From NCBI GenBank assembly GCA_016840095.1, contig JAEOSZ010000001.1:1-62410 (forward strand): a DNA stretch of 62,410 bases. Reading direction: 5' to 3'. The stretch's first letter is position 1. The number at the start of each line of letters is the position of its first letter. Under the pieces are notes generated by a model. The model did no database searches and was not told where the DNA came from. It was given only the letters and a program-made list of their open reading frames with translations. Below are positions 1-62,410 of the stretch, in pieces. Made by a program: the position numbers and the translations under genes. The stretch is from Candidatus Heimdallarchaeota archaeon (GTDB lineage Archaea; Asgardarchaeota; Heimdallarchaeia; Heimdallarchaeales; Heimdallarchaeaceae).

Positions 1-126
1 TCACATCGACCTCACGGCTTGCTACCTCGATGTCGGCTCTTCCTAGCTTGGTGGTGATTCAGCCGCCAAGAGTGGGGTTGTTCGCCCATTAAAAGGGAAC
101 GTGAGCTGGGTTTAGACCGTTGTGAG

Positions 127-285
127 ATGGATTTAAGCTATAGTGAAGTTCTGTAGAAGTAGGCTAGTAATAGATACTTCAATTGAACTTCATCCAAGTA
201 TGTAAAAGTCTTTGATAGTTGTAAACCCCCCTTACGGGAAATCCCTTCTATCTAAGATCAATACTCGGGCTTAAATTCACGCAAA
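127..285 (+). other. Archaeal bulge-helix-bulge (BHB) type intron in 23S rRNA helix 93 (about E. coli 2599/2600), no homing endonuclease ORF
   Basis: Removing 127-285 restores GTGAG|ACAGG. Terminal stem 128-139/268-279, 4-bp central helix TGTG(121-124)/CGCA(280-283), 3-nt bulges AGA(125-127) and AAA(284-286). Confidence 0.9.
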
Positions 286-472
286 ACAGGTTGGATTCTA
301 TCTGATGGTGCTGGCGGGCGATTGAGAGTAAAGTCTCCACAGTACGAGAGGAACAGGCGGCTGGGGCCTCTGGTGTACCGGTTATCCTAAAGGGTATTGC
401 CGGGTAGCTAAGCCCTCGTAGATAAGAGCGGAATGCATCAACGCTCGAAGCTACTCTCGAAACGAGTCGCCC

Positions 473-523
473 ACTCTGTAACCACATGAGGGGCCTGGTG
501 ACAGTAACCTTAGGTTATAGATG
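473..523 (+). other. Expanded H98/ES39 region of 23S rRNA
   Basis: About 50 nt between the GGGCGATT/AGTCGCCC helix and H99. Contains hairpins CTGTAACCA/TGGTGACAG and TAACC/GGTTA. Confidence 0.6.
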
Positions 524-755
524 AGAGCGCGGAAAGAAGATCCGGTTGATAGAATTGGGGTGTACGCGTCGAGCTTCGGCGAGATGTTTAGCCCACAATC
601 ACTAATTGCTCAAGCGTAGATAGGTAAAATAGGAATCGGTTCGTCAGATTCTAGGAGAGTTATTGTCAGCTAACTTTGGTTTACTGAAACTTTTTTCATT
701 TTTTATAGATTGGTAAGATTTTTATCTAATAGTTATTTTAGTTAAATGACAAGAA

Positions 756-1301
756 ATGATGAAGAATAATTCACTTTGGCATCAAATTGAGACAGGACCA
801 AATCCTCCTGAAGAAGTATATGTTATTATTGAAAATCCTAAAAATAACAGAAACAAGTATGAATTAGGTAAGGATGGAGTTATCTATTTAGATCGTGTAC
901 TACATTCTGCTGTACATTTTCCTGGAGACTATGGATTAATCCCTCAGACATACTTTGAGGATGGTGATGCCTTAGATGTTCTAGTTTTAATTTCTGAACC
1001 TACATTTACTGGTTGTGTACTTAAAGCTAGACCTATAGGTATGATAAGGATGAAGGATGAAAAGGGACATGATGATAAGATTTTAGCAGTTGCATCTAAA
1101 GATCCATTCTTCCAAAGTGTATATAGCTTAGATGATGTATACCCGCATACATTGAATGAAATTGCTGAATTCTTTAAAACCTATAAAGGACTTGAATATG
1201 GAAAGGAAGTTGAAGTGGTTGGTTGGGATTCAAAAGAGGAAGCATTCAAAACAATAAGCCATTCGATGAAATTATACAAGGAATTATTTGATGAAAAATA
1301 A
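756..1301 (+). CDS. ppa: Inorganic pyrophosphatase (family I)
   Basis: NKYE, LDRVL, YGLIPQT, DGDALDVLV, DDKIL motifs. Confidence 0.96.
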   Translation: MMKNNSLWHQIETGPNPPEEVYVIIENPKNNRNKYELGKDGVIYLDRVLHSAVHFPGDYGLIPQTYFEDGDALDVLVLISEPTFTGCVLKARPIGMIRMKDEKGHDDKILAVASKDPFFQSVYSLDDVYPHTLNEIAEFFKTYKGLEYGKEVEVVGWDSKEEAFKTISHSMKLYKELFDEK

Positions 1302-1433
1302 ATCATATCTGAATTCCCAAATATTTCTACATTTTTTTGAATTAATTTTCGTTGTCATAACGGAATAATTATAACCCTAGCTCATTTGAAGGTAACTCGA
1401 AAACTATTTAGTTTTAAGGAGACAGACTGTAAA

Positions 1434-3326
1434 ATGAGTCTTGAAAAGTGGATAGATAAAAAGGATTTGGAGAAGCTTAAAGCTTTGGAAAATCCTAAGG
1501 TTGAGAAAGTTATTGAAGAATATCTCACTCTTTGTAAACCAGTAAAAGCAGTGGTGATTGATGATTCACTTGAGGATATCGCTTTTGTACGCCAATTATC
1601 AATTGATAATAAGGAAGAAATGGAATTAGGTTTGGAAGGACAAACAGTACACTTTGATGGTTATTTTGATCAAGCTCGTGATAAACAAAATACACGACTT
1701 TTAGTTCCAACTGATGAGAAGGAGAAATACGGTCAGCATATCAATACAATAGACCGAGATGAGGGATTAAACGAAGTTCTAGAGATTATGGATGGAGTTA
1801 TGGAAGGAAAAACAGCAATTATTAGATTTTTCAGTCTAGGCCCAACAAATTCAAAATTTTCACTCTGTGCTTTACAAATTACAGATTCAGCTTATGTTGC
1901 TCATTCTGAAGATTTATTGTATAGACAAGGTTACGAACAGTTCAAGAGATTAGAAGGTTCAGAAGACTTTTTCTATTTCATTCATTCTGCAGGAGAGTTA
2001 ACTGACAAATATGTAACAAAGAATGTTGACAAAAGACGTATTTACATTGACTTACAAGAAAATAGAGTCTTAACAGTCAATAACCAATATGCAGGAAACA
2101 GTTTAGGTTTGAAAAAACTAGCTCTTCGTCTGGCAATAAACAAAGCAGTTCATGAAGATTGGTTAACTGAGCATATGTTCATTAGTGCTATTTGGCCATT
2201 GGATAAAAGCAGAAAGACATACTTCCTTGGAGCATTTCCAAGTGCATGTGGAAAAACAAGTACTGCTATGGTACCTGGAAATACTATTGTAGGAGATGAT
2301 ATCGCTTATCTCCGTATCTATGATAGTGGTGAAGTTAGAGCAGTTAATATAGAACGAGGAATTTTTGGTATCATCAAAGATGTCAGTCCAAAAGATGATC
2401 CAGTAATTTATGAAAGCTTAATGTCTCCCAGGGAAACTATATTCTCTAACATATTGGTTTCAGAAGGAAGACCATACTGGATGGGAATGGGTAAACAAGT
2501 ATCAATACCTGAAAGAGGAATAAATTGGACCTCTTCAAAACTTGGTGAATGGGAAGCAGGTATGTGTTGTGATGATGACGGAAACGTATTCAAATTTTCA
2601 CATCCAAACGCTCGCTACACAATAAGATTAGAAGAATTAGAAAACGTAGATGAAGCACTTCATGATCCTGATGGTGTAGAAGTTTCAGCAATTATATACG
2701 GAGGAAGAGATAGTGATACTTCTGTTCCTGTTTATGAATCTTTTAGTTGGAAACATGGTGTTTACATAGGAGCTTCTGTAGAATCTGAAACAACTGCTGC
2801 CACTTTAGGAAAAGCAGGAGTAAGAAAACATCAACCTATGGCTAATCTTGATTTCATTGTTGTGCCGCTAGGAGAGTACTTAGATGCACATTTAGATTTC
2901 GGAAAGCGAATTGCCCCAGAAAAAGTACCAAGGATATTTTCAACAAATTACTTCCTAAAAGATAAAAGAGGAAATTATATTGATGAAATTCTAGACAAGA
3001 AAATTTGGTTGCTTTGGGCTGAGAAAAGAGTTCATGGTGAATGCTCTGCAATAGAAACTCCAATAGGTTATATACCAGAATTTGAAGATATCAAGAAATT
3101 ATTCAAAGATGCTTTCGATTTCGAATACAGTAAAGAAAGATATGAAACAGAGTTTTCTATAAGAGTTCAGAAATTCTTGGAGAAAATTGAAAGAATAGAA
3201 ACAATATTCAGAAATGAAAGAGATGTTCCTAAAGAATTCTTTACAGAATTGGAAAACCAAAGAAAGAGATTACTTGAAGCTAGAGAAAAACATGGAATGG
3301 ATGTAATATCACCATTCCTTTTCTAA
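1434..3326 (+). CDS. pckG: Phosphoenolpyruvate carboxykinase (GTP)
   Basis: AFPSACGKTS, VGDDIA, HPNARY, GGRDS motifs. ATG 1434 follows AAGGAG (ORF track starts at 1386). Confidence 0.95.
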   Translation: MSLEKWIDKKDLEKLKALENPKVEKVIEEYLTLCKPVKAVVIDDSLEDIAFVRQLSIDNKEEMELGLEGQTVHFDGYFDQARDKQNTRLLVPTDEKEKYGQHINTIDRDEGLNEVLEIMDGVMEGKTAIIRFFSLGPTNSKFSLCALQITDSAYVAHSEDLLYRQGYEQFKRLEGSEDFFYFIHSAGELTDKYVTKNVDKRRIYIDLQENRVLTVNNQYAGNSLGLKKLALRLAINKAVHEDWLTEHMFISAIWPLDKSRKTYFLGAFPSACGKTSTAMVPGNTIVGDDIAYLRIYDSGEVRAVNIERGIFGIIKDVSPKDDPVIYESLMSPRETIFSNILVSEGRPYWMGMGKQVSIPERGINWTSSKLGEWEAGMCCDDDGNVFKFSHPNARYTIRLEELENVDEALHDPDGVEVSAIIYGGRDSDTSVPVYESFSWKHGVYIGASVESETTAATLGKAGVRKHQPMANLDFIVVPLGEYLDAHLDFGKRIAPEKVPRIFSTNYFLKDKRGNYIDEILDKKIWLLWAEKRVHGECSAIETPIGYIPEFEDIKKLFKDAFDFEYSKERYETEFSIRVQKFLEKIERIETIFRNERDVPKEFFTELENQRKRLLEAREKHGMDVISPFLF

Positions 3327-3396
3327 TTTTAACATAACATACCATGAAACAATTGTGGAGAATAAATAGTAAAGTAAAGATATATTACTGATTAAA

Positions 3397-3612
3397 TTGA
3401 CTCTAAGCTATGGCTACAAAGATGAAGAGGAGAAAAAGAAGATCAGTAAATTTGCAATTATCAACTGTGCTATTGGAATACCCACAATTTCTTTTTTAAT
3501 TTTATTTTTGGCTAAAGGATTTTTATCTAACTATGTTGCTTTGACAAGTTCAGCTATAGGATTACTATCACTTGGTATCGCTTATTCCATCTACAAAATG
3601 ATTAGAAAATAG
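3397..3612 (+). CDS. Small two-TM membrane protein, unknown function
   Basis: 71 aa with two hydrophobic segments. Confidence 0.5.
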   Translation: MTLSYGYKDEEEKKKISKFAIINCAIGIPTISFLILFLAKGFLSNYVALTSSAIGLLSLGIAYSIYKMIRK

Positions 3613-3728
3613 GCTATTTTTTACAATCCATTTTTTCTATTGAAAATTGTTCTAGACACAGTTTAAAGCAACTTTTAATATGGTATTTTCACCTCAAACA
3701 GCTGATTTATCGAAAAGTACGGCTTAAA

Positions 3729-3802
3729 CCGACAAAAAGCGTGTAATTTCATTCTGTAAGCTCATAATTTCGGCATTCCAAGCTCAATAAGCTTTTTGTC
3801 GG
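3729..3802. repeat. Perfect 12-bp inverted repeat CCGACAAAAAGC / GCTTTTTGTCGG
   Basis: Arms at 3729-3740 and 3791-3802 in a ~400-bp intergenic region. Confidence 0.75.
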
Positions 3803-4008
3803 GAGTTTTACAAAGAGATATTCTATCAAGAGGATTTCAGCTTAATAATATCATTCTAGGAAAGATGAAAAAAACAGCTAAATAAACCGCAATCAAATAT
3901 CTAGATAAAGGCTGTAATCACACAATATTATTCCAAGTTTAAATATTCAATTAAACAGTATAAGGTAATACAGAATATGTATTAGTTAATCTGCGTGTGT
4001 GAGATGTT

Positions 4009-4944
4009 ATGAAATATGTCCCAAAGCACTATCTATTATCTAATCCAGTGTTTTGGGACCCAATTTTTATCAGATGGGATTATACTGAATCGATATTACT
4101 AACAGCTTATGATCTATTAAGAAACGATAAAATAATCTATTCTTTACATAGTGAATCATTAACACTTAAAGAGCTAATGAGGGAGAATGGTTTTCCTAAA
4201 GACACTAAAATTCTAGCAGACACAGGAATTTTCATGCTTGAATGGTTTAAACTAGTTAAAGGGAAAACATTTAGTCAAGACCACTCAAGAATCACTTTAC
4301 CAATTGAAGAAGTGCTTGAAGCTTACGAATTGATAGATCCAGATTTAATGATAGCTCCTGATGAAATTATACTACCAAAGGACTCTGACAAAGTAATACA
4401 ACAGAAAATAGAAAGAATGAAGACAAATATTATTCAAACTCTAGAACGTTTTCCAAAGAGTAACGTGATAGGAGTCATCCAAGGAGTTACCAATAGCATA
4501 ATGGATGAATTGTATGAATTTGAGAAAGAGCATGGAATTTCAATATTCGCTCGGGGAGGGCTCATACCTATCAAAAGAAAAAACAATTTGTATTGCGATA
4601 CAATTAGATATTCTAGAGAATTAACAAAAGAAAGTTATCTTCATGCATTTGGAATAGTGGATCTAAATCAAATCAAATGCTATGGAAGATGTGCGGATAT
4701 TGATTCATTTGATAGTACTATTGCAAGAGCTTTAACTGCAGAATTATTTTTTGTTGATGATAATCTCATAAAACATAGGTTTAGTGAGGATGTCCTAACT
4801 AAATGTGAATGCTATTTTTGTGATAGATTAAGATCACTACGTCTGGAAAACTATGAATATCCAGGACGATCTGTTTTGGAAAAACTGTATCTCCATAATG
4901 TAATTTCAATCTATAATTACTGTGACAATGTAAAATGCTTCTAA
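4009..4944 (+). CDS. tRNA-guanine transglycosylase-like protein (divergent TGT paralog)
   Basis: ILADTG, APDE, GVIQG, GGLIP, LHAFG, DSFDS and CxCxxC...HN zinc site. Confidence 0.8.
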   Translation: MKYVPKHYLLSNPVFWDPIFIRWDYTESILLTAYDLLRNDKIIYSLHSESLTLKELMRENGFPKDTKILADTGIFMLEWFKLVKGKTFSQDHSRITLPIEEVLEAYELIDPDLMIAPDEIILPKDSDKVIQQKIERMKTNIIQTLERFPKSNVIGVIQGVTNSIMDELYEFEKEHGISIFARGGLIPIKRKNNLYCDTIRYSRELTKESYLHAFGIVDLNQIKCYGRCADIDSFDSTIARALTAELFFVDDNLIKHRFSEDVLTKCECYFCDRLRSLRLENYEYPGRSVLEKLYLHNVISIYNYCDNVKCF

Positions 4945-5085
4945 TGAGATAACGAAAGGTTTTACGTTAAAATTAAAAAGATATGGAGAAGGAAATATTA
5001 CATAAATAATACATTAATAATTCTAGCTTAATACACTATGTTTCTGCTGGTAATCTTTTTAACTCAAATATCTTCACATCAATTA

Positions 5086-5619
5086 ATGCTGGACGAAATA
5101 AGAGAACTACTAAAACGAATTGATCAGATCGTTGAATCTGAAGTAAGAAGAAAAGAAGATCAAATAGATGATCTTAAAGAAAGAATTAGTATGTTTCAAG
5201 ATTCAGAAGAGAATTTAACATCTATTCATTCACAGGTTAAGGAAATTACAATTGAATTAGATACTTTCAAAGAAAGAAGCAGAGAATTACAAAGAAAAAT
5301 AGATGAACTCTCACCTCTAGAAGAAAGATGTACTTCTTTGGAAGAACAAACTAAGAAATTAAAACTTCAACAGGAGGGATATATCTTTACAATTAAAGTA
5401 ATTTCAAAATGGATCCCAAGCCAGAAGGAAAATATAGATGTTCTTGTTGCATTGGCATCATCCCCAAATCATCAATCAACTTTCAAGAGTCTGCATAAAG
5501 AAACAACAATACCTGCTGTTACTTTGAAGAACAGAGTGATGCCAATACTGGCTGACAACTCTTTAGTAAAAATAGATGGAGATAAAATAACTTTGACTAT
5601 TTCTGAGCTAGAAGATTAA
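5086..5619 (+). CDS. Coiled-coil protein with probable C-terminal winged-helix domain
   Basis: Heptad-rich N-terminus, then TFKSLHKETTIPAVTLKNRVMPILADNSLV. Start uncertain (5038 or 5086). Confidence 0.6.
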   Translation: MLDEIRELLKRIDQIVESEVRRKEDQIDDLKERISMFQDSEENLTSIHSQVKEITIELDTFKERSRELQRKIDELSPLEERCTSLEEQTKKLKLQQEGYIFTIKVISKWIPSQKENIDVLVALASSPNHQSTFKSLHKETTIPAVTLKNRVMPILADNSLVKIDGDKITLTISELED

Positions 5620-5676
5620 TAATTTGCGTGCGAAGTTCCATAAAATTAAATAAGACTAAGAATAAACTATTCTTAC

Positions 5677-6489
5677 ATGATGAAACTTGTCAAATCAAAG
5701 CGAGGAGTATCCAATATTATATCCACCCTTGTTATATTTACTGTAATGGTTAGTGCTTTAGGTCTAGCTTTTTCACAGGTGGTTCCCTCTCTAGAAAGAT
5801 TTCAAACAGAAAGTGATATGATAACAGCAACAAATTCGTTTCTATCATTTGACTCAGAAATTAAAAAACTAATCTCAGCTCCTGGTAACACATCAAGCGT
5901 AATTAGGTATAATGTAGATAGTGGAATTCTTGATTTGACAGAAGAAATAGAAAATCAGCTAACTATTACTTCAGGAGGAGTGCAATTATTTAATTATACA
6001 TACTCTCCAGGTGAAGTTCATTACAGACTTGATGGCAATTTTAAGGGCTCTGGAGGTCAAATTTATGTATTCGGAAACCCAAATTTGTTAGTATATTCCA
6101 TTAATAGAACTACACAGATTACTAATATTGCTCATCAATCATTTGATGGATATAAAGTGTTGAGATTATTCTACAGCGCCTACATTAATATAGAAAAAGT
6201 AACTGATACAGAAATTGAAATTAATTTTATGATTTTCAATTTGAAAACAACTAAGACTGTTGAAGGACAAGGTGAATATTTCCCAATAATCAATACTGCA
6301 AGTAAAATTATGATTACAAAAGAAAGCCAAACAACAGATTTTTATGATTTAGGAACAAGAAATGATGATCTAAGTATAACAGCTTCATCAACTGGATTCT
6401 TACAAAATATTGTTTATCCAATTGCTCCGGAAACATTTCATTTGACACTAAACATAGTCCAAATAAACATAGATTTTAGTACAGTTTAG
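5677..6489 (+). CDS. Type IV pilin-like protein with class III signal peptide
   Basis: KRG|VSNIISTLVIFTVMVSALGLAF N-terminus followed by a beta-rich domain. Confidence 0.8.
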   Translation: MMKLVKSKRGVSNIISTLVIFTVMVSALGLAFSQVVPSLERFQTESDMITATNSFLSFDSEIKKLISAPGNTSSVIRYNVDSGILDLTEEIENQLTITSGGVQLFNYTYSPGEVHYRLDGNFKGSGGQIYVFGNPNLLVYSINRTTQITNIAHQSFDGYKVLRLFYSAYINIEKVTDTEIEINFMIFNLKTTKTVEGQGEYFPIINTASKIMITKESQTTDFYDLGTRNDDLSITASSTGFLQNIVYPIAPETFHLTLNIVQINIDFSTV

Positions 6490-6560
6490 AAAACCATCAC
6501 TGGTTTTTCTTTTATATAATTCAAAGATGTATTTATATTATCGAAAAGTCATATTATACC

Positions 6561-6634
6561 AGCGAAGTTTTCTCGTGTGGGACTAGACTTATGGTATAGA
6601 GCCTTGGATGAAAGTCTCACTTCGAAACTTCGCT
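6561..6634 (+). ncRNA. Candidate hairpin small RNA
   Basis: AGCGAAGTTT/AAACTTCGCT and GTGGGACT/AGTCTCAC stems, TTTATA ~25 nt upstream, T-rich tail. Confidence 0.55.
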
Positions 6635-6706
6635 ATCATTTCTATTTCTACTCAAAATAAATATGTTCATAAAGGTTTAACATTGAATATTTGTTGGTTA
6701 TTTCAT

Positions 6707-7498
6707 ATGGACCAAATAGTGAGATTTGATAAGGTATCAAAAAAATTTCAATTGTTTTGGGAAGATGTAGTTATCTTCGAAGAAGTAAATCTAGATATCA
6801 GTAGAAACGAGCTTGTGCTCCTTTATGGTCCAAGTGGAAGTGGAAAAACAACCCTACTTAATCTCTTAACTGGATTATTGCATCCAGATGAAGGTGAGAT
6901 ACAAGTAGCTGGGTTATTTATTGATCTAATACCTGAAAAGGAAAAATCAGATTTTAGATCAAATTACTTTGGTCTAGTATTTCAAGAAAACAATCTAGTA
7001 TCAACTCTAACTGTAAAGGAAAATATCATTCTCTTTCAGGAACTATGTGGTTTTGAAACTGAGGGAAAGGAAGAAAAGATTGACTTACTATTAGAGAAGC
7101 TTGGCATAGATCATAGAAAAGATAGTTTTCCTGCTCAGCTTAGTGGTGGGGAGAAGAAAAGAGTTGCCATAGCAAGAGCATTATCAAATGATCCTTTTAT
7201 TCTCATTTTAGATGAACCAACTGGTAATCTTGATAGAGAATCAGCTGTCGAGCTTTGTAATATGATAGAGGAGCTCTTCTTAACGACAGATATCACAATA
7301 ATAGTTGCTTCACACGATGAAAAAATGAATGATATCGCAACATTAGTGTATAGAGTTGGAGAAAAACAAGTCAAACTAGAAGATGAATATAATGAAAGAA
7401 GGAAGGGAGAAGAAATGAAATATCGTCCAATAGACTCTCTAGAAAGAGGAAAGGAAGATATGTTCTTGGAAGAAGAAATGTTAGACTTAGAAGAGTAA
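6707..7498 (+). CDS. ABC transporter ATP-binding protein (LolD/MacB-like)
   Basis: GPSGSGKTT, LSGGEKKRVAIARAL, ILDEPT, SHD. Likely start ATG 6707. Confidence 0.93.
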   Translation: MDQIVRFDKVSKKFQLFWEDVVIFEEVNLDISRNELVLLYGPSGSGKTTLLNLLTGLLHPDEGEIQVAGLFIDLIPEKEKSDFRSNYFGLVFQENNLVSTLTVKENIILFQELCGFETEGKEEKIDLLLEKLGIDHRKDSFPAQLSGGEKKRVAIARALSNDPFILILDEPTGNLDRESAVELCNMIEELFLTTDITIIVASHDEKMNDIATLVYRVGEKQVKLEDEYNERRKGEEMKYRPIDSLERGKEDMFLEEEMLDLEE

Positions 7499-7520
7499 GA
7501 AAAGACTAGAAGTTGATATT

Positions 7521-9353
7521 ATGATTGGTCAAATGAGGTTTGCTTGGATTAGTTTCAAACGTTCATTTCTAGCTTCAATATTCTCATTTGTTAGTCAAAT
7601 TGTTACATATTCAGCAATATCAATAAGTATAGCAATATTTTCTATAGTAAAACCATTTCTAAATTGGTCGGTAAACAGTGTTTTCTATAAATCATATGTT
7701 ATAATGGGTATTTTGTTCATAGTAGTAAGTATAGTGATTGGAGCGGTTGTAACAGCAAGATCAATTGATTTGAAATTTATGAGTCAAAAGGATGATATTG
7801 CAATAATGAAAAATGTAGGAGGAAAAAACAGATGGATCTATAGTTACTTTATCTTTAATCAAATATTGACATCTGTAATTATGTTATTATTTGGAATAAT
7901 AATATCTCTCGTTCTAATTGCAATAATATTTAATTCATTCAAATTTGGATATCTGTTCAATTTCATCAGATTTATGCCAATTTTAGGAGCAAATATAGCA
8001 ATTCTAGTAGTATCGTACATAAAATCACATTATACAATAATCAAATTTATTGAAGAGAAAAATTTTGAAGTCTCATCAGGAAAACTGAGTTCCTACAAAA
8101 GTATCTTTGAATTTAATGTATTACTAACAAAAGTAAAAACTGTTAGAAAAATAGCAACTAAGAATTATCTTAGATCAGGAAAGATTGTAGCAAGCTTTAT
8201 GTTCAGTTTCTTTCTAGCATTTTCTTCAATATCCTTTGCTCTAGGACCTGTTGCACTAGCTGAAACATATAATCATCATTTAGATAATCGATTCCATGAT
8301 AGTACGTATGTAATAGGGGCAGAAGGGGTTATAGATTATTATAGTTCAAATTTTGGTGCTCAAAAATATGTTAATGATTCCTATATAGGTGAGCTTGAAG
8401 ATTTTAACTTCTTCAAAGATAGATCAGTTAATTCAAGTTTTATTAGTGATATCGAAAGCATAGGAGTAAGTATTCAGGAACTATTCTTGACGAAACTAGA
8501 AGTAAAAGAAATTCCTGTACTAGATATTGAACTTGGAGGATACAATGTAATTGGTATGAATAGAACATTCTATGCAACAATAATAGGTTACCAAGATGCA
8601 AGTATATTTGAGAACTTATTGCTTTGGGGATCTTTACCAGGAACAAATGAAGTAGTCATTGGGGACACTTTAGATAAGACAATCTTTGAAAATAGTACCG
8701 TACAGAGCATTAAGCTGACAGAAAATTCCAGTAAATATGACATAAGTGCTGTAGTTTTAGATGTATATGCTGCAGGATTTACTGTATATGTACCATTGAG
8801 TAAACTAGATAGTGAAACAATTTCTAATGGTCCCAATCTAATTATGCTTGAAGATCTAAACGAGACAGAATATTCATCAGTAGAGAGTTTGGTCAATTCA
8901 AACGGATATGTTATTAGAAAAATAGAAGATTTACTAAAAGAAAACATCAAGGAATACGACAATTTCACCTATATGTTTGATACACTAGGGGTTATTCTAT
9001 TTAGTATATTTACTTTTCAACTGATAGTGTTTGTATTCTTATATTATTTAACATACAAAAAAGACTATGAGCTACTGTATAAATTGGGGATTGAGAAAAA
9101 GAAAATTTCACAAATAAACGTTAGTTCAGCCATGCTTCAATTAATACCAGGAATATTGTTTGGAACCTATTTTGGGTCTATAATCACAAGATACTTTCTA
9201 GTACCATATGCGAAACTAGCTTATTATTTTGCTTTCCTGTTTGGGATAATTATCTGGTTTATCCTGGTAGGATATCTGGGATCCAGAATGGCTAGTAGGA
9301 AAGGTCTGAAAAATATCTATGATACTCTTTATAGAAATAAAACACATAAGTAG
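7521..9353 (+). CDS. ABC transporter permease, FtsX/MacB family
   Basis: Duplicated TM blocks with DIAIMKNVGG and LLYKLGIEKKKI motifs, next to the ATPase. Confidence 0.85.
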   Translation: MIGQMRFAWISFKRSFLASIFSFVSQIVTYSAISISIAIFSIVKPFLNWSVNSVFYKSYVIMGILFIVVSIVIGAVVTARSIDLKFMSQKDDIAIMKNVGGKNRWIYSYFIFNQILTSVIMLLFGIIISLVLIAIIFNSFKFGYLFNFIRFMPILGANIAILVVSYIKSHYTIIKFIEEKNFEVSSGKLSSYKSIFEFNVLLTKVKTVRKIATKNYLRSGKIVASFMFSFFLAFSSISFALGPVALAETYNHHLDNRFHDSTYVIGAEGVIDYYSSNFGAQKYVNDSYIGELEDFNFFKDRSVNSSFISDIESIGVSIQELFLTKLEVKEIPVLDIELGGYNVIGMNRTFYATIIGYQDASIFENLLLWGSLPGTNEVVIGDTLDKTIFENSTVQSIKLTENSSKYDISAVVLDVYAAGFTVYVPLSKLDSETISNGPNLIMLEDLNETEYSSVESLVNSNGYVIRKIEDLLKENIKEYDNFTYMFDTLGVILFSIFTFQLIVFVFLYYLTYKKDYELLYKLGIEKKKISQINVSSAMLQLIPGILFGTYFGSIITRYFLVPYAKLAYYFAFLFGIIIWFILVGYLGSRMASRKGLKNIYDTLYRNKTHK

Positions 9354-9364
9354 ATGCTAATATC

Positions 9365-17354: not shown

Positions 17355-19340
17355 TTACTTCTTCCTTTTATATCCTATAAAATCGAATTGCCAGAATACG
17401 TAACCATCAGAAGCGGATCTTAGTTCTGAAGCTATTTGAAGAGAAGATTCAACACTGATCTCTCCTTTAATAGATGATCTCGATCCAATACTATCTGTAC
17501 CTTCTATATTACTATTAAACCTCTGAAGAACAATTAAAACAGGCCCTAGATAATGAATAGGAGTGTTAATTGAGAAACGGTAAATGGGTTCAAAGATTCC
17601 AACCTTACCGTTTAACAATGCTTCATGAATTGCGTTTCTAAGTAAAGGAACAATTATTTCATATCTTAATGAATCAAGTGTTAACTCCTGTATATTATGA
17701 ATTATAACGGTAAGTTTTCGAATTGGGTAATTTCTCAATGGACCGCGACGAATGGTATTTTGAAAACCAATTACAAATAAATCGCTAATTTCCTCGGTTG
17801 GAAATTTAACTTCTGTTTTCAAACAGTTATCTCTGTAATCACTGTATACACAATCTTTAGAATCATCTTGTGAAGGCTGACAGGTTATTGTTATTTCAAG
17901 AAGATTTAATTGATCTTTCTTCTGCAATCTTACTTCTTCTTCCATTTGTTCAATCAAAGTTACCTCAGGATTTGAAACTTCAACTGTTATACCAGCTTTC
18001 TCAATTTCTCCAATAATAATTTCAAGTTGAAGCTCACCAATACCGTGAATTTTCATTTCTCCAGAATTTTCATCTGTAGAATAATGGAAATTAGGTTTAA
18101 TCAATGAAAAAATATCTAGGTTCTTTTGCAGTTTTGGAATATCCGAAACTTTTCTAGGTTCTATTCTTTGAGAAATAACAGATTCTTGTAAATATGAAAT
18201 TTGATCGAAAAGTATGTTAGGTGGATTGTCTCTTTCAGCTACTAATGTATCTCCTATTTGTACATCCTTTAAGCCAATAATTACTGCTATATTCCCAGCT
18301 CCTACTGAATCTATTGTTACTAGGGATTGTCCCTTGTAGATGCAGACTTGTTGAACTCTAGATGTATTTCCAGTTCTTCTGTTTCGTATTATTGAACCAG
18401 ACTTTACTGAGCCAGAAAAGATTCTTATAACTGAAATTATACCTCTATTGTCTTCATAAAGCATTTTTCCTAAACAGGAAATTAGAGGACCATCGTTCTT
18501 ACATTCTTGTATGGCTTGGTGTGAACTCTCATCCATAAATTGTGTTATATGTTTGATTCGTTTTGATTGAGCTTCTAAGGGACTAGGAACATTTTCAATT
18601 ATAGATGTTAGAAATGCATTAACAATCGGATAGTCGTTTCTTAGCTGTTGAATATTATCTTCTTCATGAAATTCAATAATCTGATCAAATTGTGGTATAA
18701 CTTTTGAATAAGAAGAAATAGCCCAACCGTTTAAAGCAGACCCCATAATTACAGTTCCTTTATCAAACCTTACTTTCCATTCTTTACTGCTAGAGCTGTT
18801 ATCGTATTGATCAATAAGCTCGTTAACCATTTGGATAATGTTGTTGATTCTTGTTTCAATTTCTTCCTTAGGCAGTTTAAGTTCATTTATCAATCGATCT
18901 ACTTTATTAATGAAGAGAATAGGTCTAAGACACTCATTCATCGATTGTCTGATAACAGATTCGGTTTGAGCCATTATTTGTTCAACAGCATCTACAACAA
19001 TAATTACTCCGTCAACCAATCTCAAAGCTTGTGAAACCATGCCTGAAAAATCAACATGCCCAGGAGTATCAACTAGATTTATCAAATAAGGTTCTTTTTC
19101 TTGCTCAAAAATAAATGAGATATTTGCTGTCTTTATAGTAATGCCACGTTTTTGCTCTTCTTCTAAGTAATCTAGAGCTCTAGCACTGCCAGCCATTGTC
19201 TTCGAAATTAAGCCACCTGCTTGTAGTAAATGATCTGAAAGAGTGGTTTTTCCATGGTCTACATGACTAACAACGCTGACATTGCGTATATTATGCTTGT
19301 TTTCCATTGAAGAAGACACTTTATCGATATATGAACTCAT
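17355..19340 (-). CDS. Elongation factor 2 paralog (aEF-2p type)
   Basis: HVDHGKTT, RGITIK, DTPGHVDF, NKVD. Domain IV lacks the HRG diphthamide motif. Shorter (661 aa). Confidence 0.88.
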   Translation of the reverse strand: MSSYIDKVSSSMENKHNIRNVSVVSHVDHGKTTLSDHLLQAGGLISKTMAGSARALDYLEEEQKRGITIKTANISFIFEQEKEPYLINLVDTPGHVDFSGMVSQALRLVDGVIIVVDAVEQIMAQTESVIRQSMNECLRPILFINKVDRLINELKLPKEEIETRINNIIQMVNELIDQYDNSSSSKEWKVRFDKGTVIMGSALNGWAISSYSKVIPQFDQIIEFHEEDNIQQLRNDYPIVNAFLTSIIENVPSPLEAQSKRIKHITQFMDESSHQAIQECKNDGPLISCLGKMLYEDNRGIISVIRIFSGSVKSGSIIRNRRTGNTSRVQQVCIYKGQSLVTIDSVGAGNIAVIIGLKDVQIGDTLVAERDNPPNILFDQISYLQESVISQRIEPRKVSDIPKLQKNLDIFSLIKPNFHYSTDENSGEMKIHGIGELQLEIIIGEIEKAGITVEVSNPEVTLIEQMEEEVRLQKKDQLNLLEITITCQPSQDDSKDCVYSDYRDNCLKTEVKFPTEEISDLFVIGFQNTIRRGPLRNYPIRKLTVIIHNIQELTLDSLRYEIIVPLLRNAIHEALLNGKVGIFEPIYRFSINTPIHYLGPVLIVLQRFNSNIEGTDSIGSRSSIKGEISVESSLQIASELRSASDGYVFWQFDFIGYKRKK

Positions 19341-19477
19341 ACTCGAGTTTGTTGTACATTTGTAGGTTTAAAGATTTATCTTAAGTAATTAAAATTCAAC
19401 TTCCGTTAAGGTTTTAAATTTAAAATATATTATTTATACAACGATTAACTAAATTCCACAATAACGGGGTTAAATAT

Positions 19478-19876
19478 ATGTATGAAACTAAAATTCCTGG
19501 AACACGATATACTATCGCTTTAGCAAATGTTAAAGGTCAGTGGTACATCCAGATAAAACTAGATGGAATTGTTGAAGCAGATGCAATAGTTAAGGAACTC
19601 TCTGAATTAAGTATTCTTGAGAATATCAAAGCTGTTGTGGCTGAAGTAAATTTATACTTGAATGATTTTATTATCGATCAAATAACAAAGGAAATTACAG
19701 CTGAAGCACAAATTTTGTTAAAAGAAGTAGCTGCTACAGCTGCAACTGTTTCTACTAAAGCTGTAAGTTCAGAAATGTCTGCAGTTGAAGAGACATTGAT
19801 TCAAATTGTTAGAAGGATTGAAACCTTAGAGGAAAGGATTCAACGTTTAGAAGATAGACTTCAACACAGTACTTAG
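19478..19876 (+). CDS. Hypothetical protein with C-terminal coiled coil
   Basis: 132-aa ORF with a TATA-like box upstream; no recognised family. Confidence 0.65.
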   Translation: MYETKIPGTRYTIALANVKGQWYIQIKLDGIVEADAIVKELSELSILENIKAVVAEVNLYLNDFIIDQITKEITAEAQILLKEVAATAATVSTKAVSSEMSAVEETLIQIVRRIETLEERIQRLEDRLQHST

Positions 19877-19982
19877 ATGGATTCGTCACGTGTAAATCCT
19901 CTAGTAATTTTCCCTTTTTAATTTCTTACTAAAAACGAAATCTTCTTAAAACCAACTAAACTTTTTAACAAAAGGTGAAACG

Positions 19983-20297
19983 ATGGCTCAACGAGCTAGA
20001 ATCAAATTAATCAGCAATGACCCTCAATCATTACAAAAAATCTGTAATCAGATAGCAAAGATTGCAGAGAGAACAGGAGTACGTATTAGAGGACCAATTC
20101 CTTTGCCTTCTAAGAGAATTGTATTACCTGTTAGAAAGTCTCCATGTGGTAATGGTACCGCTACTTTTGATCATCTAGAGATGAAACTTCACAAAAGAAT
20201 TATTGACATGGATGCAGAAGAAAAAAGTATGAGATTACTAATGAGAATCCATGTTCCAGAAGATGTTCATATTGAAATAGCCATTGAAAGAAAATAA
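19983..20297 (+). CDS. rps10: 30S ribosomal protein uS10
   Basis: RARIKL, GPIPLP, RKSPCGNG, HKRIID. Confidence 0.97.
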   Translation: MAQRARIKLISNDPQSLQKICNQIAKIAERTGVRIRGPIPLPSKRIVLPVRKSPCGNGTATFDHLEMKLHKRIIDMDAEEKSMRLLMRIHVPEDVHIEIAIERK

Positions 20298-20319
20298 TTC
20301 CTTATTTGCTATTTTCAAA

Positions 20320-21282
20320 TCATTCTTCATTTTTCACTACATTTTGACGCGAATATACAGGATAATGATATTTTAGAATTGTGACCAACTCTTCTGGGTT
20401 ACTTGATGTTTCTTCACTACTGATTATATTTCGAAGAAACGTTAACATTGTATCAAAATACTCATTTATATCTGAATGAGGAATAAGGATGTTGTAAGGA
20501 GATTTAACACTTCCATTTAGAATTTTATCAAGTAAAACTTCTTTTAATTCAGTAAGTAGCGATTTGGAAATCTTCTTTCCCATATTTATGAAAGTATTTT
20601 TGAAAGAATTATGAATGTTCTCGATGTGTTGTATTTGGTTAGTGATAATGTGATTAAATGCTGTAAATGCTTCTAGATTGTCTTTCTCAATTTCAGTAAT
20701 CATGTTGAGAAAATGATTCTTGGGTAGACTTTCAATATTATTTACTTCAAATGCTTGGTATGTTCCAGATCCTTGAAGCTTTACAATTTTTCCAAAAAAC
20801 ATTTCATGAAATTTCTTTGAATTGAATTCAAAGTTACTAGAATTCGATTTAATTTTAATTTCCTGATTAGTGTGAGACGGTAAAAATAATTCAAAAATAA
20901 GTACAGTTGTTTCATCTCGTTGTTCTATACTAGTGATTTTTCCTGTAATTATAATGTTCTGTTTTGTGTAACTTTGAAGTAGATTCATATCAATTTCTGT
21001 TTTAATATTACCAAATTTTCCATCTGAAACCACTAATTCACCTTGCTTGCTCTCAAAACAATATCCGTTATTTATTGTTAGTTTTAATCCTACAAGTATA
21101 TTATTAGAAAAAGAACTAGAATCTTTAAGTCTGTAATTAAATATACCAAATTTGGTGCTCAATTTACCATTTGTGCCCCATTGACTTATTTTAACTGAAA
21201 GAATTTCACCTTCTAAGAAAGTAATAGTCTTCCCAGGTTTAGGAGGATCTATATTCTTTTGATCACTAGCATTATGCATCAT
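20320..21282 (-). CDS. Hypothetical protein with probable N-terminal OB fold(s)
   Basis: GLKLTINNGY...GELVVSDGKFGNI resembles SSB/RPA OB-fold strands. Confidence 0.5.
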   Translation of the reverse strand: MMHNASDQKNIDPPKPGKTITFLEGEILSVKISQWGTNGKLSTKFGIFNYRLKDSSSFSNNILVGLKLTINNGYCFESKQGELVVSDGKFGNIKTEIDMNLLQSYTKQNIIITGKITSIEQRDETTVLIFELFLPSHTNQEIKIKSNSSNFEFNSKKFHEMFFGKIVKLQGSGTYQAFEVNNIESLPKNHFLNMITEIEKDNLEAFTAFNHIITNQIQHIENIHNSFKNTFINMGKKISKSLLTELKEVLLDKILNGSVKSPYNILIPHSDINEYFDTMLTFLRNIISSEETSSNPEELVTILKYHYPVYSRQNVVKNEE

Positions 21283-21314
21283 AAGAATATCTATAATATA
21301 CTATAAAAACTCGA

Positions 21315-22889
21315 TTACAACTCTCGAAAGTTCTTTTCTTCGAAAGGAATCTCTTTGCTATTCAGTACCTTTCTAATGTTATTACTTAGCATTGTAGAGT
21401 TTTCCCAAGTATCTAAAGGACATAATACTATCTCTTGATATTGGAATTTTTCTAGAAAGTTTCTAATTTCAGATTCTAGATTACTAAGCAAACCTTCAGA
21501 AATAACAGCTGAAAAAACATATTGACTAAATGGAAAGGTTTCAATTAATTCTAAGGGTAAAATACCAAAGAAGGGTATAAGAAAAGCAAAATCCATCTTA
21601 TCTGTTCTTGTCTTTATAGATTCATGTAATTCACTTCTAAGGTTTAGTATTTCAACAGGATTATTTCTTCCGGAGGAAATGAGAATGACTAATTTAGAAT
21701 TGTTAGGAATATATCTGTCATAAATCCTTTTTCTACCTCTAGAATACTCAGGTCGGTGAAAAGAATCTTCTCCAGAAACTTTGAGTCCTGTTTGTTTAGT
21801 AATTGGAGTACCGTATTCAAGAAATTCAGTAAACGAACCATTTGTAAGAAGTTTAAATGCTTTATATAGAGAAGGATGAGCCCTAGATCTATTAATTAAT
21901 AACTCCCATAAATTTCCATCCTTAATACTAACCCTAATTTTTTTCAGTTCAGCATGAGAAACATAGAGGTTATGAAGCGCTATATTTCTGATTCTGGAGT
22001 CTTCATCTGCTTCTAGAATTTCTTTTGGTGTCCAATTGGAACAAACCTCACAAGAACAAGGGAGCTCAAATAAATCTTGTAGATGATATGTTCCATCACT
22101 AGTCATGTACCGATTCTCTTTTGCGTATAAGATATAGGCTGCACTGTCAAATGTATCACTACCAAGTGCAACAACAAACGGGAAGATCATTGGATGACCA
22201 GCACCAAACAAATGAAAAGGAATATTATGCGGTAGCAGTTCTCTGGAAGTCTTAATCATAGAAAATAATGATAAAAAGTCATATTGTGACATAACAGGTG
22301 CAACACTACCAAGAGCATGAAATTTGAAATGGGGTAGATATTCTTTTTGTTTCACTTCATCTAGATAGTATTCAATTAGTTTGATGTTTTTTCCCCCTTG
22401 TATGGGAAGAGTCCAGATAGTTTCAGGATGTGTTTCAATGTGAGGTAAAGATACTCCAATTCTTCTTACAGTTTCTTCAACCTTCTCCTTTGCTTGCGTG
22501 TAAGTATCTATTGGTGGGGTGGGAACATCCAGAATGACGCCAACATCAGCTTTCAAGTTAGATTGAATTTGGAGAGATTGTACAGGATCTATATCTACAT
22601 CTCCATAAACTAGGACTTGATAAGCGCCACTGTCCATCATAATATTGCCATCAAACTTCAATGTTTCATGGATAGAGATAGTATTATCTGGCATTCCATA
22701 TCGTTTATAGTAAAGATAAGCACTAGTTATTACAAAATTGAAATCAAACTTGTCTTTCATCTCCCGTGGAGTGATAAGATTGTTTCTAGGATCTATGACT
22801 GGCAGAAGAGTAGGAGTAATTACCTCTCCTTTAGGTAAATTGATTTTACCAAGTCTTCCATGCAAATCTGAGGCGATTATTTCATCCAT
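21315..22889 (-). CDS. tgtA: Archaeosine tRNA-guanine transglycosylase
   Basis: GRLG, TPTLLPV, MDSGAYQ, HLFGAGHP, DTFDSAAY, CSCEVC, LHNL. Confidence 0.95.
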   Translation of the reverse strand: MDEIIASDLHGRLGKINLPKGEVITPTLLPVIDPRNNLITPREMKDKFDFNFVITSAYLYYKRYGMPDNTISIHETLKFDGNIMMDSGAYQVLVYGDVDIDPVQSLQIQSNLKADVGVILDVPTPPIDTYTQAKEKVEETVRRIGVSLPHIETHPETIWTLPIQGGKNIKLIEYYLDEVKQKEYLPHFKFHALGSVAPVMSQYDFLSLFSMIKTSRELLPHNIPFHLFGAGHPMIFPFVVALGSDTFDSAAYILYAKENRYMTSDGTYHLQDLFELPCSCEVCSNWTPKEILEADEDSRIRNIALHNLYVSHAELKKIRVSIKDGNLWELLINRSRAHPSLYKAFKLLTNGSFTEFLEYGTPITKQTGLKVSGEDSFHRPEYSRGRKRIYDRYIPNNSKLVILISSGRNNPVEILNLRSELHESIKTRTDKMDFAFLIPFFGILPLELIETFPFSQYVFSAVISEGLLSNLESEIRNFLEKFQYQEIVLCPLDTWENSTMLSNNIRKVLNSKEIPFEEKNFREL

Positions 22890-22944
22890 ATGTCATTCCT
22901 TCCGTCCTCTAAAAAAGAAAAAAAGAGCGATTGTAAACCTCGCT

Positions 22945-23373
22945 TTATTCTTTTTCGGCTTTGTATTTATCGTAGATTTTTTGGATTCTCTCTGAAATTG
23001 GTCCAGATCCTTTCACACCATCTTCACTAACAGTAAATCTGTCAAAAACTTGAATGATAGCTGCTTCTTCAATAATCTTAACATTTTGTGGTTGAAACAT
23101 TTGAGAAAGTTCGCTTGCTAATCCAGACAAGTCGAATGGTTCTTCAGCTAAAGTTATTTCAACAATGTTAGAACCAGTAATGAAAACTCTAAAGTAGCTT
23201 TCATCACCACAATTTGCATCTGCTAAAACCACATTAAGAGAATTATCCTGTACTCCACGCATTACTCCAGTATATATTTTCTCATTATTTAGAGAGATTT
23301 TTACTCTTTTGTTAACAAGGCCACTAAGTTCTAGTAGGAACTCACGATTAGGGTTTGCTGGCATAATTATCAA
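22945..23373 (-). CDS. Lsm/Sm protein with C-terminal extension (SmAP3-like)
   Basis: Sm1 (YTGVMRGVQDNSLNVVLADA) and Sm2 (VFITGSNI) plus ~65-aa C-domain. Confidence 0.85.
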   Translation of the reverse strand: MIIMPANPNREFLLELSGLVNKRVKISLNNEKIYTGVMRGVQDNSLNVVLADANCGDESYFRVFITGSNIVEITLAEEPFDLSGLASELSQMFQPQNVKIIEEAAIIQVFDRFTVSEDGVKGSGPISERIQKIYDKYKAEKE

Positions 23374-23424
23374 AGCAAGCTCAATCTATTTATAAAAAAA
23401 TGTTATGATAACAGTTAAGGATTT

Positions 23425-25449
23425 TTATGTAAAGATATGAGGTAAATCTTTTTCACTAAGTGTTTGCTTTATGGTTCCTTTTACCTTCTTATGAACAATT
23501 GTGACAATTGGACATGCTTCTGCGCATAAATTACACTTAGTACATTTTGTTTTATCGACAAAGATGACATTATTGTCTATTGATATTGCTTTTAGTTTAC
23601 ATTTTCCAACACATAGTTTACAATTTATACATTCTGTAGCTCGTAGAATAGTATGTATGAAATTATCAATTACATTATGGACAATATTTTTTGTGAGATT
23701 ATCCTGTTTTTTGAAACTAATTTTGAATGAACCATCATGATAAAGGATGATTGAAAATCTCTTGCTGGTTACTCGGATGAAGTTTAATTTATGATTGAGT
23801 TTCACTTTTCCTACCATTAATAGTGCACTAGAAACTGTGTCTAGATGTATTCCATTCGAAAAACTACCGATAACTGTAACTGGATTTGTAATACAGTCGC
23901 TAGCCTCTATTTCAAGAAATGATAACTCATTACTTTCAGATGAAGACTTAAAATCTTTAAGATCTAAAGAAAGAACATTAGAGATTTTCTTTGGAATTTG
24001 TTTAAATCTCCATAATCCGTGTTTCCAAAAGCCCTCTGGTAGATTTTTTTTCTTTCTCCACTCTTCAACTGCTGTGTAGAGCTTTGAGTAAAGCTTGGGG
24101 TGATTGTTTTCCAGAATCTTAAATTGTGCCATATCAGAAGAAGGGCAAACCCAGCACCCTATTCTTTCATATCCCTTTTCATAAAGAGGATTGTACGGTA
24201 ATTCTTTCCAAAGAATATACATCCAAATCATAAGAGCATTCCAATTTTGAATGGGGGAAACATTGATCTGGTTTGGAACATATTGATTTTGCCAAATATC
24301 TGAAATAGCTCGTTTGAAAGATTCATATCTTCTTTGACCTACAAAACTAATACATTGTCCTCCATCATACAATTTATCTATGGCTCTTTGGATAGGTGCT
24401 AGCTTAGCAAACTTACAACAATGACGAAAATCTCTTCCAGGTGGTCCAAATTTTTCAAAAGCATCCCAGAAAACTTTAGATGATACTCTTTCTACAATTA
24501 GTTTATCATTAAATCCTAATTTCTTACTGCTTTCCTCCACATAGTTTACTGTTTCAGGAAACTCTATACCTGTATCAACAAATAAAACATCAAAATTCAT
24601 ATCAGGTAAAGCTTGCATGACTAGAGACAAAGTTACCAAACTATCCTTACCCCCACTATAAGAAACCATAACGGGTAGTTCTAGATCTTCTATGATTTTG
24701 TGTATGAAAGATGTAGCTTTTTTCTCTAGACGAGTTAATTCTTTTGAATTCCACTCTACTATATCTTTCCATGATCGTTTCGTATGTTGCTCCTCAACAT
24801 ACTCATCAGCAGTTTGGTAGGTTTTTGCATAAATTCCTTTCTTCTTTTCTCTCCTTTCTGAGTCATCTATTCTTGCTATTCCACCTGCGATTATCTTATG
24901 ATTCTTATCAATAATAGCAATATAGTCACCTACTTTGATGCTTTCATCGGCATCAACAATCCCTGGAATTAAAACACTAGCACCTTTGATGATGTGGTCT
25001 ATAGCTCCATCATCAATCATGACCCATTTCCTTATTTCTTTACCGTTCAACAAAGATAATCCGTGACCATTGAGTTTGAGTATCCAGTCGTTGGATGTGA
25101 TATCGTACCTTCTTGTTCCAATGCTCTTTCCATAAAGAATAATCTCATCCATGTGATCTTCAGACCCAATATGATTGAGCAGTAAAATGTCTTCTTTATG
25201 TATTATATATGTATTATTACCAAATGTGGTTTTGACTAAATCAATGATTTCAGCTATCTCATATGACGTTCCCGGTCTAACATCATAAGGAGGTGTAAGA
25301 GCTACTAAATTTAATCTTTTCTCACATATCGGACAATTGTTAGAACTGATAAGAGGTAAGGAACAATCATCACAATAGTACAAAAGATTTGGTCCAAGAT
25401 AGGGGATGTTTTTCTTCTTTTTCTTTTTATTAGGTTGGATTGCTTCCAC
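23425..25449 (-). CDS. PAPS reductase-family protein with Zn ribbon, PUA and 4Fe-4S domains
   Basis: DDGA...PGIV (PUA), SYSGGKDS, HCCKFAK, RIGCWVCP, two CxxCxxCxxxC. Confidence 0.9.
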   Translation of the reverse strand: MEAIQPNKKKKKKNIPYLGPNLLYYCDDCSLPLISSNNCPICEKRLNLVALTPPYDVRPGTSYEIAEIIDLVKTTFGNNTYIIHKEDILLLNHIGSEDHMDEIILYGKSIGTRRYDITSNDWILKLNGHGLSLLNGKEIRKWVMIDDGAIDHIIKGASVLIPGIVDADESIKVGDYIAIIDKNHKIIAGGIARIDDSERREKKKGIYAKTYQTADEYVEEQHTKRSWKDIVEWNSKELTRLEKKATSFIHKIIEDLELPVMVSYSGGKDSLVTLSLVMQALPDMNFDVLFVDTGIEFPETVNYVEESSKKLGFNDKLIVERVSSKVFWDAFEKFGPPGRDFRHCCKFAKLAPIQRAIDKLYDGGQCISFVGQRRYESFKRAISDIWQNQYVPNQINVSPIQNWNALMIWMYILWKELPYNPLYEKGYERIGCWVCPSSDMAQFKILENNHPKLYSKLYTAVEEWRKKKNLPEGFWKHGLWRFKQIPKKISNVLSLDLKDFKSSSESNELSFLEIEASDCITNPVTVIGSFSNGIHLDTVSSALLMVGKVKLNHKLNFIRVTSKRFSIILYHDGSFKISFKKQDNLTKNIVHNVIDNFIHTILRATECINCKLCVGKCKLKAISIDNNVIFVDKTKCTKCNLCAEACPIVTIVHKKVKGTIKQTLSEKDLPHIFT

Positions 25450-25453
25450 CCAC

Positions 25454-26518
25454 CTATACTTCTCTAAGTAGCTTCATCAAAATTCTTGGTATTTGATGAT
25501 GACTTGAAACTTCTGCATATTTCCCTCCACCAAGTCTGGCTAGATCTTTGCAGACTCTTCTTCCCCAATCATGTTTACTTGGAAGTGAAATTACATGCAA
25601 TCGTGGGAAGTATTTCAACAATGGACGTGGATCACCACCCCTATTGAATGCACCATCTGTTACAAGAACACCAAATTTATTTCTCTTTTTGATTTTATCA
25701 AGTTCCAGTCCACCAAATCTCATTCCCTCAGCTATGTTGGTATAACCTGCGCTTTCACTTTCTAGAATTCTGTTAATGAGTTCATCAGATTTTACTCTTT
25801 CTTTCATACGTTTAATTGTATATGCTTGAGTGTTGAAAAGAACAACACTGAAGTTATCTCTAGAAAGATTATGAGCCATAACAGCCACAGTTAAAGCTGC
25901 GGTTGTAAATCGTTCTCCATATAATGATCCTGAAGTGTCAAACATTAGAACAGCTGTCTTCATTCGCTCTTTTCTTTCCAAACTAACAATATCTTCGGTA
26001 TTGAGTATTCGACTTCTATTTTGTAGAAAACGTTCAAGTGTTTCATCAATATCAAATTCATCAAGCCCAACTTCATATTCAGTTTGTTCAAACACCTCTC
26101 CTCTGATTCCTTGACTAGTAATTCCAAAAGCAGTGTTCATAATTACTTGTCTAGCTAACCTGCGAAAAACTGGTCTAGTTCTTTCATCCAGTGCGGATCT
26201 TAACATGAAGAATAATTCAGGAGCGCTATTATCACCTTTAGCTGCACGTCTAGCAACCATAGTATATCCGTTCTTAGAATTAAGTGCTTCAGCAACAGCA
26301 AACTTGTTTGAAACTGCTAAACCTTGAATAGCTGGCATGTTGTCTACATCAATTGCCAATTCTGTTTGCTTTTTGATTTCATAGTAACTCATTCCCTCTG
26401 CAAGACTCGAATAAACTGAAGGGTTTCTCTTTCCAGAAACAATTTCAGCCTCTAGTAATCTGTTTTTATCCATCTTACCTCTAAAGACAAAAGGACGCTG
26501 TACGTCATCCTTATACAA
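25454..26518 (-). CDS. vWA-domain protein
   Basis: MIDAS DTSGS, GYTNI, VTDG. Confidence 0.88.
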   Translation of the reverse strand: MYKDDVQRPFVFRGKMDKNRLLEAEIVSGKRNPSVYSSLAEGMSYYEIKKQTELAIDVDNMPAIQGLAVSNKFAVAEALNSKNGYTMVARRAAKGDNSAPELFFMLRSALDERTRPVFRRLARQVIMNTAFGITSQGIRGEVFEQTEYEVGLDEFDIDETLERFLQNRSRILNTEDIVSLERKERMKTAVLMFDTSGSLYGERFTTAALTVAVMAHNLSRDNFSVVLFNTQAYTIKRMKERVKSDELINRILESESAGYTNIAEGMRFGGLELDKIKKRNKFGVLVTDGAFNRGGDPRPLLKYFPRLHVISLPSKHDWGRRVCKDLARLGGGKYAEVSSHHQIPRILMKLLREV

Positions 26519-26532
26519 ATCTCCTCCCTCTT

Positions 26533-27414
26533 CTAGAAAAAATCCAAATCTTTGAAGGTACTTTGAACGATGTCTTTCACGACATCTTCTATTTGGTTTT
26601 CTACTCCATCTTCCAATTCTATTTTGGTTGCTAGTGCCATAATGGAACCATCAATCCAAGATTCAATATCATTAGATTCAAGGAAACGAATAATTGAAGC
26701 TAAGTCAATTGCACCTCTGATTGAAGCTCCCCTTCTTAAATCAGGCCAATCCCTTGTTTGTCTAACAATTTTTACAGCTATCTTTATGATTTTCTCGTCT
26801 TTGATACCTGTTCTAACTCTAACAATGTTTACCTCCTCTTCCTCAGGTTGGTATTGCAGTCTTATCCAAACAAACCTATCTCTCAGAGCTTCACTCAAAG
26901 GTGTTGTTGCAACAAGTTCTGCAGGATTCATCGCACTAATAATGAAAAAGCCTTCTTTTGCTTTAACATCACCCAGTTTTGGAATAATAATAATACCTTC
27001 GTCCATAGCTGCAAGGAGAACATTTTGAGTGCCTTCAGGCATCCTGTTTAATTCATTAAGAAAAAGGATAGCTCCTTGTTTCATAGCTTTTGTCAATGGA
27101 CCTGTAACAAAAGAATCCCATGAATAACCCTGTTCAATTACCATTGGAGGATCAAAATGACCAACAAGTTTAGCTGAACTATATCTTTCATCACCATCAA
27201 CTCTTTCCAGATTTTGTGTAAAATAAGATGCCATTGCATGTGCGAGGGTTGTTTTTCCCACACCAACATCTCCCTCTAGCAAAATATGACGGTTTGCTAG
27301 TTTAGCAGCTAAACATTTACGGAGTTCACTAGTTCTCCCAACAATGTTATATTGCTCTTGGATTTCATCAATCATTTCATCAATTGTCTTATCTTGCATT
27401 ACAACGCCTTCCAT
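26533..27414 (-). CDS. MoxR-family AAA+ ATPase
   Basis: LEGDVGVGKT, FLNELNR, AMNP, ALRDRF, GASIR. Confidence 0.92.
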   Translation of the reverse strand: MEGVVMQDKTIDEMIDEIQEQYNIVGRTSELRKCLAAKLANRHILLEGDVGVGKTTLAHAMASYFTQNLERVDGDERYSSAKLVGHFDPPMVIEQGYSWDSFVTGPLTKAMKQGAILFLNELNRMPEGTQNVLLAAMDEGIIIIPKLGDVKAKEGFFIISAMNPAELVATTPLSEALRDRFVWIRLQYQPEEEEVNIVRVRTGIKDEKIIKIAVKIVRQTRDWPDLRRGASIRGAIDLASIIRFLESNDIESWIDGSIMALATKIELEDGVENQIEDVVKDIVQSTFKDLDFF

Positions 27415-27522
27415 CGATTCTCTATCCTCTTGACAATTTTCTTATAAACATCGAACGATAGTTTTATACTACGAAGTTTTAAATACTTTTAGATATTTGG
27501 GTAATGCAAATTTGATATTTTC

Positions 27523-28134
27523 TCAAACATAGGTCTCTCTTGATGCTATCAGAATAGCTGATGTAATGTTCTTGCTAAGTTTTTTCTCTGAAGAGCTTAA
27601 TCTTGTTTTAGATGTAAAATCTTCTTTAACTATATGAATTGGGACCTTTTCATAAAAAATTTCATTCAACCTATGAACGATCTCATTCTTGATTACTCCT
27701 CCTCCAGCTCCAATTTTTATTACTAAATTATCAGTTTCAATGTTAAAAAAAGTTGAAATCACTTCTTTAACAGTATCAACTGCAGTGTAGATTTCCTGTA
27801 CATTTATGACTGTATTTTTATCCGCAACTACTGCATATCCTATAGTTTTTCCAGGATCTATTCCTATGATTACTTCTTCGAAATTGTCTATACCTGAAGC
27901 TAGTTGAAGGATGTTTGAGAATAAGTAATAACGATTAAATGCTTTTGGTATGAATTTCTTATCCCATTCAAGTAATCTCTTTTCTGGTTCAGTTGTGACT
28001 ACAACATCTGTACTATCTGGAATGGTTTCATCAGGTAAGATGTGTTCTGTTTTAATCTCGTCTATAGTGTCTAGAATTTCATTAAGTTTATACAAAAACC
28101 TAAAATTCTTAGTTGCAATAATTACGTTAATCAC
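27523..28134 (-). CDS. RNase H-fold (YqgF-like) domain protein
   Basis: IIGIDPGKTIGYAVV ... VKEDFTS ... SAILIA. Confidence 0.7.
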   Translation of the reverse strand: MINVIIATKNFRFLYKLNEILDTIDEIKTEHILPDETIPDSTDVVVTTEPEKRLLEWDKKFIPKAFNRYYLFSNILQLASGIDNFEEVIIGIDPGKTIGYAVVADKNTVINVQEIYTAVDTVKEVISTFFNIETDNLVIKIGAGGGVIKNEIVHRLNEIFYEKVPIHIVKEDFTSKTRLSSSEKKLSKNITSAILIASRETYV

Positions 28135-28280
28135 ATCATAACAAACTGCTCATATTAATAAAGCTTTATCACTAAAGTTTACAAAAAGGGAAATGTTTAA
28201 ACAACTATAAATTAAGATATCTCCGAAACCTTCCTAGCATTACTTTACTTTATTAACAAAAGATCATAATCATACTAGAA

Positions 28281-31200
28281 GTGGTGAGAAAGATAAGCGA
28301 GAATAACAATCTATCTGTCAGTATTCAAGCATATTTTAAAGACTTAAATGACCAACTTAAGAAGATTTATTCTCTCGCATCAAAAGCAAGGAAAAAAGGT
28401 TTAGACCCTGTTCCTGAAGTAGAAATTCCTATTGCTAAAGATATTGCAGATAGAGTTGAAGGACTTATTGGTCCCAAGGGGGTCGGAAAAAAGATACGTG
28501 ATTATGAAAAGAAAAACATGTCTAGAGAACAAGTAGCTTTTAAAATTGCTGAGGACATAAGCCAAGGAAAACTAATTCAAGGAACAATAGAAGAATTGGC
28601 AGAGCTAGCAATTAGAAGTTCTTTAGCAGTCATTACTGAGAGTATAACAGCTGCTCCAATAGAGGGAATAGCTAAGGTTAAGATTAAACAAAATGATGAT
28701 GGAACAGATTATTTAGCTGTGTACTATGCAGGTCCAATTCGTTCAGCAGGAGGAACTGCAGCAGGTATGAGCATTTTGCTAGCTGACTCTGTTAGAAAAT
28801 CTCTAGGAATATCAAAATACAAACCTAATCAAAGAGAAGTTGAAAGATATGTTGAGGAACTTGAATTATACAATAGAGTAAGTCATCTACAACTTCCTAC
28901 AACAAAGGAAGAACAAAGGTTTGCAGCCCAAAATCTGCCAATTGAAATTACAGGAGAACCAACCGATAAGGTAGAGGTTTCTGGTAATAGAGATTTGAGA
29001 AGAATAGAAACAAATAGATTGCGCGGTGGAGCTTGCTTGGTTTTCAACGATGGATTAGTTGGCAGAGCAAAAAAACTTCAAAGAAGATTAGTGGAAAGTA
29101 AATTGGAAGGATGGGAATGGTTTCAAGAGTTAATAAATATCCACGAGGGAATTGGTTCCTATATAGATGAAGACATTCCAGATGTATATGATATTAAAGA
29201 AGATTTAGAAGATGAAATTGAAGAAGAACTAGAAATTCATTCAGACGAGGGATACATTAAGGATGTAATAGCAGGTCGTCCTGTTTTTGCACATCCCTCA
29301 AAAATTGGTGGATTCAGAATCAGATATGGTCGGTCTAGAACTACAGGACTTGCGGGAATGGGAATTCACCCAGCTTTAATGGGGTTAACAGATGATTTTC
29401 TTGCGTGTGGAACCCATGTAAGGACTGAAAGACCGGGTAAAGGTGCAATAGTTATGCCTGTAGATTCTATTCATCCTCCAATTGTTAAACTAAAAAATGG
29501 TGATGTTATCAAGGTTAATAGCTATAAAGAAGCTAACGATCTTAAAAATCAAATTGATGAAGTACTATTTTTGGGCGATATGCTATATGGTGTTGGAGAA
29601 TTTAATCAGAATAGCTATGATTTAGTGCCTTCTGGTTATTGCGAAGAGTGGTGGGTTCAGGAATTAGAATCAAATTTCAAAGACGTTTCATCAAAAGATA
29701 AAGAAATTCTATCACAAAGTCTAGCAAATAAGGTTCGAAGTTTCATAAAGGATCCTTTTTCAAAAATCCCTTCTCCTGAAGAAGCTTTTGCTATTTCTAA
29801 GGTGTTTGCTATTCCTCTTCATCCTGAATATACTTACCATTGGTCAAACGTAACTTTAGATGAATATAATCAACTACGTAATCATATTGGAAATGATGTT
29901 TCCAAGGACGACCAAGAGCTAATAATAACTTATCATGAAACAGTTAAAGAAATTCTAGAGAAGATATTCATACCTCACAAAGTTGTAAAGGATAAGATTG
30001 AGTTTGGTTTACATAGCACACCTTTATTGGCTTCTTTAGGAATACATGACGGAAAACTAGTAAAACTTACAAATTCTAAAGATAGAATACTAGTTGCGAT
30101 TAATAGTGTAAGTAAACTCGAGATAAGAGAAAAATGCTCTGTATATACAGGGGCTAGAATGGGTCGTCCGGAAAAAGCTAAAGACAGACGAATGAGACCA
30201 CCTGTGCAACTTCTATTTCCTATTGAAGATAAAGGAGGTAGATTACGTGATCTCTATAAAGCTGCAGAAAATAAGATAATTTCAATTGATCTTACACAAC
30301 GAATTTGCCCCCAATGTAGTGAGTTAATTGATAAATCAATATGCTCAAAATGCAAAGTAGAAACAATTTTTGTTAAGAGATGTGATTTATGCAATATTAA
30401 TTTACATGATGAAAAATGTCCAAAATGTGGTAGGGATGCAGTTAGCTTCACTCGAACAGCTTTTCCAATAAGTGATCGTGTAAACGAAGCGAAAAAAAAA
30501 CTTGGTGGCCCATTGCCCAAGAATGTTAAGGCTGTTAAGAAACTCATGAATAAAGATAAAATGCCTGAATTAATAGAAAAGGGAATTCTTAGAGCTAAAC
30601 ATGATATCTATGTTTATCGAGACGGAACAGTAAGATTCGATTCTACTGATGCTATTTTGACACATTTTAAACCTAAAGAAGTAGGAGTAAAGGTACAAAA
30701 ATTACATGAACTTGGATATTCAGTAGATGTTAATGGTAAGTCCCTAGAAAGAGTGGATCAAATCGTGGAATTAAAAATCCAAGACGTAATAATAAATGAT
30801 GATGGTGGAAAGCATCTTCTAAGAGTTGCGAATTACATAGATGATTTACTTGAGAAGGTTTATGGCCTTCCTAGATTTTATAAAGCAACAAATCGAACAG
30901 ATTTGATAGGTAGAATAATTATTGGACTAGCACCTCATACATCAGCTGGGATTGTGGGAAGAATAGTTGGTTTTACTAAAGCTAAGGTGAATTTTGCACA
31001 TCCATACTGGCATGCTGCGAAAAGAAGAAACGCCGATGGTGATGAGGATAGTATCCTTTTAGCTCTTGACGCTTTTCTAAACTTCTCTAAATTTTATCTT
31101 CCAGAGATAAGAGGAGGAAAAATGGATGCACCATTGATTTTAGTAGCAAATCTTAATCCACATGAAGTTGACGATGAATCACATAATGTAGATACAAGTT

Positions 31201-31868
31201 TACGATATCCTCTATCATTTTATGAAGCTAGTTTAAAAGGTGCTTCTCCAAAAACAGTTCTACCTCTTATAGACATGATTCAGAATAGATTAGATAATCA
31301 AACAGCATATGAGGGCTTCCATTATTCTCATGAAACTTCACACATATTTGATGGTCCTAGTTCTACAGCTTACAAAAATCTCACAACTATGGAGGATAAG
31401 GTAAATGCTCAACTTCAAGTGGCTGAAATAATCCGAGCTGTGGATGTGAATGATGTAGCAACAAGAATTATTGTCAATCACTTTATTCCCGATCTTATTG
31501 GAAATCTAAGAAGATTTGGCTCACAGAAGTTTAGATGCACAAAATGTAATAGAACATATAGAAGAATACCTCTATCTGAAACATGTCCAAATTGCAAAGA
31601 ACCTAGTCTTAATCTTACTGTTTTTGAAAAATCTGTTACAAAGTATTTTAGTATGGCTGAAAGATTAGTCATAAAATACGACCTTTCTGAATATCTGAAA
31701 AATAGGTTAGAGATAATAAAACATAATGTTGATTCATTGTTCACTGAAAGCCCCCCAATCAAATCAAAGAGGAGTAAATCTGAGAAAAGTACTTCTAGCA
31801 AATTTGATGACACTGTAAAACTTTCTGATTACTTTATTAAACCCGAATCTGAAGATAAGAAAGATTAG
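28281..31868 (+). CDS. polC: DNA polymerase D large subunit DP2
   Basis: AGPIRSAGGT, RLRGG, RMGRPEKA, RRNADGDED, C-terminal Zn finger; no intein. Confidence 0.98.
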   Translation: MVRKISENNNLSVSIQAYFKDLNDQLKKIYSLASKARKKGLDPVPEVEIPIAKDIADRVEGLIGPKGVGKKIRDYEKKNMSREQVAFKIAEDISQGKLIQGTIEELAELAIRSSLAVITESITAAPIEGIAKVKIKQNDDGTDYLAVYYAGPIRSAGGTAAGMSILLADSVRKSLGISKYKPNQREVERYVEELELYNRVSHLQLPTTKEEQRFAAQNLPIEITGEPTDKVEVSGNRDLRRIETNRLRGGACLVFNDGLVGRAKKLQRRLVESKLEGWEWFQELINIHEGIGSYIDEDIPDVYDIKEDLEDEIEEELEIHSDEGYIKDVIAGRPVFAHPSKIGGFRIRYGRSRTTGLAGMGIHPALMGLTDDFLACGTHVRTERPGKGAIVMPVDSIHPPIVKLKNGDVIKVNSYKEANDLKNQIDEVLFLGDMLYGVGEFNQNSYDLVPSGYCEEWWVQELESNFKDVSSKDKEILSQSLANKVRSFIKDPFSKIPSPEEAFAISKVFAIPLHPEYTYHWSNVTLDEYNQLRNHIGNDVSKDDQELIITYHETVKEILEKIFIPHKVVKDKIEFGLHSTPLLASLGIHDGKLVKLTNSKDRILVAINSVSKLEIREKCSVYTGARMGRPEKAKDRRMRPPVQLLFPIEDKGGRLRDLYKAAENKIISIDLTQRICPQCSELIDKSICSKCKVETIFVKRCDLCNINLHDEKCPKCGRDAVSFTRTAFPISDRVNEAKKKLGGPLPKNVKAVKKLMNKDKMPELIEKGILRAKHDIYVYRDGTVRFDSTDAILTHFKPKEVGVKVQKLHELGYSVDVNGKSLERVDQIVELKIQDVIINDDGGKHLLRVANYIDDLLEKVYGLPRFYKATNRTDLIGRIIIGLAPHTSAGIVGRIVGFTKAKVNFAHPYWHAAKRRNADGDEDSILLALDAFLNFSKFYLPEIRGGKMDAPLILVANLNPHEVDDESHNVDTSLRYPLSFYEASLKGASPKTVLPLIDMIQNRLDNQTAYEGFHYSHETSHIFDGPSSTAYKNLTTMEDKVNAQLQVAEIIRAVDVNDVATRIIVNHFIPDLIGNLRRFGSQKFRCTKCNRTYRRIPLSETCPNCKEPSLNLTVFEKSVTKYFSMAERLVIKYDLSEYLKNRLEIIKHNVDSLFTESPPIKSKRSKSEKSTSSKFDDTVKLSDYFIKPESEDKKD

Positions 31869-31942
31869 AAGAAGTTAAAGAAGATTGTTTTTACCAAACG
31901 AATAGTTTTTAACTATCTGTACTGTTCGGTGGATGAAGAGTA

Positions 31943-32674
31943 ATGAACAATGCGTCAGAGCAAAAACCTTTTCTTCAAATGAGAAATCTAACTGAATTAG
32001 AGGGTAGGAAGAAGCACATTTACTCGTTATTGTCCTTCTTAGTTGTTGTTGTTTTTACTTTAGCACTTTATCTAGTTCCTGATTATTACTTTCTAGAAAA
32101 AATCACTAATGAGACTGTTTTCGGAATGCTAGAATTATATCAATTCGAAATAGAAGTTGCACCTTTATACAACGAGATAGAATATGGAAACTCACTCTTC
32201 ATCGTTATTTCAAACCTTCTCAGTAGCTTAGATGGTCATGGTGGGAATACACCCGTAATAAAATCATTAACTGCAAGTCGTCAATTTGCAATAGTAAGAG
32301 CTTGTACTGGTATGCAAGCTGGAGCACTACTGATGGCTTTGATCATTGTTACACCTGCAGAAGCAAGTAAGAAGATAAAAGCATCAATATATTCTCTTTT
32401 AGCATTGATAATAGGAAACTTCCTCAGGATAGCTCTTGTAATAGCTATGACAATAACTATTGATGTTTCGTATGGTGGAACATACGATGCTGCGTGGTTT
32501 TGGGCTCATGACGTTCTAGGAAAACCTATTGGTTTCTTTGGGACAATATTATTTGCAATTATTATTGAAAGACAAGGAGTACCAATTCTAAATACTGTAA
32601 GTTTATGGTTAGATTCGTTTATAGATTTTCTGAAATTCCTAGCTGACAAAGTTTTTGGCTCTAAGAGCTCTTAA
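31943..32674 (+). CDS. Exosortase/archaeosortase family membrane protein
   Basis: IVRACTG (Cys), GNFLR (Arg), WAHD (His) triad; multi-TM. Confidence 0.85.
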   Translation: MNNASEQKPFLQMRNLTELEGRKKHIYSLLSFLVVVVFTLALYLVPDYYFLEKITNETVFGMLELYQFEIEVAPLYNEIEYGNSLFIVISNLLSSLDGHGGNTPVIKSLTASRQFAIVRACTGMQAGALLMALIIVTPAEASKKIKASIYSLLALIIGNFLRIALVIAMTITIDVSYGGTYDAAWFWAHDVLGKPIGFFGTILFAIIIERQGVPILNTVSLWLDSFIDFLKFLADKVFGSKSS

Positions 32675-32830
32675 GCAATATTTTGTAGTCAATAAACCAT
32701 TTTCATTTGTGCTTACATTTTACGTTTTTTTGATATGAAAATGTTTGTTAAAACCCAGTGGTAGCTTTCGATAACTTTTATTAAATGAACTTACATATTA
32801 CCTCGTAGATAATTTGAGTGTGAAACTGCA

Positions 32831-33775
32831 ATGAGATATTTAGAAGTAAATGAGGATGGTACTTTAGTTGAATTGAATGAATTGCAATTAGGTCCAGAAA
32901 AGGTCCTCATTATTGTAGATGAAGAAGACAAAAAGATGTGGTTATGGAAGGGATCCAATTGTCCAATAAGGAAGAAGTTTATTGGAAGTAGGGCTTTATC
33001 AGATATAAGGAAAAAGGAATATGGCTTTGCATATGTACCACAATCTTGCGATCAAGATGATGAAACTGCAGAATTTGTGATAATGTTACAAAAAATTGAT
33101 AAAACTGACATAGTACCAGATGCAGTTCTAAATCGAGCCCAACAGATAATTGACAGACAAAGTAGAATTAATGTTTTTGAAGAAGGTGCTGAACAAGAAA
33201 CCGTACCGCCATCTACTCCTTCTCCTATTACAGATTTGGAAGAAGAGGATAGTGAAGGACTAAAAGATCGTCCTGCACAGGTACCAGCATCAGAATTACC
33301 AACACATTTAGCTAAGATGGGTGCACCAGGAAATAGGCCTATGCCAACTATTCTATCAGCATTGGAGTCTGAATCAATTGAAATTAAAACACCAGAAGAA
33401 GCTTTACAAGCAAAAGAAACACCAAGTGCTGAACCTGTAAAACAAGCGGTTGTTAAAAGTGACACAATGCTTGAACAATCATTTAAAGTTTTGAAAGATT
33501 TAGGAGCACCCAAAGGATTCTATAGAGATCTAATAATAATTGGAAATAAAGTATATACAGAAACCTATACTGGTGGATTTGAAGAACTGGATGAACCTCC
33601 AGAAGGTATTTTCTTCTCAAGCTCTCATGTTCCTAGAATGATTTGTGAGAATGGTTTTGTAAGAGCAATAGAGTTCCTTAAACCAGAAGAAGGAGCAGAA
33701 TTAAGCGAAGAAGATGAGGCAATTGCTCAAGATATAGAAGATTTACTGGGCATGTTTGAAATTGAAGTAGGGTAA
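32831..33775 (+). CDS. Gelsolin-domain protein with a second C-terminal domain (1DGelX-like)
   Basis: VLIIVDEEDKKMWLWKGSNCPIRKKFIG...QDDETAEF gelsolin pattern, Pro/Glu linker, C-domain and acidic tail. Confidence 0.8.
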   Translation: MRYLEVNEDGTLVELNELQLGPEKVLIIVDEEDKKMWLWKGSNCPIRKKFIGSRALSDIRKKEYGFAYVPQSCDQDDETAEFVIMLQKIDKTDIVPDAVLNRAQQIIDRQSRINVFEEGAEQETVPPSTPSPITDLEEEDSEGLKDRPAQVPASELPTHLAKMGAPGNRPMPTILSALESESIEIKTPEEALQAKETPSAEPVKQAVVKSDTMLEQSFKVLKDLGAPKGFYRDLIIIGNKVYTETYTGGFEELDEPPEGIFFSSSHVPRMICENGFVRAIEFLKPEEGAELSEEDEAIAQDIEDLLGMFEIEVG

Positions 33776-33805
33776 AAACCCTATATTTTCATTTCTGGTG
33801 ATTTT

Positions 33806-34087
33806 TTGAAGATTTTTACTATTACAGTTATACTTCATCCATCCATTCCATCTGATATAAAAATTATAAAAGGAGAAATTAATTCAGAAACAATTCTATT
33901 GGATGGTTTAATTTCGATGTTGTCTAAAAATGAGAAAGTTGCTAGTTTCTTAATAGGCGAATCAGATATACGACCTGGTTATCTTTTATTATCAAATAAA
34001 ATAGAACTAAAAACCACAAGAAAACTCTATTCTCCAGTTATTTCAGATATGGAAATTAAGATTATTCCAATATCCCATGGAGGTTGA
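33806..34087 (+). CDS. Ubiquitin-like beta-grasp protein (Urm1/SAMP/MoaD)
   Basis: IRPGYLLL and C-terminal ISHGG. Confidence 0.85.
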   Translation: MKIFTITVILHPSIPSDIKIIKGEINSETILLDGLISMLSKNEKVASFLIGESDIRPGYLLLSNKIELKTTRKLYSPVISDMEIKIIPISHGG

Positions 34088-34180
34088 AAAACAATATCTC
34101 TAGGTATAAGATTAGAGCTTATTAACTTCATTAGATATATTTTTTAATTACTTTAATTTCCTTCATGATGCTTGCTGATT

Positions 34181-34266
34181 GCCAGGATAGCCAAGCGGAC
34201 AACGGCGCTGGTCTTGAAAACCAGTTCCTATAAGGATCCGGGGTTCAAATCCCCGTCCTGGCTCCA
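34181..34266 (+). tRNA. tRNA-Ser(TGA)
   Basis: GCCAGGA/TCCTGGC acceptor, CTGGT-CTTGAAA-ACCAG anticodon arm, long variable arm, encoded CCA. Confidence 0.95.
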
Positions 34267-34318
34267 TTTCCTCAACAAAGTTAAACCTGAGGGATTTAAC
34301 AATAACAGGTGTATATTA

Positions 34319-36415
34319 TTGTCATCCATAGAAGCACCATATACTTTAGGCATTGCTGAAAAACCACAGGCAGCTAGAAGAATAGCTTTTGCTTTGGATG
34401 AAAACAATAAACCAGAAAATAAACGTTTGAAGAATGTCCCTATTTATGTGTGTAAGAGAGATGGAAAGAAAATTGTGATTGCACCTGCCGTAGGTCATTT
34501 ATTCACATTAACCCCAATAGGAAAGACATGGAATTATCCTGTTCTTGATTATGAGTGGGTTCCTAGTTATGTTGTGAATAAGAATGCAAGAACAAAGAAT
34601 TTTGTTGATGTTTTCAAATCTTTGGCAAAAGGATCAGATGAAGTCATATTAATGACAGATTTTGATAGAGAAGGCGAAGTCATAGGCTATTTAATTTTGA
34701 AATATCTTATAGGAAAGAATAATGCAGAAAGAATGAAATTTTCTACTCTAACTAGAAGAGACATTGTTGCTGCTTTTGACCAAAGAGAAAAATCTCTAGA
34801 TATGGGTTTTTTGAATTCAGGCCTAATAAGACACTATATAGATTGGTTATATGGAATAAATTATTCTAGAGCATTAAGCTTAGCATTCAAAAGAGTTTCA
34901 GGACGTTTTAAAACAATCTCAATTGGACGTGTTCAAGGCCCGACTCTAGGTTCAGTAGTAGAACATGACAATAGTATAAAGTATTTCGTTCCAACTCCAT
35001 ATTGGACTATAGAAAGTGAAGTAGTTCTAAAGAATAAAAACTTCAAAGCTATGTATGAAAAGGATAAATTAAAGACTCAAAAGGAAGCATTTCAAGTTGT
35101 AAAGAACTGTAGTAGTTTAATTGGTAATATCTCTGACATAACGGAAGAACCAAGCTATCTCTATCCCTTTCCTCCGTTCAACCTAGGAAATCTTCAAAGA
35201 GATAGTTATAGGCATTTTAAATTTTCTCCAACTAAAACACTTGAAACTGCAGAGAAGCTTTATTTGAAGGCTCTAATTTCATATCCTCGAACAGATAGTC
35301 AAAAACTCCCAATGACATTAGGGCATAAGTCGATTCTTACTAAATTAAGTAAACAACAGAATTACAGTGTTTTTGCTTCTGAAATAATTGATGCCAAGAA
35401 ATACAAACCAAGAGAAGGAAAGAAAATAGATGCTGCTCATCCTGCAATACACCCAACAGGTAATGAACCAAATGAAGCTCTTCCAACTGATGAAAAGAAG
35501 CTTTATGACCTAATTGTAAAACGTTATCTTTCACTCTTTGGTAAGCGAGCAGAATTTCTTAAGAGAATTATACAAATAGATGTAAATAAACATAAATTTG
35601 AGGTAAGAGGGAGTAAGATAATAGATGAGGGATGGATCAAATATTACAAGCCATATTATTCAATTTCAGAATCCATTGTTCCAGATGTTGAATTAGGTAG
35701 TGATGTTATGTTCAATTATATTGACTCAAAAGAGCATTTCACTTCTCCTCCATATAGATTCAATGAGTCATCACTTCTCAAATACATGGAGGATGAACAA
35801 ATAGGAACTAAAGCTACAAGAGCTGGAATAATCCAAACACTATTTGACAGAGGATATGTTCAAGGAAAAGAAATAACTCCAACTCCCCTAGGTATAGCTG
35901 TAGTTGATGTATTAGAAGAACAGTATCCTATTCTTGTTAAATCTGAAATGACACGAAATCTAGAACAAATAATGGAAGATGTTCAGAACAAAGAAAAAGA
36001 TATTCAAAGTACAGTTTTTTCTATTAAAAAAGAACTGAAAGTCCTTTTAGATTTTTTCAATCAAAAAGAAACAGAAATAGGTCTAGCTTTATACAAGAAT
36101 CTTCGACTATCAGAGAAAAAAGATGTTCTTGTTCTAGGGCAATGTCAACAATGCAAAAAGGGAGAGTTAAGAATAATTAGATCAAAGAAATCAGGGAAGC
36201 GCTTTGTAGCTTGTTCTTCTTATTTCGATAAGGCTATTGTTTGTAGTGCAACATATCCAGTACCCAACACTGGAAACATAAGACCTACAAAGAAAGTTTG
36301 TGTTCATGATAATTTACCTATTATAGAATGGCAAAAAGGAAGACGAAAGATATCTATGTGCATTTCTCCCGATTGTCCATCAAAGAAAGAAAGTGAGAAA
36401 AATGAAAGCAAGTAA
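34319..36415 (+). CDS. topA: DNA topoisomerase IA
   Basis: AEKP, DFDREGE, GRVQGP, ISYPRTDS, AHPAIHPT. TTG 34319 after AGGTG; the ORF-track start 34172 runs through tRNA-Ser. Confidence 0.95.
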   Translation: MSSIEAPYTLGIAEKPQAARRIAFALDENNKPENKRLKNVPIYVCKRDGKKIVIAPAVGHLFTLTPIGKTWNYPVLDYEWVPSYVVNKNARTKNFVDVFKSLAKGSDEVILMTDFDREGEVIGYLILKYLIGKNNAERMKFSTLTRRDIVAAFDQREKSLDMGFLNSGLIRHYIDWLYGINYSRALSLAFKRVSGRFKTISIGRVQGPTLGSVVEHDNSIKYFVPTPYWTIESEVVLKNKNFKAMYEKDKLKTQKEAFQVVKNCSSLIGNISDITEEPSYLYPFPPFNLGNLQRDSYRHFKFSPTKTLETAEKLYLKALISYPRTDSQKLPMTLGHKSILTKLSKQQNYSVFASEIIDAKKYKPREGKKIDAAHPAIHPTGNEPNEALPTDEKKLYDLIVKRYLSLFGKRAEFLKRIIQIDVNKHKFEVRGSKIIDEGWIKYYKPYYSISESIVPDVELGSDVMFNYIDSKEHFTSPPYRFNESSLLKYMEDEQIGTKATRAGIIQTLFDRGYVQGKEITPTPLGIAVVDVLEEQYPILVKSEMTRNLEQIMEDVQNKEKDIQSTVFSIKKELKVLLDFFNQKETEIGLALYKNLRLSEKKDVLVLGQCQQCKKGELRIIRSKKSGKRFVACSSYFDKAIVCSATYPVPNTGNIRPTKKVCVHDNLPIIEWQKGRRKISMCISPDCPSKKESEKNESK

Positions 36416-36638
36416 ACAGTGCCCCATTTGCAAAAAAGATATAGAAAACTTGCAGGAACAATACTGCAAGAATCATTCTAAAGCAAAAAAGGAGCTAAAA
36501 AAAGGATATGAAGCTTGGCTTAAGGCATATGGTTCTCTTTCGTGGGATGATTATCTTCAAAAAATCTTAAATCTAGAAGGTTTAGTTGGAGATTTCGTTA
36601 GGGAAATCGCACAACATGAGTTTTATTTTTCTAGTTAA
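36402..36638 (+). CDS. Small CxxC/CxxH protein overlapping the topA end
   Basis: CPIC...YCKNH; overlap suggests translational coupling to topA. Confidence 0.65.
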   Translation: MKASKQCPICKKDIENLQEQYCKNHSKAKKELKKGYEAWLKAYGSLSWDDYLQKILNLEGLVGDFVREIAQHEFYFSS

Positions 36639-36692
36639 CAATTTGATTTTAGCTCGTTAAATCTAAGTAATTGAATAATCTACTGTTTAATT

Positions 36693-36947
36693 TCAAGAAA
36701 AAAGTGCTGAATGAATTTGTTCTCGTTCTGGCAATCCCTCGATTCTAGTTTTTCCAACAAATATTGTTGGAATTGAAGACACATTGAATCTATTCTCTGT
36801 TTTAATTTGTATACTTTTATAATCAAATAATCCTCCATACTCTGCTAAAACATTCTTTAGTATGTCCTCAGCAATATTACAGTATGGACAATCTTCTGTA
36901 GTGTAGAGTAGTATCTCCTTCATTTCGTACATTTTCTGTGTTTCCAT
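36693..36947 (-). CDS. Glutaredoxin/thioredoxin-like protein
   Basis: CPYC, SIPTI. Confidence 0.85.
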   Translation of the reverse strand: METQKMYEMKEILLYTTEDCPYCNIAEDILKNVLAEYGGLFDYKSIQIKTENRFNVSSIPTIFVGKTRIEGLPEREQIHSALFS

Positions 36948-37036
36948 ATTAAAAAAGCAACAAAAATTTTGGGACTAGCACAGATGACACGCGAATATTA
37001 CACCAAGGCTTTCTGACAAAAATACTAAATTAATGG

Positions 37037-37330
37037 TTAAATAGAATCACAACTGCAAGGGTTTTTTTTACATTTAGGGTATGAATTTGGATATTTTTTC
37101 ATAAAATCTTCTTCGACATTAATTTCTAAGATGTTTGCTATACTCAATGTCCACGCTATAATATCAACAATTTCTTCAGTTATTTTATTCTTGTTTTGTA
37201 ATAGAACGGCTTCAGAAAGTTCCCCAACTTCCTCTACAAGTTTTAAAACAGTCTTCTCCAAACCACGTTTGAGATCTTTATCCAAATATAATTTTGCCAT
37301 TAAGTCTTGCAAATCAAAAATGATGTTCAC
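37037..37330 (-). CDS. MazG-like nucleotide pyrophosphohydrolase
   Basis: LVEEVGELSEA, EEIVD, Cys-rich tail. Confidence 0.9.
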   Translation of the reverse strand: MNIIFDLQDLMAKLYLDKDLKRGLEKTVLKLVEEVGELSEAVLLQNKNKITEEIVDIIAWTLSIANILEINVEEDFMKKYPNSYPKCKKNPCSCDSI

Positions 37331-37354
37331 TCTCCATTTATTGAAATAATAGAT

Positions 37355-37543
37355 TTACACACCATAAACAATATTACCAACAATTACGGCAACAATTAGA
37401 ATAATGCAGAAAGCTACAACATACCAAGGACCAATCTTAACTCCTGGTAGATCTTCATCATAGTATCTCATCAAACCTGCACCTGTTGCAGGCATCGGAC
37501 TTGTATCTCTCTTAGTTTTTTGTCTTCGAGAACTTCGACTCAT
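37355..37543 (-). CDS. secG: Preprotein translocase subunit Sec61beta
   Basis: TGAGLMRYYDED...KIGP plus one TM helix. Confidence 0.92.
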   Translation of the reverse strand: MSRSSRRQKTKRDTSPMPATGAGLMRYYDEDLPGVKIGPWYVVAFCIILIVAVIVGNIVYGV

Positions 37544-37710
37544 TATAATCAAGTGCAATTTAAGATGGATATATATATGATTTTTTATCTAATACTTCTT
37601 CTCGATAATTTATCCAAGATGTAAAAGAATTTAAATTATCAAATTTACAAAGGAAACCAACCAACACAAAATTTAAGATATAATTAACTTCAAAGAATGA
37701 TGAAATATCT

Positions 37711-37787
37711 GACCCCGTAGCTCAGCAGGATAGAGCACCAGCCTTCTAAGTTGGGGGTCGCGAGTTCGAATCTCGTCGGGGTCGCCA
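37711..37787 (+). tRNA. tRNA-Arg(TCT)
   Basis: GACCCCG/CGGGGTC acceptor, CTTCTAA loop, TTCGAAT, CCA. Confidence 0.96.
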
Positions 37788-37835
37788 ATTTATTTACTCT
37801 ACAAAACATTTATGTCTTGATAGAATCTAAAGTGT

Positions 37836-39419
37836 TTGTTCATGACTCCATCTAAGAAAATCAGAGAATTATATGCTGAAGGCTACCAACTTACTCCTGA
37901 AGCTTTTGAATATCTCAATAATTTACCTGATATAGATGGTGTTATTGACAAAATACTCATTTCCAAAACAGATAAAGCAATCCTATCAGTGGAAGATATT
38001 GATGAACTTCTAGGTGAATATTTAGTAAAAGAAGATGCTATAGCTGAACAACCTCTACCAAAGAAAGAAGAGGTTGAAATAACAGAACAAGAAATACTTC
38101 AGATTGAAGAAAAGAAAGAAACTCTAGAAGAAAAAGTGAAACCTGATGTTGAAACAGAAACAAAGCTGAGAAAAGTAAAGGTTTCATCAGATTTGGAAAT
38201 AATATTTTCACCAGAAGTAAATAAATTTGAAGCATCATCACAGAGTTTTCGTAATTATTTTGAAAGCCGATTCCAGTCAATTTATCAACTATTCGCAAAG
38301 CGACGAGACATAACAAATAAAGTCTCTACAAAAGATTTAATTCCTAATCGCAACAGAGATAAGATTTCAGTAATAGCAATGGTGACTAAGATACACAAGA
38401 CAAGAAAAGGAACTGTCATCCTTGATTTGGAAGACCAAACAGGAATGATTACAGGAATTATACATTCTTCAAAGCAAGATTTGATAACCAAATCGGAATT
38501 CATTCTTGAAGACTCCATACTTTGTTTTACAGGGAATTGGTGGAAGGATGTACTAAGTATAGACGGCATTCTCTGGCCAGATATTCCTTATCACAAATCA
38601 AATTTCGCAGATGATGATGTTTATGCATTATTCATTTCAGATATTCATGTGGGGTCAAAGAATTTTGCTGAAGATTTGTTTACACGTGTGATAAAGTTTG
38701 TAAATGGAAAGCTTGAAAGTGATGGATATAACGAGATTGGAAAGAAAATCAAGTATCTTTTGGTAGGGGGAGATGTTGTTGATGGTGTTGGTATTTATCC
38801 AGGACAAATAGAGGATTTAGAACAAACTAGCATCCATCTACAGTATAAAACAGCTGCAAATTTCTTTGAAAAAATAAGAGATGATGTAGAAATCGTAATT
38901 ATACCTGGAAATCATGATGCTGCCAGAGCTGCAGAACCACAAACCCCCATTCAAAGAAATTTTGCTCCTGACTTGTATGATCTTGACAATGTTCATCTTT
39001 TAGGTAGTCCTTGTTATTTGAAAGCTCATAATGTAGAAATAATGATGCATCATGGGAATTCAATACTTGATATTAATGCTGCAATTCCTGCAATATCACA
39101 TGAAACCTCTATTCCTGCAATGGTGAGGATGTTAGAAAATAGACATATAGTTCCAATATATGGTAAAAGAACACCTATTGCCCCAGAATCAGAGGACAGG
39201 TTGTTTATTTCAAGAATACCAGATATATTTCAGACTGGTCATACACACATTGCGGGAGATGAGACATACAAAGGCGTAACTCTAATAAATTCGGGAACTT
39301 TTCAATATCAAACCAGTTACCAAAAAAGCATGAATATAAATCCAACAACTGGTCAAACATACTTTGTTAACTTGAAGTCTATACAAAGGACACAAATAAA
39401 CTTTCAAGAAATGAATTAA
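37836..39419 (+). CDS. polB: DNA polymerase D small subunit DP1 (3'-5' exonuclease)
   Basis: ISDIHVGS, GDVVDG, PGNHD, GHTH, INSGT. Confidence 0.96.
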   Translation: MFMTPSKKIRELYAEGYQLTPEAFEYLNNLPDIDGVIDKILISKTDKAILSVEDIDELLGEYLVKEDAIAEQPLPKKEEVEITEQEILQIEEKKETLEEKVKPDVETETKLRKVKVSSDLEIIFSPEVNKFEASSQSFRNYFESRFQSIYQLFAKRRDITNKVSTKDLIPNRNRDKISVIAMVTKIHKTRKGTVILDLEDQTGMITGIIHSSKQDLITKSEFILEDSILCFTGNWWKDVLSIDGILWPDIPYHKSNFADDDVYALFISDIHVGSKNFAEDLFTRVIKFVNGKLESDGYNEIGKKIKYLLVGGDVVDGVGIYPGQIEDLEQTSIHLQYKTAANFFEKIRDDVEIVIIPGNHDAARAAEPQTPIQRNFAPDLYDLDNVHLLGSPCYLKAHNVEIMMHHGNSILDINAAIPAISHETSIPAMVRMLENRHIVPIYGKRTPIAPESEDRLFISRIPDIFQTGHTHIAGDETYKGVTLINSGTFQYQTSYQKSMNINPTTGQTYFVNLKSIQRTQINFQEMN

Positions 39420-39440
39420 TGGGAAAGATCTAACTTTATC

Positions 39441-39857
39441 TTATTCCATCGGCACAACGTCTTCCTCATCAATTTGAACATACGATAATATGTCAGCTAT
39501 TGTGGGTGCGTGATTTGATAATACAGCAATCGCATTCTTGAATTCTTCAATATCACTTGTTCCTCCAACCAGATGAAAATCCCCAATCGATTTGAGAATT
39601 AGAAAACCATTTTTTCCACGAACCATTACATCGTTGATTGGAGAGAAAGCCAATCTTTCTAGTGCTAGTCTTGCAGCTGCTACAAGTGCAGCACCAATAG
39701 CAGAAAGTTCTGTTGAGTTTGCAGTCTTATCACCTGCGTAAAAAGCTACTCTATCTCCTGTTGCTGTTAAAATAGCGAGAGCCTCTAATTTCGCTTCTTG
39801 TGTAATATCTTTTAACTCTTTAGCCAGTGCATATGCGATTTTTCTTTCTAGTCTCAT
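39441..39857 (-). CDS. Roadblock/LC7 domain protein
   Basis: AILTATG, LSAIGAAL, VMVRGKNGFLIL. Confidence 0.8.
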   Translation of the reverse strand: MRLERKIAYALAKELKDITQEAKLEALAILTATGDRVAFYAGDKTANSTELSAIGAALVAAARLALERLAFSPINDVMVRGKNGFLILKSIGDFHLVGGTSDIEEFKNAIAVLSNHAPTIADILSYVQIDEEDVVPME

Positions 39858-40121
39858 TACTATCTAAATCACTTTAACCATAAATTAAGTTAATTAATGT
39901 TACTATGCTATTAATCAAGACGAGTAGTTTACAAATGTGAAATGCACCCTTAATTTTATGCTACTTTCATGTTTCTTCAATCTATATCTACAATTTCTAA
40001 TTTTTTGTCGTGAAATCAAATTGAAAAAGACTTTCCTTAAGTAATATTTTTAAACGCTTTTCTTTATTCAACTTCAATAAGAGATTACCGTGCTTACGTA
40101 ATAAGCTATAGGTGAGATTCA

Positions 40122-42380
40122 ATGTCAGGCGATACAGGTATTACCGGGATGCTAGGACGCTTTTGGAGAAAAGTTGTTGATCATTTCGAGGATTATGAAA
40201 TTAACAGAGAAGCTCTTCTGAATAGATTAAGTCTATTGATTATTCTTGCTGCAGGTATTATGATAAGATTATTTTCTTTGATGAAAGGATATGATCCATT
40301 AATAAAAGCATTTGATCCATATGTTCAATTAGTAAGTGCTGAATATATAAGTGAAAACGGTTTTATAGCATTCATACATTGGTTCAAAGATAATTCTTGG
40401 TATCCCTATGGATTCCAACCAGGAAGAGAACTCTATTGGGGTGTTCCTGTAAGTGCAGTTATTATCAAAGGATTGTTAGGTTTATTCTCAATAGATGTAA
40501 CTATTACACAAGTAGCATACTTTAGTCCTGTATTTTATGGATTTTTCACAATTTTAGCAGCTTATTTCTTAGGAAAAGAGTCAGTCAGTAATAGAACTGG
40601 AATATTCACGGCATTCTTCATGGCATTTTCACCTGCTTTTGTTTCAAGAAGCACGGCTGGATTCTTTGATAATGAATCAGTAGGGATTCTATTTACAGTC
40701 TTAACTTTGTATTTTTTCATAAGAGCAATTAAGCGTGGTGGAACTGTTTCATCATTTTTAGCAGGTATAAGCTTAGCTCTGCTTATTGGAAGCTGGGGAG
40801 CATACAGATATGTTCTGGATTTATTACCTTTAGCAGCTTTCTTCTTAGTTTTAACAAGAAAACTTACTTGGAAACTTATCAAAGCTTATACAATTACGAT
40901 TGCAACGGCACTAAGTATTGGGTTCCTTGTGCCAAGAGTTATGATTAACAAATTTACTAATATAGAGGTCATGATACCAGTTTTAATGATTGGTTTTCTG
41001 ATACTCGTAGGAATTGTGCAAAATCTTTCTAGAAGTTTAGGCGAGAAAACATTCAAACAAATTACAATAATAGGAGCTATTACGGTTCTTATTTTGATAA
41101 CAGCATTGATTACAGTATTTCTATCCCTAGGATTGTTTTCGAATATTGCGGCAAAATTCTGGGCAGTTATTCTGCCAGGAAACCGGGCAGCGATTCCTAT
41201 TATTTCTTCAGTAAGTGAACATCAACCTATGACTTGGGCAGAGCTTTTCAACAGCATCCATATAATGATGTTCTTAATTCCCTTAGGATTGTATTATTGT
41301 ATTAAAAAACCAACTGATGTTAATATAATTCTTCTAACACTTGGAGTAACTACAATTTACTTCTCAGGATCTATGGTAAGGTTAGTATTATTACTATCTC
41401 CAGCTGCTTCATTACTTAGCGCACTTGCTATTGATAAATTACTTTATACTTATTCATTAAGTGCTCATGGTAAAATCGCTTTAACTAAGAGAAAACTAAG
41501 AATTACGAAATCAATAGGTCGAGATGAAGCTATAGTAGCTTATCTAGTAATATTTGGTTTGCTTGTTACATTTACTTTCCATAGCATAAATTTAGCTGAA
41601 CAATATGGGCAATCGGAGATGGCTCCAGTACTCTATCAACAAATAGGTGTTCCTACTTCAGATTGGCAAGAAGCTCTATTGTGGTTAAGAAATAATGCTC
41701 AAGGCCAAGGAATAGTTGCTAATAGTCCTTCCGTTGTATTGAGCTGGTGGGATTATGGTTACTGGATTACGAATTACGGTAATGCAACGTCTTTAGTAGA
41801 CAATGCTACTACGAATAAAACACAAATAGCTATGGTGGGAACCATGCTAATGTGGAATTTCACAGAATCAGTTAAACTGATGTATAAATATAACATAAAA
41901 TATGTACTAGTCAACTCTCAAGCTGGAATTCCAGGTCTTGGTTCAGACTTAGGAAAAGCACTTTGGTGTATTAGAATCGCTGAGGATGCAGTTCCAAGGT
42001 ATGGTATAACTGAAGAAACATTCTATGGATTAAATGATGCAGAAACACAATATGAATACAGATCTCCATTTTACTCCTCAGTGCTCTACAGATTATCAGC
42101 TTATGACAAAGATACAGGCTTTGCATTTCCAGAATCAGAAGGTTCTCCTATAAGCAGTCAACCTCAATTGTTAACTGATGCAATAAATAACCCAGTATAC
42201 GATCTTACAGGTCCAGATGGGCTTACATACTTCAAAGAGGTTTTCAGGAGCTATGGATTAGCTCTAGACGTGTCTGAATCTAGAAAATACCCACTAGTTA
42301 GGATATATGAAGTAATTTATCCAGAAAACATCGAGCAGCTTTCTGCTGAAGTCAACTATAATTATCCTGAACTAGAATGA
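40122..42380 (+). CDS. aglB: Oligosaccharyltransferase STT3/AglB
   Basis: FDP, GFFDNE, SVSEHQP, SWWDYG, VDNAT, DLGK. Confidence 0.96.
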   Translation: MSGDTGITGMLGRFWRKVVDHFEDYEINREALLNRLSLLIILAAGIMIRLFSLMKGYDPLIKAFDPYVQLVSAEYISENGFIAFIHWFKDNSWYPYGFQPGRELYWGVPVSAVIIKGLLGLFSIDVTITQVAYFSPVFYGFFTILAAYFLGKESVSNRTGIFTAFFMAFSPAFVSRSTAGFFDNESVGILFTVLTLYFFIRAIKRGGTVSSFLAGISLALLIGSWGAYRYVLDLLPLAAFFLVLTRKLTWKLIKAYTITIATALSIGFLVPRVMINKFTNIEVMIPVLMIGFLILVGIVQNLSRSLGEKTFKQITIIGAITVLILITALITVFLSLGLFSNIAAKFWAVILPGNRAAIPIISSVSEHQPMTWAELFNSIHIMMFLIPLGLYYCIKKPTDVNIILLTLGVTTIYFSGSMVRLVLLLSPAASLLSALAIDKLLYTYSLSAHGKIALTKRKLRITKSIGRDEAIVAYLVIFGLLVTFTFHSINLAEQYGQSEMAPVLYQQIGVPTSDWQEALLWLRNNAQGQGIVANSPSVVLSWWDYGYWITNYGNATSLVDNATTNKTQIAMVGTMLMWNFTESVKLMYKYNIKYVLVNSQAGIPGLGSDLGKALWCIRIAEDAVPRYGITEETFYGLNDAETQYEYRSPFYSSVLYRLSAYDKDTGFAFPESEGSPISSQPQLLTDAINNPVYDLTGPDGLTYFKEVFRSYGLALDVSESRKYPLVRIYEVIYPENIEQLSAEVNYNYPELE

Positions 42381-42627
42381 AATTAAGATTGGAAAAATCA
42401 ACCTTAATTTTTTCTCTTTTTCATTTTTCTATAATCAACTCTCAATTGTATTAACTAATGAATTTGTTTATGTTAGTAGTTCAATTCGTAGTTTTAAGAT
42501 AGTGAATTAGAGCCATAGACAAAAACAACGCAACCAAAATGCTTTTAAAAATCCATCGGGGGGATAATACTAATAGTACATCCACTAAATAATGTTAGTA
42601 CTGCTAATAAAAAAAGGTGTATATGAA

Positions 42628-43911
42628 ATGAGCTCAAAAGAGAAACCTCATTTAAATTTGGTAATCATTGGTCACGTTGATCATGGTAAATCTACTATGA
42701 CTGGACATCTTCTCTATGTATGCGGAAGCATTTCAGAAAGAGATATCCAAAAATTCGAAAAAGAAGCTGAACTAATAGGACGAGGCAGCTTTAAATTTGC
42801 CTGGGCTTTAGATAAATTGAAAGAAGAAAGAGAAAGAGGGGTAACCATCGATCTTGCATTCTATAAATTCCAAACAAAGAAATACTACTTTACAATTATC
42901 GATGCACCTGGACATCGTGATTTCGTTAAGAACATGATAACAGGTACTTCTCAAGCAGATGCAGCAATTCTCGTAATTAGTGCAGGTACAGGTGAATTCG
43001 AAGCTGGAATTAGTGCAACTGGACAAACCAGAGAACATGCTTTACTTGCAAAGACTCTAGGTGTTGACCAACTAATTGTAGCTGTTAACAAAATGGATCT
43101 TGCTGATTATAAGGAAGAACGATTTAATGAAGTTAAAGATGAAATGGCAAGAAATCTTAAGCTATTTGGTTTTGATATGAATAAAGTCACTTTTGTTCCA
43201 ACAAGCGGTATCAAAGGAGACAATCTTAATGAAAAACCAGACACAATGGCATGGTATTCTGGTCCGACCATTCTTGATGCATTAGATACTTTCATAGTAC
43301 CACCTAAACCAGTTGATAAACCCTTAAGACTACCTCTTCAGGATGTTTATACAATTACTGGAATTGGTACTGTTCCTGTTGGTCGTGTAGAAACTGGTGT
43401 TCTTAAACCAAAAGACGATGTTATCTTTCAACCAACTGGTAAAAAAGCAAACGTAATGTCCATTGAAATGCACCACGAAACAATTCCTGAAGCTATTCCT
43501 GGTGACAACATTGGTTTTAGTTGTAAAGGTCTAGCAAAGAAAGATGTTCGTCGTGGAGATGTCGTAGGTCATGCAGCCAAACCTCCAACCATTGTAAAAG
43601 ACTTTACAGCAACAGTGCAAGTAATAAGACATCCCTCTGCAATAGCAGTAGGATATACCCCAGTAATTCACTGTGGTACAGCTCAAGTTGCGACACGTTT
43701 TGCTGAGATTAAGTCTAAAGTTACAAAAGGTGTTAAAGAAGACAAACCTGACTTCTTAAAGAATGGAGATACAGCTGAAGTAGTAATGATTCCAACTCGA
43801 GATATGATTGTGGAGAAATATACAGAATTCCCACCATTAGGTCGATTCGCAATCAGAGATATGGGTCAAACCGTAGCTGTTGGTATTGTAAAAGACGTAA
43901 CTCCAAAATAA
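42628..43911 (+). CDS. tuf: Elongation factor 1-alpha
   Basis: [33 protein letters not shown] 42628 after AGGTG. Confidence 0.98.
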
Positions 43912-43998
43912 TAAACTAATTCTTTTCTTTCTTTTTCTTTCTTTTTAAATCTAAAATCCTGATGTAAACATGTTAAGAAACAAGATGAAAAAATGTAC

Positions 43999-44910
43999 CT
44001 ATTTTGAAGGTAGAATATTATTTAAAATTTTATCAGGAGAAAATAATTCAAGGTCTCCGTAGGTTTGTCCTATTCCAAGAAAAATAATTGGTTTCTCACT
44101 GATGTGTGTAACTGAAACAGCTGCTCCACCCTTTACATCAGCATCAATTTTGTTAAGAATAGAAGCATCGATTCCTATCTTTTGATTAAAAAGAGTTGCT
44201 TGTGAGATTAGGGAATTGCCTGTAAGAGCATCACCTACAAAGAATTTCAGATCTGGTTCTGTTACTTTGCATATTTTTTGCAATTCAGCCATCAGATTAG
44301 AATTGGTTTCAATTCTTCCTGCTGTATCTATAAGTACAGCATTAATTCCTTGAGAAATTGCATGATTAATTGCATCATATGCTACTGCTGCAGCATCAGA
44401 GCCATAGTTTTGAGCAATCACTCTTATTTTTAGGTTTTCACCATGTTTCTGCAACTGTTGAATGCTTCCAGCTCTGAAAGTATCTCCTGCAGCAAAAACG
44501 CTAGAATATCCTTGATCCATAAGATATTTGCCAATTTTTGCAATGGAAAGAGTCTTTCCTACACCATTTACTCCAAAAAATGCAATAATAAGAGGTGAAT
44601 TTTGTTTTTTCGCTTCTTCTATTTCTTTGATGAGATCTATGGGTTGAGATGGTGTTAGAATTTCCATTAACACTTCTCTTAAGGAGGTTAGAAGGATAGA
44701 TCTTGTATTCGATAATCTTGCATGTTCCATTGTTGATAATTTCTGCGCAAGTTTGTTACAGATTTCATCAGTAGTCTTAACTGCAACTTCATTCTTGATG
44801 AGAATATCCTTTAATTCGCTGTTAAATCTAGAAATTGATTTTGCAGAAAAATCAGTAATTGTAATTTTCTTAAAAGCCTTTGATACACTTTTTCGAAGTT
44901 GATCAAACAA
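43999..44910 (-). CDS. ftsY: SRP receptor FtsY
   Basis: GVNGVGKT, DTFRAG, DTAGR, DADVKGG. Confidence 0.96.
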   Translation of the reverse strand: MFDQLRKSVSKAFKKITITDFSAKSISRFNSELKDILIKNEVAVKTTDEICNKLAQKLSTMEHARLSNTRSILLTSLREVLMEILTPSQPIDLIKEIEEAKKQNSPLIIAFFGVNGVGKTLSIAKIGKYLMDQGYSSVFAAGDTFRAGSIQQLQKHGENLKIRVIAQNYGSDAAAVAYDAINHAISQGINAVLIDTAGRIETNSNLMAELQKICKVTEPDLKFFVGDALTGNSLISQATLFNQKIGIDASILNKIDADVKGGAAVSVTHISEKPIIFLGIGQTYGDLELFSPDKILNNILPSK

Positions 44911-44929
44911 AAGAATCTCACTTCTCCAC

Positions 44930-45367
44930 TCACATAACAGACTTAACTACTCTGTCAATCTCTCTCAATCGTTCTATTACTTCGTTATAACTAGCTTTTA
45001 TTTGAGTGAGTTGATTTTCAACATCTGTTTTTTTCTTTTTTATACTTTCAATTGCATCTTGAAGTGATTTTTCGCTGTGAACACCTGCTCCAATAGTAAC
45101 AATAATCTTTTCACCGTTTTCAACAGTAGCATATATGAAATTTCCAGCACCAATTGGAACTAGAATCTTATTGTTTTCTTCTGCTTTATCTAGGTCTCTT
45201 AATGTTTGTTCAGCACTGTGAATTTCGTTAAAATACCCATTTAAGATCTCGATTTGTTGATTATATCTAGTTGCTTGCTGTTCAAGTTGTTGAGCAGCCA
45301 TTAGTAGATTGTTTAGCTCCTCTTGAGAAACTTGTTGGGGGGAAGGATTTTCTGACAGTTTCTTCAC
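44930..45367 (-). CDS. pfdA: Prefoldin alpha subunit
   Basis: ILVPIGAG...IGAGV hairpins between coiled coils; conserved gene context. Confidence 0.95.
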   Translation of the reverse strand: MKKLSENPSPQQVSQEELNNLLMAAQQLEQQATRYNQQIEILNGYFNEIHSAEQTLRDLDKAEENNKILVPIGAGNFIYATVENGEKIIVTIGAGVHSEKSLQDAIESIKKKKTDVENQLTQIKASYNEVIERLREIDRVVKSVM

Positions 45368-45633
45368 TTCCTTTTTGGAATAGCTAAATCGTCTTCAGTT
45401 GCAAATGCTTTGATAACTGGATCTGTAATTTCATCAGGGTTTGCAATTTCTTTAATATCTTTAGGATCGATAAAAATCATATTACGTTTTACTTTATGCT
45501 TGCTTCCAAGTATATCGTAGACTTGTTCAATTGCATCTTTTTGATTTAGTGCTCTAACGTATTTCCCAAAAGGAATCTTTTGTTTTCGTCTCTTATATTC
45601 ACCACGAATATGGTATGTTTTAACAGAGGTCAT
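45364..45633 (-). CDS. rplX: 50S ribosomal protein eL20 (LX)
   Basis: GSKHKVKRNMIFI; gene context. Confidence 0.93.
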   Translation of the reverse strand: MTSVKTYHIRGEYKRRKQKIPFGKYVRALNQKDAIEQVYDILGSKHKVKRNMIFIDPKDIKEIANPDEITDPVIKAFATEDDLAIPKRK

Positions 45634-45703
45634 TAGTGTTCACCAATTATTAGTTGTTTCCCGATTGTAAAAGGGTTTTTCAAGTTTTTGAAACCAAAGT
45701 TCT

Positions 45704-46378
45704 TTAAGGGGTCAATAAAACTTCGAAGACTCTCATACTTTCTGGTCCTGTACTGTCACTACCGATTACTGCTCCCCTTGTGTTGGCAAGTATTCCAACT
45801 CTTGGATAGGGAATTCCCCTGTTTATTGTGCAAACATCAGCTTTGACTCGTAAAATTGTAGCTATTTCTTTGATTTCTTCTTCAGAAAGGAGCGGATGAA
45901 CAAGTGCTCCTCTATTAGTACTCATTGCGAGACTACCAACTAGTGGAGAACCAAGCAAATTTCCAACAGTTATTTCTAAATTTAACTCATCTTGAATTTG
46001 TTTTTGAGCAGGCTTTTCAAGCATTTCACTTACGATGGCTCCTTTATCATTTAGTACAATTAAATTCCCAAGAGCTGTATATTTGCTACTTAATTCAACA
46101 ATTTTAACTTGATCAGAAACGTTTTCATCAAGTACATTGTATTCTTTTTCTTTGATGTTTTCTGGAACAAAAAGAACATTAGAATTACCTACAGCCATTG
46201 TTCCAACAAGAACTGAATTTGCAATAGTTGTTTGAATTACCTTTACATTCAAAGTATCAGCAATGATCTTGAGAGTAGATTCTTTGACACTAAAAGGAAC
46301 AATAGAAAAACTTTCAGTAGATAATGCAAAAACACCCAATCCTGAATTTCCTAATATATTTGTTTTTGCAATATCCAT
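45704..46378 (-). CDS. eif6: Translation initiation factor 6 (aIF6)
   Basis: GNLIVLNDKGA, GALVHP, TINRG, TGPE. Confidence 0.96.
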   Translation of the reverse strand: MDIAKTNILGNSGLGVFALSTESFSIVPFSVKESTLKIIADTLNVKVIQTTIANSVLVGTMAVGNSNVLFVPENIKEKEYNVLDENVSDQVKIVELSSKYTALGNLIVLNDKGAIVSEMLEKPAQKQIQDELNLEITVGNLLGSPLVGSLAMSTNRGALVHPLLSEEEIKEIATILRVKADVCTINRGIPYPRVGILANTRGAVIGSDSTGPESMRVFEVLLTP

Positions 46379-46416
46379 TGTTATCCACCTTAAAAAATGA
46401 AAAAATGGGATCAGTT

Positions 46417-46857
46417 CTATTCAGACTGTTCCTCTTCGGAAGTTTCTTCAGGTTCAGAAGTTTCTACAGGAGCTATATCTGTTTCTTCTCCGTCTTCTTC
46501 CTCTTCTTCTTCCTCATCTTCCTCTTCTAATTCTCCAGGAATTGCAATGCCGTCAAGTTGAGGACGTGCAGCTGCATCTACTTTTTCATGTATTAATTCA
46601 ACTGTAACTATTATTTCTTCTTCAATAGTTTCAACAATTGCTCGTACTTTGATTTTTCTTGGAGGTTTTTGAATTCCTCTTTTCCACATGAATTCATTTA
46701 GTTCCTCATCAATGAAAATATCATCAGCTTTTGTGTGTTTATAGATATATTCCTTAAGGAGCTTAATGGCTCTTGGAGTTCTCTTATAAGGTGCTGTTTT
46801 ATTCAATTGAGGATAAAACGGAATGGTATAAATGTTTTCAATAGATTCTTGAGACAT
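46417..46857 (-). CDS. rpl31e: 50S ribosomal protein eL31 with acidic C-terminal tail
   Basis: YTIP, KRTPRAI, WKRGIQKPPRKIKV. Confidence 0.96.
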   Translation of the reverse strand: MSQESIENIYTIPFYPQLNKTAPYKRTPRAIKLLKEYIYKHTKADDIFIDEELNEFMWKRGIQKPPRKIKVRAIVETIEEEIIVTVELIHEKVDAAARPQLDGIAIPGELEEEDEEEEEEEDGEETDIAPVETSEPEETSEEEQSE

Positions 46858-46871
46858 GATTTTTCTTCCCC

Positions 46872-47027
46872 TTATCTTTTAATTCTACTACTTCTCCATC
46901 TTCTTCGTTTTGGATGGGTTCGAAAACGTCTGTTAGTTCGGATAACTGCCCAACTTGGAACAGGACTATTTGTTTTCATTTCTCTTGAATACCTGAGTTT
47001 TCTTGGTAATTGTTTATATCTTGCCAT
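46872..47027 (-). CDS. rpl39e: 50S ribosomal protein eL39 (missed by ORF track)
   Basis: Translates to MARYKQLPRKLRYSREMKTNSPVPSWAVIRTNRRFRTHPKRRRWRSSRIKR (51 aa). Confidence 0.96.
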   Translation of the reverse strand: MARYKQLPRKLRYSREMKTNSPVPSWAVIRTNRRFRTHPKRRRWRSSRIKR

Positions 47028-47362
47028 TATAATCGCCTTATGTCGATTTTTGATTCTCGTTTTTGACCTTGAATTTTACGAAGAATTTCTTTTAATTGTT
47101 CATCGGTGAGTTTATCACCAATTTGTCCTTGTTGAGCTAATTGTATCAGTCTCAATTCAACTGCTTCAGCAAGTTGAGGATATACAAGTTTGACGTTAGT
47201 AAGACGCTGTCTAGCTTCCTCTGTAAGAATTTGACGAAGGATAGATTGTTTTTGAGCTTCAACAGCAGCTTGTTGCTCATCTTGTGCTTGAACAGCTTGT
47301 TGCTCTTGTAATTGTGCAATTCTCCTTTGTCGTATTGCTTCCATTTCGTCTTCATTACTCAT
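47027..47362 (-). CDS. PDCD5-like DNA-binding protein
   Basis: LRQILTEEARQRL, LIQLAQ; gene context. Confidence 0.93.
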   Translation of the reverse strand: MSNEDEMEAIRQRRIAQLQEQQAVQAQDEQQAAVEAQKQSILRQILTEEARQRLTNVKLVYPQLAEAVELRLIQLAQQGQIGDKLTDEQLKEILRKIQGQKRESKIDIRRL

Positions 47363-47429
47363 ATTAGCCCACCTTATTAGTTGGATTGTTCAAGTGTCAA
47401 TTACTGTAAGTAAATTCTCCTTAATAATC

Positions 47430-47903
47430 TTAATATTTTTCTAAAGCAGGGATTTCTCTCTTTATTTCAGCAGATAGCTTATCTACAAAAGAATGACCTT
47501 TTGGAGATAAAACACGGCCTACTATTACACGACCTTTACTACCATGACCGCTTTTCTTTTGGATATAATTTGCCTTCTCTAATTGTTGAAGTATTTTTCT
47601 AATTACAGCTCCACTGCCTTTTGCAAAATGCTCAGGCTTTACTCCTCTTCTATGACGACCACCATAAACTATTCGTAGTCTCGATACACCTATGGGACCA
47701 TAAAGGTAGATCTTTCTTAAAATGGAGGCAGCTCTAATATACCACCAGTCTTCCTGAACAGGAGAACTTTCCTTATGTATTCCAGTTTTAGCATATGTAG
47801 CCCATTCTGGTGGTTTGATTTCTGCTTCTTTTTTCAATTCTTCAGTGATTTTATTTATAAGTAAATCAGATGGAACATCGTAAGCTGTTGGCATAATTTT
47901 CAC
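47430..47903 (-). CDS. rps19e: 30S ribosomal protein eS19
   Basis: PPEWA, WWYIRAASILRK, QQLEKA. Confidence 0.97.
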   Translation of the reverse strand: MKIMPTAYDVPSDLLINKITEELKKEAEIKPPEWATYAKTGIHKESSPVQEDWWYIRAASILRKIYLYGPIGVSRLRIVYGGRHRRGVKPEHFAKGSGAVIRKILQQLEKANYIQKKSGHGSKGRVIVGRVLSPKGHSFVDKLSAEIKREIPALEKY

Positions 47904-48037
47904 TCGTCCTCGTAGATTTTGAAAGAGAGAACTCTTATGTGTTTTTCAGTCTCTGGGGAACAAACCTCGTTTAAAAAGATTACTTTGCTAGTTATATGAA
48001 GACAATAAAAAGTGTATTAGAAAGAAGAATGTAACTT

Positions 48038-48736
48038 TTACTCGTCTGGTGTAGAAAATCTATCAATTATATATTCTCCAAGAATTTCAAAGGATTTTTC
48101 TATATTCAATCCGTTTTTAGCTGAAGTTTCAAGAAAGAAATTTTCAATAGAATGCTTTTTTGTATTTTTATTCAATTCTTCTACGAAAGCTTCAACTTCT
48201 TCGATAGTTACTTTTTGTTCATCAACAAGATCCATTTTATTTGCAAGAATGATAACTGGAACAATTCCTTTTCCACTGAATTGGTAAAGCTCTTCAATCC
48301 AACTACCCAAATTAAGAAAAGTATCTCTGCGAGTAATATCTAAAACTGCTAAAGCTCCAAAGCATCCTCTGAAGAATTTTGGTCTAACGTTCTTAAACAT
48401 AGGCTGCCCTGCTAAATCCCAGATTTGGTATTTTATCTGATATTCGTCTAAAGTTCTAGTAGTGGCAGCGAAATCTGCTCCAAGAGTGGCTAAGTGTTCT
48501 TTCTGGAAACCTTCACCAAGGTATCTCTTTCTAATAGAAGTTTTACCAACAGCAGCATCACCTATCAAAACGAGCTTAATCATGTAAGCACTTGTTGATT
48601 TAGGTCGAGTATCTTCAGTTGAGGTTTGAGTATCATCTAGATTATCTTTGTGTTTTTTGATATTGTCCTCAAACATTATAGGACCTTTGCCAATTTTTTC
48701 TTCCTTACTCTTAGAAGATTGCTTCTTATCAGCCAT
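48038..48736 (-). CDS. Rab-like small GTPase
   Basis: GDAAVGKTS, WDLAGQ, NKMD, ETSAK. Confidence 0.93.
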   Translation of the reverse strand: MADKKQSSKSKEEKIGKGPIMFEDNIKKHKDNLDDTQTSTEDTRPKSTSAYMIKLVLIGDAAVGKTSIRKRYLGEGFQKEHLATLGADFAATTRTLDEYQIKYQIWDLAGQPMFKNVRPKFFRGCFGALAVLDITRRDTFLNLGSWIEELYQFSGKGIVPVIILANKMDLVDEQKVTIEEVEAFVEELNKNTKKHSIENFFLETSAKNGLNIEKSFEILGEYIIDRFSTPDE

Positions 48737-48829
48737 GTTATCTGTTTAATATTGTGCTTCAATTATATAAAAATATGTGGTTGCACTGTTGAAACAACGA
48801 AATAAGAGCTTTAATGATAAATGTTAGGT

Positions 48830-49546
48830 TTATCTAGACATTATTTGATGAATGATTTGATAGTTCTTAGCTTGTTTACCAATTTCCTCTGCTTGACTAT
48901 GTGTTAGATGAAATGGTGTTTCCTTATCCTTATGTGTCCCCTCAATTAGTGCATAATCTACGTCTCTAGCATATTCCTTCAGTTGTTCGAAATATCCTGT
49001 ATCTCCTGTGTAGAGAATTCTTTCTGTACCCTTTTGGATAATATATCCTACGGAAGGAATATCTGGAAGTTTTCCTCCTCCTATTATGGATCCACGATGT
49101 TGAACAGGAAAAGCGGAAATGAGTATGTTATCTAAATCCAAGCCCTCTTCAATTGCAATTAGTTCAAGCTCAAATGGAATTGAATCTCCATAACTATCAG
49201 AGAATGTTCTAACTAGACCTTCTAATTCCACAACATTTGAAGGAGAAATTAATGTAAGTTTCTTGCTTCTATTTATCATCCTGAAGAAAGATAAAAGTGA
49301 AAACAAACCTCCTACATGATCAAAATGTCCATGCGTGATCAAGATTGTATTTATGTTCTCATAATATTTACTGGATAAAGAAACTAAGTCTCTTAAAATT
49401 CCATCTCCAACATCTATCAAAAAATTAGAATCCCTTTCAATATCATTTACAAGTATTTGAGTAGCTAAACCTGCTGAAGAGAATAGAACTTTGACTTGTA
49501 GGTGGTGTCCAATCCAATCCCATGTAACATCCTTATAATCTTGCAT
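48830..49546 (-). CDS. Metallo-beta-lactamase fold hydrolase (RNase Z-like)
   Basis: THGHFDHVGG, YTGDT, IEGT; start approximate. Confidence 0.85.
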   Translation of the reverse strand: MQDYKDVTWDWIGHHLQVKVLFSSAGLATQILVNDIERDSNFLIDVGDGILRDLVSLSSKYYENINTILITHGHFDHVGGLFSLLSFFRMINRSKKLTLISPSNVVELEGLVRTFSDSYGDSIPFELELIAIEEGLDLDNILISAFPVQHRGSIIGGGKLPDIPSVGYIIQKGTERILYTGDTGYFEQLKEYARDVDYALIEGTHKDKETPFHLTHSQAEEIGKQAKNYQIIHQIMSR

Positions 49547-49671
49547 AGATAGAATTGAGATTATTAGCAAATATTTCTTTCGTTTCCTTTGCCGATATAC
49601 TTTTACTTGAAATTGTAATTGGATATCTAATGATATCTCTGCGTAGATTCTTTAGTCGCCCTTTGACAAAG

Positions 49672-50649
49672 ATGTCAATCAAATGGGAAAACAAGAAGAA
49701 GCTACATCTAGCAGCAAGAACAGCTTATTTTCATTATAAGATAAATAAGGAAAATCCAGAAAAATTATTACAAATTGCTGCTCTAGAAATGAAAGCAGAG
49801 AAGTATGAACCAACTATAAAATATCTTGAAGAATATCTCGAAATAAATCCTGATACAAAGAAGGCCTTACTTCTTCTAGGAATTGCATATAGACAGAATA
49901 AAGAGTATGAAAAGGCAATTAAAACTCACTTAAAATGTTTGAAGAAAGGGGAAGAAGAATCAGATATTCTTTATACTTTAGGTATAGATTATGAAAGGGC
50001 AGGAAAGATAAGAACTGCCAAAAGACACTATGCAAAATGTATAGAAATAGACCGTTCTTTTGCTAAATCGTATTTTCGGTTAGCAAGACTCTATATGAAA
50101 GATAAGAAATATGATCTAGCTGTAAACCTTTATCTGGATGGCTTATCTCTGAGAGAAGGCTCAGCAAAGGATTGGATAAACTTATCTTTTTGTTACATAA
50201 ATACCGACAATCTCAAGGCCGCAGAGAAAGTGTTGTTAGAAGCTTTAGAGAATTTCCCTAACTCACCTGAAGTTCTATTTGCTCTTGGAACTTTCTACAT
50301 TAATAAACAAAAATACAAACAAGTTTCAGAGATAATTTCTAAGTTTGATTCAGAGAAGGATTGGTATCTTATTTTATCTTTAAAATTAAAGGAAGCTCTA
50401 GATAAGAAAGAGTACGAAGAAATAGAAGAATTACTTGAGCAAATTACGAAAGAAGATAGAAATGCTGAATATTGGTACATGAACGCGATTGTTTTGTCAA
50501 ACAAAAATGAATCAAAGAAAGCTATCCAGTCTTTACGAAAAGCGTTAGATATGAATCCAAAATTGAAAAAATCTGCCAAGAAGGATGATAATTTTGCTCT
50601 GATTAGAGAATTAGTTGAATTCAAACATATAGTTTATCCAAGAAAATAA
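49672..50649 (+). CDS. TPR-repeat protein
   Basis: Repeated LG.AY/A...Y TPR helices; start uncertain. Confidence 0.85.
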   Translation: MSIKWENKKKLHLAARTAYFHYKINKENPEKLLQIAALEMKAEKYEPTIKYLEEYLEINPDTKKALLLLGIAYRQNKEYEKAIKTHLKCLKKGEEESDILYTLGIDYERAGKIRTAKRHYAKCIEIDRSFAKSYFRLARLYMKDKKYDLAVNLYLDGLSLREGSAKDWINLSFCYINTDNLKAAEKVLLEALENFPNSPEVLFALGTFYINKQKYKQVSEIISKFDSEKDWYLILSLKLKEALDKKEYEEIEELLEQITKEDRNAEYWYMNAIVLSNKNESKKAIQSLRKALDMNPKLKKSAKKDDNFALIRELVEFKHIVYPRK

Positions 50650-50692
50650 TTCACTGAAAATGCTTTGATATGCAGAATTCTTAAATAATTTT

Positions 50693-51136
50693 ATGAGAAA
50701 GAGAGCAGTGATGTCAGACATTAATCGTGATGAGATTATTGAAGCTCTAAAAAAATCCATAAACAGTATTTTTAGCGCATTAGAAAAACTTGATTCAGAA
50801 ACTGTTTTATCCCACTATCACAACCATCCAGATTTCAGATTTACTGGTCTAATTTTTGGACAAGTTCTCAATCTTAACTATGATGAGTTTACTATGGCTA
50901 TGAAAGGTGCATATGAAACTATGATAGAGCAAAAAATGATTAGAGAAACAGAATTTTTCAATGTTCTTTCAGAAACAGTAGTATTGTACAGTACTTCAGG
51001 GATAGGATGTCAAATACCAAAAGAAGGAGAAAGAATGGACTTCCTAGTTTCCATTACACAGATATACTTGTTAATAGACGGGGAATGGAAAGTAATACAT
51101 GAAACAGAGTCAGCAATACCAAAAACAGTAGAATAA
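50693..51136 (+). CDS. NTF2/SnoaL-like protein
   Basis: TQIYLLIDGEWKVIHETES C-terminus. Confidence 0.8.
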   Translation: MRKRAVMSDINRDEIIEALKKSINSIFSALEKLDSETVLSHYHNHPDFRFTGLIFGQVLNLNYDEFTMAMKGAYETMIEQKMIRETEFFNVLSETVVLYSTSGIGCQIPKEGERMDFLVSITQIYLLIDGEWKVIHETESAIPKTVE

Positions 51137-51246
51137 TTGCATCTGAAAAACAAGAAAAGAAGCTCAAGCTAAAAGAAATTAACATCTAAAGGATAGAAAA
51201 CTTTTTTATTAAAGTAAAGAAGGAAAAAGTAGCTCAAATAAGAAAA

Positions 51247-51321
51247 GCGGAGATAGCAAAGTGGCCTATGCACCGGTCTGCAAAACCGAGTACCGGAGTT
51301 CAATTCTCCGTCTCCGCTCCA
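51247..51321 (+). tRNA. tRNA-Cys(GCA)
   Basis: GCGGAGA/TCTCCGC acceptor, CTGCAAA loop, U73, CCA. Confidence 0.95.
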
Positions 51322-51336
51322 ATTTTTATTTCTAAC

Positions 51337-52449
51337 CTACAATACACTCCTCAATGCTGTTAGTAACCTTTCAACATTCTTTACTTGAGCTGTATGTCCC
51401 ATTAACCCAATTCGCCAAATCTTTCCTGCTAAAGGCCCTAACCCTCCACCAATTTCGATATTGTGTTCAAACCGAAGTTTTTTCCTAACTTCTGCTTCAT
51501 CAATACCTTCAGGAATAGCTACTGCGTTAAGCATTGGAAGACGGTACTTTTCCTCAACATACATTTTCAAGCCCAATTCTTCCAAACCTACCCTTAAATT
51601 ATTGTGACATTCCACATGTCGTTGGAAAACATTTTTTGCTCCTTCTTCAAAGAAGAGCAGGAGTGATTGATATAATGCGTACAGCATGTTTATGGGTGCA
51701 GTATGATGATATGCTCGTTTGTGATCTTTTTGCCAATATTCTCCAACCAAACTCATGTCCAAATACCAGTTTGGAACCTTGGTCTTTCTATTTTTAACCT
51801 TAAGCAGAGCCTTCTCTGAAAAACTAACAGGAGCTAAACCAGGAGGTACTGATAAACACTTCTGGGTTCCACTATAAATTGCATCAATTCCCCATTCGTC
51901 TACTTTGATTTCAATCCCTCCAAGGCTTGTAACTGCATCCACTAAGAATAAACTTTCAGTTTCTTTAATTATGTGTGATATTTCCTCTATTGGATTTTTT
52001 ACTCCAGTGGATGTTTCTGCATGGACCATTGCAATAAGATTATAGGAATTCCTTGCTAGTTTTTCTTTTACTTGACCAGGATCAATTGGTGTCCCCCATT
52101 CAAATTCCATGACTTCTACATCTGCACCTAAACGAGTAGCAACTTCGCACATTCTCTTTCCAAAAACTCCATTTATCAAAATTAAGACTTTATCTTTTGG
52201 TTCAATCAAGTTAACAAAACAAGTTTCCATTCCTGCAGACCCTGTTCCTGATACTGGAATTGTCAATTTATTGTCAGTATTCAATATTTTTTGTAACAAT
52301 ACTTGAATTTGATCCATTATTTTAATGAAATGTGGATCTAGATGCCCTAGAGTGAAACGATTGAGGGCTTTGTATACTTCCGGATGGACACAAGACGGTC
52401 CTGGTCCCATTAATAAAATTTCATCAATACCATCTAACAAATTTGTCAT
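51337..52449 (-). CDS. Alanine-glyoxylate / serine-pyruvate aminotransferase (class V)
   Basis: MGPGPS, HAETSTG, DAVTSLGG, SGTQKCL, YHHTAP. Confidence 0.93.
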   Translation of the reverse strand: MTNLLDGIDEILLMGPGPSCVHPEVYKALNRFTLGHLDPHFIKIMDQIQVLLQKILNTDNKLTIPVSGTGSAGMETCFVNLIEPKDKVLILINGVFGKRMCEVATRLGADVEVMEFEWGTPIDPGQVKEKLARNSYNLIAMVHAETSTGVKNPIEEISHIIKETESLFLVDAVTSLGGIEIKVDEWGIDAIYSGTQKCLSVPPGLAPVSFSEKALLKVKNRKTKVPNWYLDMSLVGEYWQKDHKRAYHHTAPINMLYALYQSLLLFFEEGAKNVFQRHVECHNNLRVGLEELGLKMYVEEKYRLPMLNAVAIPEGIDEAEVRKKLRFEHNIEIGGGLGPLAGKIWRIGLMGHTAQVKNVERLLTALRSVL

Positions 52450-52476
52450 GTTTTTTCACTTCTCAAGGATACTCTA

Positions 52477-52878
52477 GTGTTCTATTTCTTAAGTTTTTTA
52501 CAAGGAATTCTATTGTATATATTCTTTAGGTATTATAGCGATTTATATTTGAAAAGAGAAGAAAAAGATAGAGAAAACAGAATAAAATATCTGAAAATGG
52601 TGATATTGATGGTTTATGATGTGATTACTAAAATCTGTCGGGAAGAGAAAATGGAACATGAACCATTCTATAAATCAATTAAACTTAAGGGAGATACAAT
52701 ATTGCTGTATAGGGAAAAAGTAGTAAAAGAGTCAGTTGCTTACAAGCACTACAAAGAATGGAAAAAAAGCAAAGATGAAGATAAACAAGAAGAAATTGAT
52801 GATGTTATTGAGAAGCTGAGAGAATATTTCAAGGAACGATTGATAGTTTTCTATAAAAGTAGCGAGATTACAGCATAA
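52477..52878 (+). CDS. Hypothetical protein (start uncertain, probably shorter)
   Basis: Open frame of charged residues; no confident family. Confidence 0.4.
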   Translation: MFYFLSFLQGILLYIFFRYYSDLYLKREEKDRENRIKYLKMVILMVYDVITKICREEKMEHEPFYKSIKLKGDTILLYREKVVKESVAYKHYKEWKKSKDEDKQEEIDDVIEKLREYFKERLIVFYKSSEITA

Positions 52879-53002
52879 TCTTCCCTCCACTTCTGTATAT
52901 CAACGATATCTTCTTCGTATTAGCTATTTTAGCTCATCTTTCATGTTTACGCTTTCGAAACATATATCAACAATGCTTATACAATTGTTGTAGGTAATTG
53001 CA

Positions 53003-53890
53003 ATGACATTCATAGTTTTCATTGGAGGCCTATTCGAATATAATTCTGGAAAAACTACGTTTGCAAAAGAAATAATCTCTTCGTTTGAAAAAGATCTTTC
53101 TATGAAAACAGCCCCTTTTAAGCCTTTAAGTGGGAATAATTTATTCTTTCACTATGAGGAAATAAAAAAGAACGCCAAAAAACATGAAAACATAGTTTCT
53201 TTGGACATTGTCGAATTAATGAAATCTTCATCTGTTGAAATCAAAACGATTCTTACAAATCCTGTTCACAAACTAAATACTCAAGCATTACCATATAATT
53301 TCTATAAAGAAGGTTCCATTAATACTCTCCTTTCTCGTTATTCCAGTAGTGTTTCTCTAATGCAACGGTTTACAATTTACAAATCTGAAACTGAGACAGA
53401 ATCTTGTTTTCTGGTGAATGAACCCATATATAAAAATCCAAAATTCTGGAATGATCAAGCTCTTACGGAACCAATTCTGGAAAAAGCAAAAGAGATAAAA
53501 TACTTCAAAAACGACCAGGAATTTTATTCTTTAAACAACCAATATTATGCTGAAGCTACAAAAACCTCGTTTGACCATATCAAGAAAAACTCCGAAATCA
53601 CTGTAGTTGAAAGCTTCAACAATTCTGCTCATCCCGCGTGGTGTATTAGGGAATCAGATGCAGTAGTTATCGTAGGACCTGGATCTCTTTTCATATATGA
53701 ACCAGATGCATATTTTAGAGCAATTGATAATTACCGAACTATAAATATCACCAAAGTTACTACAACAGAAGAGATACTAAAGATAGCAACACCAGTTGAG
53801 GTACTCCCATTCCCTGTTGATTCCGATGAAAGAAAGAAAATAATTACAGATTTTACTACTAGTATATCAGACAAAATCAAAGCAAAGTAA
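53003..53890 (+). CDS. P-loop NTPase of dethiobiotin-synthetase-like fold
   Basis: NSGKTT, PFKPLSG, VVESFNN. Confidence 0.75.
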   Translation: MTFIVFIGGLFEYNSGKTTFAKEIISSFEKDLSMKTAPFKPLSGNNLFFHYEEIKKNAKKHENIVSLDIVELMKSSSVEIKTILTNPVHKLNTQALPYNFYKEGSINTLLSRYSSSVSLMQRFTIYKSETETESCFLVNEPIYKNPKFWNDQALTEPILEKAKEIKYFKNDQEFYSLNNQYYAEATKTSFDHIKKNSEITVVESFNNSAHPAWCIRESDAVVIVGPGSLFIYEPDAYFRAIDNYRTINITKVTTTEEILKIATPVEVLPFPVDSDERKKIITDFTTSISDKIKAK

Positions 53891-53971
53891 AAGTTTCAAA
53901 TTTAGTTTCCCATTATTTTTGTTGTCTTTTTATGTGGGAATACGGTTTTATTATTAAATTGGTGAAATACT

Positions 53972-54376
53972 TTGTCAATATATAGCCCTCAATATGGAAT
54001 GGAATCCATCAACGCAGAACTTCTGGAATGCATCAATGAATTACGCTTTCGATCTGTAGGGATAGTAGATGTTGCAGTAGTGTCCTTAGAAGGACTCCCA
54101 TTGGTCTCTTTAGTTCTAGAGAGAGTGGAAGAAACTAGGTTTGCTGCAATGACTGCTGCTATGCTTTCTTTAGGTGAAAGAGTAGCTACAGAGCTTAACA
54201 AAGGTCTTCTAAAGAAGATTTTTGTTGAAGGAGATCATGGATATATTATCTCAATGCAAGCAGGAGAAAATGCTGTCTTAACTGTAAGTGCAACAGCTGA
54301 TACAAAACTTGGTTTGCTATTCTTAGATATGGAACGCGCTTCTGCAAAAGTAGCTAAAATTCTTACCTATCGTTAA
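53972..54376 (+). CDS. Roadblock/LC7 domain protein
   Basis: VVSLEGL, AAMTAAMLSLGER, VEGDHGY, KLGLLFLDM. Confidence 0.92.
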   Translation: MSIYSPQYGMESINAELLECINELRFRSVGIVDVAVVSLEGLPLVSLVLERVEETRFAAMTAAMLSLGERVATELNKGLLKKIFVEGDHGYIISMQAGENAVLTVSATADTKLGLLFLDMERASAKVAKILTYR

Positions 54377-54571
54377 TTTGATGTGTTTGCAATTAGTTCA
54401 ACTTTTATTAGTTCACAAGCAAGAGATTCTGTGGTTTCATCACTAGTGTTTTTTTAAGATAGAGTTCTACAACACTCCTGTCATGGGTTTTGGTTTAGAA
54501 AAACATAACCTTAAGACAAAAACCTATACGAAAAAGAGAAAAAGGATTAATTATATGTAGAACTGATTTGT

Positions 54572-56779
54572 TTGAATTCCGAAAAAAAGTATTTTCTATC
54601 TCAAGTTGAAAAGGATATACAGAATCTACATAAGGAATTAGACAAATCTTTTGAATCAAGCGGAAAAAAGGGAACAGGTAGCTATTATACTCCAAATTTT
54701 ATAGCACAATATATAGTTGAGAAAGCTATATCAACCTCTCTTCTTGATAAACTAAACAAATTAACCAAAAAGCAATTTATGAGTGTGGATGAAGCAATAA
54801 ACAAGCAAGATTCTGAAATCTCTTTACTATTACTGAATAATGTTCTACCTAATTTCGCAGTATGTGATATTGCTATGGGATGGGGAATTTTTCTTTTACA
54901 TAGCTTTGACTACCTTTTTGGTATCTATAAACATGCTAAATCAGTTTTAGAAGATTCTACTAAGGAAAATGTTGAAAGATATGTCATAAATTCTATCATC
55001 TCAAACAATCTATATGGAACAGATTTATCTTCAATTTCAATTGAATTAGCAAAGGTAAAGTTTGCACATAAAGCACTTAAGATTCTGAAAAAAGAGGAGA
55101 TTATTCTACCATCATTTAATTTCAAAGTAGGAAATAGTTTAGTGGGTTCGTCTTTTACAGAAAGAAGTTCTAGCTATTCAAAGTTTCGCAATGAAATACT
55201 TGATAGTGTTACTAGCAGCAATAGAGAAGAAGTAAATAGATGGTTGAAAAATGAAGTTCATCTAAACTGGGATCATGTTTTTCCAGAAATATCCAAAAGA
55301 AAAGGATTTGATGTTGTTGTAGGTAACCCCCCCTACATTAACGTAAAACGGATGAATATCTATGGAAGAAAAGTATATTCTGAATTGTATGAAACTTATA
55401 ATCCTAATGGAGATATCTCAAACGTTTTCTGGGAAAGAGGTTTAGATTTATGTAACTCTGAAGGATTGGTTTCCTTCATCACTCCTAGATATTGGCTTGA
55501 AGGTAATGATAGTAATAGACTGAGAAAATATCTTCTATCAAATTCTGAAATACTTGAAATCATTGATTTTAGAAGTAACAGGACACTTTTTTCATCAACA
55601 GAAAGTAAATTGGGAGTAGATACTTGTATAGCTTTCCTTCGTAAATCTAAATCAAAGAATTTCCCATTTGATGTTTATTTTGCACAGGATAATAATGTTA
55701 TGTGCTCAATAGATAAGAATAGATTGAAGCACACACAGATACATCAATTGAATCTTTCAGAAAAAAAATGGGCTTTTGAGATAACACCTATTATTTCCAA
55801 AATCACCAAATATGCGGATTATCATCTAGGAGAGGATAAAAAATACGGAGATTTTACAGGCATTTGTAAGATTGGGAAGGGGTGTTCTACTGGAAATAAT
55901 AGAATTTTCAAATTGAAACAAATATCTAATTTAGTCTATGTTGGTGCAAAAAACATAACACTAACATTAAGTTCAGAGGAAAGAGATTGCTTAAGACTTC
56001 TTATCAAGAACAGTGATATTTCCCCCTTTCATTGGACCACGAGAAATGAATTTTGGATATTTCTCAAAGACAAGGATATTGGAGATTATCCAAATATTAG
56101 CAAATATCTACTTAAATTCAAGGAGAAGCTTGAAAACACAAAGAAGAAATATGGATTAAAGAGTTTTTACGATTACGCTGCATATAGATCTTTAGATTTA
56201 ATTCAAAACATACCTAAAATTATTTGCCCGTATCAATCAGATAGGAATAAATTCACGATTATGGGGTCAGAATCTCCTCCTACAATTAATGAAACTGATG
56301 TCATTACTCTGGTTATTCAAGATAAATTCAATCAAGAAATAGGGTGGTATTATCTATTATCTGTTCTGAATTCCGAAATTATTACCTATTATTCTAGGAT
56401 TATGAATAAAAAGATATACAATCTGTATGATTTTCGAACAAACCAAATAGCGAATTTTCCAATAAGAAAATGCAAGAATAATGCACTTTTTAGTAGAATT
56501 GTTACTGAATTAATCGATATTAGAAAATCAATTCCTTATTCTCTGAGTGTCCAAAAATACTCAAATGAACTGCATTCTATACTCAATTTTCTTGTATATG
56601 AAACATATTTTAGAGAATCTCTCTCAACTCAACTGCACGATATAATAGAAGAAAAATTAGTTTCGACACCCATCAATGAAGTAACTGCAGAAAAAAGAGT
56701 GTTAGAAGAAATACAAGAGATAGTTTCTTTCGAGGATGTTAGACAGATAAGAAAAAGTATTGGAAAGATTTCAAATTAG
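54572..56779 (+). CDS. N6-adenine DNA methyltransferase (Eco57I/TaqI-like, gamma class), apparently orphan
   Basis: GSYYTP, variant motif I CDIAMGWG, GNSL, GFDVVVGNPPY, C-terminal TaqI-like LSVLNS. Confidence 0.88.
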   Translation: MNSEKKYFLSQVEKDIQNLHKELDKSFESSGKKGTGSYYTPNFIAQYIVEKAISTSLLDKLNKLTKKQFMSVDEAINKQDSEISLLLLNNVLPNFAVCDIAMGWGIFLLHSFDYLFGIYKHAKSVLEDSTKENVERYVINSIISNNLYGTDLSSISIELAKVKFAHKALKILKKEEIILPSFNFKVGNSLVGSSFTERSSSYSKFRNEILDSVTSSNREEVNRWLKNEVHLNWDHVFPEISKRKGFDVVVGNPPYINVKRMNIYGRKVYSELYETYNPNGDISNVFWERGLDLCNSEGLVSFITPRYWLEGNDSNRLRKYLLSNSEILEIIDFRSNRTLFSSTESKLGVDTCIAFLRKSKSKNFPFDVYFAQDNNVMCSIDKNRLKHTQIHQLNLSEKKWAFEITPIISKITKYADYHLGEDKKYGDFTGICKIGKGCSTGNNRIFKLKQISNLVYVGAKNITLTLSSEERDCLRLLIKNSDISPFHWTTRNEFWIFLKDKDIGDYPNISKYLLKFKEKLENTKKKYGLKSFYDYAAYRSLDLIQNIPKIICPYQSDRNKFTIMGSESPPTINETDVITLVIQDKFNQEIGWYYLLSVLNSEIITYYSRIMNKKIYNLYDFRTNQIANFPIRKCKNNALFSRIVTELIDIRKSIPYSLSVQKYSNELHSILNFLVYETYFRESLSTQLHDIIEEKLVSTPINEVTAEKRVLEEIQEIVSFEDVRQIRKSIGKISN

Positions 56780-57673
56780 ATTCCTCTCTTCTAACCATAT
56801 TTTTGGGGTTGAAAATATAACTTTATCAGATTCCTGTAGTCTGTTTATAAGATTGTCAAAGATTTGAACGTTCTCTTCGATTTCTAATTTTGTTAGATAT
56901 CTTTCTTGAGAAATGTTATATGAGAAGTGCCAAGAGTGTAGATTAATTGAGATGTATGAATCATCTTCTTGAGAATTATTAACCAATTGAAGATAGTTAT
57001 TGATAACATCTTCTGCGTTTCTTTTACCTTCAAACAAAGGCCACAAGTATGTGTACATTCCCCCCATTACACTATCTTTTGGTGTTTTTATTACTGGAAA
57101 CTCCAAAATAGAATCGAATATTTCATGTGGTGTTATTGCTTTCACAGATTCTTCATAGAGTGAACTGTCATAACAAATTTTTAGTTCGCTCAATATGTCA
57201 AAAGTATTCATAGTGTGCTTCATGTAAGGTGCCCTAAAACCATAAACCTTAGTATCTAGAATAGATTCAACCACTGTTTGAGTATCTTTAATGATTTGTA
57301 ATTCTTTATCTCTATCTAAGAGTATTCCCGTTTCTTCCCCTGTTAGGTCTTCGTGATCAAAACCATGTATTCCGTGTTCAAAAATATCCTTCTTCAAGAG
57401 AGATATATAATTTGGATTATTTGAGTTTAGAATTTGCAAACTTCTTGCTTCAAAATAAAAAACTGAAGGGACGTTGAAATCAATTAGGTATTTGATTAAT
57501 GGTTCAAAGCAGTTAAGGCTTCCCTTAAGAGATGCGGATAGCTTAGGACTATCAAGAATATCCTTTGATTGATTTCTAAGTGGATAACTAATGGCATGTT
57601 GTAAATTCTTGATGGGTATTGCATAATCCCGATCAAAATCAATACAAACAAAGATGTTTACCAACTGTTTCAC
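56771..57673 (-). CDS. Polysaccharide deacetylase family protein
   Basis: IDFD, HGFDH, GFRAPY, YDSS, LHSW. Confidence 0.88.
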   Translation of the reverse strand: MKQLVNIFVCIDFDRDYAIPIKNLQHAISYPLRNQSKDILDSPKLSASLKGSLNCFEPLIKYLIDFNVPSVFYFEARSLQILNSNNPNYISLLKKDIFEHGIHGFDHEDLTGEETGILLDRDKELQIIKDTQTVVESILDTKVYGFRAPYMKHTMNTFDILSELKICYDSSLYEESVKAITPHEIFDSILEFPVIKTPKDSVMGGMYTYLWPLFEGKRNAEDVINNYLQLVNNSQEDDSYISINLHSWHFSYNISQERYLTKLEIEENVQIFDNLINRLQESDKVIFSTPKIWLEERNLI

Positions 57674-57694
57674 TCTCTATTTTGCTCCTTTTCT

Positions 57695-57937
57695 TTACAG
57701 AGCTAAAATTATTGTTTTTCCTCGAATCTCTACAACTCTACTCTCAGTCAACTTTGATATGTTTTCTGCTATGGCTTTAATAGATTCTGAGGGAACTACT
57801 TGTAAGCATTTTATTTTTAATGCCTTATCCTTTTTTAGGACGTTCTTTATTTCATGAATGACATTCTCCGTTATTCCATTCTTACCTATCCTGATTTTTG
57901 GAGGTTCATGACGAATCTTGTTAATATTATAGTCCAT
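57695..57937 (-). CDS. YhbY/CRM RNA-binding protein
   Basis: IRIGKNGIT, LKIKC, VEIRGKT; likely start 57937. Confidence 0.9.
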   Translation of the reverse strand: MDYNINKIRHEPPKIRIGKNGITENVIHEIKNVLKKDKALKIKCLQVVPSESIKAIAENISKLTESRVVEIRGKTIILAL

Positions 57938-58310
57938 TCTTAACCTCCTTACTCTTGTAATATGGTACTCTTGTATACTTATTGCAGTGATCACATTTAA
58001 TTGCAATAACTCTGTTGGTAGATGAAAGTCTAACTCTGCAATTAATTCCTGGATAAAGGAATGCTTTACAGTGTTTACAGAACCTTTTCTTCCATTCTGG
58101 AGGGAACTTTATCCTCGTTTTCATCTGGATTTTGCGTGCTTGTTTTGCAAATTGCTGAGCTTTTTCCATATCTTCTGAAATAATCTCGTCTGCTTTTATG
58201 AGTAAAGAAACAACTTGTTCTTGATAATCCTCTTGAGATAAAATCTGAAACCTATGTTTTCGATTTCTTCTCTTTTTAGTACGTTGCGAGGTTTTTACAC
58301 TATTTGGCAT
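57927..58310 (-). CDS. rnp4: RNase P protein Rpp21
   Basis: KKRFCKHC...PG.NCRVRL...CDHC...R.PY. Confidence 0.93.
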   Translation of the reverse strand: MPNSVKTSQRTKKRRNRKHRFQILSQEDYQEQVVSLLIKADEIISEDMEKAQQFAKQARKIQMKTRIKFPPEWKKRFCKHCKAFLYPGINCRVRLSSTNRVIAIKCDHCNKYTRVPYYKSKEVKNGL

Positions 58311-58411
58311 GTTGTCTCTTCCTTATTGGATGAGAAGAAGTTACCTTATCAACGTTTCTTTTTGATTTATTTTACATAATACAGCTCAACTTGAAGAGAC
58401 ACATCTAACAT

Positions 58412-59542
58412 CTAGGGGGGTGAAGGTATATTCTTTATTAGCTTTTTAATTTCCTTTTCAGATACGATCTGACCATAAGGAAATAAGGGATTTTGTTCAG
58501 TTCCTTCTTCAGGATTTTGAGAAGCAGGTTTTTCGTTTATTGTTTGTTGTTGGCCAGATGCTAATACAATGATTGACTTTTCTTTGATTTCTTGGTCAGG
58601 TTTAGTTTTCCTTCTAACAAAGCTTGGAAATTTAACACTCTTCAGAAGAGGAAATAATCTAATTCGATATTTATTTTGATGGCTGATTTCTCTTTTTCGA
58701 ATCGATTTCATTGGTTTGCTCTGTTTAATTTGTCTAGATTTTATGCTGGGGATAAATTTCTCAATTTTGAAATATGTATTCCAAGAAGCTTGTATATCGG
58801 ACTTGTTGGTTAATCCCAACAGAAAGAGGATTTTACTGCGTTTAATTTCATTTAGAGAATGAAATCTTATTGAAAAGTTCATTTTATCCTTATATTGAAG
58901 AGATATTATTTTCAGTTGTTGTAAGTATTCTATGCAATCATCAAAAGTTGTAGTGCAATACGTTAATAGGATACCCTTTTTGTGTTTATTTTCTCTGTTT
59001 TTTCCTTCTTTCAATATCCTTGAACTCAGATTTAGATTACTTTGTTTAAATGACAGTAAATCGTGAAAATACTGTGATATGTGATTTGGCTCTTCATCTG
59101 AAAATATGATTGAAGAAAAAACCATGTATTTTTCTCCTATCTTGATTATCCTTGATTCCGATGTTTTTCTAAGAGGTGAGAAGTAACTCTCCTGCAAACC
59201 TTCTGCAAAATTGTGATGATTAATTCTTGAAATAACAAGAAATGGACTTACTGGAGCTATTTTTTGTATTTTTTCTAGAAGATTGGATACTTTGTCAATA
59301 ACTTCACCAACATTTTGTGCGGAAATAATCAAATAGAGCTTCATTGAAGTTTCAGCCATTTGAATGACATAGGAATAACCAAAGGAATCAAAGTAACTAG
59401 ACATTCTCCTTGAAAGTTGAGTGAGAACACCTTCTTCCATTTTAGTTAATGAGAAACCTATAACAGAAATTGCTTGTTTTTCGGATTCTAGGGTTATAAA
59501 ATCCTCTGTGTGGTGAATTTGAAATTTTGACATATTATTCAA
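58412..59542 (-). CDS. Hypothetical protein downstream of ftsZ
   Basis: 376-aa ORF with basic/disordered C-terminus; no family recognised. Confidence 0.6.
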   Translation of the reverse strand: MNNMSKFQIHHTEDFITLESEKQAISVIGFSLTKMEEGVLTQLSRRMSSYFDSFGYSYVIQMAETSMKLYLIISAQNVGEVIDKVSNLLEKIQKIAPVSPFLVISRINHHNFAEGLQESYFSPLRKTSESRIIKIGEKYMVFSSIIFSDEEPNHISQYFHDLLSFKQSNLNLSSRILKEGKNRENKHKKGILLTYCTTTFDDCIEYLQQLKIISLQYKDKMNFSIRFHSLNEIKRSKILFLLGLTNKSDIQASWNTYFKIEKFIPSIKSRQIKQSKPMKSIRKREISHQNKYRIRLFPLLKSVKFPSFVRRKTKPDQEIKEKSIIVLASGQQQTINEKPASQNPEEGTEQNPLFPYGQIVSEKEIKKLIKNIPSPP

Positions 59543-59602
59543 TAATATATATAGAAAAGAGCATAAAAACCCAAAAAATAATTTGGGAGGAGAGGAAATT
59601 CA

Positions 59603-60766
59603 TTAATCTCTCCACAATGCTTCAATGGATATGTCATCAGGTTTAGTTAAGTATGGGGATTTTACTTCTGCAATTACCACAGTAACGGATAACTCATCAT
59701 CTGGAATGACTTCATCAATATTACAACCCCAAACAAATTCTGCTTTTGGATTGATTTGATCTGTAATCATTGTTGTAATTGTATCGACTTCAGTCATTGA
59801 AATGTTCTTATTAGCTTTAATGTTTACAAGCGCTCCTGTTGATGAATTAATATCGATGTCTAGTAATGGATTTGATAATGCATTAGTTATTGCTTGTATA
59901 GCACGATTTTCTCCTTTACCTTTTCCAACACCAATAACTGCAGGTCCACTGCGTCTTAGTATTTTCTTAGTATCAGCAAAATCAACATTAACTCTAGCTG
60001 GGAGAACTATTAGTTCAGTTAATCCTACAACAGCATTGATTAGAACATCATCAGCCAGTTTAAATGCATCCCAAAGGGTAAAGTCTGGTGCATACATCAA
60101 TAATTTCTCATTTGGAACTACAATTATTGTATTAGAATGTTCATTTAATTCATCCAATCCTTGTACAGCTGAATCCATTTTAGATTGTCCCTCTGATGAA
60201 AATGGTAAGGTACAAACACTAACAACTAAACATCCTTCTTCTTGAGCAATTTTGGCAATGTAAGGTGCTGCTCCGGTTCCTGTGCCTTTTCCTAGGCCAC
60301 AAGCAACAAAAACAAGATCATTTCCTCTAACTAATTCCCTTATATCTTCTTCATTTTCCTCTGCTGCAGCTCGACCTATGTTAGGATCATTTCCAGCTCC
60401 AGTTCCATTAGTTAATTCTCTGCCAATAAGTAGCTTCTGTTCAGCTTGAGTACTTAGAAGATGTCTAGCGTCAGTATTCACTGCCACTGTAGTTGCCCCT
60501 ATGATACCCCCACGAGTTACAATATTGTTAATAGCATTAGAACCAGCGCCACCAACACCTATAGCAAGTATTCTGTTTGTTTGGAGAACTTGCTGGATAT
60601 ATGAGTCAACTTCACTACTTGAAAAACGGTCAGAAGGACCAGCTTGATTCATAAGAAATCTTTCAAGTTCTTTATCAGTGTCGTCACTATCAAATGTGTT
60701 TGGTCTATCACTGTCAGAAACATTATCCTCTTCTTCATCTAAGTTAATAATATAATGTTCATCCAT
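59603..60766 (-). CDS. ftsZ: Cell division protein FtsZ
   Basis: GVGGAGSN, NTD, GAGNDP, GLGKGTGTG, NVDFAD. Confidence 0.96.
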   Translation of the reverse strand: MDEHYIINLDEEEDNVSDSDRPNTFDSDDTDKELERFLMNQAGPSDRFSSSEVDSYIQQVLQTNRILAIGVGGAGSNAINNIVTRGGIIGATTVAVNTDARHLLSTQAEQKLLIGRELTNGTGAGNDPNIGRAAAEENEEDIRELVRGNDLVFVACGLGKGTGTGAAPYIAKIAQEEGCLVVSVCTLPFSSEGQSKMDSAVQGLDELNEHSNTIIVVPNEKLLMYAPDFTLWDAFKLADDVLINAVVGLTELIVLPARVNVDFADTKKILRRSGPAVIGVGKGKGENRAIQAITNALSNPLLDIDINSSTGALVNIKANKNISMTEVDTITTMITDQINPKAEFVWGCNIDEVIPDDELSVTVVIAEVKSPYLTKPDDISIEALWRD

Positions 60767-60875
60767 ATGTACTCAGAGAAGCTTTCGGTAACTAACATAA
60801 CAACACAAATATGACCGAGAAGACTCGTCAGTATTACATTTTTGATATTTATATAAGTGATAAGAGAAAGTTAAA

Positions 60876-60950
60876 TGGTGCACGCGCCGGGATTCGAACC
60901 CGGGTTCCAGCCGTGGCAGGGCTGAGTCCTACCAACTAGACTACACGAGC
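60876..60950 (-). tRNA. tRNA-Gly(GCC)
   Basis: CAGCC-CTGCCAC-GGCTG anticodon arm, TTCGAAT, CCA. Confidence 0.95.
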
Positions 60951-61002
60951 ACGGTTAAGAGTGTTTTTCAGAAACAATATTTATTCTTTCTGATTGATGA
61001 TG

Positions 61003-61076
61003 TGGTACGCTAACCGGGATTCGAACCCGGGTTCCCACCTTGGAAGGGTGAAGTCCTACCACTAGACTATTAGCGT
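61003..61076 (-). tRNA. tRNA-Gly(TCC)
   Basis: ACGCTAA/TTAGCGT acceptor, CTTCCAA loop, TTCGAAT, CCA. Confidence 0.95.
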
Positions 61077-61207
61077 ATTTCGTTATTTCTTCTGTTTCTA
61101 TTTCTATTTTTAATCTTTCTGTTTATGATTTGATTTTTAATTTTGTTTTGTGCATCATAAACTGTTTTAAATTAACGATAAATAAGAATTCCAAGAGATG
61201 CAATATT

Positions 61208-61714
61208 ATGATTGACTTTCTCAAGACTGCAATAATCAGACATCTAGAGGAGACAGAACTTTATTTGTTCACTCTACAAGATCTTAAAGGCGAAACATTG
61301 AAGGATTTGATGAATAAGGAAGTGATAAAACCTGATGGGATTCTTTTCAAAATTCCCGCTGAAGGTGCAAGACCTTTAGGAGAAGTGATTTTACATATGA
61401 TTCGATCACTAGAATTCTACATTCGAGGTATAATGAATAACCATTGGGAAGCACTTCCATACAACCTTACGGAGTTTTCTACAATTCCTGAAATTGTGAA
61501 TCTATATCAAAACATAGCAAAGGGGTTTACAGTGTATTTAGACAATCTTTCAATGGATAAATTAAATGAGGTTGTTACAAAATTTAGCCGACCCGCTACT
61601 AATGCAGAGTTACTTTTGGAAATGATTGAACATAGTATTCATCATAGAGGCCAGTTAAGTGTGTATTTTAGGTTATTAGATATAGATCCTCCAAGTATTA
61701 AATACGTAATATGA
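61208..61714 (+). CDS. DinB/YfiT family protein
   Basis: LGEVILHM...HSIHHRGQL; likely start 61208. Confidence 0.88.
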   Translation: MIDFLKTAIIRHLEETELYLFTLQDLKGETLKDLMNKEVIKPDGILFKIPAEGARPLGEVILHMIRSLEFYIRGIMNNHWEALPYNLTEFSTIPEIVNLYQNIAKGFTVYLDNLSMDKLNEVVTKFSRPATNAELLLEMIEHSIHHRGQLSVYFRLLDIDPPSIKYVI

Positions 61715-61724
61715 AGCCTATTAT

Positions 61725-62410
61725 CTACTTATGTCTAAGCAGAAATTCCAATACTATACTATTAAACAACTCTGGTTTTGTTTCATAAACATCATGACCA
61801 GCTTTTGGGATAATAGCTAATTCTGCGTTTGGAATTATTTTGAACATTTTAACACACTCATCAACTGAGCTAGCTTCATCATGATCACCTGCAAGAATTA
61901 ATATTGGGTCATTGATTTTCTCAATTTCTTTTTTAGGAAATGCTTCTGGATCACACCACATTTTTGAGATATCTTGAAGAAGTTTTTTCCAATAATCTTC
62001 CCCATGTCCTGCTGTATGAATTTCTGGTAATTTCTCAGTAAACTGAGGAATTACTTCTCTGAGTCTTTCAAAATTAACTTGTCCTGGTCCTTCAATTCCC
62101 CAGAATTTCATTGTATTAGTATAATAATCAGTTATTTCGCTCAGAACCCCTCCAGCAACCAAAGCTTTAGCTAGTTTAGGATAACGGATTCCAATCTCTA
62201 AAACTATTTGACCTCCATCACTCCAACCAACAATTAGTGGTTTTTCTAATTTCAATTCTCGTACAAGTGCTGCAATATCATCGGCCATTAACCTATAACT
62301 AAACTCTCCTGATGGATTGTTTGTTTTACCATGACCTCTACTATCAGTAGCTATAACTCTAAAACTTTCTGAGAAGAAATCTATTTGATTTTCCCAATTT
62401 TCTTCTGCAA
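61725..62410 (-). CDS. Alpha/beta hydrolase, 5' end outside the window
   Basis: DSRGHGKT, GWSDGG, GDHD, AGH. Confidence 0.9.
   Translation of the reverse strand, partial: AEENWENQIDFFSESFRVIATDSRGHGKTNNPSGEFSYRLMADDIAALVRELKLEKPLIVGWSDGGQIVLEIGIRYPKLAKALVAGGVLSEITDYYTNTMKFWGIEGPGQVNFERLREVIPQFTEKLPEIHTAGHGEDYWKKLLQDISKMWCDPEAFPKKEIEKINDPILILAGDHDEASSVDECVKMFKIIPNAELAIIPKAGHDVYETKPELFNSIVLEFLLRHK

What the first reader, a model, noticed from the sequence alone, without database searches (positions are those of the whole stretch)
121..290. ORF-less BHB intron in helix 93 of an Asgard 23S rRNA
A 159-nt insertion interrupts GUGAGACAGG next to the A2602 equivalent. Cutting after the second base of each 3-nt bulge, the established splicing-endonuclease rule, regenerates the canonical exon junction exactly. 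The exon-side outer helix is imperfect, so the motif is a relaxed BHB. Such rRNA introns are best known from Thermoproteota and often carry homing endonucleases; this one has none. All five tRNAs in the window are intron-less.
Basis: partly seen in the sequence, partly recalled or inferred. Interest (0 to 1): 0.78.

Follow-up and report, generated by a model that had tools for sequence, protein, structure and literature searches.

The report
Enzyme-cut intron in Asgard 23S rRNA
A 159-base protein-free intron of the type removed by the archaeal tRNA-splicing enzymes interrupts helix 93, two bases from the ribosome's catalytic A2602, in a Heimdall-group archaeon. It belongs to a family found at this exact site in six Asgard families, and it carries a conserved loop that can pair with the rRNA on both sides of the helix.

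Summary
Window 1-625 is the 3' end of an archaeal 23S rRNA, with a 159-nt insert in helix 93. Congeners lack exactly these bases.

- central helix 121-124/280-283
- bulges 125-127 and 284-286
- 11-bp intron helix 128-138/269-279

Cutting after the second bulge base restores GUGAG|ACAGG.

I found inserts at this site in 19 of 194 Asgard genomes that hold the region, across six families. Sixteen introns were read. Fifteen keep all four central pairs, with exon/intron covariation, although the families share no other sequence.

One Loki-type genome has a 777-nt version encoding a LAGLIDADG endonuclease. The window's copy is therefore probably an ORF-less derivative.

The genome encodes two EndA subunits and RtcB.

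An inner loop of the intron (222-228 and 240-244) is complementary to the rRNA strands flanking helix 93. This holds in 9 of 10 lineages, with three compensatory changes. Earlier follow-ups of this scan reported the same intron family and the same loop on other genomes. I re-tested the loop here.

Verdict: a real BHB intron, and a new variant of a known kind.

The parts
1..126 (+). 23S rRNA exon 1. It is partial because the contig starts inside the gene. It ends at G126, equivalent to E. coli G2599.
   Evidence: RF02540 match, model positions 2569 onward. Empty alleles end here.
127..285 (+). 159-nt ORF-less BHB intron. Boundaries follow the cut-after-second-bulge-base rule; 128-286 is equivalent by alignment.
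   Evidence: No ORF. No Rfam family at any threshold.
286..625 (+). 23S rRNA exon 2, running to the 3' end of the gene. A288 is the A2602 equivalent.
121..124 (+). Central helix H, exon strand UGUG. It pairs with 280-283 (CGCA).
   Evidence: All 4 pairs form in 15 of 16 introns, and only in this register. It covaries with the exon.
125..127 (+). 5' bulge A-G|A. The cut falls after G126.
   Evidence: Read from the sequence. The bulge is AG|A or AG|U in all introns read.
280..286 (+). Central helix H, intron strand CGCA (280-283), followed by the 3' bulge A-A|A (284-286). The cut falls after A285.
128..138 (+). Intron-side helix h', 5' strand. It forms 11 bp with 269-279.
   Evidence: MFE folds. 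Compensatory changes within the genus: 136-271 AU to GC, and 128-279 UA to GU. Self versus cross-pairing control.
269..279 (+). Intron-side helix h', 3' strand.
115..118 (+). Exon-side helix h, which is the lower stem of H93. It pairs with 289-292.
   Evidence: CM structure line. Invariant in every sequence read, so it offers no covariation.
143..193 (+). Intron hairpin 1.
   Evidence: One pair, columns 39-73, shows a compensatory change.
194..268 (+). Intron hairpin 2. Its apical part carries the exon-complementary loop.
222..228 (+). Loop strand m1, UAAACC(C). It is complementary to exon 1 positions 108-114, GGGUUUA (E. coli 2581-2587).
   Evidence: Unpaired in the intron MFE fold. Present in 9 of 10 lineages against a null of 1.6. 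G162 has exon GGUUCA paired with intron UGAACC.
240..244 (+). Loop strand m2, AAUCC. It is complementary to exon 2 positions 293-297, GGAUU (E. coli 2607-2611).
   Evidence: Compensatory changes in G044 and G370.
108..114 (+). Exon 1 flank of H93, a peptidyl-transferase central-loop strand. It is the proposed partner of m1.
293..297 (+). Exon 2 flank of H93, the proposed partner of m2.

Best explanation
The insert is an archaeal bulge-helix-bulge intron in helix 93 of the 23S rRNA, between the equivalents of E. coli G2599 and A2600.

**Proposed mechanism**
1. In the precursor, exon bases 121-124 pair with intron bases 280-283. This 4-bp helix is flanked by two 3-nt bulges and an 11-bp intron helix.
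2. The crenarchaeal-type two-subunit splicing endonuclease EndA cuts after G126 and after A285.
3. RtcB joins the exons to restore GUGAGACAGG. It probably also closes the intron into a circle.

**Origin.** The copy has no homing endonuclease gene. It is most likely a shrunken, vertically inherited descendant of a mobile LAGLIDADG-bearing intron that targets this site.

**Inner loop.** A conserved loop of the intron probably pairs with the two rRNA strands that flank helix 93. This would close a four-way junction that holds the exons and favours the splice motif.

**Shown:** the geometry, the covariation, the empty alleles, the enzyme genes, a homologue with a homing endonuclease gene, and the loop complementarity.

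**Inferred:** cleavage, ligation, circle formation, and any role of the loop.
For: - **Insert.** A precise 159-nt insert sits in the LSU model. Exact empty sites occur in six congeners and in the other families of the order searched.
- **BHB register.** It is kept in 15 of 16 introns from six families. Shifted registers give all four pairs in 0-4 of them.
- **Covariation in H.** UGUG/CGCA alternates with CGUG/CRCG, and UGUG/CACA occurs in L211.
- **Helix h'.** It keeps 8-10 of 10 pairs, against 5.2 +/- 1.8 when the strands of different introns are crossed. It shows compensatory changes within the genus.
- **Splicing enzymes in G000.** There are two EndA paralogues, each with the N-terminal and catalytic domains. 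The alpha subunit aligns with 3p1z_B, 3ajv_B and 2zyz_B, with a single one-residue gap inside the loop region. RtcB is present. PMC5829648 reports (alpha-beta)2 EndA with the L1 loop in Asgard archaea.
- **Sole gene copy.** The complete genome G044 (CP147779, Atabeyarchaeia-1) has one LSU gene, and it carries an insert at this site.
- **Homing endonuclease version.** G184 holds a 777-nt intron at the same site with a 211-aa LAGLIDADG ORF. The 125-nt intron of G176 matches the 3' part of it.
- **Not a ribozyme.** There is no group I or II signal.
- **Inner loop.**
Against: - No RNA-level evidence was obtained. A scan for the circular-intron junction in metagenome contigs found nothing.
- The exon-side helix next to the 3' bulge has two non-standard appositions.
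- Thermodynamic folding prefers a different local pairing. That alternative fails in three lineages.
- The rest of this MAG's 23S is not assembled. Whether this is the cell's only copy is known only for relatives.
- Per-intron duplex energies for the loop pairing are not better than shuffles. The case for the loop rests on recurrence and on three compensatory changes.
Confidence: 0.88

Rival explanations
1. EndA excises the insert but the exons are not rejoined. The mature 23S rRNA would then be fragmented within helix 93, as with bacterial intervening sequences that are removed without ligation.
For: Sequence alone cannot distinguish ligation from its absence. No junction-spanning RNA reads were obtained.
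Against: EndA products are the natural substrates of RtcB, which the genome encodes. The cut restores the universal sequence exactly, which is only under selection if the ends are joined. A nick two bases from A2602 would sit in the catalytic centre. From my own knowledge, characterised archaeal rRNA BHB introns are ligated.
Confidence: 0.05
2. The insert stays in the mature rRNA as an expansion segment of helix 93.
For: Asgard rRNAs are known for large expansion segments (PMC7594248).
Against: The site lies in the loop-closing stem beside A2602, not on a variable surface helix. Close congeners lack the insert precisely. The splice motif, not the insert sequence, is what is conserved across six families.
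Confidence: 0.02
3. The insert is a self-splicing group I or II intron, or a degenerate one.
For: Group I introns occur in archaeal LSU genes at nearby sites such as LSU/2593 (PMC6125680).
Against: No Rfam intron family matches, even at E up to 10. At 159 nt it is too short for a catalytic core. Family members of 106-125 nt exist.
Confidence: 0.01
4. The insert is an assembly chimera, or a transposon insertion in a dead rRNA gene.
For: The contig begins inside the 23S. Several related MAG contigs break at or near this site.
Against: The same insert is found in 8 MAGs and 5 metagenome contigs from different projects. There are no terminal inverted repeats and no target duplication. The exons are intact and conserved. 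The sole LSU gene of a complete genome carries an insert at this site.
Confidence: 0.01

Closest known systems
BHB introns of crenarchaeal (Thermoproteales, Desulfurococcales) 16S and 23S rRNA genes, including short ORF-less 'hairpin' forms (PMC4496867)
   Same: - A 3-4-3 bulge-helix-bulge motif at the exon-intron junctions.
- Location in a highly conserved, functionally central rRNA site.
- Patchy presence among relatives, with ORF-bearing and ORF-less forms at one site.
- A host with (alpha-beta)2 EndA.
   Different: - The host is an Asgard (Heimdall-group) archaeon. PMC4496867 (2015) lists 16S rRNA gene introns only in Desulfurococcales, Thermoproteales and Aigarchaeota, and 23S introns in the first two orders.
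- The site (after G2599, helix 93) appeared in no paper I could search.
- The intron carries a conserved two-strand loop complementary to both exon flanks, which I found described for no BHB intron.
Non-canonical tRNA introns of Asgard archaea (PMC11291895; bioRxiv 10.64898/2026.10.13.758758)
   Same: The same predicted splicing machinery and motif. The same lineages are intron-rich: Atabeyarchaeia, Borrarchaeaceae and Loki-type families.
   Different: The host gene is the 23S rRNA, not a tRNA. The intron is 100-780 nt with its own conserved internal architecture. These papers do not treat rRNA.
LAGLIDADG homing-endonuclease rRNA introns such as the Desulfurococcus mobilis 23S intron with I-DmoI (from my own knowledge)
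   Same: G184's 777-nt intron at this site encodes a two-motif LAGLIDADG protein. The distribution of empty, ORF-less and ORF-bearing alleles fits the homing cycle.
   Different: The window's copy has no ORF and cannot home by itself. The G184 protein has no detectable relative among solved structures.
Exon-binding elements of self-splicing introns: the group I internal guide sequence (P1/P10) and group II EBS-IBS pairings
   Same: Intron segments pair with both exons.
   Different: - Here the pairing lies 12-18 nt upstream and 8-12 nt downstream of the cuts, not at the splice sites.
- There is no ribozyme core, and cleavage is by a protein enzyme.
- This is a functional analogy only, not membership.

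Membership tests
Archaeal BHB (splicing-endonuclease) intron | [quoted passage not shown] | tested here: met
   H is 121-124/280-283; the bulges are 125-127 and 284-286. All four pairs form in 15 of 16 introns at this site, and only in this register.
Archaeal BHB (splicing-endonuclease) intron | Cutting after the second base of each bulge restores the uninterrupted host sequence | tested here: met
   G126 joined to A286 gives GUGAGACAGG, identical to the empty alleles of six congeners.
Archaeal BHB (splicing-endonuclease) intron | Outer helices h (exon side) and h' (intron side) of at least 2 bp adjoining the bulges | tested here: inconclusive
   h' is met: 11 bp with compensatory changes. For h, two non-standard appositions (U120/C287 and G119/A288) precede the 4 bp at 115-118/289-292. 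Alternatively the native pairs U120-A286 and G119-C287 leave a 2-nt bulge. These positions are invariant, so there is no covariation to decide between the two.
Archaeal BHB (splicing-endonuclease) intron | The host encodes a splicing endonuclease able to cut such motifs, and an RtcB ligase | tested here: met
   Two EndA paralogues carry PF02778 and PF01974. The alpha subunit is closest to crenarchaeal (alpha-beta)2 catalytic chains. RtcB scores 546 bits.
Archaeal BHB (splicing-endonuclease) intron | The intron is absent from mature RNA; the exons are ligated; the intron is released, often as a circle | not testable with these tools
The circular-junction pattern gave 0 hits in metagenome contigs, which is uninformative.
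Mobile homing-endonuclease rRNA intron | An intron-encoded homing endonuclease ORF | tested here: not met
   There is no ORF in 127-285. All 12 copies of this genus-level family that were read are ORF-less. A LAGLIDADG ORF exists in the unrelated-sequence intron of G184 at the same site.
Mobile homing-endonuclease rRNA intron | Sporadic presence among close relatives, with precise empty sites | tested here: met
   Eight genomes of the genus have it and six lack it. Intron-less G023 sits among the intron-bearing sequences in the exon tree.
Group I / group II self-splicing intron | A conserved catalytic core detectable by covariance models | tested here: not met
   No intron family is found at the gathering threshold. 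At E up to 10, the only intron-type hit is an 11-bit chance match.
rRNA expansion segment / retained insertion | Located in a variable, peripheral helix and retained in mature rRNA | tested here: not met
   The site is in H93, two bases from the A2602 equivalent. Retention itself was not tested.

The most novel reading that the evidence does not exclude
The intron is not a passive insert. Its conserved 6x6 inner loop would pair in cis with the two peptidyl-transferase strands that flank helix 93. Strand 222-228 would pair with 108-114 (E. coli 2581-2587). Strand 240-244 would pair with 293-297 (E. coli 2607-2611).

This closes a four-way junction at the base of H93. Its possible effects are to:
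- template the splice motif;
- hold both exons for ligation;
- keep the catalytic centre unformed until splicing.

That would be an exon-binding device, analogous to a group I guide sequence or to group II EBS sites, inside a protein-spliced intron. A further, weaker possibility is that the same pairings let the excised RNA recognise intron-less rRNA.
Probability: 0.45. Interest if true: 0.75.

Novelty: new variant of a known kind. Interest (0 to 1): 0.58.

Why it matters
- **Wider host range.** It extends enzyme-spliced rRNA introns from the crenarchaeal orders, where they were characterised, to Asgard archaea, the closest prokaryotic relatives of eukaryotes.
- **A recurrent site.** One site beside the catalytic adenosine A2602 is a repeated intron home across the phylum.
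- **Dependence on tRNA-splicing enzymes.** Large-subunit maturation in these organisms would depend on EndA and RtcB.
- **A practical consequence.** rRNA genes break assemblies and evade annotation at this point.
- **A testable idea.** If the exon-complementary loop works as proposed, it would be the first exon-binding element in a protein-spliced intron. That bears on how BHB introns are recognised within a 3-kb folding rRNA, and on proposed links between BHB and self-splicing introns.

Tried and rejected
- **Circular junction.** A pattern for the circularised intron junction found nothing in metagenome contigs. This is uninformative.
- **3' junction pattern.** The pattern CRCRARACAGGT... in genome contigs mostly hit bacteria by chance. 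It also hit intron-less archaea whose H93 loop is GCGA, such as Bathyarchaeia, Halosimplex and Hadarchaeia. The real introns among the 120 stretches were all in Asgard records.
- **Same pattern in the Loki-type family.** It added two further hits, both chance matches in non-rRNA sequence.
- **Thermodynamic folding.** RNAfold and RNAalifold do not return the BHB. I rejected their alternative local pairing because it fails in three lineages.
- **Duplex energies.** RNAduplex energies of the intron interior against the exon flanks are no better than shuffles for single introns. A first hexamer count with unlimited G-U pairs was confounded by G/U-rich exons. I redid it with at most one G-U.
- **Own-genome LSU search.** RF02540 on the own genome returned no match, although the window holds 625 nt of the gene.
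- **Homing endonuclease.** The G184 protein has no hit among solved structures.
- **Papers not held.** PMC3064391, PMC107333 and PMC65690 are not in the library. I therefore could not check the published catalogue of rRNA intron positions.
- **C/D-box RNA.** I considered whether the intron encodes one. No C or D boxes are visible by eye, and there is no Rfam hit.

Full report
**What is there.** Rfam's archaeal LSU model matches window 1-625 (351 bits, model positions 2569-2987). The match is cut at its 5' end by the contig start. There is a single 160-nt unaligned block between GACCGUUGUG and AACAGGUUGG. The window is the first 62 kb of contig C3 of a 165-contig MAG that is 89% complete. The other 2,970 nt of the 23S are not in the MAG. 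Two congeners are deposited as Candidatus Heimdallarchaeota MAGs, and a third carries no lineage name.

**The insert is real and exactly bounded.** A search of 40 relatives found the whole 625 nt, insert included, in six other genomes of the genus. Three are 97% identical and three are 88-90%. A seventh holds a copy truncated at a contig end. Six further congeners, and the 11 genomes from the order's other three families in which both flanks were found, match 1-127 and 286-625 as abutting pieces. Five independent JGI metagenome contigs carry the same insert family at 151-159 nt, all without an ORF. The insert is therefore 159 nt, placed at 127-285 or 128-286 because of a repeated A. By my own knowledge of the E. 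coli sequence, G126 is G2599 and A288 is A2602.

**Splice motif.** The following was read directly from the sequence:
- Central helix H: U121-A283, G122-C282, U123-G281 and G124-C280.
- 5' bulge: A125 G126 A127.
- 3' bulge: A284 A285 A286.
- Intron helix h': 128-138 with 269-279, 11 bp.

Cutting after the second base of each bulge joins G126 to A286 and gives GUGAGACAGG. This is the sequence of the empty alleles.

The exon-side helix is the weak part. U120/C287 and G119/A288 do not pair, and then 115-118 pairs with 289-292. Alternatively the native helix 93 pairs U120-A286 and G119-C287 form and leave a 2-nt bulge.

MFE folding prefers a different local pairing. Within the genus the core is invariant, so only wider comparison can decide between the two.

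**Wider comparison.** I used an empty allele (L011:1401-1601) as the query against 400 genomes of the phylum. Of these, 194 hold the region. I followed up every genome whose hit was split. Nineteen genomes have an insert at exactly this site, in six families:
- the eight of this genus;
- G044, which is CP147779 Atabeyarchaeia-1 (106 nt);
- G101 (107 nt) and G109 (167 nt);
- G162 (209 nt), G163 (120 nt), G167 (133 nt), G170 (124 nt), G176 which is Loki_b32 (125 nt), and G184 (777 nt);
- G307, which is Borrarchaeum weybense (122 nt);
- G370 (216 nt).

Between families the introns share no BLAST-detectable similarity. Yet 15 of the 16 read form all four central pairs in the predicted register. 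Registers shifted by 1-4 bases give all four pairs in 0-4 of them.

The exon strand varies as UGUG, CGUG or UGCG. The intron strand follows as CGCA or CACA, CGCG or CACG, and AGCA. G370 keeps three of four pairs.

The competing MFE pairing fails in three lineages. Helix h' keeps 8-10 of 10 pairs in every intron. When the 5' strand of one intron is paired with the 3' strand of another, the mean is 5.2 +/- 1.8. Within the genus h' shows AU to GC and UA to GU changes.

**Machinery.** G000 encodes two EndA paralogues of 183 and 180 aa, each with the N-terminal and catalytic domains. The first is closest to chain B of 3p1z, 3ajv and 2zyz. It aligns with a single one-residue gap through the segment YG.P..V.KP. 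I take these chains, from my own knowledge, to be crenarchaeal catalytic alpha subunits. I recall that segment as the crenarchaea-specific loop that confers broad substrate range. PMC5829648 reports this enzyme type and loop for Asgard archaea. RtcB is present at 546 bits. No ribozyme family matches the insert.

**Why it must be removed.** The complete one-contig genome G044 has one LSU gene, and that gene carries the insert. A 100-200 nt insert in the stem that positions A2602 is hard to reconcile with an active ribosome. This is inference.

**Origin.** G184's 777-nt intron at this site encodes a 211-aa protein with two LAGLIDADG-type motifs (PF14528, E 3e-9). The 125-nt intron of its congener G176 matches the 3' non-coding part of that intron at 82% over 44 nt. 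This is direct evidence that a mini-intron at this site arose by loss of the ORF.

Within the window's genus, intron relationships mirror exon relationships. Exons are about 95% identical where introns are 73-76% identical. One intron-less genome, G023, sits among the intron-bearing ones. This fits vertical descent with occasional precise loss, but the tree is too short to exclude repeated gain.

**The exon-complementary loop.** Earlier follow-ups of this scan on other genomes reported that introns at this site carry a loop able to pair with the rRNA on both sides of the cut. I treated that as a lead and tested it on my own set.

In the MFE fold of the intron alone, the apex of hairpin 2 is a symmetric internal loop. 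Its two 6-nt strands are 222-227 (UAAACC) and 239-244 (AAAUCC), and they flank a mini-hairpin at 228-238.
- UAAACC(C) is complementary to exon 1 positions 108-114 (GGGUUUA), immediately 5' of helix 93.
- AAUCC is complementary to exon 2 positions 293-297 (GGAUU), immediately 3' of it.

I scanned all 1,296 pairs of exon 1 and exon 2 5-mers within 40 nt of the junction. For each pair I asked whether complementary intron 5-mers occur in that order within 30 nt, allowing at most one G-U. Only the cluster at 108-114 x 292-298 reaches 6 or more of 10 independent lineages. The maximum is 9 of 10. Shuffled introns give a mean of 0.8 and a maximum of 4.

The single-site tests agree. GGUUUA has a complement in 9 of 10 lineages against 1.6 expected, and GGGUUUA in 7 of 10 against 0.35.

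Where the exons differ, the intron follows:
- G162 has exon GGUUCA and intron UGAACC.
- G044 has exon GGGUUU and intron AAAUCC.
- G370 has exon GGUUU and intron AACC preceded by A.

The order m1 then m2 is the opposite of what an inverted copy of the target site would give.

Per-intron duplex energies are unremarkable. The case therefore rests on recurrence, position and three compensatory changes.

Topologically the two pairings, helix 93 and the mini-hairpin close a four-way junction. It is a pseudoknot with respect to h'. I propose that it stabilises the weak exon side of the motif and holds the exons together. Sequestering of G2581-A2587 until splicing would follow from this. No experiment bears on any of it yet.

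**Known or new.** ORF-less and ORF-bearing BHB introns in rRNA are long established in Thermoproteales and Desulfurococcales (PMC4496867). BHB introns also accompany group I introns in metagenomic archaeal LSU genes (PMC6125680). Abundant Asgard tRNA introns and (alpha-beta)2 EndA are published.

I found no paper in the searchable library describing BHB introns in Asgard 23S genes, this insertion site, or exon-binding elements in BHB introns. PMC7594248 mentions an unpublished-in-text 'analysis of introns' for a Lokiarchaeota LSU. I could not read the classical intron-position catalogues. I therefore rate this a new variant of a known kind, not categorically new.

Noticed in passing
L210:3728-7962 (-), a metagenome relative of the same genus: Its 23S is 4,235 nt, against 3,595 nt in L211. 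The extra ~681 nt is one block after about position 1902 of the gene. It holds a ~195-aa frame (stop to stop) with a LAGLIDADG-like motif (FDYLAGFLYGDG). This looks like a second, endonuclease-bearing intron in domain IV of this genus.
   Followed up: partly
L060 (G163), L059 (G044), L081 (G307), G074:C8, G392:C46, G396:C117, and many Loki-type family genomes: There are other small inserts in 23S domains IV and V:
- 34 nt at LSU model position ~2571 in G163;
- 50 nt at model ~2031 in G044;
- ~27 nt about 30 nt upstream of the H93 site in G307;
- ~320 nt and ~430 nt inserts ~20 nt upstream of the H93 site in G074, G392 and G396;
- BLAST breaks ~60 nt upstream of the H93 site in many Loki-type genomes.

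This part of the Asgard 23S seems riddled with mini-introns.
   Followed up: no
G006:C1 start, G014:C44 end, G009:C225 end, G025:C49, G039:C292: Five related MAG contigs end at, or within a few bases of, the H93 intron site or inside the intron. This suggests that strain-level presence/absence of the intron breaks assemblies there.
   Followed up: no
L095 (Vulcanisaeta MAG JAKMAE010000013) and L164 (Hadesarchaea QNVD01000305): Non-rRNA sequence abuts the 5' strand or the 5' flank of helix 93 (...ACAUA|CGCGAGACAGG and ...GCAUG|UUAGACCGUCGCGAG). These are probable introns at neighbouring sites in non-Asgard archaea.
   Followed up: no
L059:4009-4405 and L062:1435-1834: The archaeal RNase P RNA gene lies downstream of the 23S gene in two Atabeyarchaeia-family genomes: ~170 nt downstream in G042 and ~2.6 kb downstream in G044.
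   Followed up: no
window 474-520: A 47-nt stretch near the 3' end of the 23S, after model position 2882, is unaligned to the archaeal LSU model. It is probably a small lineage-specific expansion.
   Followed up: no
L211:1-2651: No SSU rRNA lies within 2.6 kb upstream of the complete 23S gene of a close relative. The 16S and 23S genes are therefore probably unlinked in this genus.
   Followed up: no
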